Source: a virus. Taken from it: a stretch of 64,000 nt of DNA. The notes beneath the pieces were generated by a model that was not told where the DNA came from, ran no database searches, and saw only the letters and a program-made list of their open reading frames with translations. The stretch covers positions 4,018 to 68,017 of the IMG/VR virus record IMGVR_UViG_3300010376_000036. One strand, 5' to 3'. Below, piece by piece: positions 1 to 64,000 of this stretch; positions within the stretch are counted from its first letter, which is position 1; each line of letters opens with the position of its first letter. Made by a program: the position numbers and the translations under genes.

Positions 1-726
1 CAGGACGGCGGCTTGGCGCAAGGGCTAGGGAATTTCTTTGGATCGCTCTTTGGCCAGGGAGCCACCCAACCAGCGCAGCAACCAACTGGAACAGCGCAAG
101 GAGCTACCCAACCGTCGCAACAACCAGCATTTCCACAAGGAGCTACCCAGCCAGCACAAGCGCCAGCGCCGCCACCAGCGCCGACTGGCCCTGCCTTTAC
201 GCCGATGCCTCAGGAAACAGGAGGTGCGATCAAGAATCCTGCTTACCTTAAAGGAGCCCTAGCTGGACACGAGCAGGATTACTTTAATGCGGCTCAAAAA
301 TACGGTGTTGATCCGTACCTGATGATGGCCATCAGTTCTTATGAAACCGGCTGGGGGACTTCGAATGCCGTCAAGAAATACAACAATCTCTCCGGGTCCA
401 TGACCGGCGCTCAGGGCAAACAGTTCATGAAGTTTGATAACCTCGGCCAGTCGATTGACCAGTTTGCGCAAAACCTGAGCAGTAACCTTTATCAAGGTAA
501 AGATCTGTCTGACATTTGGTATCACTATTCGCCCTTCTACATGAATCCGAACAAGCATGTCGCCAATGATCCGGACAATACCAACCGCCAATGGGGCGGG
601 ACCGTGTCTAATTTCTATCAGCGATTTGGAGGACAGAATCCGATGTATTTGTCCGGTAACCTTGATAAGAAGCGGGCCTCGCTGGACCAAGGAGGCGAAC
701 CGCTACCCTACGATGCATATGATTAG
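1..726 (+). CDS. Glucosaminidase/lysozyme-fold peptidoglycan hydrolase domain protein, probably virion-associated; likely 5'-truncated by the window
   Basis: AAQKYGVDPYLMMAISSYETGWG...KYNNLSG is a typical GH73/lysozyme-like motif. The frame is open from base 1. N-terminal QGATQP repeats. Confidence 0.75.
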   Translation, partial: QDGGLAQGLGNFFGSLFGQGATQPAQQPTGTAQGATQPSQQPAFPQGATQPAQAPAPPPAPTGPAFTPMPQETGGAIKNPAYLKGALAGHEQDYFNAAQKYGVDPYLMMAISSYETGWGTSNAVKKYNNLSGSMTGAQGKQFMKFDNLGQSIDQFAQNLSSNLYQGKDLSDIWYHYSPFYMNPNKHVANDPDNTNRQWGGTVSNFYQRFGGQNPMYLSGNLDKKRASLDQGGEPLPYDAYD

Positions 727-1403
727 TCATTTACTTCTGAACCTGTGTCATCGAACACGCAATGGAAGAACCCATTCGGACCCCAAATCCATAGACTGCG
801 GTCTTTATCTCGAAAGAAATCGCTTACAGTATTGCCCTTGAATGGCAATCCACCGACCTTATCCACATCCCCCTTGAAGCGTAGGATATAGTTTTCATCC
901 TTGTCTCTCAAACCGTGTGCATCAAGACAGTCGCGGATGAAACTCATGTAATAATGTCGCCCAGGCTCGGCAGGCTTGACTCCATTAGCCTCGCTGTCCT
1001 TAAACCCGAAAAGGACAAACGCATAATGATGCTCGTAATTGATCTGAGCTTCGGTCAGGAGAGCGTCTTGAGCTTCTCTTTGTTTCTTTTCCTCTTCAAA
1101 TTTGTCAATTACGCTACCGTGTCCCTTGTCATCGATCCGGATAGGGACTCCGCACGCAAACCCGATGGCAGCTTTATCGTGTTTGAAGTCATAGCCGGTA
1201 CGCCCAATAACCATACCGGGCGCATACTCGAAAGCGACCCGTTGAAGTTCCGCGCGTACCGCACGGCTGCCGGGATGTCCCGACTCGATTGTCATACGCA
1301 ACTTGTTAAGTCCTATGACGGTGACAGTGACCTCGAAATCATCAGCCAGTGCTGGCAGGAGGCTAAAGATGAGGAGTGCCAGTGTCAGCAGTATCCTTTT
1401 CAT
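723..1403 (-). CDS. Hypothetical exported protein
   Basis: 226 aa with a signal-peptide-like N-terminus (MKRILLTLALLIFSLLPALA). ATGA overlap with the upstream ORF. Confidence 0.7.
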   Translation of the reverse strand: MKRILLTLALLIFSLLPALADDFEVTVTVIGLNKLRMTIESGHPGSRAVRAELQRVAFEYAPGMVIGRTGYDFKHDKAAIGFACGVPIRIDDKGHGSVIDKFEEEKKQREAQDALLTEAQINYEHHYAFVLFGFKDSEANGVKPAEPGRHYYMSFIRDCLDAHGLRDKDENYILRFKGDVDKVGGLPFKGNTVSDFFRDKDRSLWIWGPNGFFHCVFDDTGSEVND

Positions 1404-1858
1404 TGGGCCTCTTCCGGACCCTCTTCTTCTGAGGGCGCTGGCTGACTCTTGGTCTCGCCTGTGGTCGGTACCGCTCCCGGCTTAGCCTGTGCCGCATAAG
1501 GCTTGGTGACACCAGCTGGGCCGCTGGGTGCCGGCGGTGCGTTGGGCGGCTTCATGCCCGCCTGGGCCTGGAGCGCTTGCTGGGCACCCTGCGTCGTCGC
1601 CTGCCGCTGCAGTGCGCCCGCTTGTTTCTGTTGCTGTTCCTGGAACTCAGAAGGACCCAGCTCGCCAGTTTGCGCGGCGTGCATCTTAGCCGCATTGGCT
1701 TCACGGGCATGCTGGAGCTTCTCCAGTTCTCGTTCGACCGCCTCGCTGAAATCGGTGCCGCCTAATTGCGCCGCGCCGTAACGTTTCATTTGTTCGATCT
1801 CCTCATCGGAGAACTGGTCAGCTGGACCTTGTGATTGCTGTTGTGTTTGCTTGGCCAT
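1400..1858 (-). CDS. Hypothetical Q/A/E-rich protein
   Basis: 152-aa ORF translationally coupled to the next gene. Confidence 0.65.
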   Translation of the reverse strand: MAKQTQQQSQGPADQFSDEEIEQMKRYGAAQLGGTDFSEAVERELEKLQHAREANAAKMHAAQTGELGPSEFQEQQQKQAGALQRQATTQGAQQALQAQAGMKPPNAPPAPSGPAGVTKPYAAQAKPGAVPTTGETKSQPAPSEEEGPEEAQ

Positions 1859-1997
1859 AACAATCTGATTGTATCATGGTTTGAAGTGCTGAAAAAAGAA
1901 CGACATCGCACCCAATATGATAGAGGTGGCAAAAAACTGGGTGCCGATGATCCACAGGATTAACTCAGTATTGTCTCCTTTCATGGGTCGATGTGTT

Positions 1998-2615
1998 TCA
2001 AGGGTCTATCCATTTTGGAGTATTAGAATCGAGGGGCACCGTCCAGATCCAGTTGAGTCCGGTCGCGCGATCCGTGTACATCGCGTTGTTGGCACCGCCT
2101 TTAAGTTGGCGCGGCAGGTTGACGGCATGATCCACCCAGCCCATGTAATTGACCAGCAGGTAGCGGCCATCGGGCATGGTGACATAGTACTGGTTGCCAC
2201 TCTTCATCGGTTGGCCGTTTGCGGAGAGAGGACCTTCGACCGGCTCAGCCCGTGGCACGATCAAGCGCTGAGCCCGAGGTGTGATCCGCAAAGGGGTCGA
2301 GGGCGGAGCAGCGATTGCCATGGGCGTCGGCGTCGGCTCTGGGGTAGCGGCCGCGAAACGGACAGCAGAGGGCTTCGGTGCAGAGAGTTGATGGTTGATC
2401 ACTGAGCCGAAGAAAGCGATCAAGATGGCTCCAGCGAGGGCCATCCCCCAGGGGTTAAGAGTCTCCTTTTGAGGCGAAGGCCCTCGAGGCGGCGGCGGTG
2501 GGCGCAGCGGGTGTTGAGCACGGTACTGGGCGTAGCGATCCTGCTGCTTTAAATCCTGCCAGCATCCTTCGGGCATCACGCGGTCAAAAGGGTCGCTATA
2601 CTTAGGCGTCGTCAT
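1998..2615 (-). CDS. Hypothetical single-pass membrane protein
   Basis: TM segment WGMALAGAILIAFFGSVI followed by a Pro/Thr linker. Confidence 0.65.
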   Translation of the reverse strand: MTTPKYSDPFDRVMPEGCWQDLKQQDRYAQYRAQHPLRPPPPPRGPSPQKETLNPWGMALAGAILIAFFGSVINHQLSAPKPSAVRFAAATPEPTPTPMAIAAPPSTPLRITPRAQRLIVPRAEPVEGPLSANGQPMKSGNQYYVTMPDGRYLLVNYMGWVDHAVNLPRQLKGGANNAMYTDRATGLNWIWTVPLDSNTPKWIDP

Positions 2616-2624
2616 AGAATGTCG

Positions 2625-2816
2625 TTAGTTTTCTTTGCCCTCTAGAAAGGCTGCGAGCTGCTGCAGGATCTCTTTCGAGAGACTGATCTCGGCAGTTTTG
2701 CTGCCATCGGAGAGTTCAAAACTAACCCAGGGTTGACTGGTCAGATTAGGATAAAGGATCCTAAAAGAGGTTGGTTCTACGGTTGGGAATTGATAGACTT
2801 GATGCGCTGGTACCAT
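2625..2816 (-). CDS. Hypothetical protein
   Basis: 63-aa ORF in tandem with its neighbours. Confidence 0.5.
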   Translation of the reverse strand: MVPAHQVYQFPTVEPTSFRILYPNLTSQPWVSFELSDGSKTAEISLSKEILQQLAAFLEGKEN

Positions 2817-3080
2817 GAATAGAATATCGCTTAGCGTTGCGCATCACGCAAGCAGATTAAAAAGCTTGACCTGATCTCTGCGGGGTGCCATCGTGGCACT
2901 GGCCGAAAGGCAATGTTCATATACTTGTTTGGCGAGGTCATTGTTTGCATAGTGGAAATCCCCCGTGCGCGGAAACGGAAGCTCCGGCACGGGGGGTTCT
3001 CTTTTCCCGGGGACCCTATTTTCGCGGGGGGCAAAAAATGAGGAATCCTAGCGTTGCGCACGTTCTGCCTTCCTCCGAGG

Positions 3081-3296
3081 CTATTCGATTGCGGGTCCGT
3101 TCTTGGTCGATACGCGATCAATCGCGGTATAGGGAATCAAGGAGATGTATCCCTCTTGGTCAACGTAAGCGCACACGGTGCGTCCTGCGCTCAAGCGCTC
3201 AACGTTTGTCACTGCTTGAGCTTCACCGTCTCGTGTGAAAATCACAAACGGCTTGAAAGGCAGAGCCCGCAATAAGCGTGTCAGTTCCTGTTGCAT
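3081..3296 (-). CDS. Small PF(K/R)PF-family protein, paralog 1
   Basis: LLRALPFKPFVIFTRDG...IDRV. AGGGAGG SD-like sequence upstream. Confidence 0.7.
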   Translation of the reverse strand: MQQELTRLLRALPFKPFVIFTRDGEAQAVTNVERLSAGRTVCAYVDQEGYISLIPYTAIDRVSTKNGPAIE

Positions 3297-3315
3297 TCTT
3301 TGGCGGCCCCTCCCT

Positions 3316-3537
3316 TTAGGTCGCTTCGATTAGCCGCAGGATCGCGCTGGCCTCGAATTCGTGCATCAACCCATTCTCGCTGAAGGCAATCACCAGCTCC
3401 GGTCGTTTCTTGGGAAAGAGCATTTCACTGTCGGCACCGACCAGAATCTGGCTGCCGCTTTGCAATTCGATGATAAAAGGCCGGAACGGTTCCCGTCTCA
3501 TTTTGGCTTTCAGTAGATCAATACGGTTATCACTCAT
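3316..3537 (-). CDS. Small PF(K/R)PF-family protein, paralog 2
   Basis: MRREPFRPFIIELQSG...ILRL. Start placed at MSDNRID by similarity to the paralogs. Confidence 0.7.
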   Translation of the reverse strand: MSDNRIDLLKAKMRREPFRPFIIELQSGSQILVGADSEMLFPKKRPELVIAFSENGLMHEFEASAILRLIEAT

Positions 3538-3630
3538 AAGGCAGATGTTTGCATGATTCTCCGTAAGCAACCTCTCGATCACGATGAAACTTATCCTCCG
3601 CGAATGTGACAACTGTTTTGCCGGTCTTTT

Positions 3631-4233
3631 TCATTTTTGGCCTCGATAATCGAATGGATTCGGGTCGCCATTCCAACCCAGGTCTCCGAACGACTTGAAG
3701 TTTCCCGGCGCCAAATTTTGCACTTGTGTTTTGATGGCTTTCCTGGCGATTTTCTTGCCGATCAACTTGGCTTTGATTCCCAACGCTTTGCGATCAGCAT
3801 GATGTTTCCAAGAACAACCCGATGTCTTGCCATGAAATTCATTCATGACATGCCAGAGAAGATCATCTTTACTATGAGCGAATCGAATTCCCCAGCGGCC
3901 GCCATTTTTTCCTGTCTTCATCGGGACACACCACTGGCATTCTTTTTCATTTTGCGGCGGAACTTGCCGAAAACTGTGCTCACGCTTCTCTGGCGGATAA
4001 TACCAACCCCAGCCTACGCAATGAGTTAACTCGAACCCGTGATCATAGCGCAGAATCGTTAATAGAGTCCGCAAATCATCTTTGATCGGTTGCGCCCGAA
4101 GTGTGGCTATAATCTTTGCGCCAAAATAGATTTGGGCAATTTCGAAGTACGATGGGTCAAGGATGCCTTTGTTCCGAAAATCCAGAATGATTGTTATCCA
4201 ATCCAGTATGTGTTGAGGACGGGTACGTGACAT
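3631..4233 (-). CDS. Hypothetical protein
   Basis: 200-aa ORF directly downstream of the ParB-like gene. Confidence 0.6.
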   Translation of the reverse strand: MSRTRPQHILDWITIILDFRNKGILDPSYFEIAQIYFGAKIIATLRAQPIKDDLRTLLTILRYDHGFELTHCVGWGWYYPPEKREHSFRQVPPQNEKECQWCVPMKTGKNGGRWGIRFAHSKDDLLWHVMNEFHGKTSGCSWKHHADRKALGIKAKLIGKKIARKAIKTQVQNLAPGNFKSFGDLGWNGDPNPFDYRGQK

Positions 4234-4239
4234 AAACTA

Positions 4240-5463
4240 TCAATTCCGTAGTAGAAGCTTCCCATCCTTGGCTTCCTTTTCCTTTCGCTTGCTGGGCTCG
4301 AATTCCTTCGCCCAGCTCTCCATCCGGTCACGAACGTCTCGGATGGTACGCTGCGCATTGCGAAGAACGTCTTCGTCAAGAGAGGCCTTGAATTTGAGGA
4401 TTTCCTTTAATTTGCCAGGAAGTTCATCCTTCAGACAAAAGTCCCACATCTTGCTCAAGACTGCGCTTAAAGCCTTCTCGATATCTGGTTCTCCTTGACG
4501 CTGATGAAGAGGTGCCGCCTTGATTGCCACATCGCGTGCCGTCTTGGTGCCGCCCCCGGATCGAATATGAGCGCTTACAGCTTTGGTAACTTTGCTCGCG
4601 ACTTTCTGACCCTCTTTATGGAGCCGCTTCGCTTCGGCCCGTTGATACGCTTCGGCGCGCTCTGCTTCTTCGCGCTCTGCTCTCTTTTGTTTGGCCCGTT
4701 CAGCGTCTTTGCGAGCTTGGGCGCGTTCTTCTTCCTTCTTCGCTTCTTCAGCTTCTTTGCGCCTTGCTTCTGCGAGCCGTTCGGCTTCCTTCGCGCGAGA
4801 CTCTTTATAGGAGCGAGCTAACCGAGCTTCTCTGATGACGGCAAGAATGCCGCCACTGGTCATATCGGCGAAATTCGCCAATTCGACTAGTCCTTCCTCC
4901 ATGTACTGAAGGGCTGTCAGTGCTATCTGGACTTTGTCAGCAGCCTGTTTGTTTTTCCCATAAGTCCAGCCTAAAAAATCAGCTACCGTTTGGGCGTTAT
5001 AGGACCTTACAGATTTATCGGGAGGCTCATTGCCTAGGATAAACGATGGAGCATAGCGAAGCTCAGAAACACTGCAGCTTTTGTGCGGCGAAGCTAACAT
5101 GATTTTGCCTGCCGCAAACGCCTTGACGACAGCCTCAATTGTCTCGATTTCGACAATGGCGCTGGTACCCCATTGCTCCATATTCTCCGAAGCCATAATC
5201 TGGATCATCTCGGCATCGGAAAGCTTCTTCACGATTACTTCTACCTTGTGGTCTTCGCCGTAATGCTCCTTGAGCGCTACCCAGCGGTGATGGCCATAAG
5301 CCTGCTCAAATTCGCCTTTCTCATTGAGGCGGCCCAGGATGTTATCCCAGTATTCGGTCTTCTCATAGGAAGCTACCAGGGTGTCGATTTTAGGCCGCAG
5401 AATCGGATAAACGTCTATATTCCGATACGGGTTCGGTCTGATATCTTTGATTTGAATTAACAT
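4240..5463 (-). CDS. ParB/Srx-like N-terminal domain protein with coiled coil
   Basis: IKDIRPNPYRN...YGHHRWVALKE...ASEN, a ParB-N type motif. Confidence 0.75.
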   Translation of the reverse strand: MLIQIKDIRPNPYRNIDVYPILRPKIDTLVASYEKTEYWDNILGRLNEKGEFEQAYGHHRWVALKEHYGEDHKVEVIVKKLSDAEMIQIMASENMEQWGTSAIVEIETIEAVVKAFAAGKIMLASPHKSCSVSELRYAPSFILGNEPPDKSVRSYNAQTVADFLGWTYGKNKQAADKVQIALTALQYMEEGLVELANFADMTSGGILAVIREARLARSYKESRAKEAERLAEARRKEAEEAKKEEERAQARKDAERAKQKRAEREEAERAEAYQRAEAKRLHKEGQKVASKVTKAVSAHIRSGGGTKTARDVAIKAAPLHQRQGEPDIEKALSAVLSKMWDFCLKDELPGKLKEILKFKASLDEDVLRNAQRTIRDVRDRMESWAKEFEPSKRKEKEAKDGKLLLRN

Positions 5464-5467
5464 AGTT

Positions 5468-5662
5468 TTAGGATACTTTTTCTTCGCCTAAGGCAGCCAA
5501 GAAAAGGCTTCTGATGTAGTGGTCGCGTTTCATTCCGGCGCGGATGGCACGAACCCGGAGTTCATCGCGCATCCACTTCGGAATAGTCAGGTACACTTCC
5601 ACGAGGTCATCGACCTCATGAACAGATCCGACGTGACTATTGTTAGTGCGCAGTTTAGACAT
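5468..5662 (-). CDS. Ribbon-helix-helix-like DNA-binding protein (start uncertain, up to 5782)
   Basis: VYLTIPKWMRDELRVRAIRAGMKRDHYIRSL fits the RHH pattern. Confidence 0.55.
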   Translation of the reverse strand: MSKLRTNNSHVGSVHEVDDLVEVYLTIPKWMRDELRVRAIRAGMKRDHYIRSLFLAALGEEKVS

Positions 5663-5971
5663 ATTTGTTTGTTCTCCTTGTCTTCTTAAGGCTTGGTTGA
5701 TGACGTGGACCCTGTTTGGCTTTAGGTGGATGTTCAAGCTCGCCCCACGGATGAGTGAAGAGAGAATAGATTTTCGAGCCACTCGGAATGCGATTTCTCG
5801 GTTTCATATCCATTTCTCATCGGATACCGTTGCGCATACTTTAACACAAAATAGGAACAATGGTAGAAAAAGGAGAAATGGGGGGCAATTGAAAGACAGG
5901 CCGCGCGCTTGGGTATTCCGAAGGGGCAATACATCGAGCGGCTGGTGTTAGCCGCAAACTGACCCACGGGG

Positions 5972-6646
5972 TCAGGTAACCTTCACGACAACCGCCCGTT
6001 CATGGCAGACGTGGTGAATCAGATCGGGATCAAATTCAGCTTTGTCGATGGTCAGAAACGTCCATTTCTGGGTTTGGACCCGGTACCGGACCACTTCCTG
6101 AATCAGGGCTTTGGTGCGGCTCGGTGGCAGTTCGGTCAGATCATCAAGAAAAACGAACTGGCTCATCTTGACCTTGGTGATGCGGCTCTGATCGTACTCT
6201 GTCGCGAGATCCGAAAAGAGGAAATATTCGACCCAGCGCGATTGGCGGCGTTGTTCAGCCCAGACTTCGAAAAACTGGCGGACGATCTGCCACATCAACC
6301 GGGACTTGCCTTTTCCCGGATCGCCCAACAGCGCCAGGGTTTTGTATTTGCTATCGGGATCAAAAGCTTGGGCGGCCGCAAAAGCCTGCTTATCCGGGAA
6401 CTTCTCAGTGTCCCACTCCTTGAATCGTTCCGGGATAGCGACCTGTTCGGTTTTCTGGCCGTGCAGCTCTCTTTCGTATCTGTCACAGCAGCCTTCATGC
6501 ACGGTGCCGTGCATCCGTTTGCCCATCACCATCCAGTAGCGGGCTCGGATGGGCTGGTGACAGAGCAGGCATTTTCCTTCCCACCATTCGTTCGTGGGCC
6601 CGTTCTCCGGGAGCTCGTCATCATCGAAATTGATTTCGATGGTCAT
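5972..6646 (-). CDS. DnaC/IstB-like AAA+ ATPase (helicase loader)
   Basis: Walker A GDPGKGKS, Walker B FVFLDDL, N-terminal Cys/His motif and IPERF. Confidence 0.8.
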   Translation of the reverse strand: MTIEINFDDDELPENGPTNEWWEGKCLLCHQPIRARYWMVMGKRMHGTVHEGCCDRYERELHGQKTEQVAIPERFKEWDTEKFPDKQAFAAAQAFDPDSKYKTLALLGDPGKGKSRLMWQIVRQFFEVWAEQRRQSRWVEYFLFSDLATEYDQSRITKVKMSQFVFLDDLTELPPSRTKALIQEVVRYRVQTQKWTFLTIDKAEFDPDLIHHVCHERAVVVKVT

Positions 6647-6934
6647 CTAGTATTTGCTCCAGTCAGTTCGTGAGGTGCGATCCTTGAGTCCCTTTTTCTG
6701 GGATGGGAACCATTGCTCCCGTTTCCAGATGCGTAAGACCGCTTTCCAGTCTTGTACCTTGTGGCGCCCGGTTCGAAACCCGTTGGCGAGCCAGTGGTCG
6801 ATTACACTGTCCGCGTCCTCTTGGGAGAGTCCCATCCGCGCGACCTCGGTCCGAATCAGATCGAAGGGCGGCATGCCGGCTCTGTTCAACATGATTTCCG
6901 GAATGGCTTGTTGTCCGTCGTTCTTGTTGTTCAT
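6647..6934 (-). CDS. Replication initiator C-terminal-like protein
   Basis: DHWLANGFRTGRHKVQDWKAVLRIW resembles phage replication-protein C-termini. Adjacent to the DnaC-like gene. Confidence 0.6.
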   Translation of the reverse strand: MNNKNDGQQAIPEIMLNRAGMPPFDLIRTEVARMGLSQEDADSVIDHWLANGFRTGRHKVQDWKAVLRIWKREQWFPSQKKGLKDRTSRTDWSKY

Positions 6935-7365
6935 GGTTTGATCTCTTCAAGCTCCTTTTCGACATCGGCTTGTATTACCTCACGCCCCGCTTCAATGTCA
7001 TTGACGATTGAGTCGATCAGCCAGCGTAACCGCCGATTGGCCGCGTGCGCTTCATTGAGCAGAGTTTCCACGCGTTCCAGTTCAGTGAGCGCAGCATCGA
7101 GCTTCTGTTGCGGACTCAAGCCGCCCCCGACCTGTAGGCCTAAATCAAGACCGAACTTTGCCAGTTCAGTTTTGACCTCGGCTAAGCATTTTTTGCCAAA
7201 ATTGCGGTACTTGAGTAGTTCGTGATCTTTCTTGACGATCAATTGGCCGATTGTGTGGATGTCGGCCCTGGAGAGGCAGGTGTGCGTACGGCTGGAGAGG
7301 GTAAGCTCGTAAACGCTCATGTTTAGGAGCTTATCGACTCGGTTACTTTGTTCAGGGGGTGTCAT
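6931..7365 (-). CDS. Stand-alone RNA polymerase alpha-subunit CTD domain protein
   Basis: SVYELTLSSRTHTCLSRADIHTIGQLIVKKDHELLKYRNFGKKCLAEVKTELAKFGLDLG closely follows the RpoA CTD. Confidence 0.9.
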   Translation of the reverse strand: MTPPEQSNRVDKLLNMSVYELTLSSRTHTCLSRADIHTIGQLIVKKDHELLKYRNFGKKCLAEVKTELAKFGLDLGLQVGGGLSPQQKLDAALTELERVETLLNEAHAANRRLRWLIDSIVNDIEAGREVIQADVEKELEEIKP

Positions 7366-7377
7366 GCTGGTTCGCCT

Positions 7378-7785
7378 TTATTGGCTGGAGTAATACCGGG
7401 CCAGTTCCTCGCGTACGACCTTGAAGAGCTCTGTTCCTTGTTGGAGGAAAGCTGGATCGTTTCTTCGTTGTTCAATTCGTTCCTTGGTGCGCCCATAGGC
7501 TGCTTCCCAGTCTTTGACCTCGTAGGAAGGAAATGCGGCCGGGTCAAGGACGTGCCGACGCGCGTATTTGATCGCTTTACGGGTGTTGCCCTTGAAATGG
7601 TTGATCAACCGATACATGCCCAGTTCCTGGAGTTCGGTCCGATACCGTTCGATGTCCTCCTGGGAAGGTTCTTGCGCAGCTATCGTAGGGTCTTCGGCAT
7701 CCAGCGTTTCCATTCGAGCCAGGATTCGTTTGCGGACTTCCGGCGGTAACGCCATCCAAGGCGGTAGATCAGTGTTGTCGGTCAT
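7378..7785 (-). CDS. Hypothetical protein
   Basis: Helical ORF; start uncertain (7785-7860). Confidence 0.55.
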   Translation of the reverse strand: MTDNTDLPPWMALPPEVRKRILARMETLDAEDPTIAAQEPSQEDIERYRTELQELGMYRLINHFKGNTRKAIKYARRHVLDPAAFPSYEVKDWEAAYGRTKERIEQRRNDPAFLQQGTELFKVVREELARYYSSQ

Positions 7786-7996
7786 GGTTTTTCCCATTGT
7801 AATCTCTCCATCGTCGTTCAAGCTCTTTTTTCCATCCTCTCGGAGGAGGCCAGGAAACACCCCATCTAGCCAGAGTTGCTACAGTGCATCCTCCATCTGG
7901 AGTTTGGGCAGCATGGATCTCTTCCGGAGAAGGCAAAATCGTTGAGGGGCCAAACATATCAGGATGATTAACAGGGTTACGTGTGATTCTCTTCAT
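7769..7996 (-). CDS. Conserved small phage protein
   Basis: TPDGGCTVATLARWGVSWPPPRGWKKEL, a motif I recognise from small phage proteins. Confidence 0.6.
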   Translation of the reverse strand: MKRITRNPVNHPDMFGPSTILPSPEEIHAAQTPDGGCTVATLARWGVSWPPPRGWKKELERRWRDYNGKNHDRQH

Positions 7997-8382
7997 TAGT
8001 AAATATCAGTAGGGGGATGGAGAAGAATGGCGCTCCTCGCCTTCCCAGGCTCGTCGCCGCCAACTAGGGGCCTGTCGGCCCTGAGTTCCCAAAAGGCCTC
8101 CTAAAAAGGTTCCATTAAGATCCCTTAATCCTTAATAGTCCTTAACCTTCTCAGAAGTGGCTTTTTGGAAAATCAAGACCGCCGCCGGCCCCGAGGCCTC
8201 TTTGACAATTGCCACAGTCGCTGAGTGCACCGATAACCTAAACAAAAAGAGACTGGGGAGTCAAGCCGCGCGTGTATGAAATTTGGCAATTCCACGCAAC
8301 TTGTATAGGCATCCCCAGCCTCTCTGATGAAAGGAGGTAAAGACCCTCAGACTGTCGAGCGTAGCTTTTGAGCGAGTACTGG

Positions 8383-8550
8383 TCAATCGATTTTGAAGGT
8401 TCTGCGCTGGTCGTCCCAGATCTCTTTGCATTCCAGGGAGCAAAACAGCCAAAGTTTGCCCTCAAACTTTAGCGGTTCCCAAAAGTTTGTGCCGCATTGT
8501 TTACAGATTCGTTGGAGCTGATGGGATTCCGGGTTTTCCTTGTTGTTCAT
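8383..8550 (-). CDS. 55-aa Zn-finger protein (below the ORF-track cutoff)
   Basis: MNNKENPESHQLQRICKQCGTNFWEPLKFEGKLWLFCSLECKEIWDD... ATGA overlap with the VRR-NUC stop. Confidence 0.6.
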   Translation of the reverse strand: MNNKENPESHQLQRICKQCGTNFWEPLKFEGKLWLFCSLECKEIWDDQRRTFKID

Positions 8551-8999
8551 GCGAGCCGGTCGAACTCTTCGACGAGCTTGATCGCTTCGCCGGCCGAGTA
8601 AACGACTTTGAAAATCAACTGTTGGGCGAGACAGTTCTCGCAGAACTCCTGTTGATCGGGGCTGAGCTGGCAGCTGTAATCGCGTTTAAATTCGATGAAG
8701 AGGACTTTCCCGGCGATCCCAACAATGAAATCCGGGGTACCCGGACTAGCCTTGGATCGGTGCGCGGTCGAGTGCCAGACAAAAGGAATCTTGCGCCCCT
8801 GGCTGTTCCAGAGGAGCAACTGGTTGGCAAAGGAGCGTTGCTCGTCTCGCTCCAGCTTGTCGGTCTTGGGCGGAGGGACCACCGGATTCATTTCCGGGTG
8901 CCGGCTATAGAACTCTTCAGTGAGCGAGCCGAATTTGGCCTGATCTTCAGGGCTCATGAGTCGAATCAGGTGCGGGGAGCTTTCGAGGTGGATTGCCAC
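8547..8999 (-). CDS. VRR-NUC domain nuclease
   Basis: GTPDFIVGIAGKVLFIEFKR...LSPDQQEF, a PD-(D/E)xK motif. Confidence 0.85.
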   Translation of the reverse strand: MAIHLESSPHLIRLMSPEDQAKFGSLTEEFYSRHPEMNPVVPPPKTDKLERDEQRSFANQLLLWNSQGRKIPFVWHSTAHRSKASPGTPDFIVGIAGKVLFIEFKRDYSCQLSPDQQEFCENCLAQQLIFKVVYSAGEAIKLVEEFDRLA

Positions 9000-9333
9000 G
9001 TGGAAGCTGTACGCGACCTTTGCGTATGGCGCTACCCAACTTTGCTACGTCGCGATCCCATTCCTCCGGGAAGGGTTCCACTGAGATGTCCAGCGGCGCG
9101 CCTTTGCGCCTGCGGCGTGATTTTGGTTCCGGGATAACCACGGCTTGGGTGGGCAAGCTTTCGATGATTTGGTGGATTCGGTGCGACAGAATCTCGTACG
9201 CTTCCAGCTGGCGTTGGAACGCGAGCTTGGCCTCGGTATGGGTGACATGGAGCGTGGTTAGCAGGCGCCCGAGCAACAAACGGGTGTCTTTAACCTGAGT
9301 GATGCGCTGATCGATTTTGCGGGGCGTTTTCAT
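8947..9333 (-). CDS. Hypothetical protein
   Basis: 128-aa ORF in the operon. Confidence 0.5.
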   Translation of the reverse strand: MKTPRKIDQRITQVKDTRLLLGRLLTTLHVTHTEAKLAFQRQLEAYEILSHRIHQIIESLPTQAVVIPEPKSRRRRKGAPLDISVEPFPEEWDRDVAKLGSAIRKGRVQLPRGNPPRKLPAPDSTHEP

Positions 9334-9572
9334 TCACGGATCTTCCATAGTTTGCGCAGCGCGATGATACGACTGCGCCATTCGCTCTGGGGATAGGTGC
9401 ATTGGATGCGATAGATGGCAAACGCGAAATCGCTGTGGGGCGGCCAGTCCGGGGAGAGCCAGACCGGATGCTCCAGATCATGTTTGGAGAGGTCCAGCGG
9501 TGGATCCGGAAAGGAGAGAGGACCATGGCCACCCCACGGTGCGGAGTCGAATCCCGATCTAGGAAAAAGCAT
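9330..9572 (-). CDS. Hypothetical protein
   Basis: 80-aa ORF overlapping both neighbours. Confidence 0.45.
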   Translation of the reverse strand: MLFPRSGFDSAPWGGHGPLSFPDPPLDLSKHDLEHPVWLSPDWPPHSDFAFAIYRIQCTYPQSEWRSRIIALRKLWKIRE

Positions 9573-11136
9573 GCTTTTTAGCCTCTAAAGCTTTCATCGT
9601 CCAATCCTGCGGGCTTACTTGGCGACCAGTGCGCGCCAAGCGAGCGAGCACAGGGATTTCCACCAACCTTTGGCCGCGCCTTTTGTAGATTTCGCGTTCG
9701 ATGGCCCGCGCGTGCCCCTGGCAGGTGACACTGGCCGGGTCGATGCCGGCTTGGACCAGGATGTTGCGGTCCATGGCGAGGACCGGCCGTTTCTCCCAGC
9801 CGTAGACCGGTTCGTAGCCCAGGAGCGAGTCCGCGTGGACGGCACTCGCAAAGAAGTCTGCCGATACGGTCTCGCGGCGAAACTGGGCGGCCGCCTCAAA
9901 GCGCCGCCGTACCACCTCCTCTCGTTCGGCCACCACTTGCTGGTTGACCGTGCGCAGGGAATAACTCTTCCCGGCACGTTGTTGGATGGCTTCGGCATCG
10001 GCTTGGTCGCGCGCGACAAGGTAAGCCGGAGTGCACAAATCATGATCGACGGTCTGCCACAAGGGATCGAGGATGTACGCACGTGGCTTGCTAGAGGCCG
10101 CAATTGCCCGTAGCCGGGCTTCTGTCGAGTCCAGGCCATCCAGTACCCCTGGCAGGGTCCGGGTCGATCTGCCGACGATCTGGGCGTACAGGACCTTGCT
10201 CCGGGTGGGCCGCAGGTTGAGCGTGGTGTCGCAACTCGGAAAATCCAGTCCGGTGTGCAGCAGGTTGGAGTTAGACAGCAGCGTGATTTTGCCGTCTCTG
10301 AAAGCGGCGATTTTCTGGTCGCGCTCCGGGTCTAAGCCGTCGATATGCACAGCGTGCAGACCTACACGCTGGCAGGCGGCAACGAACTTTTCACTGCTCG
10401 CGATCAGAGGCAGGAACGCAAGTATTCGGCGAGCTGAGTGCTTCTGAATAATTTCTCTCGCGATTTCTTCGAAATACGGCTCAATCGCGGAAGCCGACTC
10501 CACAGGATCATAATCGTAACCCGCGACGGTTTTCTTAACCCTGACATCGGCGAGACTAATGGCGGTGGACAACCGATCAACGTGATCGGGGTTAACCAGC
10601 CACCCGCTATCACATAGATTCCACAGGTCCGCGCGAAAGGACTCCGTCTCAAAAATATCGGTGAGCGATTTGTTGTCGGATCGGAATGGTGTTGCGGTAA
10701 GGCCCGCGATCTTGGCCGCGCTGAAATGGTTAAAGATCCGCCTCCAGCTATCGGCAGCGGCCATGTGTGCTTCGTCGGCCCAGATATGCGAAAAATGGTC
10801 CTTGGGAAAGCGATCCAGGCGCGCTTGGCGGCAGAGGGTCTGGACACTTCCAATGACAATGGGGCTGGTGAGCGGCGCTTTGTGATCGGCTTTCTCCAAC
10901 GCGGGTATAATCGCCGTCTGTTCTCTGAAAGCCTCAACCGGTTGGACACAAAGTTCATTTCTATTAGCGAGAAAAAGCACTCTGCCCCCGTTCTTGAGCA
11001 GATAAGAGGTTGTGCCCGCAGCGACCATGTTTTTCCCGCCGCCGGTAGCCAGACAACAGAGCTGGGTCCGGTTGGTGCCCCAGGTGCGCAAAATCGCGGC
11101 ACAAGCCTCCAGCTGGTAGGGACGCAGAGTCTTCAT
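9559..11136 (-). CDS. SF2 DEAD/DEAH-box helicase
   Basis: LRPYQ, ATGGGKN, DEAH, TATPFR and QIVGRSTR motifs. Confidence 0.92.
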   Translation of the reverse strand: MKTLRPYQLEACAAILRTWGTNRTQLCCLATGGGKNMVAAGTTSYLLKNGGRVLFLANRNELCVQPVEAFREQTAIIPALEKADHKAPLTSPIVIGSVQTLCRQARLDRFPKDHFSHIWADEAHMAAADSWRRIFNHFSAAKIAGLTATPFRSDNKSLTDIFETESFRADLWNLCDSGWLVNPDHVDRLSTAISLADVRVKKTVAGYDYDPVESASAIEPYFEEIAREIIQKHSARRILAFLPLIASSEKFVAACQRVGLHAVHIDGLDPERDQKIAAFRDGKITLLSNSNLLHTGLDFPSCDTTLNLRPTRSKVLYAQIVGRSTRTLPGVLDGLDSTEARLRAIAASSKPRAYILDPLWQTVDHDLCTPAYLVARDQADAEAIQQRAGKSYSLRTVNQQVVAEREEVVRRRFEAAAQFRRETVSADFFASAVHADSLLGYEPVYGWEKRPVLAMDRNILVQAGIDPASVTCQGHARAIEREIYKRRGQRLVEIPVLARLARTGRQVSPQDWTMKALEAKKHAFS

Positions 11137-11345
11137 TTAAAAATGTAGTGAATGACCAGGGAAATAATCAGCGTCAGGGCAGGCACGATAATCTGCAGAT
11201 GCATCGAATTGCGCAGGCTAAGCACCTGGGTTTTGATCTCGAGTATCTGTGTTTTCACATCGAGCATTTCGCGTTCGATGCGTTGCATCCGATCCACAAG
11301 CTCAATGCGCAGATCGATTAAATCGCGTTTGGTGGCGTTGTTCAT
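11133..11345 (-). CDS. CCDC90/DUF1640-like coiled-coil protein with C-terminal membrane anchor
   Basis: ATKRDL...heptads...C-terminal TM segment. Confidence 0.6.
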   Translation of the reverse strand: MNNATKRDLIDLRIELVDRMQRIEREMLDVKTQILEIKTQVLSLRNSMHLQIIVPALTLIISLVIHYIFK

Positions 11346-11447
11346 TTAGCGGTGGGTGAGAAGAAACCAGACAAGGAGCCAGAGGATGACAAAATAGACT
11401 ACCAGAGCGCCAACCATCCAGCGCGCAAAGCTGAACTCAGGCTTCAT
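11346..11447 (-). CDS. 33-aa membrane micropeptide
   Basis: MKPEFSFARWMVGALVVYFVILWLLVWFLLTHR. Fills the gap between flanking genes exactly. Confidence 0.6.
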   Translation of the reverse strand: MKPEFSFARWMVGALVVYFVILWLLVWFLLTHR

Positions 11448-11830
11448 TTGAGGAACAAGGTATTGCCGTGCTGGTGCTTTTCTTTGATCTCGACCGGCTG
11501 GAGGTTTTGAGCATCCTTCGGGGTCATGTAGAATTCCCAGCTAGCCGGGTAGGCAGAGTTGAAGCGCGCCACGGCTTTGCCTTCTGGTAAAGGGACGATG
11601 ATTTCAGGGCGCTCGCCACCGATCCAGTGAAGATCCTCGCGAGTGCCGGTCGTCAGATCGACCAGATAATGCCGGTCATGCTCTCCGTAGGCGTATTCGC
11701 CGACGCCAATTTCCTGGGGCTTGAGCCGCAGATCAGGGGTGACGGTGACGCGGAACTTCATTACGCGCCTGCGATAGAAACCGTGGAAGATAGCGGGTGT
11801 GTTTTTGCGGGTGACGGTCAGAGTCTGCAT
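11444..11830 (-). CDS. Hypothetical protein, probably from a leaderless mRNA
   Basis: The MQTLTVTRK start lies 6 nt after a -10 box. Confidence 0.6.
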   Translation of the reverse strand: MQTLTVTRKNTPAIFHGFYRRRVMKFRVTVTPDLRLKPQEIGVGEYAYGEHDRHYLVDLTTGTREDLHWIGGERPEIIVPLPEGKAVARFNSAYPASWEFYMTPKDAQNLQPVEIKEKHQHGNTLFLK

Positions 11831-11834
11831 AGCA

Positions 11835-11865
11835 GTACCATACGGTATTATTTGGTACCACTCAA
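11835..11865 (-). promoter_or_regulatory. Sigma70-like promoter TTGAGT-N17-TATGGT with (A)TACC-N4-GGTAC operator
   Basis: -35 at 11860-11865 and -10 at 11837-11842; same layout as three other sites. Confidence 0.7.
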
Positions 11866-12048
11866 GCGCTTTGTTGTTCTTTTCTTCTTTTTTTGTTCGG
11901 CGCGCACCCGGTCCCAGCGCGCTTGGGCAGCGGCCTGGGCGTTGTTCCGGGCTTTGGCTTTGCCGCCGGTCTTGCCCAGTAAGCTGGCCCCATTTTTCTG
12001 GATCCATTTATCTGAAAGCACGTGGTCACAATACGGACATCTGGCCAT
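11848..12048 (-). CDS. Small basic protein with CxxC motif
   Basis: MARCPYC...LGKTGGKAK...AAQARW. Confidence 0.6.
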   Translation of the reverse strand: MARCPYCDHVLSDKWIQKNGASLLGKTGGKAKARNNAQAAAQARWDRVRAEQKKKKRTTKRLSGTK

Positions 12049-12057
12049 AGACTTGTC

Positions 12058-12357
12058 TTATTCGTCATCAAAATTGATCGGTATTCCTGGTGCGGCGGGC
12101 GGATGATCGGCGGCTGCCAGCGCTGCAATGGAAATCGAAAAGCCTCTTCTGGCAAAATCCTTGTTGCCGACCTCCAACCCATTCTTTTTCCAAAACCGCA
12201 GCACCGCGTAATCTTGCACACTGACAATGACCTGCGATTGACGCCAGCCAATCACTTCGCCCGGATGTTTACGATCAGCCGGCGGCACAAGCACTTTGTC
12301 GTACCACGTCACCTCGATTTGCAGGCTTTTGCCGATCTCTAAAGCTGGGCTTTTCAT
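12058..12357 (-). CDS. Hypothetical protein
   Basis: 99-aa ORF. Confidence 0.55.
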   Translation of the reverse strand: MKSPALEIGKSLQIEVTWYDKVLVPPADRKHPGEVIGWRQSQVIVSVQDYAVLRFWKKNGLEVGNKDFARRGFSISIAALAAADHPPAAPGIPINFDDE

Positions 12358-12362
12358 CGGGT

Positions 12363-12420
12363 ATGCGCAACGGCGAAAACCTCCGATATCGGAGGGTTTT
12401 TGCTATCGTTGAGAGACTTA
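12363..12420 (-). repeat. 58-bp dispersed element, copy B
   Basis: TAAGTCTCTCAACGATAGCAAAAACCCTCCGATATCGGAGGTTTTCGCCGTTGCGCAT; 50/58 identical to 53046-53103. Confidence 0.9.
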
Positions 12421-13218
12421 CGACACAATTTCGACCACGATTCTGGCGTCCAGATGGCTGCCAACCAGTCGTCCACCGCGATTGCGGGCCATCAGAATCA
12501 ATTCATCGACCTCGGTGTCCCCATCGATGACTTTACTCATGTAGTTGAGGCTTTTTCGGACGGTCCAGCCTTGATCAATCACGTAGTGGGCCAGTTCCTT
12601 GACGACGTCGTCATCCTGGTCGGCCCACAGTTTGATGGCCGGCTCGGTTAACTTAGCTCGTTTAAACCTGATCGCCTCCGCGACGCCTTTACCGCAGAGG
12701 GCCTTGATCCGAGCCAGGGCTTCTTCGCCGGCTTCGGTCAAGTACAGCTCGTCCTCCTCATCCCCCATGTCGATCTCGATACCTTTGCCCTCTTCTGAGC
12801 TGGCCAGCTCCTGATTGACGGCATCGCGGACTCGTAATACAGAGACAGGTAACCCGTGCTTATCGCATTCCTCGGTAACGCGTTTCCAGACGGTGATTTG
12901 CTTGTGATCGACGAGTTTAGCCAGTTCTGCAGCTTGACTGGCGTTTTCGGGCAACCGGAGTTTTGCCCGTGCGACGTTCAAGAACGTGTGCTCGACTGCC
13001 ATCGCGGCTTTAACGTTGCGGCGTTCGAGGCTGAACGCCTCGTAAGCGCAGGGGAAAAATTGTTTCGCTTTTTGCTCGCCGAGCCCCCAGAGATCTTTTT
13101 CCCAGATGACGATCAGGCCAGCGCCGATGTCGCGGATGGATTGCGTTCCATTTAAGATCGCTTGCCGGATAATGCGTGAGATTCGCTCCAGTTCCTTATC
13201 GGCAGGCTCGATTTTCAT
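12418..13218 (-). CDS. Hypothetical protein, possibly DNA-binding
   Basis: 266-aa ORF. Confidence 0.65.
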   Translation of the reverse strand: MKIEPADKELERISRIIRQAILNGTQSIRDIGAGLIVIWEKDLWGLGEQKAKQFFPCAYEAFSLERRNVKAAMAVEHTFLNVARAKLRLPENASQAAELAKLVDHKQITVWKRVTEECDKHGLPVSVLRVRDAVNQELASSEEGKGIEIDMGDEEDELYLTEAGEEALARIKALCGKGVAEAIRFKRAKLTEPAIKLWADQDDDVVKELAHYVIDQGWTVRKSLNYMSKVIDGDTEVDELILMARNRGGRLVGSHLDARIVVEIVS

Positions 13219-13225
13219 TCAGGCG

Positions 13226-14392
13226 CTAGAATGGCCTGATTGCCTTGTGGTATGCAATAGCGCTTTGGAAATATTCGTATTCGGCTTGTTGGTCGGCACT
13301 TGCGTTAGCCATGTCGGCCTGGATTTTCGGGATCCATTGGGTTTCGATCTTGAGCAGGTCTTTAGGCTCTAGTTCCGAGATCTTTTTTCCTTGGAAGCGC
13401 GGATGGCTAATGGTGCGAATGACGTGATCCATCCAGGCGGGCCGCGCGGGCGGCGGAGGCGGTTGAGGCGTTGGGCGATCCAATGCGGTGGGCGCCTCGG
13501 TCATGTCCAGATCGTCCGGTTCGTCCGGTTTGTCCGGTTCGTCCGGGGCGAGCGCTTTTTTGACCTCCTGGGCGATCTCCTCGACTTTTACTTTGGAGAA
13601 CTGCTCCAGAGTTGTCTCCTTCGGGGTTTCAAAGTCCTCGGAGAGCTTTTCGGCGAATGCAGGTTGGGTGCGCGGCTCTTGGGCAGCGGGCTTGGTTTTA
13701 TCCTCGGGGAACGCCGGTTCTACTGCCTCTTGCGGTGTCGGAGCTTTACCGTGCGATTCGACAAATTTGACCCCTGCGGTCGCCTTAAGTTTGTAGTCAC
13801 GTTTCTGATTGTCTGCCACCTTTGCCTCATCAGCCATCCAGGGAGGACTTTCATCCTGGAAATCGTCCAATTCTTCAGTGGTATAGAGCCCTTTAAGTAC
13901 ATCGCTGAACATGTCGCGCAGGCCGAATCCCAGCGCGCGATAATAGGTCATGCGTTGCGGGTATTTGGGCCAGTTGTTCTGGTAGATCCCGGCTACCTTT
14001 GCTTCCTTAATTGAGAAACTGAAATCCTGCGGATCTTCTCCTTTGCGGTGCAAGGTGACTGTGCAGGTATAATCATCCTGGCCGATGGTGCCCGAATATT
14101 TCTTTTTTGGCGTACTGACCAACAACCCCATCCCGCGTACTTTGGCTACGCCCAAGTCGCCTCCGATACCCAGACGCCCGTTAACGACATTCATCCCCTG
14201 GACAGCTTGCAGTGGACGGATCCCGAGCTCCGCTGCAGTCGCCCAACAGATGATCAGTTTCTGGGGTGTTTCCATGCCGCGCGGTGCGAACCCGGACTGG
14301 ATAAAACACTCGGCAGCCCGGTACATGGAATCTAAATCGTGGAACACGAATCCCTTATCGGGATCAAATTGGACTAACGCTTTTTCGTTCAT
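13226..14392 (-). CDS. RecT-like single-strand annealing protein
   Basis: AELGIRPLQAVQGMNVVNGR...WPKYPQRMTYYRA...RDMFSDVLKGLYTTEELDD. Confidence 0.8.
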   Translation of the reverse strand: MNEKALVQFDPDKGFVFHDLDSMYRAAECFIQSGFAPRGMETPQKLIICWATAAELGIRPLQAVQGMNVVNGRLGIGGDLGVAKVRGMGLLVSTPKKKYSGTIGQDDYTCTVTLHRKGEDPQDFSFSIKEAKVAGIYQNNWPKYPQRMTYYRALGFGLRDMFSDVLKGLYTTEELDDFQDESPPWMADEAKVADNQKRDYKLKATAGVKFVESHGKAPTPQEAVEPAFPEDKTKPAAQEPRTQPAFAEKLSEDFETPKETTLEQFSKVKVEEIAQEVKKALAPDEPDKPDEPDDLDMTEAPTALDRPTPQPPPPPARPAWMDHVIRTISHPRFQGKKISELEPKDLLKIETQWIPKIQADMANASADQQAEYEYFQSAIAYHKAIRPF

Positions 14393-15144
14393 GATGCTTT
14401 GACACTGACTTTGGTTTCGCGCGTGATTCGGATTCCGGGCAGCTCCGGCATTTTGTCCGGAGCGATCTCTAACTGCGCCCGCACTGAATCCTGGCACGCC
14501 AAGAGGTCGAGCTCGAAGCGCAGGAGCCGTTTAGCGCCCGCTTTGACCACGGCCTCAGGGTCGATTAGCTGGAAGCGCCACGGATGCGTCACGCGACCGC
14601 CTGGGACCAGGGTTTGGGCTTCTCGTGCTTGGTTGTCAGCGACAAGCGTCTCATGCTTGACCTGGGCTTGGGCGAGTTGGAGTTGGGTACGCGCTTTTTC
14701 CTTCTCGCTCTTAGCCAGTTCAGCCGCGCGTTGGGCTTGGCGGATCTGGGTTTCGGCTTCAGCCTGGGCTTTTCGCGCCTCTTCGCGGCGTTTGGCTTCG
14801 GCGGCTTCGAGCGCCGCCACGTAACGGCTGGTCAGTGCCTGGATCCGGTCATGTTCAGCCTTGACCTGCAGGCCGACATCTTTGGCCAGCTGACCGATGC
14901 GGGTAACGATGGCACTGAAAGGCTGTTTAGCGCTTTTCTCGCCGGCGATGATTTCATTCAACATGCTTTTGAGCTGACCCATGGCGTCGCGCGCGGATTT
15001 AAAAGTCCGCTCATCCTTAACGATGCTGATCGTCGAGGTCGAGAGAATTAGGTCGTCAGCGCGGTCGCGATCCTGTGGATTGACCTCAATCCTGACGGTG
15101 CCGGAGGAGACAATGGTCTCCCCTACATAGGGTAATATTTGCAT
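14389..15144 (-). CDS. Coiled-coil protein of the recombination module
   Basis: Long coiled coil ending LPGIRITRETKVSV; coupled to the RecT-like gene. Confidence 0.6.
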   Translation of the reverse strand: MQILPYVGETIVSSGTVRIEVNPQDRDRADDLILSTSTISIVKDERTFKSARDAMGQLKSMLNEIIAGEKSAKQPFSAIVTRIGQLAKDVGLQVKAEHDRIQALTSRYVAALEAAEAKRREEARKAQAEAETQIRQAQRAAELAKSEKEKARTQLQLAQAQVKHETLVADNQAREAQTLVPGGRVTHPWRFQLIDPEAVVKAGAKRLLRFELDLLACQDSVRAQLEIAPDKMPELPGIRITRETKVSVKAS

Positions 15145-15155
15145 TCGTGGAGTGT

Positions 15156-15542
15156 CTAGTGGGTTGGCAGCGTCTCTTCCCGGAGCCGTTGGAAATTGCG
15201 CCAGTACCGCTGCGTGGCATCCTCGAGGTCCTGGGCTTGAATCAGCACGTCCTGTTGCATTAGGGGGAAAATTTCGTGCAGGGTGGCGCGGCTGTATTTG
15301 ACCGCGCGCAAAAGCATGTTGCGGACGGCACCGGCTTCGCGGGCTCGGAAAAACTCGCAGCCCAGGATTTTCTTCAGGCTGGTTCGATTGTAGCCGGTGG
15401 CCACAACCCGGATGGACCTCATCATCGGGCCGATGGCAGCTTCGAGTTCGGCAACTTCATCTGGCGAATGGCGGTAATGAATTACGCTCTCCATGTTGGT
15501 GGCAATCATAGCACAGGTGGATAAGTTTGGGTGGAAGTGCAA
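15156..15542 (-). CDS. Hypothetical protein
   Basis: ORF; start uncertain. Confidence 0.5.
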   Translation of the reverse strand: MHFHPNLSTCAMIATNMESVIHYRHSPDEVAELEAAIGPMMRSIRVVATGYNRTSLKKILGCEFFRAREAGAVRNMLLRAVKYSRATLHEIFPLMQQDVLIQAQDLEDATQRYWRNFQRLREETLPTH

Positions 15543-15632
15543 CTTTCCCCTGGAGAATAGCGTGTGAATAACTAGTGCGCAACGCCAAAGAAATGTGGAA
15601 TCTGACGCTAGGGAGAAAAAGCATCCAGCTAT

Positions 15633-16271
15633 TCAGTCTCTGCTGTGCCCGCTTCCATTACGGATCAAGAAATCAGCTTTGTGCTTTGTCGTATAACCAG
15701 GATTGTAAATGCCCTGCTGTTGTTCTTTGCGCCGTTGTTTTGTCAATTCGATTTTTCGGGCTGCACGTTGCGGCCAAGTTCTGCGTGATTTTTCTCTGGC
15801 GGCTTCTAATCTGGTCGATGGAGTCGGCGGTAATAAGGTACAAGGCTGCGGAGTTCCGATTCCCAGATCTAAATTTTTTAAAGCTCTTTTGCCCTTTGCT
15901 GAAATAATGTAGCGTTCGGCAATCGTTTCGCCTCGGTTATTGGTTGTTTCGACTAAAGCCACATTTCTCCAAATACGAACACGGCGCGCATGAGGCCATA
16001 CTCGTTTGATGCATCGGGCATAAGCGCAATTTTCGGGATCCCCAGGGGTGGCGTTCTCCACGTCTAGCTTCTGAGGAAACAGGCAAATCATTTCCGTCGC
16101 GTCGAAAACGGGGACGTTTTTCCAAAACGTATTCGTTAAGCGCAGACCTTTAATTTGTTCGTTTCGGCGGCTTTTTTCATTCATAATTGCATTAGGCTTG
16201 GCAAACTTTTCTTTCCACGCCTTATTGTTTATTGTGGCACAAAGTTTGACACGCTCGAGAAAGCCATGCAA
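15633..16271 (-). CDS. Hypothetical basic protein
   Basis: PGDPENCAYARCIKR motif. Start may be about 16184. Confidence 0.55.
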   Translation of the reverse strand: MHGFLERVKLCATINNKAWKEKFAKPNAIMNEKSRRNEQIKGLRLTNTFWKNVPVFDATEMICLFPQKLDVENATPGDPENCAYARCIKRVWPHARRVRIWRNVALVETTNNRGETIAERYIISAKGKRALKNLDLGIGTPQPCTLLPPTPSTRLEAAREKSRRTWPQRAARKIELTKQRRKEQQQGIYNPGYTTKHKADFLIRNGSGHSRD

Positions 16272-16279
16272 TTATTTTT

Positions 16280-16480
16280 ATGCACCAAGTAAAACAACCA
16301 TTAAGGACCGAACGTAGAAAACGAGGTCGGCCCCGCGAAAATCATGAGCGAGTGGTTGTGTATTTAAATCCGGAGTCGAGGCATTTCTTACGAACCGGTG
16401 CTGCTCAACGGAAAATCAGTCAAAGCGAATTTGTTGCACAAGCAATTGTCAGGGAAATCTCAAGACGATCTAAAGGTTGA
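16280..16480 (+). CDS. RHH/CopG-like regulator with AT-hook-like motif
   Basis: KRGRPR...VVVYLNPE...ISQSEFVAQAI. Confidence 0.65.
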   Translation: MHQVKQPLRTERRKRGRPRENHERVVVYLNPESRHFLRTGAAQRKISQSEFVAQAIVREISRRSKG

Positions 16481-16483
16481 ACC

Positions 16484-16768
16484 TTAGCTCAGGTATCCCA
16501 TTGCTCGTGCCCAGCGTGGATGGTCATGGATGCGACGATGGCAATGAAAGCAAACAGAGATGCAGTTCTCGAAGTCCAGTAATCGTACTCCGATGCGTCC
16601 ACGCTTGTGATGGCATTCAGTAGCGACATCGCCGCAGATCTGGCAGTGCAAATGTTCACGCAGGTATTCAAGGCGAGCTGCGCTGTATTTTCGCAGCTGG
16701 GTTTGCCGGACTTTTGAGGCTCGGCGCAAAGGCGATTTTTGTCGAAGGGCTTTGCGGCGCCGTAGCAT
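16484..16768 (-). CDS. Stand-alone HNH endonuclease
   Basis: CQICG...ECHHKRGR...NCISVCFHCHRRIH. Confidence 0.85.
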   Translation of the reverse strand: MLRRRKALRQKSPLRRASKVRQTQLRKYSAARLEYLREHLHCQICGDVATECHHKRGRIGVRLLDFENCISVCFHCHRRIHDHPRWARAMGYLS

Positions 16769-16945
16769 CGGTTAACTCTACGAAACGGGTGAGCAATCCG
16801 GAAGCGATTTGCGCGGTCAAATTGACGATCCTTTCAGGGGCATAGTGGATCTCTTCGGGCGTACCATAAGCCAAAACGTATTTGGTGATCTCCGGGGCCA
16901 GATCGCGCATCAAATCGCAGAGCAAAGCGGAACGTTCGTCGCTGT

Positions 16946-17323
16946 TCATACCAGGATAACGGGAGGTTTCGGCAAAGGTTCTTCTAAGGATTCCCAAAGA
17001 TGCAAGACGAATTCGTGGTCGTTGACGTAATCGGTTTTGGCCGGATGAAATTGGACGACCCAACTGTCGTCGGAAAAGAAGGCGTCTTTGACCCGGCACA
17101 TGATGGTCCAACTGGGGAGCACTTTTCTCTGAGCGTTGGAGATACTCGCGTGGCGCCAGCCCCACCCGTCACTGAGCCGGACGTACCAGATTTCGCCATC
17201 CAGCGGGACCAAAAAATTGCCGTTCCAACCATCGAGCTCCGAGCTGGCGTATTCGCCAGTTTTGATGCGCCAACGTTCAGCTCGGCGCAGTTTCTCGACG
17301 GTAGTCAAAAGCGCTCCTATCAC
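16946..17323 (-). CDS. Conserved phage protein
   Basis: GWRHASIS...LPSWTIMCRVKDAFF...VVQFHP...YVNDHEFVLHLW. The start overlaps the last array unit. Confidence 0.75.
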   Translation of the reverse strand: MIGALLTTVEKLRRAERWRIKTGEYASSELDGWNGNFLVPLDGEIWYVRLSDGWGWRHASISNAQRKVLPSWTIMCRVKDAFFSDDSWVVQFHPAKTDYVNDHEFVLHLWESLEEPLPKPPVILV

Positions 17324-18614
17324 TTGGGTTTCTCATGGGTTTAGGGCTCGCTCCGCATTATCTGGTTTTGCTCGCTGGACAGGGCTTCGCTCCTTTATCT
17401 AGGGTTTCTCAAACAGGATGGCTCGCTCCTTTTTCTTGGGGCTTCTTATAGATTTGGGCTCGCTGCTATGTATTGGGTTTCTGCTTTCCAAGTGGCTCGC
17501 TTCTGTTAGATGGATTTCTCCCACGACATGGCTCGCTCTTTTACCTTGGGGTTTCTGCTTTCCAAGTGGCTCGCTCTTTCGTACATGGTTGTCTCCGCTC
17601 GTTTGGCTCGCTCTGTGCAGTGTGGGATTTCTTTTCGATAAGGGCTCGCTTCTCGACGATGGGGTTTCTCCGTCATGGTGGCTCGCTCTCTCTGCATGGA
17701 TTTCTTATTACTTTTGGCTCGCTCGCTATGCCATGGATCGAGGTGATCTCTGACTTCTTGGCTCGCTCTGTGGTTAGGGGGTTTCTTCGCGCAGCTGGCT
17801 CGCTCACCCGACCAGGGGTTTCTGACTTGATTCTGGCTCGCTCATTCCGACTGGTGTTCACGGACTTTTGGGCTCGCTCGCGGAACAATGGTTTTCTCAT
17901 GTACTCTGGCTCGCTGCTACACGGTGGGTTTGCTCTCGGGCAGGGGCTCGCTCGCCATTTTTGGTTTTCTCTGATAAATTGGCTCGCTCCCGTCGTTTGG
18001 TTTACTCACGGAGTGGGGCTCGCTCCTGAATGGTGGGGTTTCTTCGACCGGCATGGCTCGCTCGGCCACACTTTGGGTTTCTGCTTTGCGATGGCTCGCT
18101 CTCCAACATTGGGGTTCTCTTATTTACGTAGCTCGCTCATGGAGGCTGGAATTTCTCGGCTGGTATGGCTCGCTCGCGTTGAATGGATTTTTCTTTGGGT
18201 TGGGCTCGCTTGTCGGAACTTGGTTTTTCTTTTGGGTCTTGGCTCGCTCATTCCCTGGAGGTTTTCTCATCGCCAATGGCTCGCTCTTCGCAGATGGGGC
18301 TTCAGAGTGGGGCGTGGCTTCGCTCATTCGCATTGGGCTTCTCTCTAGCGACGGCTCGCTCAACTCGGCCGGGGTTACGCACTAACTGTGGCTCGCTCCT
18401 CCGGCTTGGATTTCTCATGTATGATGGCTCGCTCATTTGCGGTGGGGTTTCTCGCGACCAAATGGCTCGCTCTTCACCTAGGGGTTTCTCTCCGTATCGG
18501 GGGCTCCGCTTCTACGCATGGGTTTTCTGACCAAATGTGGCTCGCTTCGGCAGCGTGGGTTTCTCCTTCGGAATGGCTCGCTTCTGGCTTTAGGGTTTCT
18601 TCCTTGTGATGGCT
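17312..18614 (-). ncRNA. TIGR-like tandem interspaced guide-RNA array, about 35 units
   Basis: Minus-strand unit AGCCA-N9-AGAAACCCA-N9-AGCG (36 nt ideal, mean about 37). 34 internal GGCTCGCT-type edge repeats alternate with GGGTTTCT-type loop repeats; spacers are almost all unique. Confidence 0.92.
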
Positions 18615-19433
18615 TTAAGCCGCCTTGATTTCGCCGGTGTGTTTTAAGATTTGGATCGGATAGGGCCCATTGACAGGGAGTCCGCGTGCTTCGCGGCCTT
18701 TCACCCAATAGTGGCTAAGAAAGATTTTCACGGCGCGACGCTTGGCGCGACTATGCAGATGGCCATCAGAGAGTTTGCCTTCCTTGAGCCGTTTTACGGT
18801 GACGCTGTCATCGCTCCTGAATTTCTTATTAGCCAGCTCACGCTTTGCTGCGTCCGCGTACTGGCCAGCTTCATTGCGGCGCACTTCCTCTGCCTTGAAC
18901 TCAGCGTAGAGCTTGCCGTAGGTGGCGCCTTCTTTGCCGCTGACTTTGACAAAGGATTCGCCCAGCTTCCACACCAGGGTTTTGAGTCGGGTGTTATACG
19001 GCACTTTGGTACCGCGCACTTTGCGATCTGCGCCCGGGGCTTGGCCGGCAAATTTCCACAGGCTGGAGACCGTCGGGGCACGCTCGAGGTCGATATGGGC
19101 CGCCAAGCCGGCGGCGATCACCGGGCCGATGCCGATCTGATCATAGGCCCATTTCGCTTCGGCCGGACTTTTATCACTCTCCACCCATTGCCTGAGTTTG
19201 CCTTGAATCACTTTCTCGCCCAGCTCTAACCAGTAACTAAACCAAGTGACTAACTCTCCGGGCCCTTCCGCGAACTCTTTGTTGCCGTGCATGATGCGCA
19301 ATTTTTGCGCATCGTAATAGAGCTCGACGGCATCGGCGACGTCTTTAGTTTCCAGCTCGTAGGCCTTGATGATCTTATCGACCAGGATGGTCTGCGTCTC
19401 GATGATCTCGATGGCTTTGAATGGTCGTTTCAT
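18615..19433 (-). CDS. tasA: TIGR-associated Nop-domain protein without nuclease domain (TasA-like)
   Basis: GIGPVIAAGLAAHID...SSLWKFAG...YNTRLKTLVWKLGESFVK...HSRAKRRAVKIFLSHYW is an IS110-C-terminal/Nop-type region. No DEDD RuvC or HNH domain seen. The array begins at the base after the stop codon. Confidence 0.85.
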   Translation of the reverse strand: MKRPFKAIEIIETQTILVDKIIKAYELETKDVADAVELYYDAQKLRIMHGNKEFAEGPGELVTWFSYWLELGEKVIQGKLRQWVESDKSPAEAKWAYDQIGIGPVIAAGLAAHIDLERAPTVSSLWKFAGQAPGADRKVRGTKVPYNTRLKTLVWKLGESFVKVSGKEGATYGKLYAEFKAEEVRRNEAGQYADAAKRELANKKFRSDDSVTVKRLKEGKLSDGHLHSRAKRRAVKIFLSHYWVKGREARGLPVNGPYPIQILKHTGEIKAA

Positions 19434-19690
19434 CGCAGTGGCTCATCAGCTTGGAAAGTGAAATAGTACCGTGGACTGTGCTGGAATTCGAGTGAGCCCA
19501 GCGCATCGTCTGACTTGCGGCGGACGATGACATAGGGCGCCATGAACCCGGTTACGCTAAACTCTGCGCCAAGCTCGGCCGTGTTCCATACTTGCCCGTA
19601 GCGGGCTTCCAGCTCAGCGCGGTTGTCAGTTTGCTGTGCGGCGAGCTCACTGACGCGCGCGCGTCGGAATGGTTCAGTGTCGTCTGTCAT
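19430..19690 (-). CDS. Conserved hypothetical protein, translationally coupled to the tasA-like gene
   Basis: YGQVWNTAEL...GFMAPYVIVRRKSD...GSLEFQHSPRYYF; ATGA overlap. Confidence 0.75.
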   Translation of the reverse strand: MTDDTEPFRRARVSELAAQQTDNRAELEARYGQVWNTAELGAEFSVTGFMAPYVIVRRKSDDALGSLEFQHSPRYYFTFQADEPLR

Positions 19691-19953
19691 CGCGGTGCCT
19701 CCGTCCAGCCTTGCTCGACGCAATGAGCCGCGCCACGCTTGATCAGGTCAAGCGCTACGGCATGCTCGATTGCATGAGGAATAGACCAGTAAAAGCGGAA
19801 ACGCTGGCCCTGATAAGCAGCGTTCCAGTGTCCAGTGCAGAAACCGCAGTTCGGCAACGGCTGACCGGCGAATTCCAGCGTGATATCGATCTGGGCTGGA
19901 TCGACCGGACCTTGAGATTTAATAAAGTAATTTTGTTCAGGTTGTTGTTTCAT
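19687..19953 (-). CDS. Hypothetical protein
   Basis: ATGA overlap with the next gene; start uncertain. Confidence 0.5.
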   Translation of the reverse strand: MKQQPEQNYFIKSQGPVDPAQIDITLEFAGQPLPNCGFCTGHWNAAYQGQRFRFYWSIPHAIEHAVALDLIKRGAAHCVEQGWTEAPR

Positions 19954-20015
19954 GGAGTGAGGGATGGTGATAAAGGAAAACGGTAGAAAGTAATTGGACT
20001 TGTTGTTGTGCATTC

Positions 20016-20061
20016 GAGCGGTTGTAGGGCTCAGCGCGAACTGCTGAGCCCCCGCTCTTTT
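20016..20061. terminator. GC-rich hairpin (terminator or processing site)
   Basis: GAGCGG..GGGCTCAGC-loop-GCTGAGCCC-CCGCTC followed by TTTT on the + strand. Confidence 0.5.
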
Positions 20062-20292
20062 CTATTCCGTACTTGCGGTTAAATCGGTTGAGATACGTTC
20101 GATCGAGTCATGGTTGAGAATCTCCATGTGCTGGCGGCCTCCCGGATGGTCGATGATGACGCACAAGCCTATGGGGCTAACCCAGGCATGATCGTGATGG
20201 GGTACATCATAGGTTTTACCTTTCTTGTGAAAGATCCGGAAGGGGCGGAAGTCTTCTGCATAAATCAGGGCTTTGATCGCTTCGGCATTCAT
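20062..20292 (-). CDS. Small PF(K/R)PF-family protein, paralog 3
   Basis: MNAEAIKALIYAEDFRPFRIFHKKGKTYDVPHHDHAWVSP...IERIS. Confidence 0.75.
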   Translation of the reverse strand: MNAEAIKALIYAEDFRPFRIFHKKGKTYDVPHHDHAWVSPIGLCVIIDHPGGRQHMEILNHDSIERISTDLTASTE

Positions 20293-20323
20293 TTTATACG
20301 GTACCAAACGGTACGACTCAAGC
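20293..20323 (-). promoter_or_regulatory. Promoter/operator TTGAGT-N17-TATAAA
   Basis: 28 bp (20296-20323) are identical to 22071-22098. Confidence 0.7.
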
Positions 20324-20339
20324 ATTGTTTTGGTTTATT

Positions 20340-20429
20340 TTAGAAGTGCCATGCCACGCTTAAGATGGCGAGCACGCCCAAAGCGATGATCAAGAGAAGA
20401 GGCAAGAGCTGGTTAAGGCGGTGGTACAT
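20340..20429 (-). CDS. 29-aa membrane micropeptide
   Basis: MYHRLNQLLPLLLIIALGVLAILSVAWHF; the ATG abuts the upstream stop. Confidence 0.55.
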   Translation of the reverse strand: MYHRLNQLLPLLLIIALGVLAILSVAWHF

Positions 20430-20690
20430 TTAAAAGGGTAAATAATCTTCGTCTTCGTCGTCAACGTTGGTGGGGTCGTAGCAATCCCAGTAGACGCCAA
20501 AGATTGCTTTAAAGTCCGTGAACAGATCGCCGGGACGCAGCGCTTGAACGCTGCCGTCGGCGTGCCGGAACCAGCGCTTGGTGTAGGGCATCACCCAGTG
20601 CAACGGGCGCACAAGTTCGTCATCTGATTGCGGGCAGCTTTCCAGCCATTCGTCGGCTGGGTCAGTGGTTTTCCAATGGTCGTATGTCAT
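20430..20690 (-). CDS. Hypothetical protein
   Basis: MTYDHWKTTDP start and acidic DYLPF tail. Confidence 0.6.
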   Translation of the reverse strand: MTYDHWKTTDPADEWLESCPQSDDELVRPLHWVMPYTKRWFRHADGSVQALRPGDLFTDFKAIFGVYWDCYDPTNVDDEDEDYLPF

Positions 20691-20709
20691 AATGCTTTTG
20701 CTGCTGAGC

Positions 20710-20931
20710 TCATGGCGAGTGATGGGTGAGGATATAGACCAAGACCGGTGCCACGATGCTGCTGCCGACACTGACCAGGACCGGTATCCACCATTTGGTT
20801 CGGACCTCTTCGCGCAGATCGCCTATTTCTTTGCACAGGGCCAAGAGCGCTTCGCGAACTTCGATAACGGATTGGGCAAGATCGGTTTTGGTCACCAAAA
20901 CGTGAGCATCCTCAAGTTCAGAAATCTTCAT
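20710..20931 (-). CDS. CCDC90/DUF1640-like membrane-anchored coiled coil
   Basis: LVTKTDL...C-terminal TM segment; resembles 11133-11345. Confidence 0.6.
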   Translation of the reverse strand: MKISELEDAHVLVTKTDLAQSVIEVREALLALCKEIGDLREEVRTKWWIPVLVSVGSSIVAPVLVYILTHHSP

Positions 20932-20979
20932 AAAGGTTGAGCCTCGCGGAGCTCATGGGAGATCCTTGCGATTAGATGT

Positions 20980-21192
20980 TCACTTGGATAAAGCCTCTGA
21001 ACGCTTCTCAGCGTCCCTGATTAGCTGGGCGGCAGCTTCGACGGCCATTGCCGGGCTGCAGTAGACGTAGGAGTTCGCCAGCGTGGCGGTTCCAGTCACG
21101 TAGAGCCGGTAGCGGCCGGTGGTCGGATCCAGTCCGATGTCGTAGCATTTGTGGGTGAGGACAACAATTGGGGTTGGTCTGATGTTTTTCAT
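20980..21192 (-). CDS. Hypothetical protein
   Basis: 70 aa; TAATG overlap. Confidence 0.55.
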   Translation of the reverse strand: MKNIRPTPIVVLTHKCYDIGLDPTTGRYRLYVTGTATLANSYVYCSPAMAVEAAAQLIRDAEKRSEALSK

Positions 21193-21404
21193 TAGGGTTT
21201 GGCAATAGTGAGACGGAAGTCGCCCTCGGAGGCCCAGACGTCGTACGCTTGAGCGTCAACGAGCCAGCAGGTGCCGACATCGTAATGTTCCTGGAGCCAC
21301 TCGACGGCACCTTGAGGGTCGGGTGCGGTGACGTGGACGATCTCGTTGAGTTTGCGCGAATCTTGGATCGCGAATTCGAGTTGCAAATTTTCAGTGATAA
21401 ACAT
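21192..21404 (-). CDS. Hypothetical protein
   Basis: 70-aa ORF in the early operon. Confidence 0.55.
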   Translation of the reverse strand: MFITENLQLEFAIQDSRKLNEIVHVTAPDPQGAVEWLQEHYDVGTCWLVDAQAYDVWASEGDFRLTIAKP

Positions 21405-21417
21405 GGTCGGAAGAGGA

Positions 21418-21609
21418 TTAGGAGACTTTTACGAGCGTGATAGCGAACTCCAGCGAGCGGCGCGCCCCCGCGTGATAGGGATGGTCAAAGTCGAAGAATC
21501 GGCTGCGATCATTGAGCACGGCCAGATGGTCGGATAACGCCTTGAGCGCGGCGGCTTTGGCCTCCTCGCGGGCGGCTTGTTTCAGTTCGTACTGTTCAAG
21601 GATGGTCAT
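21418..21609 (-). CDS. Hypothetical protein
   Basis: MTILEQYELKQAAREE... Confidence 0.5.
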   Translation of the reverse strand: MTILEQYELKQAAREEAKAAALKALSDHLAVLNDRSRFFDFDHPYHAGARRSLEFAITLVKVS

Positions 21610-21890
21610 TTGGCTTAAGAGAGGGCTGATTGTTGGTTCAAAGAGATACAGAAGGCGGAGGTTCCAGGGTCCACCGCTGTGGTGGACCCCCTCCAATTCA
21701 GAGTTTGGCAATCAAGGATTCAATGGAGCGAATTGCCGGGAATGGGTGAGCGTAATTAGGCTGGTCGTTGAGCATCCCGAGGTGGTCCTTCATTTCCTCG
21801 ATGACGATCTCCCGAATCTCTGCAGGAACCTCAATTTCGAGCGGTCTTTGGACTTGGTGACTGAGGCGATGCAAGAGCAAGCGCAGGGCA

Positions 21891-22061
21891 TTAAGGTTGG
21901 CTCCGCTTCCAGAGTTCAGTTTTGGCGATGTGCAGCGCATCGACTTGAGTGCAACAAGCATACGGATAAAGCCAGATGATGCGGCCTTTTTCGCGTAGAA
22001 CCGCGCGGAACTGGCCGAGGTGCTTGATGAAGCCCGCCTTGAGAAGAGAAGTTGTCTGCAT
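21891..22061 (-). CDS. Hypothetical protein, first gene of the leftward operon (leaderless)
   Basis: ATG lies 6 nt after the TATGAT -10 box. Confidence 0.55.
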   Translation of the reverse strand: MQTTSLLKAGFIKHLGQFRAVLREKGRIIWLYPYACCTQVDALHIAKTELWKRSQP

Positions 22062-22067
22062 ACCGCT

Positions 22068-22098
22068 ATCATACGGTACCAAACGGTACGACTCAAGC
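22068..22098 (-). promoter_or_regulatory. Leftward promoter TTGAGT-N17-TATGAT with GTACC-GTTT-GGTAC operator
   Basis: -35 at 22091-22096 and -10 at 22068-22073. Confidence 0.8.
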
Positions 22099-22129
22099 GA
22101 TTTTTTCATTTATTTTGTGGGGAAAAGGC

Positions 22130-22160
22130 TTGAGTCGGCCGTGAACGTACCGTATGGTAC
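22130..22160 (+). promoter_or_regulatory. Rightward promoter TTGAGT-N17-TATGGT with GTACC-GTAT-GGTAC operator
   Basis: -35 at 22130-22135, -10 at 22153-22158, inverted repeat at 22147-22160. Confidence 0.75.
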
Positions 22161-22173
22161 CACTTAAAACCTT

Positions 22174-22434
22174 ATGGCGAACAAGTTGAAAACCAAACCT
22201 AAGCGGATGAGTGATGAGGCGTTCAAATCGCTGGAGCTCCAACATTTCAAGACGCGTCGGCCCCCTTATCAGCCGGCTCGGCGCTACCAGCGGCCGGCCG
22301 GGATCCAGATCTCCTTGCGGCTGCCGCGCGAAACTCTTGCCAAGCTGACCCGCTTATCGAAAAGCGCCTTCCAGTCTAAAAGTCAGTTTATCACCAAGCT
22401 TTTATCGACGTTATCCGAGGAGCGACCCCTTTAA
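22174..22434 (+). CDS. RHH (CopG/BrnA-like) regulator
   Basis: QISLRLPRETLAKLTRLSK...SKSQFITKLL. Confidence 0.7.
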   Translation: MANKLKTKPKRMSDEAFKSLELQHFKTRRPPYQPARRYQRPAGIQISLRLPRETLAKLTRLSKSAFQSKSQFITKLLSTLSEERPL

Positions 22435-22644
22435 ATGAGCACGCACACGGGCCAAAAAGCTAAAGCCATCACCAAGGCTGAATACGAGTTGCTTTACCAA
22501 GGTGTGCGCGCAGCGATTCACACCCTGGAGACGATGCTGGAAAACGAGGAGGACTTGAGTCATGCTGCCCGGGAATGGTTGGTGAGCCGGCTGGAAGACT
22601 GGCAACGCTTAAAAGAGAAAATTGACACCAAGCTCGAACTCTAG
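22435..22644 (+). CDS. Hypothetical protein
   Basis: 69 aa; abuts the upstream stop. Confidence 0.6.
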   Translation: MSTHTGQKAKAITKAEYELLYQGVRAAIHTLETMLENEEDLSHAAREWLVSRLEDWQRLKEKIDTKLEL

Positions 22645-22702
22645 ATGCGCAACGGCAGAAATCTCCGATATCGTCAACTTTTTACTATCGCTGAGGCACT
22701 TA
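22645..22702 (-). repeat. 58-bp dispersed element, copy C
   Basis: TAAGTGCCTCAGCGATAGTAAAAAGTTGACGATATCGGAGATTTCTGCCGTTGCGCAT; 50/58 identical to copy A. Confidence 0.9.
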
Positions 22703-22706
22703 GGAC

Positions 22707-23258
22707 GTGAAAAACGAGGCCCAGAAACGGTTGGAACTGGCGCAAAAGTGGGCACGAAACAAGAAGTTTCCGGTCATGCCGAGTACGCCGTTAGCGCCCG
22801 AAACGCCGGCTCCGCGCTTAGCGGAAGTGGTCGAGAAACGCGGGCCTGAACTTGCCACGGCTGCCATCGCGGCCTGGAACGCGCGGTTGGCTGGCGAGCC
22901 ACTAGTGGACGTGGCGCATCAGATGGGCGTCTCGATTGCAGCGGCTAAAGCGTTGATTCGCGAGGCGCACGAAGCGATTGCCGAGGACCTCAAAACCGCC
23001 CTTAATCAGAACCGTGAACTGGACCTGCAGCGGACCGACCAGATTTTAAAAGCCTTTTTACCGGCCGCCAAGGAAGGCGACCGCGATTCGGCCTCGATTG
23101 TGCTCAAAGCGTTAAATCACCGGGCACGGCTCTGCGGGACTGAACCGCAAGCAGACCCTGGGCGCTCCAAGCCTGAGAACGTCCTTATCTGGATTCAGCA
23201 ACAATTGCCCAGTATCAACCGGATTGTGGACGCGTTACCGGTGGAGTTCGAACGATGA
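22707..23258 (+). CDS. HTH protein, terminase-small-subunit-like
   Basis: RLAGEPLVDVAHQMGVS HTH, then ELDLQRTD...A..GD..S..IVLKALNHRARLCG. Confidence 0.6.
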   Translation: MKNEAQKRLELAQKWARNKKFPVMPSTPLAPETPAPRLAEVVEKRGPELATAAIAAWNARLAGEPLVDVAHQMGVSIAAAKALIREAHEAIAEDLKTALNQNRELDLQRTDQILKAFLPAAKEGDRDSASIVLKALNHRARLCGTEPQADPGRSKPENVLIWIQQQLPSINRIVDALPVEFER

Positions 23259-23557
23259 AAAAGCTAGTCACCACGCATGAGTTGGGTTTGCGGATGTGGC
23301 AATTGGCCTGGGATGATTCACGTTATCGAAAAGCGCTCGGTGCCACCAGGATTGACATGAAGAACGCTGGCGAAACCTGCCAGAAATTCTGGATCTTGGG
23401 CGCGATATTCAGTTTGAACGCGCTGGCCGGGATGGAGTTTGGGGGCAAACCGGCACTGAAGACTTTCAAGGTGGCGGAGACCGGCGAGATCGTGGTGAAA
23501 GGTCCACGGATACTTTTAAAGCTGCCTAATATCGGTGAAACCGAAAACGGGGAATGA
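23255..23557 (+). CDS. Hypothetical protein
   Basis: ATGA-coupled ORF. Confidence 0.55.
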   Translation: MKKLVTTHELGLRMWQLAWDDSRYRKALGATRIDMKNAGETCQKFWILGAIFSLNALAGMEFGGKPALKTFKVAETGEIVVKGPRILLKLPNIGETENGE

Positions 23558-23572
23558 ACGGCACTGGAGGTT

Positions 23573-23833
23573 ATGTCCAAAGAACGGAAAGCGATCTGTA
23601 AACATATTGTCGAGTCCTGGGATATGTTCAAGGAAGGCGGCGCGCTCGAGGCGGTACAGGCGGAGTTCGGGGAGATGACCGAGGAACAGAAACGAGTGTT
23701 TGAAGCCGGATGGAAGATCGGGTTTGATTGTTGTCTATTGGAAGCGCAAAGCGCGGTGGAAGATTTGGGTACGCCGGCCATCCTGGAAGTGATGGAACAA
23801 TATCTGCATGATAAAGAGTGGCGTGGGGAGTAA
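23573..23833 (+). CDS. Hypothetical protein
   Basis: GGAGG SD; 86 aa. Confidence 0.6.
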   Translation: MSKERKAICKHIVESWDMFKEGGALEAVQAEFGEMTEEQKRVFEAGWKIGFDCCLLEAQSAVEDLGTPAILEVMEQYLHDKEWRGE

Positions 23834-24097
23834 ATGAACACTCTTTACGAGCATCTGACGCCGGTGCAGCGGTGTCCGGTCTGCGGTCACTTGCTGGATT
23901 GCGCAGCGGGAGGGGCTGAGCACCCGGATATAGGCGATATTACCCTTTGTGTGGGGTGTCTTGAGCCGTTGGAGTTTGGTGCTGGCATGTTGCTGGTCCG
24001 GGTGTGCCCGGAAGGGTTAAATGACATGACGCGGGCGCAAATAGCGTATTTGCAATTGTTGATCGGCTGCCACCGGTGGATCGGCAAGAAAAAATGA
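23834..24097 (+). CDS. Zn-ribbon protein
   Basis: CPVCGHLLDCA...GDITLCVGC. Confidence 0.6.
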   Translation: MNTLYEHLTPVQRCPVCGHLLDCAAGGAEHPDIGDITLCVGCLEPLEFGAGMLLVRVCPEGLNDMTRAQIAYLQLLIGCHRWIGKKK

Positions 24098-24248
24098 AGT
24101 ACGGAAATTTCGGGCACTTTGATCTAGAGGGTGGCGGCGGGTACGGCGAAAACTCGGCTTATGACAAGCTCTTGCTTGATTGGTTGATTGTGTATTTGTT
24201 GATCCGAACCAAACAAGGGCAGACCGGTTGGATACGGGTATGATGTTC

Positions 24249-24476
24249 TCAGGGCTTGGAATCGAGCGCAGCACAAATAGCTTGGGCGACAAAGGAGGAG
24301 CGTTTGCCGTTAGGGACAGCAGCGCGAAAACGTTGGAGGATTTCCTTATCGAGTTTGACGCTCAAGGCCACTTGAGTTGAGCCGGTGGGTTTACGACCGG
24401 CGCCTTTACGTGCGCCACCGCGTTTTTTAGCTTCATGGCGGGCGAGCGCACCATAAAATTGATTTTCAAGGCTCAT
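24249..24476 (-). CDS. RHH-type DNA-binding protein
   Basis: RGGARKGAGRKP...LSVKLD...RSSFVAQAI. Confidence 0.7.
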   Translation of the reverse strand: MSLENQFYGALARHEAKKRGGARKGAGRKPTGSTQVALSVKLDKEILQRFRAAVPNGKRSSFVAQAICAALDSKP

Positions 24477-24843
24477 TTACGTGCTGTAGCGGAAGTTGCA
24501 GCTCGCGTGCGAGCAGGCGAACGTGAAGATAAGCGGATTGAAAACTAAAGAACGACTCTTCCAAGAAGCCGTCGATAAACAGATCGTACTGTTCGGTTTC
24601 TGGATTAAAGGCGATAGCGTAGGTCATGGTGGTGGGTTTAAGCATTTTCATTATTATTCGGGCGGTAAAAACGAATTCGCCGGTGTTGGTGTTGATCACA
24701 TGGGATTGAAAGCCCTGTAACCCGATGGCGCGGGCTTGTTCGGCGTTGATGGAGGCGCGTTCTTTGGCTTCGCGCAGAGAATCGAATCGGTCGCCTTCAT
24801 CGCGGGAGTCTGGTGTTCCTTCGTAGATCTGATACTTTTTCAT
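24466..24843 (-). CDS. Hypothetical protein
   Basis: MKKYQIYEGTPD...; start uncertain. Confidence 0.5.
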   Translation of the reverse strand: MKKYQIYEGTPDSRDEGDRFDSLREAKERASINAEQARAIGLQGFQSHVINTNTGEFVFTARIIMKMLKPTTMTYAIAFNPETEQYDLFIDGFLEESFFSFQSAYLHVRLLARELQLPLQHVNEP

Positions 24844-24907
24844 CTGGTGGATATCAATACGGCACAACTTGAAATAACTCAAGTCTTTTTTCAATCTTTC
24901 TTTTAAT

Positions 24908-25174
24908 ATGACGTGGCTTGATACCAACAAACGTTCGAGCACTTTCAGCCGAGTCGGCTACGAACCGGCGCATTTGACCTTGGTGCTTGAGTTTAAAGCT
25001 GGCGGGCGGTACAGCTACGCGAACGTGAGTCCGCGTGATCACAGCACGTTTTTGGCTCAACCCTCCCTGGGGCACGCGTTTAACCAGATGTTCTGGGGTA
25101 AACCCAAGTTGTACCCGAGCACCAAGCTCCCTGAACCGACTGCGCAGCTGCAACAACCAGGAGGATCGCGGTGA
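24908..25174 (+). CDS. KTSC domain protein
   Basis: SSTFSRVGYEP..LTLVLEFKAGGRYSYANV....FLAQPSLGHAFN. Confidence 0.85.
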   Translation: MTWLDTNKRSSTFSRVGYEPAHLTLVLEFKAGGRYSYANVSPRDHSTFLAQPSLGHAFNQMFWGKPKLYPSTKLPEPTAQLQQPGGSR

Positions 25175-25371
25175 GCGCGTACCACGAACCCGGCCCAAAT
25201 TTCATGCTGGAAGTTAAACCCATGAGCCTGGAAGCTTCCTTCGCCTTAGCCGCTAATCAACTAGACCGGATCATCGGCGCTTTAGAGCTCCAAACACGCA
25301 CACTCGGTACCCTGGTCACTCTCACCAACGAAATCCGCCTCGCCCTACGCGAAAACGCCCATAAACCTTAA
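25171..25371 (+). CDS. Hypothetical protein
   Basis: 66-aa coupled ORF. Confidence 0.5.
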   Translation: MSAYHEPGPNFMLEVKPMSLEASFALAANQLDRIIGALELQTRTLGTLVTLTNEIRLALRENAHKP

Positions 25372-25413
25372 CGAACGGGGTGCGCCACGAGCAGAGAAGC
25401 TCCTCCCGCACCT

Positions 25414-25668
25414 TTGCCCTCACCCTCCCTGCAACAAAGAATGAACGTCATGAAACGCCCAAACGCTCACCCAAGCTGGATCCAGCCCTGCGTGCAGTGC
25501 GGCAAACCTTTCCGAGCCGAATCAACTCGACGTAACCTGTTCTGTTCAACGGCTTGCTGCAATGCTACTCAGCGCTTGGTCTGGCAAGTCATTAGATCTC
25601 GCCGGATTGATGTGCTCCGGAAGATCATCCAACCACCCACTTCGTTGGACGGCGCTGCAGCGAGTTAG
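25414..25668 (+). CDS. Small Zn-finger protein
   Basis: CVQCGKPF...FCSTAC. Confidence 0.5.
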   Translation: MPSPSLQQRMNVMKRPNAHPSWIQPCVQCGKPFRAESTRRNLFCSTACCNATQRLVWQVIRSRRIDVLRKIIQPPTSLDGAAAS

Positions 25669-26177
25669 GGCGAGCCTACAGCTTCTTCGGGGCGGGTCTG
25701 GACTTCTGGTGGCTCTCCGGGGGCTCGACGCGCCAGAGGGCATCCTGGAGCGATTGTAGCGCGCAATGGAAGGATTGAAACCATTATCTGCGTTGATTTT
25801 CAACGGCTTATGCCAGGGTGGTTAACGCTTTGGTTAACATGGGTGCGCTTTGAGCAAGCGTGTTGCTCCCTGGGAGCGCCCTGGGTGCTTGGCACAAACT
25901 TGGCACTTCAGCGCCCCGGTTTCGGGCCTCGGCCCTCCCTGCCTAACGCCGGTCTGGTGGCCCCTCGAGGGGAGAGGGCCACCCTCCGGGCGTAATGCGG
26001 GCATTAGAGGCCCCCCATTGCCCGCCGCAGAGGTGGTCGGAGCCGGAGCGCCATCCACGGAAGTGCTGCTCCGACATTTCAGTAAAAAGGGTCCCATCTA
26101 CTGAAAGGGTGGTCGCCCATTACTTTTCTTGCCACAAGTAACGGAAAGTGCAAAACTGAGTAACACTTTGGGGTAAA

Positions 26178-26780
26178 ATGAGTAATGAGGAGATAAAGAG
26201 GCGTAACAGGGAGAGGGTGGCGCGATGGAGGGAGAAGAATCCGCAGAGTGCGAAGGCGCAGAGTGCGAAGGCGCAAGCGAAGCACCAAGCCAAGAAGAGA
26301 GGAGGAGCGGATGGAAGAACAAAAGAAGAGGTTGGGCGAATGGACATGGCGGGAACGGATAGTGATAGTGGACTCCCTTTTGGACACGGTACTGGATCGG
26401 GTACGAGGGGAGGACCGGGAACTGGTGCACATGATGCGTTACTGCATCCAGAAACTGGAGGAGCGCTATCCGCCGTTGGACGAGGACAGGATAGTGGGAA
26501 AGTTCGAGGGAGCAACGTTACGGGTGCGCGCAGCCGAATACGGTGGGAAGAATACGTAGAGGTGCCAATGGAAGAAGTCGAACTCGATGAATCGACCCGC
26601 CGAGAGTATCAGGCCCGATGGGCTAAGGCGCGAGCATTAAAGGCGACCCAACCCAAAAAAGAGGACCCGGAGCAAAAGGAGGTCGTACAGACCCAAGGTG
26701 AGAAGCTGGCATTAGAGTGGCTGGCGAGGAAGCAAAAGCCTGGGATAGTGGTGCCTGGGTTTGGAGAAGGGGACGAGTGA
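26178..26780 (+). CDS. Hypothetical protein with Gly-rich centre
   Basis: RRNRERVARWREK N-terminus; 200 aa. Confidence 0.5.
   Translation: MSNEEIKRRNRERVARWREKNPQSAKAQSAKAQAKHQAKKRGGADGRTKEEVGRMDMAGTDSDSGLPFGHGTGSGTRGGPGTGAHDALLHPETGGALSAVGRGQDSGKVRGSNVTGARSRIRWEEYVEVPMEEVELDESTRREYQARWAKARALKATQPKKEDPEQKEVVQTQGEKLALEWLARKQKPGIVVPGFGEGDE
26311..26559 (+). CDS. Nested 82-aa ORF in an alternative frame
   Basis: GGAGGAG SD at 26301-26307; amphipathic helical product MEEQKKRLGEWTWRERIVIVDSLLD... Confidence 0.45.
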   Translation: MEEQKKRLGEWTWRERIVIVDSLLDTVLDRVRGEDRELVHMMRYCIQKLEERYPPLDEDRIVGKFEGATLRVRAAEYGGKNT

Positions 26781-26781
26781 G

Positions 26782-27138
26782 ATGTTACGCCAGATAGCGA
26801 CCTTTATTACGGTGATCGACGTGATTGTGCGCTTGGGGTATGAACCCCGGAAACATTTGACGTGGGCGGTGGGCGCTCAGATGGCGGACTGGTACACGCG
26901 CAACTGCGGGCATGCGCCGCCCAAAGATTTACGGGCCAAGACGAACGGGGAAGGCGGGAGCCATTGTTTTGCGCATTATCCGGAATGTTTTTTTAAGGTG
27001 ATAGAAGGTTTTGTGCGGCTGTACGACTTTGAGCGCGCGCGTCAGGGTGAACTCACTTTTGGCCACGGGGAAGGGATTCGGATCGATTACAGTTCCTGGG
27101 ATAACGATGGGGAAGGGGAGGAAGGGGCCGCAGGGTGA
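26782..27138 (+). CDS. Hypothetical protein
   Basis: 118 aa; GSHCFAHYP motif. Confidence 0.6.
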   Translation: MLRQIATFITVIDVIVRLGYEPRKHLTWAVGAQMADWYTRNCGHAPPKDLRAKTNGEGGSHCFAHYPECFFKVIEGFVRLYDFERARQGELTFGHGEGIRIDYSSWDNDGEGEEGAAG

Positions 27139-27482
27139 ACACGTTAAACTACGGGTCGATTGACCCGTGTCCGTACTGCGGGTGTGTGGGCTACCACCAA
27201 TGGGCTGGGGCTGGGGGTTGTCCGGGGGCGGTGAGCGAACGTGACCCCGATCAGGTGGCGGCCGGAGCGATTCGGGCGGTGGTGACGGGCTCGAGTGCGT
27301 TGGTTTTGGAGGTGGCAACGCTTAAAGCCCAGCTGGCTCAGCTCGACGAGCATTACACTGGGCGGGTGCTGGAGCTCGCAAACCTTTGTGCGCGGGCGGC
27401 CGACGCGATCACCGAGCATTGCGTAGACGGGTTCTGGGACTGTAACGAGCTGCTTAAAGAACTCCGGGACGCGGCTAAATGA
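27135..27482 (+). CDS. Hypothetical protein
   Basis: Coupled ORF with CPYCG. Confidence 0.5.
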   Translation: MNTLNYGSIDPCPYCGCVGYHQWAGAGGCPGAVSERDPDQVAAGAIRAVVTGSSALVLEVATLKAQLAQLDEHYTGRVLELANLCARAADAITEHCVDGFWDCNELLKELRDAAK

Positions 27483-27664
27483 ACGCGCTTGATTTACTTG
27501 GGTTTGTTTGGGTGCTGGCTTTATGTTTCTGGACCTGCGCGCTTTTGGTGTACTCGATGTATCTGGTCCGCTTAGCGATTTGTTTACGCACGAAAGAGGA
27601 GGAACGCCGTGGGTGGGAGGCATTTGAGCGTTTGGAAGCGCGGCAACGGGCCAAATGGAATTAA
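27479..27664 (+). CDS. Small membrane protein
   Basis: Hydrophobic N-terminal half. Confidence 0.5.
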   Translation: MNALDLLGFVWVLALCFWTCALLVYSMYLVRLAICLRTKEEERRGWEAFERLEARQRAKWN

Positions 27665-28016
27665 ACGCCGCTGCACCCGCCTTTGAAGGAGCCGCTGCCG
27701 AAATTCTCGTCCCCGTACCACGCGTCCCAGGAAACGAAATAAGTCCAGGGCCCGGTCAGACTGGGGCCTTTAAGCGCGGAGAGATTGTAGGCGGGCTGAT
27801 AAGGTTTTTGGTTCCAACAACTGGTCGCAAAAGCGCGGGTATTTACGCCCGAAAGCGTAAAAGGTTGCGTAAGTGCCCGATTTAGGAAAGGCCTCGGCTG
27901 CGCAACGTTGCCCATAAACCGTGGGTAAGGCAGCGTGGGCCGGAAATGGACCGGGCCGAATCCGGTAGCGCAAACCTTGCGAAACGGATCACTGCAGATG
28001 TTGCCTCGGGATATAC

Positions 28017-28412
28017 TCACGGGGTTTGGAGCGTAATCTGGTTGCCGCTCTTGGCTGTCACGTACATCGAGCCGGCCACACTCCCGCCGCCGGCTCCGGC
28101 CACGACCACCATTTGCCCGATCACCACCCAGGACGCGTCGCCCAGGGTGACGGAAACAGTCGAACCGCTCGCGGGCACGGTAAACGAGCCGGTAGTCGTG
28201 TTAAAAGCGTCTTTGCCGGCCGGACCCTGCGGGACACTTGCTGCGACGGTGACATCGCCGGTCCCGCTATCCGCACCGGTTGAGGAGAGGGTGATCCCGG
28301 CGCCCTGGACCAACTTGGTGACCAACGCTTGGCCGACGGTAGAGGTGTCCAGGTCCTGTCGCTGGATGGTATTGTTAAGGACCTGGGAACCTCTGACCTG
28401 GGTTTGCGCCAT
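28017..28412 (-). CDS. Virion fibre/decoration-associated protein
   Basis: Shares an N-terminus with the 28419 protein and a C-terminal domain with the 36421 protein. Confidence 0.7.
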   Translation of the reverse strand: MAQTQVRGSQVLNNTIQRQDLDTSTVGQALVTKLVQGAGITLSSTGADSGTGDVTVAASVPQGPAGKDAFNTTTGSFTVPASGSTVSVTLGDASWVVIGQMVVVAGAGGGSVAGSMYVTAKSGNQITLQTP

Positions 28413-28418
28413 ACAAAG

Positions 28419-29441
28419 CTACTTGCGATAATTGACTCGTAACCTGTCCCCGGTCAACGGTGCGGCCAACATGGTGATGGTGGCAGAAGCAATGGTGTAA
28501 TCGTTCCCCGCCCCCGGTTCCTGAAGGAGACCGTTTAAGAACACTTCTTCGGTGCCAGCCGTAGGCGTGGCAGCCAGGGTAAAAGTGACGTTGCTGCCGT
28601 TGACCAAACCGGTCGGTGTTTCGCGCGTCACGATATTAGTGCTCCCTAAGTAGGTACCGGTTTTAACTCCGAGCAGATTGGTGCTGATCTGCATGGTCGA
28701 GGCGTCGATGTTAACCCCGATCCCGGCGGCGACCACGGTGATCGCCCGTGCCGGATCCAGCTTGGCCTGGATGGAATCGGCGTTAACGGTCATCGAGTTG
28801 TCGGCCGCGACCACGTCAATGGTTTGCCCGGTGCGAAGGAGCCCCGCCCCGGCAATGATATCGCTTGGCCCGGGGAGCTGCGTGAACGTGATATTGCTCG
28901 TGCCCAGCGTCCCGCCGGCATCGGCGGTGGAAAGCCAGACCGTATCATGATTGGTCGTGCCCTCCTGAACCGAGACAAAGGTGCCGGGTATTTCAGCCCA
29001 GGTATCCATCGGGGTCGCCCGGGTCCAGGCACCGCTCGCAACTACGTAAAGGCCGTTAGTCGGCACACTGGTCTGATCTTTGACCAGCACAACGTTGCCG
29101 ACGGCCAGGGCAACCCCGTCAACGGTCTGCGTCCCTGAGAGAGTCAGATTAGCGCCTGTGCTCGCCGCTCGAGCCGTGGTCGAAGAAGTGACCCCGCCGG
29201 CATTGGCCAATACCCAGGCTCGAGTCGCGGCATCCTGCGGGTTCACCGGGTCAGTCACGTTGGTGATGGTGTGGCTGCCTAAATTGAGCGAGGCCGTCAT
29301 CGCGACCGACCCGTCGCTTTTGACAAATAGCGCGCCGTCCTGCAGCTTGGAAGTCTGGATTCCGGCAGCAGCTTGAACCTGGGCGTCGGCAATCGTCCCA
29401 GCCTGAATCTGGGTGGTGCCGCGAATCTGGGTACTGGCCAT
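28419..29441 (-). CDS. Virion fibre/head-decoration protein
   Basis: DPVNPQDAATR, LSGTQTVDGVAL..VLVKDQT..NGLYVVASGAWTRA, and a C-terminal ETPTG..NG.N..FTL domain. Confidence 0.75.
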   Translation of the reverse strand: MASTQIRGTTQIQAGTIADAQVQAAAGIQTSKLQDGALFVKSDGSVAMTASLNLGSHTITNVTDPVNPQDAATRAWVLANAGGVTSSTTARAASTGANLTLSGTQTVDGVALAVGNVVLVKDQTSVPTNGLYVVASGAWTRATPMDTWAEIPGTFVSVQEGTTNHDTVWLSTADAGGTLGTSNITFTQLPGPSDIIAGAGLLRTGQTIDVVAADNSMTVNADSIQAKLDPARAITVVAAGIGVNIDASTMQISTNLLGVKTGTYLGSTNIVTRETPTGLVNGSNVTFTLAATPTAGTEEVFLNGLLQEPGAGNDYTIASATITMLAAPLTGDRLRVNYRK

Positions 29442-29450
29442 ATGAAACTC

Positions 29451-29933
29451 CTAAGGTTGGACGTAATCGACTGAAAGACTGTCTCCGGAGAGCGGAGCAG
29501 CGAGAAACCCGAAACTGTTCGCGCCGGTCTCGTTGTAATCGGCACCCCGGCGCAGCCGTAACCCGTTCAAGTACACGGCTAAGAGGCCCGCCCGATAAGC
29601 GTTTGTCGTGGTGAAAGCCGTGTTCGCGCCATTGATGGCCCCGGTTGGGGTCTCGCCCCAGACCATGACCAGCGCCCCGGCGGCCGGTGTTCCGGGAACC
29701 CCTTGCGGACCTTGGGGGCCTTGCGGACCCGCAGGCCCCTGGACACCCGGAGGTCCCGCAGGGCCGGATGGTCCCTGAACCCCAGGAGGTCCTGCCGGGC
29801 CGGGTGGCCCCTGGATAACGACCGGCGGCGGCACGGCGGCAATTACAGGTTTAGCAAACCCGCTGAACCCTTTGCAGCCGGAGTACGGCGACTTGAAGAG
29901 CACACTTTGCACGAATGGAACGTCTTCTACCAT
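29451..29933 (-). CDS. Collagen-like virion protein
   Basis: Gly-X-Y run plus an [15 protein letters not shown] domain. Confidence 0.75.
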
Positions 29934-30175
29934 TTGACTTTGCGGCGCGGTGCTGGTCGAAGCTCTGTCTCAGGCACGGCTTCAATAGTTTCCCAAGGCA
30001 TTTCGTTGGCGTGATTTGGGTTGGGATCATAATCAGCCAGAAAGTATTTGACCCAGATCGTGCCGTCATCGCACAGGGCAAAAAGCGACGTATGAGTGCG
30101 TGTTTCCAAGAAGATTTGGATTACCTTGCGCGGCGCAGATTGAGGAGGACCGGGTTTTGTCTCTGGACCGTTCAT
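29927..30175 (-). CDS. Hypothetical protein
   Basis: KVIQI...[11 protein letters not shown] motif. Confidence 0.6.
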
Positions 30176-30368
30176 TTTGCGCTAAAAAGAAAAGGCGTCG
30201 AGGGGAGGGTTACCCCTCCCAGGAGCCCGTTCACGCTTTTAAACTGGGTGTGAATCCAGTGCAGATACGCTCTCTTGTCTCGACGTTGGATAGAGCCCCG
30301 GCACTCACCGGGGCTCCGGCTATCTACCAATATTTGACAGTTACGCTGAACCCACACGGGCTCGCATT

Positions 30369-30467
30369 TTAGGGTTGCATATCGAAGATGTTTAGCAACT
30401 CCAGAAACCCGATCAGCGCCAGATAGATGACGAGACAGACCAGTAGCACTTTGAGCCACAAGGGCAT
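30369..30467 (-). CDS. 32-aa membrane micropeptide in the lysis region
   Basis: MPLWLKVLLVCLVIYLALIGFLELLNIFDMQP. Confidence 0.45.
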   Translation of the reverse strand: MPLWLKVLLVCLVIYLALIGFLELLNIFDMQP

Positions 30468-30515
30468 ACTGTGCCATACGGGTGTGCGCATCGTTTCTTA
30501 AGCACTTGGGGCGGC

Positions 30516-30860
30516 TCACGGTGGTGCTCCTCGCATTTGTTCCTGGGTTTTCAACCGATCCAAACGCACCGCGATCTCGTGGATTTCCGCTAAAAGCTTC
30601 GAATCGCTCTGGAGCATTCGCTGCTGATTGTCTAAAGCCTGATCCTGCCACCGTTTGAAATCGTCCAGCTCACTGTGCAACTCCCGAATCCGGCGTAACC
30701 CTTCCTGTTGTTCACCTGAAAGCTGGGTATTGCCTTGATGGGTGCCCAGCAGATTCAGGCCACCGGAGGCAATAATTAAGGCAACGGTGGGCCATGAAAG
30801 CGCTGCTTTCCCGTTACTAGCGGTATTCGCATGTCCGGGGACGTTGTCGGCGGCGGCCAT
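30516..30860 (-). CDS. Membrane-anchored coiled-coil protein (holin/spanin candidate)
   Basis: One TM segment plus coiled coil, directly after the endolysin. Confidence 0.55.
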   Translation of the reverse strand: MAAADNVPGHANTASNGKAALSWPTVALIIASGGLNLLGTHQGNTQLSGEQQEGLRRIRELHSELDDFKRWQDQALDNQQRMLQSDSKLLAEIHEIAVRLDRLKTQEQMRGAPP

Positions 30861-30864
30861 GAAG

Positions 30865-31413
30865 TCATTTGCGGGGTTCGGTGTGCCAGCCCAGATGGTT
30901 GGTGATGCCGGTGTAAATGGCTTTTGCCAGAGTCTCCTGGTACTCGGCGCTCGCCAGTAACGATTCGGTGTGCGGATGAGAAATAAACCCGACCTCGACG
31001 AGGATGGCTGGCATCAGGGTCGCGTTGAGCACGTAGAGATCGCTGCGATGTTTTACGGATCGGTCAACGTCCCCGGTTGCCGCGATCATGGCTTCCTGCA
31101 CCGGCAGGGCGAGCGCTTTGCCTTTCTCGGATTTGTAGAGGGTCTCAATCCCGGCCGCACTGGGTCCGTTGGAGTTGGCGTGGACGCTGACGAAATAGTT
31201 CGCGCCCCAGTCGTTGGCGATTTCGCAACGAGCCCCGAGCTCGATAAAAACCTCTTGCGCCCTGGTCAAGAGGGTCGAGATCCGCGCTTTTTCCAAAAAA
31301 TCAGCTAACAGGCGGCTGATCTCCAGGACGATCAGGCTTTCGGCGTGTCCCTTCGGGCCGACGGCACCCGGATCTTTCGGCATTCCGTGTCCAGGATCGA
31401 TGCAGATTTTCAT
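30865..31413 (-). CDS. N-acetylmuramoyl-L-alanine amidase (Amidase_3) endolysin
   Basis: ICIDPGHG..DPGAVG...E...FVSVHANS...LYVL..T.MPAILVEVGFISH. Confidence 0.93.
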   Translation of the reverse strand: MKICIDPGHGMPKDPGAVGPKGHAESLIVLEISRLLADFLEKARISTLLTRAQEVFIELGARCEIANDWGANYFVSVHANSNGPSAAGIETLYKSEKGKALALPVQEAMIAATGDVDRSVKHRSDLYVLNATLMPAILVEVGFISHPHTESLLASAEYQETLAKAIYTGITNHLGWHTEPRK

Positions 31414-31640
31414 AACGGCCAAGTTTGCATTGCCCGCCACAGGTCGGTTTTGCCAATGGGTGGCGGGAGCCATTGGGTTCCGGTATCCGGGGTTTGCGGG
31501 TAGAGATACGAGTAGGGGAGCATGACCCAGCAGCCTTCTTCACGGTCAAGATATTTGTAGGCAATCGGGGCCGGGACATTGATGTGTTGCGGCTGGTTCT
31601 GGCCGCAGTAGCTCCCAACTATGGCAGGGTATCGTTGCAT
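31410..31640 (-). CDS. Hypothetical protein
   Basis: Coupled to the amidase start. Confidence 0.45.
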   Translation of the reverse strand: MQRYPAIVGSYCGQNQPQHINVPAPIAYKYLDREEGCWVMLPYSYLYPQTPDTGTQWLPPPIGKTDLWRAMQTWPL

Positions 31641-31819
31641 GAGGAGGGATCGAACTTTTCGGTTCTGGCTACAGCTTCCAGGATTTCTTCGAACTCAGGG
31701 TACGACAAACTCAAGAGCTCTGCGCCGCCCGGTGCGCTAAAGCGGATTCCTCCTGGCGAAATATCCACCACGCAACTGCGCAGTTCGACCGTGGTATGGG
31801 TCATAGGGCGTATCTCCAT
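31619..31819 (-). CDS. Hypothetical protein
   Basis: 66-aa ORF. Confidence 0.45.
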   Translation of the reverse strand: MEIRPMTHTTVELRSCVVDISPGGIRFSAPGGAELLSLSYPEFEEILEAVARTEKFDPSSCNDTLP

Positions 31820-32280
31820 TTTAAACCTGCGCAGGTTTTCTTGACTCCGCGTACCGCAGCTGAAATCCGACTCTGATCGCGCCCATAAGCACGAGCTGCT
31901 GCGACGATGCTTTCAAATCGTTCGCCTTTCTCGTTTATGACAGACTTTTTCGGCGCTCGTCTTCGGCGAGTGTTTTCAGCCCTGGTGATGAACTCGCAAT
32001 TGGCGGGCTCATAGTGACCGTCTGGATCAATCCGCTCGATGGTCAACTCATCCGTGTATCCGTGAGTCAGTGCCCAGTTGGCAAACGCAGTGAAGTCCAT
32101 CCATTCTTCGCAAACGCGAATACCGCGACCGCCGTAACGGGGATAGCATTTTACCTTTGGATAACAACATCGTCCAAGCATGCTAACCCATGTTTGGTAG
32201 AGTCTGCTGTGACGTAGACCATGCTTGTATTGGCCATGTTTTGACCCGCGTGCGTGATGGTCGTGTACTCCGCTTGGCAT
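31801..32280 (-). CDS. HNH-type homing endonuclease with NUMOD1-like C-terminus
   Basis: RLYQTWVSM..RC....YGGRGIRVCEEW...LTIERIDPDGHYEPANC; FESIVAAARAYG. Confidence 0.85.
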   Translation of the reverse strand: MPSGVHDHHARGSKHGQYKHGLRHSRLYQTWVSMLGRCCYPKVKCYPRYGGRGIRVCEEWMDFTAFANWALTHGYTDELTIERIDPDGHYEPANCEFITRAENTRRRRAPKKSVINEKGERFESIVAAARAYGRDQSRISAAVRGVKKTCAGLKWRYAL

Positions 32281-32453
32281 TAGTGGAAAGATTTTAGGGT
32301 TTTTGCAAGCCTCGCTTTCTGGCCGATCTTGCCCGGTTTCTTTGCCGCAGCGTCCAGTTTTTTCGCCGGAATGCCATCTTTAGCTCCCAACGCTTTCCTC
32401 AAACTTCCGGGCCGTTTTATAGCTCCGGCGATCCATTTCTTTTTTTCAGCCAT
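32280..32453 (-). CDS. 57-aa basic phage protein (below the ORF-track cutoff)
   Basis: MAEKKKWIAGAIKRPGSLRKALGAKDGIPAKKLDAAAKKPGKIGQKARLAKTLKSFH; GGAGG SD. Confidence 0.75.
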   Translation of the reverse strand: MAEKKKWIAGAIKRPGSLRKALGAKDGIPAKKLDAAAKKPGKIGQKARLAKTLKSFH

Positions 32454-32545
32454 TGTGTTGTCCTCCTGCTATGTAGCGGGCCAGGAACCGGACTCCGGCT
32501 CCGACAAGGCCCACTACGCAAAGCCAGATGATGATGTCCATGTCG

Positions 32546-32845
32546 CTATTTCGTCGGTGCATAGTTTGGTGGCGCGGGTGCTAAAGCGCCTCCGGTCACC
32601 ATGTAGGCCCGGTTGTCGTTATCCAGGAAGTAGATGTTCCCATCACTTCCCTTGAACGCTCTGAGCTGTACCGGGTCCGGGGTATCGGGCGTGGTCCCCG
32701 GACTGCCCCGGTTGATGTTGCCCACTTTGCCGCTTAGCATCGCGACTTGCCCGTTACCGGTATAGGAACCCCAGGCAGCAGAGACGCCTGGATCGGCTGC
32801 TCCGGGTCCGTCTTCCCACGGGGGTGGATAGGTTACAGTTGGCAT
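32546..32845 (-). CDS. Pro/Gly-rich hypothetical protein
   Basis: 99 aa in a tight operon. Confidence 0.6.
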   Translation of the reverse strand: MPTVTYPPPWEDGPGAADPGVSAAWGSYTGNGQVAMLSGKVGNINRGSPGTTPDTPDPVQLRAFKGSDGNIYFLDNDNRAYMVTGGALAPAPPNYAPTK

Positions 32846-32850
32846 AAGCT

Positions 32851-33057
32851 TCAGGGGCGGAAGGTTTGGTTGATCGCGGCGGTCTGGTTCTGGCCAGCAT
32901 ACGCGTAATCGTATTCTTTGAGCCTGAGCCCGGCTTCCTGATAGGTGCCGGCCGGCAATGGCGGCCCGACTGTCATCTTGTAGGTAAGCGGCACGAACGG
33001 CGGCTGTTTGCCGACGTTCGCGGGTTCCATGGTCGCGGGTAACGCTTTCTTTGGCAT
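32851..33057 (-). CDS. Pro-rich hypothetical protein
   Basis: 68 aa. Confidence 0.55.
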   Translation of the reverse strand: MPKKALPATMEPANVGKQPPFVPLTYKMTVGPPLPAGTYQEAGLRLKEYDYAYAGQNQTAAINQTFRP

Positions 33058-33061
33058 AGTC

Positions 33062-33259
33062 TTAGTTCCCCCAGCCTCCTCTAACGATTGTTGGTGTCAC
33101 TACGGTCCCGAGTCCGTCGATATAATTCTTGCCAGCAATCGGGAAGGTCTGCGTTGGGGTTGGGCTTCCCGCGTGTGACAAGACTTCCCAGGGTTTGGTC
33201 GAGACCGGCAATTGCTGGAAAGCGGTTGAACCGGCAGTGGGTGGACTGATTGTTTGCAT
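33062..33259 (-). CDS. Pro/Thr-rich hypothetical protein
   Basis: 65 aa; QLPVSTKPWEV motif. Confidence 0.55.
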   Translation of the reverse strand: MQTISPPTAGSTAFQQLPVSTKPWEVLSHAGSPTPTQTFPIAGKNYIDGLGTVVTPTIVRGGWGN

Positions 33260-33266
33260 GGCTTCC

Positions 33267-33653
33267 TTAATATGGTGGCGTACCTTGGGGGCCGGGTCCG
33301 AGAATCGGGGCTGGGCTGATTGCGCTGGTCTTGGGATCGGCCTTGATTGGGCCGACTTCCCAAGGCTTGGTCATGGCCGGCAGCTGGTTAGCCGCACCCT
33401 GGTTCTGGCCATTGGCACCGACCGGCATCTTTTGGGGGTAAAAGGTGCTCTTGTACGGATGCGCCGGGGCCGGAGGCGAGGTCGAGATGTTGCCGGTCTG
33501 GGTGCTCCCATAGGGGAAGGGATTCAGGATCGGCCCGAGTTCGGGGTTCGTCACTGGGTACCCGCCTGAGCTGGGCGGCCAAGTGGGGAATGGCGGCGGA
33601 TAAGGTGCGGCCGCCTGCGTACTCACATCGAGTGATTGATCGGTTGCGTTCAT
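33267..33653 (-). CDS. Pro-rich hypothetical protein
   Basis: 128 aa; QLPAMTKPWEV motif. Confidence 0.55.
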   Translation of the reverse strand: MNATDQSLDVSTQAAAPYPPPFPTWPPSSGGYPVTNPELGPILNPFPYGSTQTGNISTSPPAPAHPYKSTFYPQKMPVGANGQNQGAANQLPAMTKPWEVGPIKADPKTSAISPAPILGPGPQGTPPY

Positions 33654-33660
33654 AAAGTTT

Positions 33661-34908
33661 TTACCAGCCGGTGTCGGCGGTGTAGTGGTATCGGATGAAA
33701 TTATTTGCCACCCCGCTAGCTATTAAAACAATTTGCATGAGGCTCGACTCATCGGCGTAGGCAGTAGTTACGGCCCGGTCAACATTAGCGCCGGTATCCC
33801 GCACATTATTGCTAGCCCCGCTCTCACTCCAGATTACCATAGTGGGCGCTTTAGCCATCCGTTTGCTGAAGATGGTCCCAGGAAGAGTAGATAAAGCATT
33901 TGCCGGAGTTAGTGTACTTAAGGCACCAGCATAAGTAGCATTACCCGGCTTAGTGCCATAGGAATAGGTCTTCTGAAAATACCTTTGACACTCATCCAGA
34001 TTCCGGCTGAACGGGAGGTCGATCAGGTCGGTATTGCTGCCGGGGCAATGCTGGACAAAACAAACATCAAAGATGGCCCCGGCAGTAGCCATGAAATTGT
34101 CCTGGCCTAATGCGCCCCAAGCCGCACTGCTTGCTATCCAGCTATCGTTTGCGCTTGGAACAGCATTGCTACCGGCAGCCAAAATGATTCCTAAATAATA
34201 AGCCACCGTCCCTGGTGCGCTGTTCCAAGTAGCGCTCGACGTCCAAACCGGCAAACTGGGCAAGGTGATCAGCTGCACGTTATTCGCGCCAGCATTGAAC
34301 GTGCATAATTTACACAGAGAATAAATTGTGCCGGTGGCGCTTTGTAAAATCAGCCCGAATTTAAATGGGCTCACCGATGAGCGTACCAGCAAACTCACCG
34401 AATGAACATCGGATGAAAGTTCTCTCCAAAGAGGCCCTTCGACTGCTTGGTAAACACCCACATTGTCACTGGCCGCTAAACTAGCTTTAGCCGTATTGAC
34501 TGTGAACCTGATATAATTATTTGTGATCCCGAAATTGGTTCCCGGTATCGTAAACGGACCAGAAATCGTGGTGGCTCGTTGTGCCGTACAAGCCAAGTTC
34601 GTATTGGTGGCAGTCCATCTATCCTCGATAAAAGCGCCATTGGCAGGCGTAGCAATCGCATTGCCAATGTTCCTTTGCGCTACTTCCATTGAGGGGTTGC
34701 CAATACTTGAGAACGACCTGAGTCTGACTGACGTGATGGCTGATTGCGGCACCAGGATCCGGTTATCGCTGCCGATAACGGCGATGTTGCCAGCGTCCGC
34801 GCTGACCACGGTAGGTCCCTGCAAGCCTTGGACGCCTTGGGCGCCTCCGGGGCCGATCACGCTGCCGATTGCGACGTTGCTGCCTGGGACTGCGATGGGG
34901 TTGGCCAT
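33661..34908 (-). CDS. Tail fibre/receptor-binding protein, paralog 1
   Basis: GNPSMEVAQR..DRW...Q.VEG...ECQRYFQKTY...HYTADTGW. Confidence 0.75.
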   Translation of the reverse strand: MANPIAVPGSNVAIGSVIGPGGAQGVQGLQGPTVVSADAGNIAVIGSDNRILVPQSAITSVRLRSFSSIGNPSMEVAQRNIGNAIATPANGAFIEDRWTATNTNLACTAQRATTISGPFTIPGTNFGITNNYIRFTVNTAKASLAASDNVGVYQAVEGPLWRELSSDVHSVSLLVRSSVSPFKFGLILQSATGTIYSLCKLCTFNAGANNVQLITLPSLPVWTSSATWNSAPGTVAYYLGIILAAGSNAVPSANDSWIASSAAWGALGQDNFMATAGAIFDVCFVQHCPGSNTDLIDLPFSRNLDECQRYFQKTYSYGTKPGNATYAGALSTLTPANALSTLPGTIFSKRMAKAPTMVIWSESGASNNVRDTGANVDRAVTTAYADESSLMQIVLIASGVANNFIRYHYTADTGW

Positions 34909-34914
34909 AGGTGT

Positions 34915-36414
34915 TTACCAGCCGGTGTCGGCGGTGTAGTGGAAACTGTAATAGGTTGCGGCGGCATTCGTACTGCCCAAACTCCAGCCGCTAAAACCGG
35001 AGTCGCCTGCCGGGGTATATAAGCTGCTCGCAGCTCGATCAACTGCAGCGCTGACATCACGCACATTGCCCACAGCTCCAGTGGCACCCGAATAAGCGTT
35101 AATCGTTGGCGCTTTGGCCATGATTTTCTTGTAGCTGATCGGGCACACCAGATTAGCGCCTGCCACAACAACCGCCGCAATTGCGCCATTATAAGTGACC
35201 GTCCCGGCCTTGGTCCCGTAGTCAAACGTCTTCTGATAATAGCGAGTACAGCCAAAAGGCCCATCCAGATTCTGCCCAAACGGGAGGTCGATCAGGTCGG
35301 TATTGCTGCCGGGGCAGTGCTGGATAAACCCGCAATAGAAATTCGTATTTACGGCTTGAGCTGCGAGGTTATCCATTCCAGACGCACCAATGTACACAGC
35401 GTTTTGCCAAACATCCGCAGCAGGCGCGATCTTTGACGAACCTGCCGCCAGACATATATCCAATACATAGCCCACCGCACCTGGGGCACTTGAGAAATTG
35501 GCGCTCGGGAAAGCCGGAATATTTGACCAAGTCAACAAGGTCCAGGTATTTGCGGTAGGGATAGTAAACAGGTGTACAATTGATTTAGTGCCAGGATTAT
35601 CACGAATGGCCACACTAAATTTGAGTGGAGCGACAGCGCTGTTAACCAATAAAGCTAAACTGTGAACATCTCCTTTAAGTTCCCGCCATAGTGGACCCTC
35701 TACGACTTGCTCCAAAACTGTATTGTCACTACTGCCAAGTGAAGCTTGCTGACCAGACAACTGTATCAACAAGCCGTTCCGACTAATAATAAAATTAGTA
35801 TTCGGCACATATACATCAATAGCTTGTTGTTGAGTGTTCCAGGTCATGGTGCCACTTTTCCATAAGGCCCAGCGATCACACGCCCAGGTATTGGAATTAG
35901 CAATCAAGGTACTCGCGTTCTTCTGATCCACCTCGAAATTCGGGTTTCCAAGACTTGAAATGCTACGGAGTCTGACCGCCGTGATGGTTGGGGTAACGGC
36001 AGTAACCAGATTCCGGCTATTGTTGGTCCCGTCCACGAAATCTCCGGTACTGCCGCTGACTTGCCGCAAGAGTCCTGACTGGGTCGAATCGGCTAGGGGG
36101 ATCGCGGGAGCAGCCGCCGGATTGAGCAGGGTCACGTTGTTGCCCGCGATTGCCGTGATCTGTAAGAGGCCTGCTACGCCAGCGCCTCCGGCGTTGTTAA
36201 CGTAAACGAACTCATTGACCATCATCCAGCTCGCGTCAGCAACGGTGATTCCGACTGTGTTACCGACTGCCGGGACCGTGAACGCGATGGTGTTGGTAGT
36301 CGCGCTATTTGCACCAGCTGCACCAGTCGCCCCGGTTACCCCTTGGGCGCCGCCGGGAGAAACGGCTGCGCCTGCCGGTACATTGGTTCCAGGAAGAGCG
36401 ACGGGATTAGCCAT
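34915..36414 (-). CDS. Tail fibre/receptor-binding protein, paralog 2
   Basis: Same architecture and same C-terminus as the 33661 protein. Confidence 0.75.
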   Translation of the reverse strand: MANPVALPGTNVPAGAAVSPGGAQGVTGATGAAGANSATTNTIAFTVPAVGNTVGITVADASWMMVNEFVYVNNAGGAGVAGLLQITAIAGNNVTLLNPAAAPAIPLADSTQSGLLRQVSGSTGDFVDGTNNSRNLVTAVTPTITAVRLRSISSLGNPNFEVDQKNASTLIANSNTWACDRWALWKSGTMTWNTQQQAIDVYVPNTNFIISRNGLLIQLSGQQASLGSSDNTVLEQVVEGPLWRELKGDVHSLALLVNSAVAPLKFSVAIRDNPGTKSIVHLFTIPTANTWTLLTWSNIPAFPSANFSSAPGAVGYVLDICLAAGSSKIAPAADVWQNAVYIGASGMDNLAAQAVNTNFYCGFIQHCPGSNTDLIDLPFGQNLDGPFGCTRYYQKTFDYGTKAGTVTYNGAIAAVVVAGANLVCPISYKKIMAKAPTINAYSGATGAVGNVRDVSAAVDRAASSLYTPAGDSGFSGWSLGSTNAAATYYSFHYTADTGW

Positions 36415-36420
36415 AGGGCC

Positions 36421-37641
36421 TCAGGGGTTAAGCAGAGTCAATTGGTTGCCGGTTTTGCCGGTCACTTGCATGATACCAGCCTGTCCGGGGCCGCCTCCGG
36501 CTTGGTCGATGTAAAGGAACTGGCCGACAATGGCCCAGGAAGCGTCATTGAGCACCACACTGACCGTCGAACCGTGGGCCGGAACCGTGAACGCGCCGCT
36601 GGTGACGTTAAAGGAATCTTTGCCATTGATGCCAGCTGGCCCAGTGGCACCCGTGGCACCGGTTGGCCCGGTTGCGCCGGTATTGCCAATTGGCCCTTGA
36701 GCCCCTGTAGCACCCGTTGGACCAGTGGCTCCTTGCGCGCCAGCAGCGCCTTGGGGTCCGACTGGGCCGACCCCACCCACCGAGCTCGCTGAAGCAATCA
36801 CGGCACCTTGGCTGGCGTTACCGGAATAACCCAGGTTTTGCAGAGTCGCGACAGCGCCTGCTATCGATTGGACCGAATAATAGCCGCCGGTTTGGATATA
36901 GAGAATGAGTCCGGTGGAAATACCTGCCCCGCTGCTTAGCGTCACTGAGACATTCGCGCCTGATGCCGGTTGCGTGAAAGGAGCTGCGGTGGTGGTAGCG
37001 ACACTTGTCCCGGCTGGTCCGGGTGGTCCCAACGGGCCTTGTACGCCCTGAATTCCCTGCGGACCCGCAGGGCCGGTAGGTCCCGGATTTCCAAGCGGGC
37101 CTCTGAAGGGACCCAGGTCGATCCAGGCACCGCCTGACCAGCCCCAGCCGTGCCCGGTATCCAAGGCTTGATAAAAATCCCCTACCGTGTTCCCGCTCGC
37201 CGGCAAATTAGTGGAACTGGCAACGGTACCTTTGCTATTTAGTGGCGGCCCCGGAATACCTTGGATGCCTTGGGAGCCTTGGGGACCGGTCGCCCCGGTT
37301 GCCCCAGCAGGTCCCGGTAACGAGGTCGTGGTCACCTTTCCCGGCGCGATATTCGTACCCGGTGGCTGGTTGTAGCCGCCACCGAAATTCATCACCGTCA
37401 TCCGGTTCAGGGTATCGGTCGAGACGACTTGGTAATAACCGCCGCCCTCGATCATCACGGTCATGCCGTTGACAAATCCCTGGTTGTTTGCGACGACCAG
37501 CGTGACGCTCGATTGGACTCCTGGCTGAATCCAGGGATCGACAACATTGGTGAACACGTACGCGAAGACGACGCCATCGTAGTTGGGTGGGTCCTGCGGA
37601 CGGACTCCCGGTACTCGCGGCGTGACAAGGTATTCGGTCAT
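36421..37641 (-). CDS. Collagen-like fibre protein
   Basis: Three Gly-X-Y segments separated by repeated beta domains. Confidence 0.8.
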
Positions 37642-37647
37642 GGTTCC

Positions 37648-39351
37648 CTAGGTCTTAATTACGTAATTGACCGTCAAAAAAGGCGGCAGCTCGTTGAACG
37701 CTGTCCCGCTCCCGACTGAGGTCGTGCTGTCGATGTTGGGGCCACCGGTCTGGGTGGCGTTGGGCCCATCCGTCCAGTTGTTGTTCGGGGCGCCAGTGGT
37801 CAGGTCACGGTCGCTCCAACCTGAATTGTTGATCGATGGGCCGCCCGTCTGCAGGCTGCGATCAGCTAATCCTGTGTTATTCGGGCTGGGGCCGCTGGTC
37901 TGAGGTGAGCCGCCCAAGGTCGCTTGATAAAAGGCAGGACCTGCTCCTAACCCGGCTACAGATGCGGGCGCGGTGTAGGAATACCCGTGGGTATGGTTTG
38001 CGAGGTCGTGCTGGTGATTTGCCCCGGCGTGGCTGTGGTTCTGCAGATCGTGCAGGTGATTGGCACCAGCGTGGGTGTGGTTCCCCATGGTGTGCTGATG
38101 CCACGCACCGGCATGCGAGTGACCACTGAGTCCGTGGGTGTGCGCAGCGATTTCCCCTAGCACCATGAGGTGGGTCTCTTCGCCACCCATACTGGCTAGT
38201 GCGTGATTGGTGGCACCGGCGGGTCCGGTTGCCGTCCCAGCGCCCAGCGGCATCCGCCCGCGCAGATCCGGGACCCGGAACAGGGAAGGATCGTCTCCGG
38301 ACTGGCCAAAGGCTGTGCCGAGGATACTGAACAAGGCGCTATAGACCGAGCGCGAATAAAGGGAGCCATCACACAGCAGGTAACCGCCGGGAGCAGTCAG
38401 GGCTGGCCACATGAACATCGCTCCCGTAGGCGCGACGCCGAGTAAGCCCTGCGGCCCTTGCACACCTTGCGGGCCCTGGATACCCTGCGGCCCGCGCGGA
38501 CCGGTCCCAGAGACCGTTGAACCAATCGGAATATTGGTGCCGGCGGCCGTGCCCAGTATCCCCATGTTCTGAAGCGTGAGCGTGTTGTTGGTCGTGTTGA
38601 CCACCTGCACGCTCATGTAATCGCCGCCCGCCACGAACACGATCTGGCCTACGCCGAAACTTGCTGCCGTTTGCACAAAACAGACGGCTTGTGCGCCGCT
38701 CGCCGGTACCGCGAAAGTCTGGGTGGTGACAGAATACGCGCTTGCGCCACTGGCACCCTGCGGCCCGGGAGGCCCAACCGGACCGGCGATACCCTGAGGT
38801 CCAGATGGCCCGCGTTGACTAGCTGGGCTGACCATGGTTCCGGCTTGTACCTGGGTCCCGGCCGGCTGGTTATTGGGATCACCGGAGTTGGATAAATTGA
38901 CAGTCTGAGAATCAGCCGGCGAGCCGATGACGGTGAAAGTGCCGGCTCCAGGAATATAGACCAGGGTCCCGGCGGTCATCCAGCTGGTGTCATTAACGTG
39001 GGTAATTACCACGACCCCGGTTGCCGGGATCGTAAACGCGTTAGCTAAATAGCTGAACGAGCTTTTCCCGGCCGGTCCTTGCGGGCCGCGCGAGCCGGGG
39101 GTCCCTGGCGGACCGATCATGCCTTGCGGGCCGGGTTCACCGACGCCGGGGACTCCTTGTGGGCCGGGAGCGCCGCGCAATGTATCGATAAAATCCCAGA
39201 CGGGCTGGGCACCGGGAGGGGCCGATGGCTGGGCAGCGTTGTAGAGCCCGCCGCTGTCAACGGTATAGGCCATGTCGCCAACGTGGACGGTTACGCCATC
39301 GATGGTTGGCAAGACCGAATAGCTCGCAAAGCCGCCTAAGAAGTTTGACAC
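37648..39351 (-). CDS. Collagen-like tail fibre with phage tail-collar domain
   Basis: PTGAMFMW...[21 protein letters not shown]...FRVPDLRGR; HxH repeats; [12 protein letters not shown]. Confidence 0.88.
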
Positions 39352-39413
39352 TTGTTTTTAGGCGGGAGACGGAGTTGACGCCACGAACCAGCTAGCGCAA
39401 TCTGACCATATCT

Positions 39414-39734
39414 ATGGGGACCTTGCAAGAATTACTCATCAGTTTAGGTAACGATCAGAAACTTGGCGCGGGTTACCTGACTCCGGTCGGCACGCCAGCT
39501 CCAACAGCTTTACAAACCGTGCGCGCGTTACGACAGCAATTTGATCCGTTTACGCTGGTGCAAAACCCGTTGCCGGGACAGACCAATCAAGTAGGAGCAC
39601 CCAACGTGCTGTTGACCCCGGCGTACGTTTCCAACGCTGCGGGGCAACCCAGCGCGATCTTCTTAGACGGCGTGGATGGCAACCTCGACATGAGTCATGG
39701 CGTCAAGCAGCCGGCCTACGTTTTTGTTTCCTGA
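39414..39734 (+). CDS. Hypothetical protein
   Basis: 106 aa; TTGACG-N17-CAATCT upstream. Confidence 0.55.
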   Translation: MGTLQELLISLGNDQKLGAGYLTPVGTPAPTALQTVRALRQQFDPFTLVQNPLPGQTNQVGAPNVLLTPAYVSNAAGQPSAIFLDGVDGNLDMSHGVKQPAYVFVS

Positions 39735-39744
39735 AAAAGAGAAA

Positions 39745-39780
39745 GAGGACATCAGCTTTGACGCTTTAGCTGATGCCCTC
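39745..39780. terminator. Hairpin between convergent genes
   Basis: GAGGACATCAGCT-loop-AGCTGATGCCCTC. Confidence 0.6.
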
Positions 39781-39806
39781 TTATGCTTTGAGAAGAGAGA
39801 TAAAAC

Positions 39807-40439
39807 TTACGGCTGCGCCGGAGTCGGAGCACCGGGATGGCTCTCCGTTGGTACGATTGCCACTCCCCATCCTGTAGCTGCTGACCAATAGGTCTTTACC
39901 TGCCAGTTCTCCAGTACTTCCGGCTTATCTCCTGATCCGGGCGGCGGCAACACTATGGGATGAGCGGGCACGCCGGGTGAAGCCGGTGGGATGTAAACCG
40001 GATGTTCCGGTTTCAAGCCGGGAATGGTGTCAGGCGGTAGATAAATCGGTGGAGTGGGCATGGGCACGTTGCCTCCGCCCCAGATCCCTGGCGGGAAATA
40101 TGGACCACCCCAAATACCTAATGGAGGCTGGCCCCCTCCTCCACCTTGTGGCGGCAGATAGATCGGCGGGGTCGGCATCGGCACGTTGCCTCCGCCCCAG
40201 ATCCCTAACGGCGGTTTCGCAGGCGGGGTGGGCCAAATCTCAGGCGGATAGTAGATCGGTGGGGTGACGACTCCGGCTGGTGGCCAGATTCCTGGGGGTT
40301 GTTGTGGTGGCAGATAAATCGGTGGAGTGGGCACGGGCAGCGGTGCTCCGCCCCAGATCCCTGGCGGTTGGGGTTGGGGTGGTTTAACCTCTTCAGACCA
40401 AGTGATGGTCCCGATGATTGTACATGGCACTGATGGCAT
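39807..40439 (-). CDS. Pro-rich repeat protein
   Basis: Repeated PPGIWGG..VPMPTPPIYLPP units. Confidence 0.7.
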   Translation of the reverse strand: MPSVPCTIIGTITWSEEVKPPQPQPPGIWGGAPLPVPTPPIYLPPQQPPGIWPPAGVVTPPIYYPPEIWPTPPAKPPLGIWGGGNVPMPTPPIYLPPQGGGGGQPPLGIWGGPYFPPGIWGGGNVPMPTPPIYLPPDTIPGLKPEHPVYIPPASPGVPAHPIVLPPPGSGDKPEVLENWQVKTYWSAATGWGVAIVPTESHPGAPTPAQP

Positions 40440-40636
40440 GATGCGGTTCTTTCTTTCTTTTTGTGTTCCGGAACAACAGTTCTAGCGCTACAGCTAGAAC
40501 CACCACATGGTCAACGCCAGATTTGCGAAAATGATCCGATCACTACAGAAATTGAACGAGCTGGCGGCACTTTTTTGCGGGATCATCGCGATTGTGCTCG
40601 CAGCGCTAATGATTTGTGTCATGATGCGGTTTATCG

Positions 40637-40846
40637 ATGCCGCCTAAAGGCACAATCAAAGGCAAGCGCACGACGGCAGCCCAGCAACGCTTGATGGGTG
40701 TAGCCAGAGGTATCCAAAAGGGGGAAACTTCCAAGTCCTATTCTCCGGAAGCGGCCAAGATTGCTAAAGATATTTCACCAAAGGATCTCCACGGCATCGC
40801 GCAAAAACCTAAATCGGGTTACCGCAAACTCGGAAAGAAGAAGTAG
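40637..40846 (+). CDS. Small basic phage protein (DUF3008-like)
   Basis: AQQRLMGVARGIQKGE...AAKIAKDISPKDLHGIA. Confidence 0.6.
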   Translation: MPPKGTIKGKRTTAAQQRLMGVARGIQKGETSKSYSPEAAKIAKDISPKDLHGIAQKPKSGYRKLGKKK

Positions 40847-40848
40847 CC

Positions 40849-41037
40849 GTGGCCAGACGTCCGCCTCCTCCCGCTAAGAAGTCAGCATCTAAAACCGCCA
40901 AGAAAGCGCCGCCCCCAGTCGCCAAAGGAAAGAGTGCACCCCCGGCCTTCGGTAAAGGTAAGCCCAAGATCCCCGCGCTGGGTGGCTCCGGCCTGATGGG
41001 GCTCGGTGGTACTGGGGCTTCCGGTATGCGACCTTGA
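40849..41037 (+). CDS. Small Lys/Pro-rich protein
   Basis: 62 aa. Confidence 0.45.
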   Translation: MARRPPPPAKKSASKTAKKAPPPVAKGKSAPPAFGKGKPKIPALGGSGLMGLGGTGASGMRP

Positions 41038-41068
41038 CCGGATAACGCTGTTTGGTACCATGTGGTAT
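41034..41068 (+). promoter_or_regulatory. Promoter TTGACC-N16-TACCAT overlapped by a GTACC-ATGT-GGTAT operator-like site
   Basis: ATG lies 5 nt after the -10 box; upstream of the terminase operon. Confidence 0.5.
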
Positions 41069-41273
41069 GACAACACCACATCTACCAACGCTGCTTTCAG
41101 TGATCCACGACGAGGACCTGATTCGGTTACGGCACCGGCTAGGGAAACTCATCAGAAAAGCTGAGAAACGCAATAATCCCGGTGAGGTGCCAGCGGCGGA
41201 AGTGTGGATAAATATCCTGGATGCTGAGATCAAGCAGCGCGAAGCTGAGCATAAAGCTAAATGCAAGAGCTGA
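41067..41273 (+). CDS. Hypothetical protein
   Basis: MTTPHLPTLL... Confidence 0.55.
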   Translation: MTTPHLPTLLSVIHDEDLIRLRHRLGKLIRKAEKRNNPGEVPAAEVWINILDAEIKQREAEHKAKCKS

Positions 41274-41581
41274 AGCCTTTCGATCTGCTCAGTGAGGAAC
41301 AGCAACGCTGCTGTGTCGATATCGCTATCGGCATAGCGATTATCGCGGCCCGAGTCCCGACTTTCGGCAGGGATCTCTTCAGGGATATCGCTAAGCAATG
41401 GGCAGCATGCGCTGAGCTGGATCAGAACCGGTGCAGGTACGCGCTCAGCGGAGTCAGTGCTACCTTATACGACTCCAGCTGGGAATTTCACGTGCGTAAG
41501 GAAGGCGCATCCATGGTTTGCCAGTTCATCAAGATCGAGGAACCTGGAGGCGGCAATGGCGAAAGCCCTATCCTTGAATAA
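41261..41581 (+). CDS. Hypothetical protein
   Basis: 106 aa. Confidence 0.55.
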   Translation: MQELKPFDLLSEEQQRCCVDIAIGIAIIAARVPTFGRDLFRDIAKQWAACAELDQNRCRYALSGVSATLYDSSWEFHVRKEGASMVCQFIKIEEPGGGNGESPILE

Positions 41582-41759
41582 GCCTTGGCGGGTTGATGAT
41601 CTCGAGCATCGGAGTCCGCTTGGCGGTCATGTCTACTGGGTCCTGGATCGCAGCAATGTGCTGGTCGCCATATTCAGCGATCAGCATCAGGCTTATGTTG
41701 CGGTAGGCTTAGTCAATGGATCTGACCACGTTCAGGCAGAAATTAGGGGAGGGAACTGA
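41556..41759 (+). CDS. Hypothetical protein
   Basis: GGAGG SD before MAKALSLNKPW. Confidence 0.5.
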   Translation: MAKALSLNKPWRVDDLEHRSPLGGHVYWVLDRSNVLVAIFSDQHQAYVAVGLVNGSDHVQAEIRGGN

Positions 41760-43539
41760 CGAGGAGGTCGTCAGCGCGGTTTGGGAAATCGATCCCAGTG
41801 TCCAGGAACCCGATCAAGCGCGGGGCTGGATCTGGGCGTTAGTTAAACGCCTCTTAGACACCGAGAGGTACGGCGCTGCCGGCACGCTGCTCTGGGGTGA
41901 GCTGTTCAATTGCAAGCCAAGAGCTGTCAGCAAACTGCTGCAAAAGGTCAGGACCACGCAGAACCTGATTATCCTGGGCGGGGCTGCACTTGGGAAAACG
42001 TACAGCCTCATCGGCTATTTGTTACTCGATTGGCTCAGGGACCCGGAATACACGGAGGCCAAGGTCATCAGTACAACCGGCGGACACGCCAAATCGAATT
42101 CCTTTTCTACTCTGCAGCGGCTCTACAACGCGTCTGTAATTCCTCTACCGGGACTAACGATGGATGGATTCGTTGGGTTGGATCCCAAAGATCGTCATTC
42201 GGCGATCACGTTAATCGCGATCCCGCAAGGCGAGGATGGGAAAGCGGTATTGCAAGGTTACCATCCGATCCCGCGCAAGGTGCCGCACAAGATCTTCGGC
42301 ACCATGAGCAGAGTGCGCGCGCTCCTGGACGAGGCCGAGGAGATCCCGGCCGGGTGCTGGGAAGGGGTTGCCAACTTGCTCGCCTCCGGGTACGGGAACG
42401 AGGCGGTCAAAGTGTTTTGCGCGACCAACCCGCGCGACGTGAGCTCCAAGCTGGCGCAACTGGCTGAGCCTGTAAATGGCTGGACCCAGGTCAATCTGGA
42501 TACGGATAAAGAATGGCAGAGCGCCGAGCGCTGGAGCGTCCTGCGTTTGGATGGCGCAGACAGCGAGAATGTCCAGGAACGCAAGTTAGTGTTCCCAGGG
42601 TTCCTGACCTTTGACGGCTACGAGAAATATGCTCTGGAGCTTGGTGGCCAGGGCCAGCGCTATTTAACTTTTGGGCGCGGGATGTATCCCCTAAGCGCTC
42701 TCCAACAGACGCTGATTCCGTACAGTCTCTTGGAAGCAGTCATCGGGACTTTCATCTTCTCAGGGCGAACCATCGGCACCGGTGGGATTGATCTGGCTTT
42801 CGAGGGCGGCGACCGGGTGGTGCTGTTTGCGGGCAAATACGGCCACGCAATCGGCTTTCAGCCGTTGCGCGGCACACCGACTATCTGGCGTAAGCCCCGT
42901 TACGTCATCCAGGCGGACCAGTATTACGAACTTCCGAAAGAAAAGACGATTGCCCTTGCAGCAAGCCTTGAGCAGCGTTGCAAGGGTCTGAATATTCACC
43001 CGGATTGGGTTACCTGTGATCGGACAGGGGTCGGCACGGGCACCCATGATGCCCTCTGTGAGAACTGGAGTCCGATGGTCCGTGGGGTCATGTGGGGCAG
43101 CGAGGCCGGCGCACGGAAAATTCTGGCTGATGACCACGATTACGCCATCGAAATCTATGACGGTATCGATTGCGAGCTCTACGCACGTGCGCGCAAATTC
43201 TTCGAATTTGGTTTCGTAGCTATCGCCCCAGCGATCCAGACCAATGTCCTGTTCAAGGAACTCAGTGGCCGCCGTTATCAGCCCGCATCAAAGGGTCCCT
43301 CTGGTAAACCTCGGATTCGATTAGAGCCCAAAAAAGAATTCAAAAAGAGGTTGGGCTGGAGTCCCGATATCGCTGACGCTTTTGTGATGATGTTGCATGG
43401 GGCCGCTATCAATGGGCCGGAAAAGGCTTCCATGCTGGGGAGTAATCGGCAAGCGCAATTGCCAGGGGCGCTCCGTGGAAACCTTGGGGTGCGCGAACAA
43501 GCCGCATTGCAACCTCTGGATTTTTCGCAGGAGATCTAG
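41716..43539 (+). CDS. terL: Terminase large subunit
   Basis: GGAALGKT (Walker A), LLDEAEE (Walker B), ATNP, GIDLAFEGGD nuclease motif, DRTGVG, KKRLGWSPDIADA. Confidence 0.9.
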   Translation: MDLTTFRQKLGEGTDEEVVSAVWEIDPSVQEPDQARGWIWALVKRLLDTERYGAAGTLLWGELFNCKPRAVSKLLQKVRTTQNLIILGGAALGKTYSLIGYLLLDWLRDPEYTEAKVISTTGGHAKSNSFSTLQRLYNASVIPLPGLTMDGFVGLDPKDRHSAITLIAIPQGEDGKAVLQGYHPIPRKVPHKIFGTMSRVRALLDEAEEIPAGCWEGVANLLASGYGNEAVKVFCATNPRDVSSKLAQLAEPVNGWTQVNLDTDKEWQSAERWSVLRLDGADSENVQERKLVFPGFLTFDGYEKYALELGGQGQRYLTFGRGMYPLSALQQTLIPYSLLEAVIGTFIFSGRTIGTGGIDLAFEGGDRVVLFAGKYGHAIGFQPLRGTPTIWRKPRYVIQADQYYELPKEKTIALAASLEQRCKGLNIHPDWVTCDRTGVGTGTHDALCENWSPMVRGVMWGSEAGARKILADDHDYAIEIYDGIDCELYARARKFFEFGFVAIAPAIQTNVLFKELSGRRYQPASKGPSGKPRIRLEPKKEFKKRLGWSPDIADAFVMMLHGAAINGPEKASMLGSNRQAQLPGALRGNLGVREQAALQPLDFSQEI

Positions 43540-43551
43540 TATACCCTGTAG

Positions 43552-43890
43552 TTGCTGGTATCTGAAGACGGGCTCTCCCCACATGAATACCTCATGAAAT
43601 CTTTGACTCCTTTTTCGAAGGAAATGATTCATGACACCACCGTCAAAAATGACGATGACGGGTGTCGTGAAGGTTTTTTGGAGCACGTCAAAATCACCAA
43701 GTGCGGCGAACGCACGCCGGCTAAAGGGCTAGCGGCTTTTCAGGGCCAGGATCCGGATACCAGCCCGCGCGGTAACCCGGAGCACCCGGAATTCAAAAAA
43801 CGTTCCGATGACGGGCTCCCGCCTTTCCCGGAAGCGTTTTCGAAAAAGTCAATTCCTGGCGGCCCCAAGAAACCGCGTACTCCGGCTTAA
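43552..43890 (+). CDS. Hypothetical protein
   Basis: ORF between terL and the next gene; start uncertain. Confidence 0.5.
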   Translation: MLVSEDGLSPHEYLMKSLTPFSKEMIHDTTVKNDDDGCREGFLEHVKITKCGERTPAKGLAAFQGQDPDTSPRGNPEHPEFKKRSDDGLPPFPEAFSKKSIPGGPKKPRTPA

Positions 43891-43896
43891 GCTCCA

Positions 43897-44535
43897 GTGG
43901 CAGTCGAATTTGGCATTATCACCTCGATAATGCCTCCCTCTGGTTGGCATTATCCGCAGGTCCTCTCGAGCGGTCAGACGCATCGGATCGAAGGGTTTAC
44001 CTTCGAACAGCTGCTGGGCAACATGCTGGATTTCCGTACCCGGCACTTCGAGCTGTGCGGCGGGAACCAGAACGCCACGCTTGAAGCGATCCGGCGCGAC
44101 CTGAAAACTTATTTGTGCGCGCATTTCAAGCAAAACTGCGCGGACTCACCGGCTATGCCGACCCGTCAACAAGGGATCGGATTAGCAAGTAGTTACGTGC
44201 GACCGATTGACCGAGCGGCCAACTGGCTGGCGCGCCGTGCCCAGGCGCGAGTGGACCTAGTGGACATCGGGCTGGCTGCCAATCGCGCGCAGATTTGTGC
44301 GCAGTGTCCGCAGAACATCCGATGGGCAACCAGTTGCCTGCCTTGTAACGACAACGTCGCTGTCCGGGTTCAACACCTTAAAGGCAATCAGCGGACCCAA
44401 TTCGATTCACGGCTGTTTATGTGCCGTGTTTGGGGGCACATCAACGAGGTCGCCGTCTGGATGACCGATACTCAAACCACTCCGGAACATGATCCACCAG
44501 CCAACTGCTGGCATCTGACAGAACATGGCAACTGA
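43897..44535 (+). CDS. Cys-rich hypothetical protein
   Basis: RAQICAQCPQN...CLPC...CRVWG...CW. Confidence 0.65.
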   Translation: MAVEFGIITSIMPPSGWHYPQVLSSGQTHRIEGFTFEQLLGNMLDFRTRHFELCGGNQNATLEAIRRDLKTYLCAHFKQNCADSPAMPTRQQGIGLASSYVRPIDRAANWLARRAQARVDLVDIGLAANRAQICAQCPQNIRWATSCLPCNDNVAVRVQHLKGNQRTQFDSRLFMCRVWGHINEVAVWMTDTQTTPEHDPPANCWHLTEHGN

Positions 44536-47011
44536 TAGCATTACCTCCTCATTTGGCGGAGAACAGGTCGGCCGTTTTAACAAGCCGCAGTTCGGCGACA
44601 ACGGCGAATCGACCACCGTGGTCAACAAACCGATCTCAAGTGCCCGCCAAGCCTATGAAGTGTTCCTTCGTCTACAAAAAGATAATCAGGCGCGGGCCAA
44701 TCGGAATAAGCTTTTAGCCGACAGCTATAATGGTACGCCGCCCTTCGATGAGAAACGGCTTCAGGCCAATTTACAGGGCTGGCGCGCGAATTTCTCTACC
44801 CTGGTGCTAGCGACGTTCGTGGATCGGGTGGTGCCGAGATTAATCGATGCCGTCCACAACATGCGTTACCTGACCGCGAGCGCATTGGATGACTCCTTTG
44901 TGGATGCGACCAATAAGACCCAGAAGTTTCGCGAACGTACCACCGAGCAGATCCGCGCCTGGAACGGCTGGATCGATTTCGTGGAGCAGGTCGCAAGCGA
45001 GAATGTCTTATATGGCTACACTGCCGCAATTGAAATGGATGAGCATGAATGGCGGCCCAAAACGTTCCGACAAGAAGATTGTTTGTACGACGAGCAAGCT
45101 CCGCAACTCGCGGAAAAACTGCCGGTCTTCGTCGTCAAAAGCAACTACTACATCCACGAATGTTGCGACATCATTGTCGATGAAGCCACCGCCCTGGCTG
45201 CCGGGTACAATGTCGGCAATCTGAAGAGCGCTATCGAACGCGCGGCCCCGCCTTACGATTCAATGGTCTACAACCCTCGGCAATTGGCGGACATGGTGCG
45301 GGAGGGGAACCTTTACTATTCGTTTCATCGGTCCAGTAAAATGATCGAGACGGCGCACATCTTTGTCAAATGTTACGACGGGGGGATCGACCACTGGTGG
45401 ATCAACCGCAATGGCGCAAAGAAAAGTACCGATTCCAGCCGCGATAAGGCACAAGCCAAGAGCCCCTCGGCGAATATCACGATAGGGAAGGACGATCCGA
45501 CGCCGCAGGAGGATGATCCGTACGAGCTTGGTTACTTCGAGGGTGTCGCGGAAGCGATGGACGATGTGATCACGTTGTTCAGTTTTCAAGGGGGTAACGG
45601 CCGGTTGTTTGGGAGTAAAGGGATCGGGAGACTTCTGTATAACATCTCGCTGGCCATCGAGAAGGCCAGAATGAGTTTTATCGATGCGATGTACATCTCG
45701 GGCCTTTTGGTAGGCCAAGCCGAGGAATCAATCATTGGCCGGCTCCAGCCCCATGTGCGCTCGCCCTTCATGATCGTGCCGGAAGGGTTCCAGCTCTTGA
45801 TGCAGCAGTTCCGAGTCGATATCCAGAACTGGTTGGGACTGGATCAGAAACTTCTGTCCACAGCGGAAATCATTGCCGGTTCGTTCCTGCCTAAACTGCC
45901 GGCAATAAATAACAACGGTCAGCAGGTACCCACGGCTACCCAGACCTCAATCGATGTCGTAAAAGAAGAAGAGACTAAAGAGGGGATGATGGCGCGCTGG
46001 TGGATCCATATGACCAAAGGGGTCTCCTCCTGGCAGCGCCGGATCTATTCTAAGACTAATCTGCGCGCCGCGCTCAAACAGCGCAGGGCTAAGCAGAAGG
46101 CTGCCGACACAGGCAAGACGCTCATCAGCGGGGATCTTTATGACGTCATGGTGGCTGTCGATCCCGACACCAGTGTACAGTTTACGCGGGCTCCCGATCT
46201 GGGTGATGCAGATCAAGCCAGCGTCGAGACGATCCTCAAACTCATGGATGACGGGCTCTCGGTTCAAGAGATCATCTTGTTGGCCAACCAGCCCGCCACT
46301 GAATTCCAACAACACGCGGGTCGTGACGACGACATGATGTTTATTCAGTTCTACCAAATCGCCAAGGGCAACCCGAACTTCGACCAATCCAAACTGGATG
46401 AGATGGCCGGCAACAGAATGCTTGGGTTTAAGGTGACAAAGGAAATATTCGTACCGCAGCCTTCGCAAACATCCGATATCGAGGCTCAGCGCCAGCAGCA
46501 GATGGAATGGGCGACCATGCTTGGCTCTGGGATAGGCGTGCAGGTCTCAGCACGCGATCCGCATATGCAACATTACCAGACCCTGGTGCCTGCGGTGGCT
46601 GACCACATGAAGATCGCCATGCAGATGCCGCCGATCCAGATCCCCAAAGATCTGTTGGGTGCGCTCAAGATGGGGCTGACCCACGGGGAAGCGCATCTGC
46701 AAGCCATGATGCAACAGGGGGCTAACGAGCGGCAGCTCAAGCCGCAGATCCTGCAACAGAAAGATCTGGAAAAGATGTACGGGCACTTAATGCAAAATGT
46801 GCAGGCGGCCGAGATGCAAGCGATGCAAATGCAGGCCATGGCGCAGCAAAACGCGGGGTTAACCGGGATGGCTATGCCGCAACTCCCGCAGCCCGGTGGC
46901 ATGTCTGGGCCGATGGGGCTGCCGATGGGCCCGAATGCTGCAGGAATGGGCGGCCCACCACCCGGACAAGATTTTCTCGGCAATAACATGGCGGCAGCCA
47001 GAGGAGGCTAA
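44525..47011 (+). CDS. Portal protein (probable)
   Basis: 828 aa after terL, with the Q/M-rich C-terminal extension typical of podovirus-like portals. Assigned mainly by size and position. Confidence 0.7.
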   Translation: MATDSITSSFGGEQVGRFNKPQFGDNGESTTVVNKPISSARQAYEVFLRLQKDNQARANRNKLLADSYNGTPPFDEKRLQANLQGWRANFSTLVLATFVDRVVPRLIDAVHNMRYLTASALDDSFVDATNKTQKFRERTTEQIRAWNGWIDFVEQVASENVLYGYTAAIEMDEHEWRPKTFRQEDCLYDEQAPQLAEKLPVFVVKSNYYIHECCDIIVDEATALAAGYNVGNLKSAIERAAPPYDSMVYNPRQLADMVREGNLYYSFHRSSKMIETAHIFVKCYDGGIDHWWINRNGAKKSTDSSRDKAQAKSPSANITIGKDDPTPQEDDPYELGYFEGVAEAMDDVITLFSFQGGNGRLFGSKGIGRLLYNISLAIEKARMSFIDAMYISGLLVGQAEESIIGRLQPHVRSPFMIVPEGFQLLMQQFRVDIQNWLGLDQKLLSTAEIIAGSFLPKLPAINNNGQQVPTATQTSIDVVKEEETKEGMMARWWIHMTKGVSSWQRRIYSKTNLRAALKQRRAKQKAADTGKTLISGDLYDVMVAVDPDTSVQFTRAPDLGDADQASVETILKLMDDGLSVQEIILLANQPATEFQQHAGRDDDMMFIQFYQIAKGNPNFDQSKLDEMAGNRMLGFKVTKEIFVPQPSQTSDIEAQRQQQMEWATMLGSGIGVQVSARDPHMQHYQTLVPAVADHMKIAMQMPPIQIPKDLLGALKMGLTHGEAHLQAMMQQGANERQLKPQILQQKDLEKMYGHLMQNVQAAEMQAMQMQAMAQQNAGLTGMAMPQLPQPGGMSGPMGLPMGPNAAGMGGPPPGQDFLGNNMAAARGG

Positions 47012-47283
47012 TGGAGTTACCCCAGCTTAATAAGTGGACTCCCAGCGATGCCGCTGGCGTCAACCAGTTCCTGAATACGCCACTGGGCCAAAAATGGCTA
47101 AATTTCCTGCATAACTACAAGCCGCGTATCACCTTCGAGAGCCTCAAAACTATCGAAATGGCCGGGATGACCGGTGCCTATGCCGCTGGTTACGAGCTGT
47201 GCCTTCTGCAGATTTATACCAGTTGCCGTGTCGTCGAGGAACCCGATGTCAGCGCTAAGCCAATCGATATGACCAAGGATTGA
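47011..47283 (+). CDS. Small head-module protein
   Basis: FLNTPLGQKWL; coupled to the portal gene. Confidence 0.6.
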   Translation: MELPQLNKWTPSDAAGVNQFLNTPLGQKWLNFLHNYKPRITFESLKTIEMAGMTGAYAAGYELCLLQIYTSCRVVEEPDVSAKPIDMTKD

Positions 47284-47284
47284 T

Positions 47285-48631
47285 ATGCCAGACGATAACC
47301 CTCCAATCAGTACCACGGTCCCGGAAACTGTCACGGTCGATACTGGTGCGAGTCCTGAGGACCTCAGCGCGCTAAAGGACCACTTCAAGGATTTCTGGGC
47401 GGAACAGGATTCTGAACCCAAAGCACCGGAAGCCCCCGGTCCAGCTCAGGAAACCAAGCCCGAAAAGGAGTTAGCCCCGGCTACTGAAAAAGTGGTAGCC
47501 AGGGTGGAACCTGTTGTTCCTCCGCCGACGGTGAAAGCTGAAGAATCGCCCAGGGAACATAGTGACGATGAGATTGATAAACTAACCCTGGTGACAGGGC
47601 AGCGCCCAGAGGTCTACGAACAGTTTAAGGTCGTCAAAGATAAATGGAAAGCTGACCGGGCTTTGTTGCGCACTCAGGAAGAACGACACAAAGCTATCGA
47701 AGCGCAGTTAAATGAGGCGCGCGCCAATCAACTTACGCCGGAACTAAGGGCTGACTACGAGCAATTAAACGGTATGCGGCGCCGGTTCAATATCGCTGCT
47801 GACCCGGAATTTAATCGCAGGTATCAGGTCCCGATCATCAACCAATACCTGAGTATCCTGGATGAAGCGGGCACCATGCTGGATGACCAGCAGCAAGGCG
47901 CGCGCTGGGCTGCCGATGTGAAGCAGGGCTGGGATAGTCCGGACAAACTAGGCGACACGATAGCTGAGCAGAAAGCATGGTGGCAACAAGCCGTGATCGC
48001 CAAAGTCTCCGATGAGATGAACCGGGAAGCGCTGCGGTCCCAGGTTAACGATTTGCTAAAACTCCAGAAAGATCGGAATACGGAGCTTTTCAAACACGGC
48101 AACGACGCTGCGAGCTACGACAACTGGATTAAGGAAAGAAATGCGGCAGCAAACAAATGGGCGCAGGAGGAGGTGCTGGCTGAGACCAGGATTCAGGAGC
48201 AACGGATTAAAGATTTTCTGCCGGTAGATATTAGTCAAGCTAAGACCAAGGAAGAGCGCGCGGCTATCGATGCGCACAATGAACGGTTCACACGACTGAA
48301 CGAATTCTTCAATCAAACGGTACAAGATCTTGAGCGTAACGGACCACGGGCCTGGGTGCGGGCGGCTCTGACCGCGACGCAGACCCAGATTATGGATGCG
48401 CAAATTGTTAACCTGGAAAAGGAATTGAAAGAAACAAAGGCTGAGCGCGACCAGCTCAAAAGCGATCTGGAAAAGATCAATGGTGCGCGCCGCCGGATAT
48501 CGCAGACGAGCGGTACGCCGCCGAGTCCGACCGGAGCCAAACCGCAGCAGAACGGGCAGGGCTTGTCTATACACGATCTGGATGTGCGCAAGAGCTTTAG
48601 GAACTTCGACTGGGGAGACGGCAGTAAATGA
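47285..48631 (+). CDS. Scaffolding protein (probable)
   Basis: Acidic disordered N-terminus, long coiled coils, and position. Confidence 0.6.
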   Translation: MPDDNPPISTTVPETVTVDTGASPEDLSALKDHFKDFWAEQDSEPKAPEAPGPAQETKPEKELAPATEKVVARVEPVVPPPTVKAEESPREHSDDEIDKLTLVTGQRPEVYEQFKVVKDKWKADRALLRTQEERHKAIEAQLNEARANQLTPELRADYEQLNGMRRRFNIAADPEFNRRYQVPIINQYLSILDEAGTMLDDQQQGARWAADVKQGWDSPDKLGDTIAEQKAWWQQAVIAKVSDEMNREALRSQVNDLLKLQKDRNTELFKHGNDAASYDNWIKERNAAANKWAQEEVLAETRIQEQRIKDFLPVDISQAKTKEERAAIDAHNERFTRLNEFFNQTVQDLERNGPRAWVRAALTATQTQIMDAQIVNLEKELKETKAERDQLKSDLEKINGARRRISQTSGTPPSPTGAKPQQNGQGLSIHDLDVRKSFRNFDWGDGSK

Positions 48632-49974
48632 TCTCGGTAAACGCAGAAGCTTTAGAGGCAAAGTATGGGGGACAGACCGGGGCGGCGGTTCAGCCAGCTC
48701 CCATGCAAGATCTTTATTATCCTGGGAGTGGTACGGTGCCAAACAAACAGGGACAGATACCGCAAGGAATACCCGTGTTAGAAGGTCAGTTTATTCAACA
48801 GCCTCAGGGGCGCGGCATGGCGGTGGTGCCGCCGCAACAGAATCAGCCCCCTGGACCGCAGATCGCGGTGGTGCCGCCGCAGCACGGAATCCGGACCACG
48901 ATAGGCACGATAGTCGAGCAGAGGGCGGTACCTGTGCCGGCCAAGCTGCCTGAACCCGACCCAACAACTCCTGTGCAGCCACTGAAGCCCCAGCGCGACC
49001 TGGATCTGGGTCAGATGATCTTGGAACATATCTGGGAAATGGGCGGTGCTAAGGCCAAGGCAGCTCAGGACTTCTACGAGAGAAGTCATGACACGCTAGA
49101 GAAATGGATGAAACAGCCAGGAACCATCCCGCTCTCCTGCGTCCTGAAGTTTATCAAGCGCACCCCAGGGGTTAAAGCCGATATCCTCGATGAGCTCGAA
49201 CCGCACTTCGCAGCCAACGGTCAGGAGGGATGGACCGAGAGTTTACCTAATCGTACCAAGACGAGCGTGATAGTCTGCGCACCGGTCCTGGAACGGCCGA
49301 CGTTGCCTTTCATGTGGACCTGTTTGTACTTGGCCAAGAAATACGAGCTTGGATTCGACGTGATGGCTGACACCGTGATCCACCGCAGCCGCAACATGTT
49401 AGCGCATCGGTTCCTCAAAAGCGGCGCAACCTGGAGTTTGTGGCTCGATTCCGACATGGCAGCGCCGATCAAGAATCCGGATTGGTACCGGTGGATCGCC
49501 GGTTCCCAGAACGTGCCTGAGGAATACACGAATTACGATGTGCTCGAGCGCCTCTTAGCCAGTGGCAAGCCGATTGTCGGAGGGGTTTACGCTTCGCGAA
49601 AATACCGAGGGCAACTGGTCGCTCAGCCCGAGATCCGGCCGCGACATCACGAGGACAAACTTCTGTGCGACCAGCTCCGCAGAGGGAGCGCCAGGGGTCT
49701 GGTCGAGGTCGATTGGATCGGATTCGGGTGTGCCTTGGTCCACCGGGAGGTCTTTTTGGAGGTCCAGCGCCAGTTCCCCAACCTCGCACCGGAGGCGGAA
49801 TTTACCCCCTGGAGGTACTTTCAACCGGAGAAAGACGAGGGCGAAGATGAGGCCTTCTGTCGCCGGGTCAAGCAATGCCAGATTCCCCTCTGGCTTGATA
49901 CACAGCTTATATGTCCGCATTTGGGCACGATGGCCTTTATGCCGGAACATTCAACCCCGCGACCAGACGTATGA
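48628..49974 (+). CDS. GT-A fold glycosyltransferase-like protein with long N-terminal extension
   Basis: IHRSRNMLA..FL...SLWLDSDM...IVGGVY...GFGCALVHREVF...GEDEAFCRR. Confidence 0.8.
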   Translation: MISVNAEALEAKYGGQTGAAVQPAPMQDLYYPGSGTVPNKQGQIPQGIPVLEGQFIQQPQGRGMAVVPPQQNQPPGPQIAVVPPQHGIRTTIGTIVEQRAVPVPAKLPEPDPTTPVQPLKPQRDLDLGQMILEHIWEMGGAKAKAAQDFYERSHDTLEKWMKQPGTIPLSCVLKFIKRTPGVKADILDELEPHFAANGQEGWTESLPNRTKTSVIVCAPVLERPTLPFMWTCLYLAKKYELGFDVMADTVIHRSRNMLAHRFLKSGATWSLWLDSDMAAPIKNPDWYRWIAGSQNVPEEYTNYDVLERLLASGKPIVGGVYASRKYRGQLVAQPEIRPRHHEDKLLCDQLRRGSARGLVEVDWIGFGCALVHREVFLEVQRQFPNLAPEAEFTPWRYFQPEKDEGEDEAFCRRVKQCQIPLWLDTQLICPHLGTMAFMPEHSTPRPDV

Positions 49975-49987
49975 GATTCCAACGACC

Positions 49988-50332
49988 ATGAAAATCTTAT
50001 TTTTGCTCTTGGGCCTAACCACGCTGGCAGTGCATGCCGCACCCTTCTTGGTCTGTGATCCGGTCCCGGCTAGCTCCGGCAACCAGGGGTTGAATGTAGT
50101 GTCCTACGTGATTACGGGGCTGGCCACGACCAATCTCAATGTGCAAGCGCAGGTCAATGCCGATGGCTCGCAGCAACTCCACTATGATTTGGGAGCGCTC
50201 AGCAATGGTTCTTACACCGTGACGGTGGCGGCCGTCAACGGCTTCGCTCAGGAGAGTCCGTTCACTGCCCCTTTCACCTTCACGGTGGGGGCACCGGCAA
50301 CCCCCACTGGTTTACGTCTGAGCCCAACCTGA
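49988..50332 (+). CDS. Secreted FN3/Ig-like small protein
   Basis: Signal peptide; GSYTVTVAAVNGFAQES...PATPTGLRL. Confidence 0.7.
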   Translation: MKILFLLLGLTTLAVHAAPFLVCDPVPASSGNQGLNVVSYVITGLATTNLNVQAQVNADGSQQLHYDLGALSNGSYTVTVAAVNGFAQESPFTAPFTFTVGAPATPTGLRLSPT

Positions 50333-50542
50333 GCCCGACTCCGGCGCAAGTGATTTTGGGCAGGTTTATTTTTCGAGCTCAGACGCCAACGCCGACTCCG
50401 AAACATCCGTGAAGAGGTCTAAAGCGGAGAAAAAACTGCTTAAGAAGATCACGAAACTGATTAAGAAATCTGCGCCCTATAACGACACACTTTCTTCAGA
50501 AGACCTCAACTTCGTGTTGCCGAAGTACATCGATAAAACAGA

Positions 50543-51256
50543 ATGCACGAAGACGAAATAATGCAGACTCCGGAAGGCTGGTGGGTAATGAGACACGATA
50601 CCCATTTCTCCCGTTGGGTGGAGCAAGCTAGGCGCCTGGATCACGATCAGCCGGTCCTCCAACGGCTGGTACCCTACATCAAACCCGGTTCGACCGTCTA
50701 CGATCTGGGCGCGGCCCTCGGCGATCACACGGTGTTTTATCTTAATCTGGTAGGAGCGACCGGGATCGTCGTGGCTATCGAGCCGCACCCCGTCCAGTTC
50801 GAATGCCTGAAACGCAATTGCCCACGGGCTTACTGTATCCCGCACGCCGTGGGGGAAACCCCAGGCGAAGTTTACCTCTTTCACGAGCCCGATTGCATCG
50901 GTGGCAGCCGGCTGGTTGATCCGGCTTGCCAGTGGCCGATGACCAAGCATCGCCGGATCACCATTGATGGCGACTGCGCGATTGGCGGCCAAGTGTCCTT
51001 CATGAAGATCGATATCGAGGGTTGTGAACCCCAGGCGCTTCGCGGTGCCCGACAGACGATTATGCATCATCGACCGACGATCTGGCTGGAGATTAACCCT
51101 ATCGCCTTACAGCGCCAGAATACTTCGACCGCCGAGCTCCAACATGTCTTGGAGAACGAACTGCAGTACCGTGTCGCCGAATTCTATCCGCCTGGGAGCG
51201 GGTGGCATGGGAGCGGAAACGACGCTCAATGTGATGCGCTGTTTTTACCGCGATGA
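50543..51256 (+). CDS. FkbM-family methyltransferase
   Basis: VYDLGAALGDHT...VVAIEPHP...FMKIDIEGCEPQALRGA..TI...RPTIWLE. Confidence 0.9.
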   Translation: MHEDEIMQTPEGWWVMRHDTHFSRWVEQARRLDHDQPVLQRLVPYIKPGSTVYDLGAALGDHTVFYLNLVGATGIVVAIEPHPVQFECLKRNCPRAYCIPHAVGETPGEVYLFHEPDCIGGSRLVDPACQWPMTKHRRITIDGDCAIGGQVSFMKIDIEGCEPQALRGARQTIMHHRPTIWLEINPIALQRQNTSTAELQHVLENELQYRVAEFYPPGSGWHGSGNDAQCDALFLPR

Positions 51257-52002
51257 ATCCTACCTGCGACATTTTAAGGATCAGCTGCCGGAAGGATCTG
51301 GAGTGGCTTTATTTTTCGACACGGCTGATCCAAAAATTCTGGCAGACCCCTGGCCGGATCTACGTTCGCCTGGATGCAGATTGCCGCGAAATCGTCGAAA
51401 GCTGGAACCTGGGCTCCAACGTTATCTACAGCTACATCACAGATGTGTGGCCCGACGGGTACACGATGCAGATGTACGAGAAAATGTTTGCCGATCAGAT
51501 CAGCGACGCCGAGCTGATCATCTCCTGGGATTCGGACCTGATGCTCTTCGGGCCGGCCTCAATCGAGACGTTGATGCATCAAGGTCTACCCGTGATCGAA
51601 TGGTGCGACTGGGCGGATTCACCGGTCGCGGAACGGGTCTGGCGCGGCCCCTGCGAACGTTGTATGGGGCTCTCATTGACTCGCGAACTGATGATCCAAT
51701 GCCCGTTTTTGTGGTGGCGCGACACCTATCGGTGCTGTCGGGAACACATCGAAGCCGTGCAAGGCAAGAGTCTTTATGAGACCGTTTACAGCGATGTGCC
51801 ATTTCGACCCGAGAACTTTCTCGCTCACCCGATGAAGTTTGCTGAGCACGATTGTCTCAACCTTTACGCGGTCACCTTCCAGCCTAAGCGTTACCACTTG
51901 CGTCATACCAGAGACCGGCCGGCTGATTGGCCCTTCCGCCTGTACTGGAGCCATGGTGACTGGACACTGGGCCTCAAAACCCATATCGAGAGCCTCCTAT
52001 GA
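51253..52002 (+). CDS. Glycosyltransferase-like protein
   Basis: GYTMQMYEKMFAD...IISWDSD (DxD motif). Confidence 0.65.
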   Translation: MNPTCDILRISCRKDLEWLYFSTRLIQKFWQTPGRIYVRLDADCREIVESWNLGSNVIYSYITDVWPDGYTMQMYEKMFADQISDAELIISWDSDLMLFGPASIETLMHQGLPVIEWCDWADSPVAERVWRGPCERCMGLSLTRELMIQCPFLWWRDTYRCCREHIEAVQGKSLYETVYSDVPFRPENFLAHPMKFAEHDCLNLYAVTFQPKRYHLRHTRDRPADWPFRLYWSHGDWTLGLKTHIESLL

Positions 52003-52310
52003 TCAGATTGACCCCGCAATACACAGACATCCCGCAGCCGAATTTTGAGGATCCTGCATCAGTGAAAGCCTATATGGACGCGTATCTGACCCGGCTGCAG
52101 CAACAGTTCCTGGCCTGCAGCATGGATTATTGGGTCCTGACTAGGACGATCACAGATTTATGCGACACCCTTGAAAAGCGTATCGCGACCATGGATCAGC
52201 GGGTCGTGCGACCTGACAAGCGCGAAATTGCCCAGGCCAGAAAATGGGCCAAAGAATTCCAGGAGCGTTCAGAAGCCATCGTTACACGCTTGGTGCCATC
52301 GAGGTCATGA
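51999..52310 (+). CDS. Hypothetical protein
   Basis: 103 aa; ATGA overlaps on both sides. Confidence 0.6.
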   Translation: MIRLTPQYTDIPQPNFEDPASVKAYMDAYLTRLQQQFLACSMDYWVLTRTITDLCDTLEKRIATMDQRVVRPDKREIAQARKWAKEFQERSEAIVTRLVPSRS

Positions 52311-53074
52311 TTTCCTTGTGTTTACAATGTTGCCCGCTGGATCTCGGACCGACCTTCGAGCTGGTGCAGTTGATCTGCGACCTGGAGAGAGAGAAACGTG
52401 GTGAGACAGAATTCTGGTTGATCTATCGCAAGGATTGTCCGATCTGGGTCCCGCGCGAATTCGAGAAACTCGCCAAACACAAGTTCGGACGAGCAGCGGC
52501 CTTGATGGCCCGCAACCATGACACCGGCTGGCCCGGTGGCAGCAACATGCTGGCGATGTCCTCCATGATGGAGATGACCATTTTGCATCGGCAAAACACC
52601 TCGCGCAACGAGGCCTATCTCCTCTTCGAGCCGGACTGCGTACCGCTCTCCTTTGACTGGATGGACCAACTTTCCGCCGAATGGGAAATCACCAAGGGCG
52701 AGGGCAAGGAAGCCTTCGGCCACTGGAACATGCCAGGGAGCATTCAAGACAATTTGCACATGAATGGCAACGCGGTGTTTCGCACCGATTTTTTCGATCT
52801 TCACCCGCAATGGACCGTGGGGAGCGCCAACCAAGGCTGGGATTTCTTTTACCGAGACAAGTACATCTCAGTGTCTCGCGACAGCTATGCGATCCAGCAG
52901 TATTACAATGCGCCGACCATTTCCCAGGAAGCCCTTGAGAGCGTCGAAAAGGGCGGCCGACGTCCCGCGTTGCTGCACGGAATCAAAGATGACAGCGCGC
53001 GCCGAGGCGTCAGGACCATGCTTTTTCGGCCCGTTTTTCCGTCTGTAAGTCCCTCAACGATAGCAAAAAGTTGA
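52307..53074 (+). CDS. Glycosyltransferase-like protein
   Basis: GWPGGSN...LLFEPDCVPL..DW...HMNGNAVF...WD...LLHGIKD. Confidence 0.6.
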   Translation: MISLCLQCCPLDLGPTFELVQLICDLEREKRGETEFWLIYRKDCPIWVPREFEKLAKHKFGRAAALMARNHDTGWPGGSNMLAMSSMMEMTILHRQNTSRNEAYLLFEPDCVPLSFDWMDQLSAEWEITKGEGKEAFGHWNMPGSIQDNLHMNGNAVFRTDFFDLHPQWTVGSANQGWDFFYRDKYISVSRDSYAIQQYYNAPTISQEALESVEKGGRRPALLHGIKDDSARRGVRTMLFRPVFPSVSPSTIAKS

Positions 53075-53103
53075 CGATATCGGAGGTTTTCAGCGTTGCG
53101 CAT
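53046..53103 (+). repeat. 58-bp dispersed element, copy A, upstream of the capsid gene
   Basis: TAAGTCCCTCAACGATAGCAAAAAGTTGACGATATCGGAGGTTTTCAGCGTTGCGCAT. Confidence 0.9.
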
Positions 53104-53337
53104 GCAAGGTTCGAAGCCGAAACATGAATTATTATCCTTGCATTTGATGCGCTGCGAGGCTAGACCCTAAATCGCAGTTTCGAGTGTCCGCTGCCAAGTC
53201 GTGACCTCAGCGTCCGCCACCGGGACGTGCAGTGTTGTATCGGGTGTTTTGTCCGCTGGTACTGAACACAGCAAACCTTGAACAACACCCCGCGTGTGCC
53301 CTTTTTCTGGCGCACCGCACAACTTGAATTACTATAA

Positions 53338-54579
53338 ATGGCTGATTGTATTGTAACTCCCATACAAGCCGTAGATTTTGCCAATCGTGATAACAACCGT
53401 CTTGTCGGTCAAATTACGACCCTGATCATGCGGCGCGCGCCGTATAACGACACCCTCGATGGTGGCGTTTTCGAGAACGGAATTTCGGATCAACAGAGGA
53501 ACGTGGTGGTCGAAAGACCAATCCTTGGGCAATCGCTCGTGTTGCCTGAGTATATCAATGACACTGATTCATGTGGAACATTCGGGCAAATCGCCCAGGT
53601 CGGCACGACGGAATACGTAACCCGGCTGGGGACTCTCCGTGGCAGAGGCCCTAAGGTGTGCTGCAAACAAATGCGCTCGGCATTTGAGAACAGCTACGTC
53701 GCGGTCCAGGATTCTTTGCAGAAACAGCTCCTCTATCTGAGCAACTGCGATGTGCGGAGCCAGTTGTTCCTGCACAGTGGGTTCAAAGTCAAGATCAACC
53801 AGGGGCGCACGTTCGAGGCGATGGTCAATGGCGACGTCCAGATGATCGATGTGGGCATGAACGATTCGACGCCACCTGACGCAAATTTAACATTCAGTTT
53901 CTTGCAGTACCTGCTCGTGTTCGCGCATGAAACCCTCCTATGCGAAGCATTCGAGAGCGAGAAAGGTGCGATTGCGAAATTCATCGGGAGCCAGAACCAA
54001 TTGAACGTGTTCCGGGACGAGTTGAACGTCCATCAGGATCTCCAGTACTTGACCACTGGGAAATACGATCTGGGCCACGAAGCGCTTACTGGTTACACCT
54101 GGGAAGGGCCTTATCGTGGCATTGCGTTTGGCATTGATCAACAGCCGTTGCGTTTCAACACGTTTACAGTGCTCAACGGACAGCTTATACCGCAATTCAT
54201 TGAACCAGAAATTGCGGTCGCCGTGACCACGGGGTTCGGGGCGAGAACAAATCCAGCTTGGTTGTACGCGCAATACGAGGTAGGCTTTCTTATATTCGCC
54301 AACAGCTTTCGTAGGCTAGTGCCCGAGCAATACCTGGGTGTTGGTGACTGGAAGTTCCCTGCGCAATACGCTCAAGGGGAGTTGGAATTCACTGTGATAC
54401 GGGATAATGATTGTAATACTTATGGTGATTATGGGTATCACATCTATCAGATGATCAGGGCGTATCGTCCTGAACGGCCACATGCCGTAATACCGATTGC
54501 ATACAAAAGGTGCAATCCCACGTTCAATTTCCTTACTTGCAATTCGTATCCTGGTTCTGCATCAGGTTACAGCATGTAG
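53338..54579 (+). CDS. Major capsid protein (probable)
   Basis: 413 aa with a long leader, a downstream terminator, and a position after scaffold and before tail genes. Confidence 0.75.
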   Translation: MADCIVTPIQAVDFANRDNNRLVGQITTLIMRRAPYNDTLDGGVFENGISDQQRNVVVERPILGQSLVLPEYINDTDSCGTFGQIAQVGTTEYVTRLGTLRGRGPKVCCKQMRSAFENSYVAVQDSLQKQLLYLSNCDVRSQLFLHSGFKVKINQGRTFEAMVNGDVQMIDVGMNDSTPPDANLTFSFLQYLLVFAHETLLCEAFESEKGAIAKFIGSQNQLNVFRDELNVHQDLQYLTTGKYDLGHEALTGYTWEGPYRGIAFGIDQQPLRFNTFTVLNGQLIPQFIEPEIAVAVTTGFGARTNPAWLYAQYEVGFLIFANSFRRLVPEQYLGVGDWKFPAQYAQGELEFTVIRDNDCNTYGDYGYHIYQMIRAYRPERPHAVIPIAYKRCNPTFNFLTCNSYPGSASGYSM

Positions 54580-54585
54580 GGATGC

Positions 54586-54622
54586 GAGGACCCGTGGCAC
54601 AAAATGGGTCCTCCTTCTTTTT
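54586..54622 (+). terminator. Intrinsic terminator after the capsid gene
   Basis: GAGGACCC-loop-GGGTCCTC followed by CTTCTTTTT. Confidence 0.7.
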
Positions 54623-54749
54623 GTACCGGGAGGGGCCGATGCGCTGTTTTTCTCCGTAACCCATTAATGGGTGGGGAGCGGACTGATTCCGACGATACCA
54701 GCATTTCGAGCGATGAGTTAGCTGAACACTGTGTCGGTCCCTCATTTTT

Positions 54750-55085
54750 ATGAGTAAACCAATCAAACTAGGCCGGAAGGATAAAGGGTTGCCGGTGGCT
54801 GCGATGATGCAAGCCATGACCAGCGATGATGATGACGGGTCACCCCGGCTGCATATCGACGGGCACGATGATCCGCGTCTTTTGGAGATGCCCGATCACG
54901 GGGAAGCCAAGATCAAGTATTCGGTCAAACACCGGCACCACGAAGAGAGCGACGAAAACGGTAAAAAGAAGCATCGCTACTCGGTGAGCCTCGCGGTGCA
55001 CCATATCGAACCGCCTGAGAAAAGCAAGAAGCAGGAAGGATACGGGGACGATCTGCGGAAGAGCTTCAGGAACAATTTCAAATGA
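54750..55085 (+). CDS. Hypothetical protein
   Basis: 111 aa, coupled to the next gene. Confidence 0.6.
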   Translation: MSKPIKLGRKDKGLPVAAMMQAMTSDDDDGSPRLHIDGHDDPRLLEMPDHGEAKIKYSVKHRHHEESDENGKKKHRYSVSLAVHHIEPPEKSKKQEGYGDDLRKSFRNNFK

Positions 55086-56950
55086 TCATCGTCTCAGAGG
55101 TGATAGCGCAAGTAGGAAGAGTCTTAGGGACTTGCGATCAGGAATATACCTTCGATGTACTCACGAGAGCTGTTGAGCTCTTGGCGAACAAGGCCACACG
55201 CACCAACGTGTTATGGGATCCCCTTTTGGTGTACGTGGATATTCCCATTGTCCAGTCTTACTACATCTGCTTGCCGCCGCATATCCAAAAACCAATCAAA
55301 ATCAATATCAATAAGCAACCGGCTTTTACACGGAATCAATTCTACGAGTTCAGCCTCAACGGGCCTGGGTCGAATGATCCCGAAAGCGGTTGGCAGTGGC
55401 AAGATCGCGGGTGGAAATGTCTGCAAAAACCGTGGCCGCCGGGAGGTAGCCAGTTCATTATCAACAGCGACAACAGCGCCGACCTCAACGCGCAGGTCTT
55501 GGTCAATGCCGTCAACCAGGACGGGAGCACGACCTGGATCACCGCTTACGTTGGGCAAGCCATTACCACAACTTTCTACAACATTTTGGAGGTCTCTAAA
55601 CCGCTCACCCAGGGCAACCTCTCCCTGTACGCGAGCCCCTACATTATCCCTTCAAAACTGGTCGCTACGTGGCAGCCACAGGTTCTCTATCCGCAATTTG
55701 AGTGGATCAAGTTAAGTCAGGCCGGAGTGAGTGCCAAGATCCTGGCCCGTCGGCGCACCCATAAAATCACGGCTGCGACCGATGTGATCCCGCTATCCAA
55801 CCGCCAAGCCATTATCACGGCATGTTTGGCCATACGCGGATTTGACACGCTTAACTGGGACGACGCGGCCGCTGCGGAACAAAACGCCATGAGGTTCTTA
55901 GATGAAGATCAAGCTGCCCGCAACCTTTTCGCCCGTGTTAGCAATGTTGCTGAAACGAGCCCGACCCTCAACCTTAACATTGGAACCCGCGATTCCATCA
56001 TCGTGGCGGACCTCTACGACGCCGCCTGCGACATCTTCGGCCCCATCGGCCAACAGAAAATCTTCGACCGAATCACCGAGTCAATAGAACTGCTGGCCAA
56101 TCTGAGCAACTGGGATCCGCTCATCGGGTACGTGGATATCCAGACCTTTGACAGCTTCTATGTCACCTTGCCCCAGTATGTCGATCAAATTTTGGCCATC
56201 AACGTCAACCACAGTACCGGAACTTTTCGTAACCAATGGTTTGAATTTTCGATGGACGGTTTGGGCCAGGACAACGACATGGCAGATGTCGTGGGCAGTA
56301 ACCGACCCTGTGGCGGCTGGGAAGAAATTGGCGAATCCCCCGTCGCGTTCCCTCTTTGGCAACCCAGCTACATAGCAGCTTATCCAGTAAACCAGGGTGA
56401 CACCGGGTGCATCATCCGGGCCTACGGACTCGATGTCAATGATCTCCCGGTCTACTCGGTTCACGATGGCCAGCTAGGAACACAAGTCACTTGCGAACAG
56501 AACAACTTTGATATCTCCGATCAAGCGCTGCCGTTTAAGCGGATCGATAGGATTGTACTGGGAGATCCCCAAAGCTTCATCCAGCTGTATGCAACTGATG
56601 GGACCGCTTACGGGCAAGCCCTCGGCACTTATTGGCCCAATATCCGGGAGCCACGCTTTCGCATCATAAAAATTGGCCAGAAAGCCGTGACAGTCAGAAT
56701 CCGGTACCGGAAACGGTTGGTTAAAATCACTAGTCTGACGGATCCCGTTCATATGCGGAGCCGCTCAGCCATGCTGCACGCGATGCGCGCGGTGATGACC
56801 GCGACCACTGACCCTAACGCCGCGACGATGCTGCTACAAGTCGCCAAAGACCTCTTAAACAAGGAATGGCGGGCCACCCATCCGCACGAGGAACTGAACT
56901 TGAGCATCGACCCAAGCATATGGGGCGGCTCCATGATTTCGATGCCGTGA
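55082..56950 (+). CDS. Head-tail adaptor/tail tubular A-like protein with internal tandem duplication
   Basis: Two homologous halves of about 300 aa; position after the capsid gene. Confidence 0.6.
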   Translation: MIIVSEVIAQVGRVLGTCDQEYTFDVLTRAVELLANKATRTNVLWDPLLVYVDIPIVQSYYICLPPHIQKPIKININKQPAFTRNQFYEFSLNGPGSNDPESGWQWQDRGWKCLQKPWPPGGSQFIINSDNSADLNAQVLVNAVNQDGSTTWITAYVGQAITTTFYNILEVSKPLTQGNLSLYASPYIIPSKLVATWQPQVLYPQFEWIKLSQAGVSAKILARRRTHKITAATDVIPLSNRQAIITACLAIRGFDTLNWDDAAAAEQNAMRFLDEDQAARNLFARVSNVAETSPTLNLNIGTRDSIIVADLYDAACDIFGPIGQQKIFDRITESIELLANLSNWDPLIGYVDIQTFDSFYVTLPQYVDQILAINVNHSTGTFRNQWFEFSMDGLGQDNDMADVVGSNRPCGGWEEIGESPVAFPLWQPSYIAAYPVNQGDTGCIIRAYGLDVNDLPVYSVHDGQLGTQVTCEQNNFDISDQALPFKRIDRIVLGDPQSFIQLYATDGTAYGQALGTYWPNIREPRFRIIKIGQKAVTVRIRYRKRLVKITSLTDPVHMRSRSAMLHAMRAVMTATTDPNAATMLLQVAKDLLNKEWRATHPHEELNLSIDPSIWGGSMISMP

Positions 56951-56954
56951 GACT

Positions 56955-58784
56955 ATGGGCGCGCAACAGCTGCAATTCTCGGTCGATGGCCAGTACGTTG
57001 GCGGCGTTGACAGCTTGCTGTATCCCACCGATCTCCAGCCCGGAACCTATGCCTGGGGCGTAAACATTTCGAATCGCGGCGGGGTGGTCCAGACCCGACC
57101 CGGTAAACGGCGCCTGCAGAGTTTCTGCGGCCGCAAAGCCCAAGGCAATTTCTGGGCGCGCACCATGGATGATCGCAACTATAAGCTGATTGCTATCGAT
57201 GGGTTGATCTACTGGAGTATCTTTCCATTCAAGGTTTGGACCCAGTTGCCTAAGGTTGTCTTCAGACCGGACGTGGACTGGATCTGGTTCGCTAACACGA
57301 TCCAAGCGATCCAATACGATGCGTCCAATGCCATCACCGTATTACCCCAGCCACGTAACGTGGTCATCATGCAGGACGGGTACAGCAAGCCCTGCTACTG
57401 GCAATTAGACGATTTCACGAGCGGCGTCATCGATGTCAACTACGTCACCGGTACCCCGAGAGCGCCGATCCCGATTGGGACAGCGATGATTTGGCAGGAT
57501 AACCGCTTATGGTTATCCCAAGGGGATCTGGTGTTTGCCAGTGATCTCCTCTACGGTGCCAGCTTCCAGGAGAACACCTATTTGGCCGAGCAGACCGGGT
57601 TCCGGTTCCCGCGCGGCGTTGAGAACCTGATTCCCGCGCCAGTCCAGGGACTCCTGGTTGCTACCAATAGCTCATTGCACACGCTGGAGTCCTTCATTCA
57701 GGATCGGACCCAATGGCAGCAGACCCCAGGGTTCCAATCGGATGTCAGCCTGGAGGTTGGGATCATTGCGCCGTGGGCCTGGACCTATCTCCATGGGATG
57801 CTCTGGCTTTTTACCGCACGTGGCGTCATTTCCTACGACCGAGCCCTGACCCAGAACCTCTCGACTCTCATCCTGACTGCAGATGGCGAGATGCAGCGTT
57901 CGAAGTTCCTGATGAACGCCAACATGAATCGGCTCTGTATGGGGCATTGGGAGAATATCCTGATGGTGAGTGTGCCGGCCAGCTGCGTGGATAACCGGCA
58001 TACCTGGATCATGGATGGTGGGGTCGCCGAAAAGCTCAATAATCAAGCCGGGATCTGCTGGGTCGGGATCTGGACCGGTAGCTACCCGGTGCAATACACC
58101 TCGCCCATCGTCAACGGGACCCAGCACAATTACGAGCTAGCGTACTCGGCGGGATTCCTGGCGCTCAATGCCGGCGAGAGCCCCAGTCCGCAACTGGAGA
58201 GCGATCTACCACTGCAAAGCAACATCCACCTCTGGGAAAATTTCATACCGAATCAGCTTGATGACGTCGAGACCGAGGTCAACTGCAGCTTCGAGACGCG
58301 CGCGTTTCTGCTCCAGACCGATGATTATTACCGGTTCGTGTTCGCGGAAATCATGATCACGGGTCTCAAAGGCGTTGTCCCAATTCAGGTTTACGTCACG
58401 GGATTAGCGGGCAACTATCAGTTGCTTTTCAGTACCGTCTTGCGAGCCGATATCGGACCGTTCGGCAACCCGGTCAAAGGCACCATCTATTACGTCTCGA
58501 AAAATGGCACCACGCAGCTCGAGAACTTCCGGCGCCAGTGTAGACATCTGCGTACTCGGGAATGGGTGGTCAACGAGAGTCCTACCGATGGTGCAGCCTG
58601 TGTCGAGATCGGGAGAATGGACGGAGTCGATAAAGCGTTTCAGTTGATGATCCAATGGCAAGGCAGACTGGGGGTGCGAATGATCAAATTCTTTTACGAC
58701 CGTCAACTGCAGGCTGGGCAGGGCAGTTGTGCCGTTGACGAATCAGCTACTCCGCACATCGCATTGGAGGCACCTAACGCATGA
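56955..58784 (+). CDS. Tail nozzle/tubular B-like beta-propeller protein
   Basis: NISNRGGVVQTRPG start, NRLW..ASDL, beta-rich 609 aa. Confidence 0.65.
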   Translation: MGAQQLQFSVDGQYVGGVDSLLYPTDLQPGTYAWGVNISNRGGVVQTRPGKRRLQSFCGRKAQGNFWARTMDDRNYKLIAIDGLIYWSIFPFKVWTQLPKVVFRPDVDWIWFANTIQAIQYDASNAITVLPQPRNVVIMQDGYSKPCYWQLDDFTSGVIDVNYVTGTPRAPIPIGTAMIWQDNRLWLSQGDLVFASDLLYGASFQENTYLAEQTGFRFPRGVENLIPAPVQGLLVATNSSLHTLESFIQDRTQWQQTPGFQSDVSLEVGIIAPWAWTYLHGMLWLFTARGVISYDRALTQNLSTLILTADGEMQRSKFLMNANMNRLCMGHWENILMVSVPASCVDNRHTWIMDGGVAEKLNNQAGICWVGIWTGSYPVQYTSPIVNGTQHNYELAYSAGFLALNAGESPSPQLESDLPLQSNIHLWENFIPNQLDDVETEVNCSFETRAFLLQTDDYYRFVFAEIMITGLKGVVPIQVYVTGLAGNYQLLFSTVLRADIGPFGNPVKGTIYYVSKNGTTQLENFRRQCRHLRTREWVVNESPTDGAACVEIGRMDGVDKAFQLMIQWQGRLGVRMIKFFYDRQLQAGQGSCAVDESATPHIALEAPNA

Positions 58785-58972
58785 GTAACGGCACCACCCC
58801 GCCCCAGACGCCTGTACCCGTGTTTCTGATTCCGCAGACCGGGATGCCCCCGATCTATCATCCCAGGAGCAAAGAACTGATCTATGACGCGCTGCAACTG
58901 AATGTTCGGTTCGTTAAAAACCCGTTCGGCCCGCAGCTCTTAGCCCTTAGTCGCCCTAACCACCGCTGGTAA
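58781..58972 (+). CDS. Hypothetical protein
   Basis: 63 aa, coupled. Confidence 0.5.
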   Translation: MSNGTTPPQTPVPVFLIPQTGMPPIYHPRSKELIYDALQLNVRFVKNPFGPQLLALSRPNHRW

Positions 58973-58975
58973 AAC

Positions 58976-60283
58976 ATGTCAGTTCAGCAACAAGTCCCCT
59001 TAAAGATCTCAATAGCGCCGTTCCCGGAAGGATTTGAGGGCGACGCAGACGAATACGGCCAGCAACTGGTCCAGCTGATGGAAGCCTACATCGAGGGCAA
59101 CTTCCTGACCGGGCTGATCCTGCCGGCCGGTTCCACGCTCCCGACGACTGACCAGGGGCCGATTGCCATGGGCGGGAGCTGGTACTTCTTTGATCCGGTT
59201 AGCGGCACCTATCAGCCCCAATCGATCTCAGCTAAGGTGGCACGCAATTATGCCAAGAACGCCACCTACCAGATCGCGCAGCTGCCAGCCATGGCGTCTT
59301 CTTTCACGGTGCCGTTGGGTGACACCAACACCTATGACATGGTGGTGACCCGAGCGACGATTGCCAGCGTGTTGGCTATCGCAGCTGATACCGGGCCGCC
59401 AGCCAGCGGTGACACCGACAACTGCCTTTCCGCCATCAAATACACGGTAGGTCCAACCTTGGTCCCGACATTGGCAGCGACTGACCGGTTCATCCACGAG
59501 CACCTGATCGAGGGCTCTGATATCGTCATGCTTCAGGGTGAAACGCTCACCCTGGCCTTCAGCGTTTTTACCAATGTCCCCGGTACTTACTCGGTTTATT
59601 TGACCACAGGCGCGCGCGATGCTTCTTACGTCGCCAATTTCACTGTGCAAGCTGCCAATGTCTGGCAACGGGTGAGAATCACCGGTATCCCGGCCTTACC
59701 TGTGAGCACCCTTGGCACCTGGAGCTTTGGCGAGGGCACGACCGGGCTGCGCATCGGGGTGGTATTCGCCATCGGTAGCAATTCCCAGACTGCGACCACT
59801 AATCTCAATAAATGGATTTCAGGCGGTTTCTGCGGCACGGCTAACAATTCCAATCTGTGTACCGTAATTAACAACCAGTTCAAGATTTCGGCGATCAAGC
59901 TGGAGGCGAGCCCAACCGCTACTTACTGCACGGTTAACTCGTTCGAGCAGGATCTGCACGATGCCATCCGGTACTACTGGACCAATTTCACTTATCAGCT
60001 GGTCAATGCGGGAACGGCAACCCAAGCAGTGGCCAACGTAGCCAACAATGTACTCTTCACCCAGCTGTTTCCGCGCCGGATGTGTAAGGTGCCGACCGTC
60101 GTGCCCTACGGGTTCACTTCGTACGCTGCCGGCAAAGTCACCAATTTCAGCACCGCCACCGATTACACGGTAGCCACCATCGGCGCGACCCAGAAAGGCG
60201 TGACCGGCCAACCAACGGGGCTAACGGCAGCCAAAGGAGACGTATTCGCAGCTTACCTCAAAGCCGATGCAACGCTCACTTAA
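58976..60283 (+). CDS. Tail fibre/spike protein, distant paralog of 33661 and 34915
   Basis: HLIEG..., ANVWQRV, AIRYYW pattern shared with those proteins. Confidence 0.65.
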   Translation: MSVQQQVPLKISIAPFPEGFEGDADEYGQQLVQLMEAYIEGNFLTGLILPAGSTLPTTDQGPIAMGGSWYFFDPVSGTYQPQSISAKVARNYAKNATYQIAQLPAMASSFTVPLGDTNTYDMVVTRATIASVLAIAADTGPPASGDTDNCLSAIKYTVGPTLVPTLAATDRFIHEHLIEGSDIVMLQGETLTLAFSVFTNVPGTYSVYLTTGARDASYVANFTVQAANVWQRVRITGIPALPVSTLGTWSFGEGTTGLRIGVVFAIGSNSQTATTNLNKWISGGFCGTANNSNLCTVINNQFKISAIKLEASPTATYCTVNSFEQDLHDAIRYYWTNFTYQLVNAGTATQAVANVANNVLFTQLFPRRMCKVPTVVPYGFTSYAAGKVTNFSTATDYTVATIGATQKGVTGQPTGLTAAKGDVFAAYLKADATLT

Positions 60284-60680
60284 AGAACCGGACGAGAGCG
60301 ACATCTCGTTGCTTCCCATCGAGAACGAACGCCGCATCCACGAGTTCGGGATCGACCTGATGTCCCAGCAGCTGCTGGGTAGCCCGGTCAGTCGCCAGTT
60401 CCCGATCTATCTAGTGCTGCATAAAGGCAGACCGGTCGGCTTTTTCCAAGCGCTCCAGCAGACGGTCATCTATCCAGCGATTAACCCGGAGATGATCAGC
60501 CCGCGTCAGTTCGTTAAGGTGGTGAAATTTTTAGCAACCGAAGTGAAGCGCCAAGTTGGTGACCCGCTGTTTTTACTCTGTCCCAAAGCAACCGAGATCG
60601 GACCGAAAGGCATGCGTATGATGCGCCTCAAGAAAGCACCTGAAGAAGCCTATATCTATAGCGAAGAGGAGGAGGACTAA
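60267..60680 (+). CDS. Hypothetical protein preceding the ejection-protein gene
   Basis: 137 aa. Confidence 0.6.
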   Translation: MQRSLKEPDESDISLLPIENERRIHEFGIDLMSQQLLGSPVSRQFPIYLVLHKGRPVGFFQALQQTVIYPAINPEMISPRQFVKVVKFLATEVKRQVGDPLFLLCPKATEIGPKGMRMMRLKKAPEEAYIYSEEEED

Positions 60681-60684
60681 ATTT

Positions 60685-62352
60685 ATGCCTAGTGGTGGCG
60701 GTGGCGGCGGTGCAGCTCAATTCAAGGCGCAGGGGGCACCTCCGGGGTTCGATTACCAGACAGCGATGGGTCTCAACCAGATGGCCATCGGGGCCGATAT
60801 CTCGTCCTACGCTTTAAGCGACATCGATTTTGCTAATCGGTACCCGGCATTACAAAACGCCTATAACCAGTACCAAGCGATGTTAAACCAGCAGGTGCCA
60901 GGGGTGGCCGGCGGCGCGGCTGGCACCGGTCAGATCATGCAAGGGCTGGGGGGCAACATCCTGGGTCGCCTCGGCACCGATACCACCTCTGACATTAACG
61001 CTCTGCGGGGTCAGGCCGGCACGGTCGCCAGCGCCGCGCAACCGCTGTTCAACATCGGGGCAACCCAGACCGGGATGGCGCAACCGATCTACAACCTGGG
61101 GCAGGCCCAGGCCGGCTACGCGCAACCCATTGCGCAGCTGGGTGCGCAACAGGCGGGTTTAGCTCAACCGCTGATTAACCTGGGTGGCCGGATCAGCGGC
61201 ATCGGTGGCCAGATCAACCGGATGGGTGGACAGATGGCCGGCATGGCGGCAACGCCGTACGCGATGGGGCAACAGCTTTTGCAGGAACCCATCGATCCGC
61301 AGACCCAGCAACAAATGATGCGAGCCGGCCTGGGGAGCGCAGCCGGGGCATTGGGCGCAGCGTCTCTTGGGCAAGGGATGGCGGGACAGGCGGCGGCTGC
61401 GAGACAACTTGGACTCAATACGCTTCAATACGGGCAAGCCATGCGCGGTGAAGCGATGCAGGATATCGGGCAAGCTGCCTCGATTCTTGGACAAGCCGGC
61501 CAGTTACGCGGGTTAGGTGGGCAGACCATGGGGCTCGGGGGCCAGACCATGGGACTGGGCGGCCAGCAATTAACCGCTGGCGGACAGTTGTATGGCCTGG
61601 GTGCAGGCCAGTTGGGAGCCGGGGCGCAGACCATGGGGCTGGGCAGCAATGTCCTGGGCCAAGGCGCCCAGAGCTACGGGCTTGGGGTTAATGCAGCCGC
61701 GCAAGCTGGCGGCCTCTACGGCAGCGCTCAGAACATGCAGGAACAGATGGGCATGAACACCGCCCAGATGGCTGCGATCTATGGCGGACTTCAGCAACAG
61801 CAAGCTAACCAGTTTATGGCTAACATGGGGCAAGCCTATAACATGTTCCAGAAACGGCCCTTCGGGTTAGGCGGCACTAACCTCGCGCAAGCCGAGCTCG
61901 GCCAAGCGGGTTCTTATAACTCTTTCCAGCAGGCCAACTACGCGACGATGAACGGTATAGCCTTTAACCAAGCACAGATGGCGGCTCAGCAACAACAGCT
62001 CCAAGCCCAACAGAGCGCCGGGATGATGTCAGCCGGGGTCGGGGCAGCAGGCGCTGTGGCACAGGCGGCGTCGGCGGCAGCAGCCATAACATGCTGGGTG
62101 GCGCGAGCTTGCTATGGGATAGATGATCCACGCTGGCTCTATTTCCGAAGCTGGCTGTTCTCGAAGCGGTGCCCATGGCTGTTGCGGAAACTGTACCTGA
62201 GATTCGGAGAACGTCTAGCAGAAAAACTTCTCAACGGTAAGAATGAAGGCTTGAGGCGATTGATCAAGAGAGCTATGGATCGAGTCATCTATGACCGCTG
62301 CTTTATCGCTAACGCCTTCGGAGCTCGTCCGTTTCAATTCGTTCTTGGATAA
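60685..62352 (+). CDS. Gly/Gln/Ala/Met-rich internal virion (ejection) protein candidate
   Basis: GGQTMGL heptad repeats; C-terminal CWVARACYG...W..FR.W....LY...GE domain. Confidence 0.7.
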   Translation: MPSGGGGGGAAQFKAQGAPPGFDYQTAMGLNQMAIGADISSYALSDIDFANRYPALQNAYNQYQAMLNQQVPGVAGGAAGTGQIMQGLGGNILGRLGTDTTSDINALRGQAGTVASAAQPLFNIGATQTGMAQPIYNLGQAQAGYAQPIAQLGAQQAGLAQPLINLGGRISGIGGQINRMGGQMAGMAATPYAMGQQLLQEPIDPQTQQQMMRAGLGSAAGALGAASLGQGMAGQAAAARQLGLNTLQYGQAMRGEAMQDIGQAASILGQAGQLRGLGGQTMGLGGQTMGLGGQQLTAGGQLYGLGAGQLGAGAQTMGLGSNVLGQGAQSYGLGVNAAAQAGGLYGSAQNMQEQMGMNTAQMAAIYGGLQQQQANQFMANMGQAYNMFQKRPFGLGGTNLAQAELGQAGSYNSFQQANYATMNGIAFNQAQMAAQQQQLQAQQSAGMMSAGVGAAGAVAQAASAAAAITCWVARACYGIDDPRWLYFRSWLFSKRCPWLLRKLYLRFGERLAEKLLNGKNEGLRRLIKRAMDRVIYDRCFIANAFGARPFQFVLG

Positions 62353-62830
62353 AAACGATGCTGTATATCCTCAATGCTGGGTCTGGACTGGCGCGAAAAA
62401 TCGGGGCTACGGAATTTTCCAAGCTACGACGCTCCAGCCAAGAACCAGACGGGCTAATAGGCTGGCATATCAATTGTGGGTCGGACCTATTCCGAAGGGT
62501 CTCCAAGTTCAGCACAAATGCGATAACCCTGCTTGCTGCAATCCCCAGCATTTATTCCTTGGCACCGCAGCTCAGAACTCGCGTCAGATGGTCGGACTTG
62601 GTCGCGCGGCCACAGGCATCAAGCACGGCATGGCAAAGCTCACGGCTCAACAGGTTAGCGACATTCGCGTTTTCTGCACGCAGGGACTCCAGTACCGTGC
62701 TATCGCAGCGCGCTTCGGTATCAGCGAGAGCCATGTTCGCAACATCGACAGGCGAAGGAGGCGGCTAAAAGATGGCAACCCCTTCAATAACCCGCAAAGA
62801 ACTTCGCGAGGCAACCGTGCAAACGGTTAA
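62291..62830 (+). CDS. HNH homing endonuclease
   Basis: CWVWTGA...GYG...ANRLAY...GPIPKGLQVQHKCDNPACCNPQHLFLGT..QN; C-terminal HTH. Confidence 0.88.
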   Translation: MTAALSLTPSELVRFNSFLDKNDAVYPQCWVWTGAKNRGYGIFQATTLQPRTRRANRLAYQLWVGPIPKGLQVQHKCDNPACCNPQHLFLGTAAQNSRQMVGLGRAATGIKHGMAKLTAQQVSDIRVFCTQGLQYRAIAARFGISESHVRNIDRRRRRLKDGNPFNNPQRTSRGNRANG

Positions 62831-64000
62831 CGCGGTGTCGCGCAAAGAGCTGCTTAATGATTTCGGCATCTCGCGAGTGGCCGATCTGACCGGGTTGGAT
62901 GCGGTCCGGCTACCTTGCCACACCTGTGTCCGTGCGCTTTCGGAAACGGTCTCGATTCATTCCGGGAAAGGACTCGAGCCCGCCTATTCGCGGTGCGGCG
63001 CGATCATGGAAGCCATCGAATTCCATGCGGGGGAACACCCCACCGGACCTTTCCGGATCAACAGAGCCATTGAGTTACCAGAGGAAGAACGTTTGCCGCT
63101 CGAGGACTGTTTCCCGAGCCGTTCAACGATCCTTAACGAGCTTACCCCGATTGCTTGGGAAGAAGCTATCAACGTGCAGAACGGGGCACCGAAACTGGTG
63201 CCGAGCGATCTGCTCTGGCTGGTGACCAGAATTAAGAGCCAGCCGCTGATGTACGTCCAGATGGGTTCGAACGGGATAGCGAGCGGAGGAACCGTCGAAG
63301 ACGCGATTCTTTCAGGTTTGTACGAATGCATCGAACGGGATGCTTGGACGTTGAACCAATACCTCTTGGATAGCGGCATGCTCTTAACCCGAACGCCCTT
63401 GACTAGCGTCCCGGAGAAGATCGAGGCTTGTATCCGCAAGATCGAAGCCGCCGAGCTGCGGTTGCACCTCTTCGATATCACCACCGATTACCGGGTGCCC
63501 GTCTTTAACGCTCTCATTTTAGATCTAAGCGGGCGCTGTGCTGGCACCTTTGGCGGCTACGGTTGCCACTTAAATGCCGAGGTCGCCGCGATCCGTGCCA
63601 TTACCGAAGCCGCGCAAGCGCGCTGTTGCTATATCTCGGGCGCTCGCGATGATCTGTTTCGCCGGCAATTCCTGCTCATGAAACGGATGGATCAGGCCAA
63701 GCTCGATAAGATGTTTAACGAGTTACCTGTCGGCTCGATGCTCAGCGATTATCGGACTGTTTCGTTTCCCGATGTACGAAGCGAGCTGCGCTATTTGCTC
63801 AAGCTGGTTAAAGGGATTGGGATCTCGGAGGTCTTCGTCAAGGAAATGGGTTCGTACGTGAACGGTGCCGTCCACGTGGTCCGCGTCTTTTCTCCGCAAC
63901 TGGAACCCTTCCGGTTCGATCATTGGCAAGCCGGGCTGCGGTGTCTGTCCTATGCCCGCCGCTACCTGGAAAAGCTGGGAGACGGCAAAGGCAAAACAGC
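62772..64000 (+). CDS. ycaO: YcaO-family enzyme (TfuA-associated/thioamide type), 3'-truncated by the window
   Basis: Manual translation from ATG 62772: GISRVADLTGLD...HSGKG...MEAIE...SNGIASG...GLYECIERDAW...GYGCHLN...RAITEAAQAR...SGARDD. No stop codon before the window end. Confidence 0.9.
   Translation, partial: MATPSITRKELREATVQTVNAVSRKELLNDFGISRVADLTGLDAVRLPCHTCVRALSETVSIHSGKGLEPAYSRCGAIMEAIEFHAGEHPTGPFRINRAIELPEEERLPLEDCFPSRSTILNELTPIAWEEAINVQNGAPKLVPSDLLWLVTRIKSQPLMYVQMGSNGIASGGTVEDAILSGLYECIERDAWTLNQYLLDSGMLLTRTPLTSVPEKIEACIRKIEAAELRLHLFDITTDYRVPVFNALILDLSGRCAGTFGGYGCHLNAEVAAIRAITEAAQARCCYISGARDDLFRRQFLLMKRMDQAKLDKMFNELPVGSMLSDYRTVSFPDVRSELRYLLKLVKGIGISEVFVKEMGSYVNGAVHVVRVFSPQLEPFRFDHWQAGLRCLSYARRYLEKLGDGKGKT

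What the first reader, a model, noticed from the sequence alone, without database searches (positions are those of the whole stretch)
62772..64000. YcaO enzyme inside the virion morphogenesis operon (absent from the ORF track)
Seen: an open frame of at least 409 codons with YcaO ATP-binding motifs (SGKG, MEAIE, SNGIASG, ECIERDA, EAAQAR, GARDD). Known: YcaO enzymes phosphorylate peptide backbone amides to form thioamides, azolines or amidines, and the N-terminal GI.RVADLTGLD type resembles TfuA-partnered thioamide YcaOs such as the one acting on McrA glycine. Inference: the phage may backbone-modify its own virion or ejection proteins, for example the adjacent Gly-rich protein, or a host protein. 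I know of no characterised phage case.
Basis: partly seen in the sequence, partly recalled or inferred. Interest (0 to 1): 0.85.

Follow-up and report, generated by a model that had tools for sequence, protein, structure and literature searches.

The report
Phage YcaO thioamidation enzyme, cut short
An uncultured phage carries an intact-looking YcaO enzyme which, in every related phage, pairs with a TfuA partner to swap a backbone oxygen for sulfur in a protein; it probably modifies one of the phage's own proteins, but the target is still only inferred.

Summary
Window 62772-63998 (+) encodes 409 residues of a YcaO (PF02624, E 6.6e-59), and all listed motifs are present. The frame is open only because the 68-kb viral contig ends there; about 6 residues are missing.

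TfuA does follow YcaO in 4 of 4 close relatives and in 43 of 43 viral loci with downstream DNA. The gene is phage DNA, not host DNA.

The closest characterised relatives are the methanogen McrA-thioglycine pair, but the scores fall below both equivalog cut-offs.

The proposed target is the adjacent Gly-rich protein. It is plausible: 43 of 46 YcaO loci sit directly after a gene with a small-residue run.

My new counter-evidence weakens this. The same tail-domain family occurs without YcaO-TfuA in 79 of 80 sampled loci. A tree shows that YcaO-plus phages represent only one or two independent events.

New leads: the long TfuA's C-terminal half weakly resembles SurA-type chaperones, and the tail domain also caps leader-bearing, RiPP-like small proteins in bacteria.

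Unique to this window is an HNH endonuclease gene inserted at the tail-gene/ycaO junction.

Earlier runs of this scan found the same clade in at least 14 other genomes. I found no published description.

The parts
62772..63998 (+). ycaO. ATP-dependent backbone-amide-activating enzyme, 409 of about 415 residues; cut off by the end of the contig.
   Evidence: PF02624 E 6.6e-59, full domain. TIGR00702 YcaO-type kinase domain, 145.8 bits against cut-off 75.65. Best solved structure MJ1094, E 6.7e-29. Catalytic residues mapped onto E. coli YcaO and invariant in 24 phage homologs.
60685..62352 (+). Upstream 555-aa Gly/Ala/Gln-rich protein (17% G, 17% A, 14% Q) and the candidate substrate. It belongs to a widespread phage family defined by its C-terminal tail.
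   Evidence: No Pfam, NCBIfam or PHROG family. Homologs sit directly upstream of ycaO in 4 of 4 close relatives. 115 upstream proteins link into one BLAST family. Composition.
62014..62091 (+). Small-residue run, residues 444-469 of the upstream protein: 26 residues of A/G/S/V/M/T/I with one Gln. This is the most likely thioamidation site if the upstream protein is the target. Alternatively it is simply a weakly hydrophobic membrane-inserting helix.
   Evidence: Alignment A3. A run of this kind precedes ycaO in 43 of 46 loci. A/G/S/T content is 0.71 in YcaO-plus tails against 0.57 in YcaO-minus tails. Maximum Kyte-Doolittle 19-residue mean is 1.45.
62092..62349 (+). CWVAR domain, residues 470-555. 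It starts with an invariant Cys-Trp-x-Ala-Arg and is basic (18 K+R against 7 D+E), with 4 Trp and 4 Cys.
   Evidence: Invariant columns in A3. At least 599 matching stretches in viral contigs. No Pfam or NCBIfam family. Also found in the cultured phage HMO-2011 gp25 and on small bacterial leader-bearing proteins.
62291..62830 (+). HNH_3-type endonuclease gene with a C-terminal helix-turn-helix, on an insertion of about 460 bp (about 62326-62785) at the tail-gene/ycaO junction. It breaks the overlap of the two genes seen in most relatives.
   Evidence: PF13392 E 1.3e-13 and zf-His_Me_endon E 3.1e-06. Of 14 loci examined, 12 had the upstream gene located, and the window is the only one of these with a gap of 419 bp, against -20 to +1 nt in the other 11. 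Boundaries from the DNA alignment with L009 and L010. Only one weak relative (29% identity, elsewhere in L023) among 165 other sources.
60267..60680 (+). Conserved 137-aa gene of unknown function directly upstream of the tail-bearing gene.
   Evidence: Homologs at the same position in 4 of 4 close relatives (42-54% identity to L003's copy). Similar ORFs precede the tail gene in the divergent loci L035, L038, L040, L051, L052 and L056. No Pfam family.

Best explanation
The window's last gene is a functional YcaO. In the complete phage genome it works with a TfuA encoded immediately downstream, on the roughly 6 kb missing from this contig.

Established from the enzyme family: YcaO uses ATP to activate a backbone amide carbonyl, and TfuA hydrolyses a thiocarboxylated ThiS-type carrier to hand over sulfide, giving a thioamide.

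Shown here: the gene is intact, it is of the TfuA-partnered type, and it is a conserved part of a phage gene block.

Inferred: the carrier is borrowed from the host, because these phages encode no ThiS or ThiF.

Inferred, about 45% likely: the substrate is a phage protein, most probably the A/G/S/T-rich run (residues 444-469) just before the CWVAR domain of the protein encoded directly upstream. That protein is a likely internal-virion or ejection protein. The run may receive one or several thioamides, as in thioamitides.

Lead only: the helical C-terminal half of the long TfuA acts as a SurA-like holder for the unfolded substrate segment.
For: Intact enzyme: PF02624 E 6.6e-59. Catalytic residues are present and invariant across 24 phage homologs down to 27% identity.

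Thioamide type: the best NCBIfam model is TIGR03266 and the best structure is MJ1094. TfuA follows in 4 of 4 close relatives and 43 of 43 loci with downstream DNA. The TfuA N-terminal domain matches the solved M. acetivorans TfuA 6xp8 at Z 24.6, rmsd 2.2 A over 193 residues.

Phage gene, not host: the order p608, fibre-like, p145, tail protein, YcaO, TfuA, G/P-rich proteins, giant protein is conserved, and the giant protein is the one that opens this contig.

Host sulfur carrier: ThiS was found in 0 of 1 own record and 0 of 5 relatives (3 of them 100% complete). ThiF was found in 0 of 5 relatives. The same searches ring in 12 and 14 of 14 control genomes. The TfuA/ThiS mechanism comes from PMC13063428 (Discussion passage) and PMC8153245 (passages).

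Target: 37 of 46 YcaO loci have the tail-domain gene immediately upstream. Six more have an upstream protein that lacks the CWVAR domain but ends exactly on a small-residue run. In the 11 relatives whose upstream gene was located, the junction with ycaO is -20 to +1 nt; 10 of the 11 overlap it by 4-20 nt. The upstream partner is one family, whereas the gene after TfuA falls into six unlinked multi-member BLAST clusters plus six singletons. YcaO-plus tails are richer in A/G/S/T (0.71 against 0.57) and free of the charged residues seen in YcaO-minus tails.

Precedent: a YcaO/TfuA pair iteratively installs four thioamides at the Ser-Val-Met-Ala-Ala end of the thiostreptamide S4 core (PMC8153245 passages).

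TfuA extension: 7 of the 8 chains with Z of 5 or more are SurA, PEB4, PrsA or trigger-factor chaperone modules (best Z 7.1, rmsd 2.5 A over 88 residues). Foldseek's top three rows are the same family.
Against: No tool result shows a thioamide or any enzyme-substrate contact.

tfuA is not visible in this record.

The tail-domain family is common without the enzymes: 79 of 80 viral loci fetched with the tail alignment lack YcaO and TfuA, and 66 of those 79 have at least 1.5 kb of downstream DNA. All 80 metagenome loci lack them too.

On a tree of the tail protein, built without the run's own columns, YcaO presence needs only 2 changes, and one origin is not excluded. The adjacency and the compositional contrast therefore amount to one or two independent observations, and the Mann-Whitney p-values are inflated by shared ancestry.

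The small-residue run also exists in less pure form in YcaO-minus phages. It can be read as a weakly hydrophobic membrane helix: median maximum KD19 is 1.71 in YcaO-plus tails and 1.45 in the window.

The run has no invariant residue.

In one complete genome (G303) the enzyme pair lies about 16 kb from the tail gene.

Scores are below the equivalog cut-offs: TIGR03266 172 against 365, NF033432 137 against 235.

The SurA-like match is below the tool's trust line (Z under 8; Foldseek E about 1.4).
Confidence: 0.45

Rival explanations
1. The pair thioamidates a different phage protein, for example one of the G/P-rich proteins or the giant lysin-bearing protein encoded after tfuA, or a capsid or tail protein. 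Adjacency to the tail-bearing gene only reflects where the cassette once inserted.
For: YcaO presence maps to only one or two events on the tail-protein tree, so conserved adjacency may simply be inherited. The pair is embedded in a block of large low-complexity proteins. In G303 the pair works from 16 kb away. E. coli YcaO recognises a folded protein that is not encoded nearby (PMC13063428, sections read).
Against: The gene after TfuA is not conserved between YcaO-plus lineages: six unlinked multi-member clusters plus singletons, and 0 of 40 link to the downstream genes of YcaO-minus phages. The upstream family is constant. Six lineages kept a small-residue C-terminus next to ycaO even after losing the CWVAR domain.
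Confidence: 0.15
2. The target is a host protein. The phage brings a thioamidation pair to alter a host machine during infection, and the pair's position in the late block is incidental.
For: The two characterised protein substrates, McrA and uL16, are core cellular proteins (PMC13063428 introduction). The phage relies on host sulfur carriers anyway. No enzyme-substrate link to any phage protein is demonstrated.
Against: The pair is co-oriented and tightly packed, mostly overlapping, with late, structural-side genes, not with early or takeover genes, in 43 of 46 loci. No host is known for this phage: no tRNA and no cultured relative carrying the enzyme. The idea therefore has no specific support.
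Confidence: 0.15
3. It is a RiPP-like system. The C-terminal part of the upstream protein, or an unannotated small ORF, is modified and then cleaved to release a thioamidated peptide or domain, for example a membrane-active or anti-competitor product.
For: In bacteria the CWVAR domain caps small leader-bearing proteins, sometimes in tandem triplets, next to a PqqD/RRE domain, a transglutaminase-like core, a nucleotidyltransferase and other tailoring enzymes. One cyanobacterial YcaO-TfuA relative sits with a Nif11-leader precursor and a radical-SAM/SPASM enzyme. Thioamitide YcaO-TfuA pairs act on short precursors.
Against: No protease, RRE or exporter was found beside the phage pair. The bacterial small CWVAR genes have no YcaO or TfuA nearby in 0 of 80 loci. 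The phage protein is 279-977 aa and its N-terminal part is conserved within lineages. None of 54 short homologs carries a Nif11 domain.
Confidence: 0.1
4. The YcaO performs other chemistry, such as azoline formation at the invariant Cys of CWVAR, amidine formation or ATP-dependent peptide cleavage, rather than thioamidation.
For: The YcaO superfamily carries out all of these reactions (PMC13063428 introduction). An invariant Cys directly follows the small-residue run. TIGR03604 (SagD-type) also matches at 109 bits.
Against: TfuA is present in 43 of 43 loci with downstream DNA. No ThiF/E1-like partner was found in 5 relatives. The SagD model scores below its cut-off, 109 against 219. The Cys is equally invariant in phages without YcaO and is absent in six lineages that keep the enzymes.
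Confidence: 0.07

Closest known systems
Methanogen YcaO-TfuA, which forms thioglycine 465 of methyl-coenzyme M reductate subunit McrA (TIGR03266 / NF033432; structures 6pe3/6peu and 6xp8)
   Same: It is the best NCBIfam model and the best solved structure for the YcaO. The TfuA N-terminal domain superposes on 6xp8 at Z 24.6. The ycaO stop overlaps the tfuA start, as described for methanogens (PMC5589413 passages). It acts on a protein, not on a short peptide.
   Different: Both scores are below the equivalog cut-offs: 172 against 365 and 137 against 235. The genes are carried by a phage, there is no McrA, and TfuA is twice as long because of a helical C-terminal half.
Uncharacterised bacterial YcaO + long-TfuA clusters (seen here in cyanobacterial genomes, loci L158, L159, L007)
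   Same: A stand-alone YcaO of about 410-446 aa lies beside a TfuA of 433-452 aa. The TfuA C-terminal extension in L158 and L159 matches the HMM built from the phage extension (E 1e-30 and 1e-21). These are the nearest cellular relatives I could place (29-33% identity; 9 of 301 cyanobacterial genomes searched).
   Different: Identity is low. The neighbours differ: 2OG-Fe(II) oxygenase and an EcsC-family protein, a second ThiF-fused YcaO and a GNAT, or an ABC-transporter fragment. No tail-domain gene is present. Their function is also unknown.
Thioamitide YcaO-TfuA pairs (TsaH/TsaI of thiostreptamide S4; thioviridamide family)
   Same: A YcaO plus TfuA iteratively installs several thioamides at the Ser-Val-Met-Ala-Ala end of the core, a stretch of small and hydrophobic residues (PMC8153245 passages). 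This is the best chemical precedent for modifying an Ala-rich run.
   Different: The substrate there is a short leader-bearing precursor inside a multi-enzyme biosynthetic cluster. Here the candidate is a 555-aa phage protein, and no other tailoring enzymes are adjacent. I did not test sequence relatedness to TsaH/TsaI.
E. coli YcaO, which thioamidates ribosomal protein uL16 Met82
   Same: The same superfamily and the same active-site residues. It modifies an intact folded protein (PMC13063428).
   Different: Only the central 120 residues align (E 5e-08). NF040716 scores 31 bits against a cut-off of 700. The E. coli enzyme is 586 aa, has no TfuA, and its substrate is not encoded nearby.

Membership tests
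YcaO superfamily (PF02624 / TIGR00702) | Full-length match to the YcaO domain above the curated cut-off | tested here: met
   PF02624 at 200.3 bits against 25.7, model positions 1-325 of 325. TIGR00702 at 145.8 bits against 75.65.
YcaO superfamily (PF02624 / TIGR00702) | ATP/Mg-binding acidic and basic residues of the active site | tested here: met
   Window E185/E188/R275/E279 align with EcYcaO E199/E202/R286/E290. E202A is the dead control in PMC13063428. The residues are invariant in 24 phage homologs. That the residues other than E202 bind ATP or Mg is recalled, not read here.
TfuA-dependent thioamide-forming YcaO | A tfuA gene adjacent to ycaO | not testable with these tools
   The contig ends about 6 codons before the ycaO stop, so this phage's own tfuA cannot be read. 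In relatives the feature is met: 4 of 4 close relatives and 43 of 43 loci with downstream DNA.
TfuA-dependent thioamide-forming YcaO | No fused or adjacent E1-like/ThiF-type cyclodehydratase partner | tested here: met
   The YcaO is a stand-alone single-domain protein. The ThiF family was found in 0 of 5 related phage genomes.
TfuA-dependent thioamide-forming YcaO | Product is a backbone thioamide (+15.977 Da) | not testable with these tools
   This needs mass spectrometry.
McrA-glycine thioamidation YcaO (TIGR03266, equivalog) | Score at or above the equivalog cut-off of 365 bits | tested here: not met
   172.5 bits. It works like this family but is not a member.
TfuA-related McrA-glycine thioamidation protein (NF033432, equivalog), for the partner in relatives | Score at or above the cut-off of 235.2 bits | tested here: not met
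   137.5 bits for the L003/L009 TfuA and 121.5 bits for a short phage TfuA. The Pfam TfuA domain is met at E 4.2e-31.
TOMM cyclodehydratase, SagD family (TIGR03604) | Score at or above the cut-off of 219.25 bits | tested here: not met
   109.4 bits.
uL16/S12-associated E. coli-type YcaO (NF040716) | Score at or above the cut-off of 700 bits | tested here: not met
   30.9 bits, central region only.
SurA-N / trigger-factor-C type chaperone module (for the TfuA C-terminal extension in relatives) | Significant structural match covering the module | tested here: inconclusive
   Best match Z 7.1, rmsd 2.5 A over 88 residues (8qpv_F). Seven of the 8 chains with Z of 5 or more are of this kind. Foldseek's top rows are the same family but at E about 1.4. 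Both are below the tools' trust lines. Grouping these entries as one fold is my recollection.
HNH_3 homing-type endonuclease (inserted ORF 62291-62830) | Match to PF13392 above the cut-off | tested here: met
   50.8 bits against 24.8, E 1.3e-13.

The most novel reading that the evidence does not exclude
These phages install one or several backbone thioamides in the Ala/Gly-rich, membrane-inserting segment of an ejection protein before packaging. They use host ThiS-type sulfur and a TfuA whose built-in SurA-like domain holds the unfolded segment. This would be the first protein thioamidation known in a virus and the third protein substrate known anywhere. It would tie the CWVAR tail to a wider, undescribed class of enzyme-processed protein ends that also includes leader-bearing bacterial precursors.
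Probability: 0.3. Interest if true: 0.85.

Novelty: new variant of a known kind. Interest (0 to 1): 0.62.

Why it matters
According to a 2026 paper whose introduction I read (PMC13063428), backbone thioamides are known in only two proteins, McrA and uL16. A virus-encoded YcaO-TfuA pair, conserved across two deeply divergent groups of uncultured phages, would extend this chemistry to viruses. The phage contigs are about 40 kb and about 75 kb, the YcaO identity falls to 27%, and the best 120 of 1,664 database relatives are all at least 61% identical.

It would also offer a compact, genetically linked enzyme/candidate-substrate pair for studying how TfuA-dependent YcaOs choose protein substrates.

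The link to the neighbouring protein rests on few independent events. This particular record also lacks tfuA, so a complete relative is the better object for experiments.

Tried and rejected
Circular closure of the contig. Rejected: the contig starts inside a 1,580-aa open frame unrelated to YcaO.

Co-fold of the window's YcaO with the 130-residue tail (complex prediction, alignments A4 and A3). Score 0.02 against a mark of 0.32. The tool's verdict is 'no answer', so it counts neither for nor against binding.

I therefore could not inspect the 315-kb and 91-kb contigs that carry close homologs, and the host remains unknown. There are no tRNA genes in the window.

The genome-contig scan reached only two distant cellular relatives. 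I went on through the genome search in the cyanobacterial phylum.

GenBank phages: no YcaO match. The tail domain matched only phage HMO-2011.

BLASTP did not align the TfuA extension with the Prochlorococcus long TfuA. An HMM did find it in two other cyanobacteria.

Nif11-leader link of the tail domain (atlas structure row, TM 0.60/0.50). Not confirmed by sequence: 0 of 54 short homologs carry a precomputed Nif11 domain. The single-sequence search reached only 12 fragments.

Resemblance of CWVAR to CFI-box-CTERM (earlier notes). No NCBIfam family at E up to 0.01 for the window's tail.

Thiazoline at the invariant Cys. Rejected; see the fourth rival.

Poly-Gly N-terminus of the upstream protein as a thioglycine-like target. 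It is lineage-specific: G4 or longer occurs in 11 of 29 YcaO-plus against 1 of 69 YcaO-minus N-termini, and it is absent from the other YcaO-plus lineages.

No near-identical full-length copy of this YcaO exists among the proteins fetched; the best is 90% identical. I could not extend this phage's own sequence.

I did not use the look-up of sequencing runs or read laying. Supplementary files of the papers were not opened and may hold residue lists or phylogenies that bear on the subfamily assignment.
Full report
WHAT IS THERE

The window is bases 4018-68017 of a 68,017-bp viral contig rated 92% complete. Its last feature is an open frame of 409 codons, 62772-63998 on the + strand. It has an ATG start behind a GGAGG and no stop, because the contig ends there. 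The other end of the contig lies inside a giant open frame, so the ends do not close a circle.

The frame is a YcaO. PF02624 matches at E 6.6e-59 over the whole 325-position model. TIGR00702 scores above its cut-off. Against the complete 405-aa homolog of a relative, it covers residues 1-399 at 83% identity, so only about six residues are missing.

IS THE ENZYME INTACT, AND OF WHICH KIND?

In an alignment of 24 phage homologs that diverge to 27% identity, the motif residues are invariant. Aligned with E. coli YcaO, window E185/E188 fall on E199/E202 and R275/E279 fall on R286/E290. E202A is the inactive control used in the 2026 uL16 study (PMC13063428, passages).

The best NCBIfam model is the methanogen McrA-glycine thioamidation YcaO, TIGR03266, but at 172 bits against a cut-off of 365. 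The SagD-type and E. coli-type models score far lower. The best solved structure is the methanogen enzyme MJ1094 (E 6.7e-29, full length). So it works like the thioamide-forming branch without being an ortholog of the methanogen enzyme.

THE MISSING PARTNER

That DNA is not in the record. Four related viral contigs (68-83% identical YcaO) all continue with a TfuA gene. It overlaps the ycaO stop in the two where my script caught it and lies within about 70 nt of it in the other two. In L003 it is 435 aa, with PF07812 at E 4.2e-31.

After TfuA come G/P-rich proteins and then the giant glucosaminidase-bearing protein that opens our own contig. The gene is therefore phage DNA inside a conserved block, and the missing 6 kb or so very probably holds tfuA.

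A wider scan found 46 viral loci with YcaO relatives down to 26% identity. TfuA follows in 43 of the 43 that have DNA downstream.

The family is large. Of 1,664 database relatives, the best 120 are all at least 61% identical, and many sit on contigs of 74-79 kb. In the 50%-identity representative library the clade collapses to one representative at 56% identity, with the next families at 35-43%. All of those are metagenome-only.

HOW SULFUR WOULD ARRIVE

The papers I read state that TfuA hydrolyses thiocarboxylated ThiS to supply sulfide to its YcaO (PMC13063428 Discussion passage; PMC8153245 passages). Neither this record nor five relatives, three of them complete, encode ThiS, and the five relatives encode no ThiF. 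The same searches ring in 12 and 14 of 14 control genomes. Use of a host carrier is therefore inferred.

THE SUBSTRATE QUESTION: EVIDENCE FOR THE UPSTREAM PROTEIN

The gene before ycaO (60685-62352) encodes a 555-aa Gly/Ala/Gln-rich protein with no family match. Its end has three parts:
- a Gln-rich segment;
- a 26-residue run of small uncharged residues (444-469);
- an 86-residue basic domain starting with an invariant Cys-Trp-x-Ala-Arg.

An HMM of this tail hits the gene immediately upstream of ycaO in 37 of 46 loci, although that protein varies from 279 to 977 aa. In six more loci the upstream protein has no CWVAR domain but ends exactly on a small-residue run. Three loci lack such a gene upstream.

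In the 11 relatives whose upstream gene my script located, the gap to ycaO runs from -20 to +1 nt, and 10 of the 11 overlap. The upstream proteins form one BLAST family of 115. The gene after TfuA falls into six unlinked clusters plus six singletons.

YcaO-plus tails have more A/G/S/T in the 25 residues before the Cys (0.71 against 0.57). They also lack the Lys, Asp, Phe and Pro that interrupt YcaO-minus tails.

Chemically, a YcaO/TfuA pair is known to place four thioamides iteratively at the Ser-Val-Met-Ala-Ala end of the thiostreptamide S4 core (PMC8153245).

THE SUBSTRATE QUESTION: EVIDENCE AGAINST, FOUND HERE

The tail domain is abundant in viral contigs, with at least 599 matching stretches. 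Of 80 loci fetched with it, 79 have neither YcaO nor TfuA, and 66 of those 79 have at least 1.5 kb of downstream DNA. All 80 metagenome loci lack both as well. The family is thus a general phage protein. It is also present in the cultured SAR116 podovirus HMO-2011, after the tail-fibre genes. The enzymes are an accessory in a minority of these phages.

I built a tree of the tail protein without the run's own columns. The YcaO-plus rows form two clusters, the label needs two changes, and one origin is not excluded. The adjacency and the composition contrast therefore count as one or two independent observations, and the p-values overstate the case.

The run can also be read as a weakly hydrophobic helix. 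The maximum KD19 is 1.45 in the window, with a median of 1.71 in YcaO-plus tails and 1.30 in YcaO-minus tails. That would suit an ejection protein regardless of any modification.

In one complete 40.6-kb genome the pair sits about 16 kb from the tail gene, which still has an Ala-rich run. Its flanking genes place it in the same clade, so this is a relocation, not an independent gain.

I put the upstream-run hypothesis at about 45%. Other phage proteins and host proteins get about 15% each.

THE LONG TFUA

Phage TfuAs come in a long form of about 430-480 aa (this clade) and a form of about 330 aa. A model of the long form is confident (mean pLDDT 84). Residues 3-202 superpose on M. acetivorans TfuA 6xp8 (Z 24.6; Foldseek E 2e-13).

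The extension folded alone (pLDDT 81) is all-helical. Seven of its eight matches with Z of 5 or more are the chaperone modules of SurA, PEB4, PrsA and trigger factor. The best is Z 7.1, rmsd 2.5 A over 88 residues, corresponding to TfuA residues 248-337. Foldseek ranks the same family first, but without significance. This is a lead: a built-in holder for an unfolded substrate segment.

The extension is shared with cells. Two cyanobacterial long TfuAs match the phage-derived extension HMM at 1e-30 and 1e-21. Nine of 301 cyanobacterial genomes carry a YcaO relative.

WHAT IS SPECIAL ABOUT THIS WINDOW

An insertion of about 460 bp carrying an HNH_3 endonuclease gene (62291-62830, E 1.3e-13) sits exactly at the tail-gene/ycaO junction. 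Of 14 loci compared, the 12 in which the upstream gene was located include only one with such a gap, the window. ycaO keeps its own Shine-Dalgarno sequence.

A SIDE DISCOVERY

The CWVAR domain also ends small proteins of 104-150 aa in soil and freshwater metagenomes. Their N-termini look like RiPP leaders, and two loci carry three copies in tandem.

Conserved neighbours include:
- a PqqD/RRE domain (E 5.9e-13);
- a transglutaminase-like core (1.4e-9);
- an NTP_transf_5 nucleotidyltransferase (1.9e-19);
- a formyltransferase-like enzyme (2.7e-17);
- a weak HPr-kinase-like P-loop protein (5e-4, below cut-off).

That this set recalls lasso-type accessory genes is my recollection. No YcaO or TfuA is nearby. 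This suggests that the module is a substrate end for post-translational enzymes more generally. That is circumstantial support for the phage hypothesis, but not a test of it.

COMPARISON AND NOVELTY

The system works like the methanogen YcaO-TfuA pair, but it fails both equivalog cut-offs, is virus-borne, and has a long TfuA. I found no paper on a viral YcaO or TfuA:
- 'YcaO, TfuA, phage': 2 unrelated papers;
- 'YcaO, bacteriophage, thioamide': none relevant among the 20 listed;
- 'TfuA, viral': 10 papers, none on a phage enzyme by title or abstract;
- 'YcaO, phage-encoded': 0 papers.

Earlier runs of this scan had already reported the same clade in at least 14 other genomes, with the same favoured target. 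My additions are the reverse co-occurrence test, the tree showing few independent events, the structural lead on the TfuA extension (also guessed by eye in earlier notes), the HNH insertion, and the bacterial leader-CWVAR proteins.

VERDICT

It is a new variant of a known kind. Interest is 0.62. Because this record lacks tfuA, a complete relative is the better object for experiments.

Noticed in passing
window 62291-62830 (insertion about 62326-62785): An HNH_3 endonuclease gene with a C-terminal HTH is inserted exactly at the junction where the tail gene and ycaO overlap in relatives. Of 14 loci examined, the upstream gene was located in 12, and the window is the only one of these with such a gap.
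   Followed up: yes
loci L167-L206; for example L170:2047-2496, L173:1202-2422, L175:2-1344: Small proteins (104-150 aa) consisting of a RiPP-leader-like N-terminus, a short G/S/T/A/V stretch and the CWVAR domain. L173 and L175 each carry three in tandem. They lie beside PqqD/RRE, transglutaminase-like, NTP_transf_5, formyltransferase-like and weak HPr-kinase-like genes. This may be an undescribed RiPP-like family. No YcaO or TfuA is nearby.
   Followed up: partly
L002 1-4743 (contig start; window 1-726): A giant protein of at least 1,580 aa, open at the 5' end, with Pro/Ala-rich linkers, DUF7178 (E 1.3e-11) and a C-terminal glucosaminidase domain (E 1.4e-11). It is probably the ejected cell-wall-degrading internal protein.
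   Followed up: no
window 60685-60730 and relatives: The upstream protein starts with a run of 6-8 glycines in the 75-kb clade. G4 or longer occurs in 11 of 29 YcaO-plus N-termini against 1 of 69 YcaO-minus. Other YcaO-plus lineages lack the run, so it is lineage-specific.
   Followed up: partly
window 48628-51256: A glycosyltransferase-like ORF (phrog_34859, E 3.3e-08) and an FkbM-type methyltransferase (PF05050, E 6.2e-14) sit inside the head-gene region. This suggests that further virion or host modification is encoded.
   Followed up: no
window 54586-54613: A strong terminator-like hairpin (10 pairs, 6 G-C, followed by a T run) lies directly after the 413-aa ORF 53338-54579. Downstream of it, all genes up to ycaO are tightly packed on the + strand.
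   Followed up: no
L159 2966-8862 (cyanobacterial genome G281): A cellular cluster with two YcaOs around one long TfuA: a stand-alone 446-aa YcaO and a 762-aa ThiF-like/YcaO fusion, with a GNAT gene between them.
   Followed up: no
L163 2017-9025 (cyanobacterial genome G036): A Nif11-leader precursor (E 1.3e-08), a radical-SAM/SPASM enzyme, a metallo-beta-lactamase-fold protein, a 473-aa TfuA and a YcaO together. This is a RiPP-type cluster with a YcaO relative (29% identity to the phage enzyme).
   Followed up: partly
L166 8-1570 (complete phage genome G303): In a 40.6-kb phage with terminal repeats, the tail gene and the usual post-TfuA gene abut directly (985 and 989), while YcaO-TfuA lies about 16 kb away. 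This shows that the cassette can relocate as a unit.
   Followed up: partly
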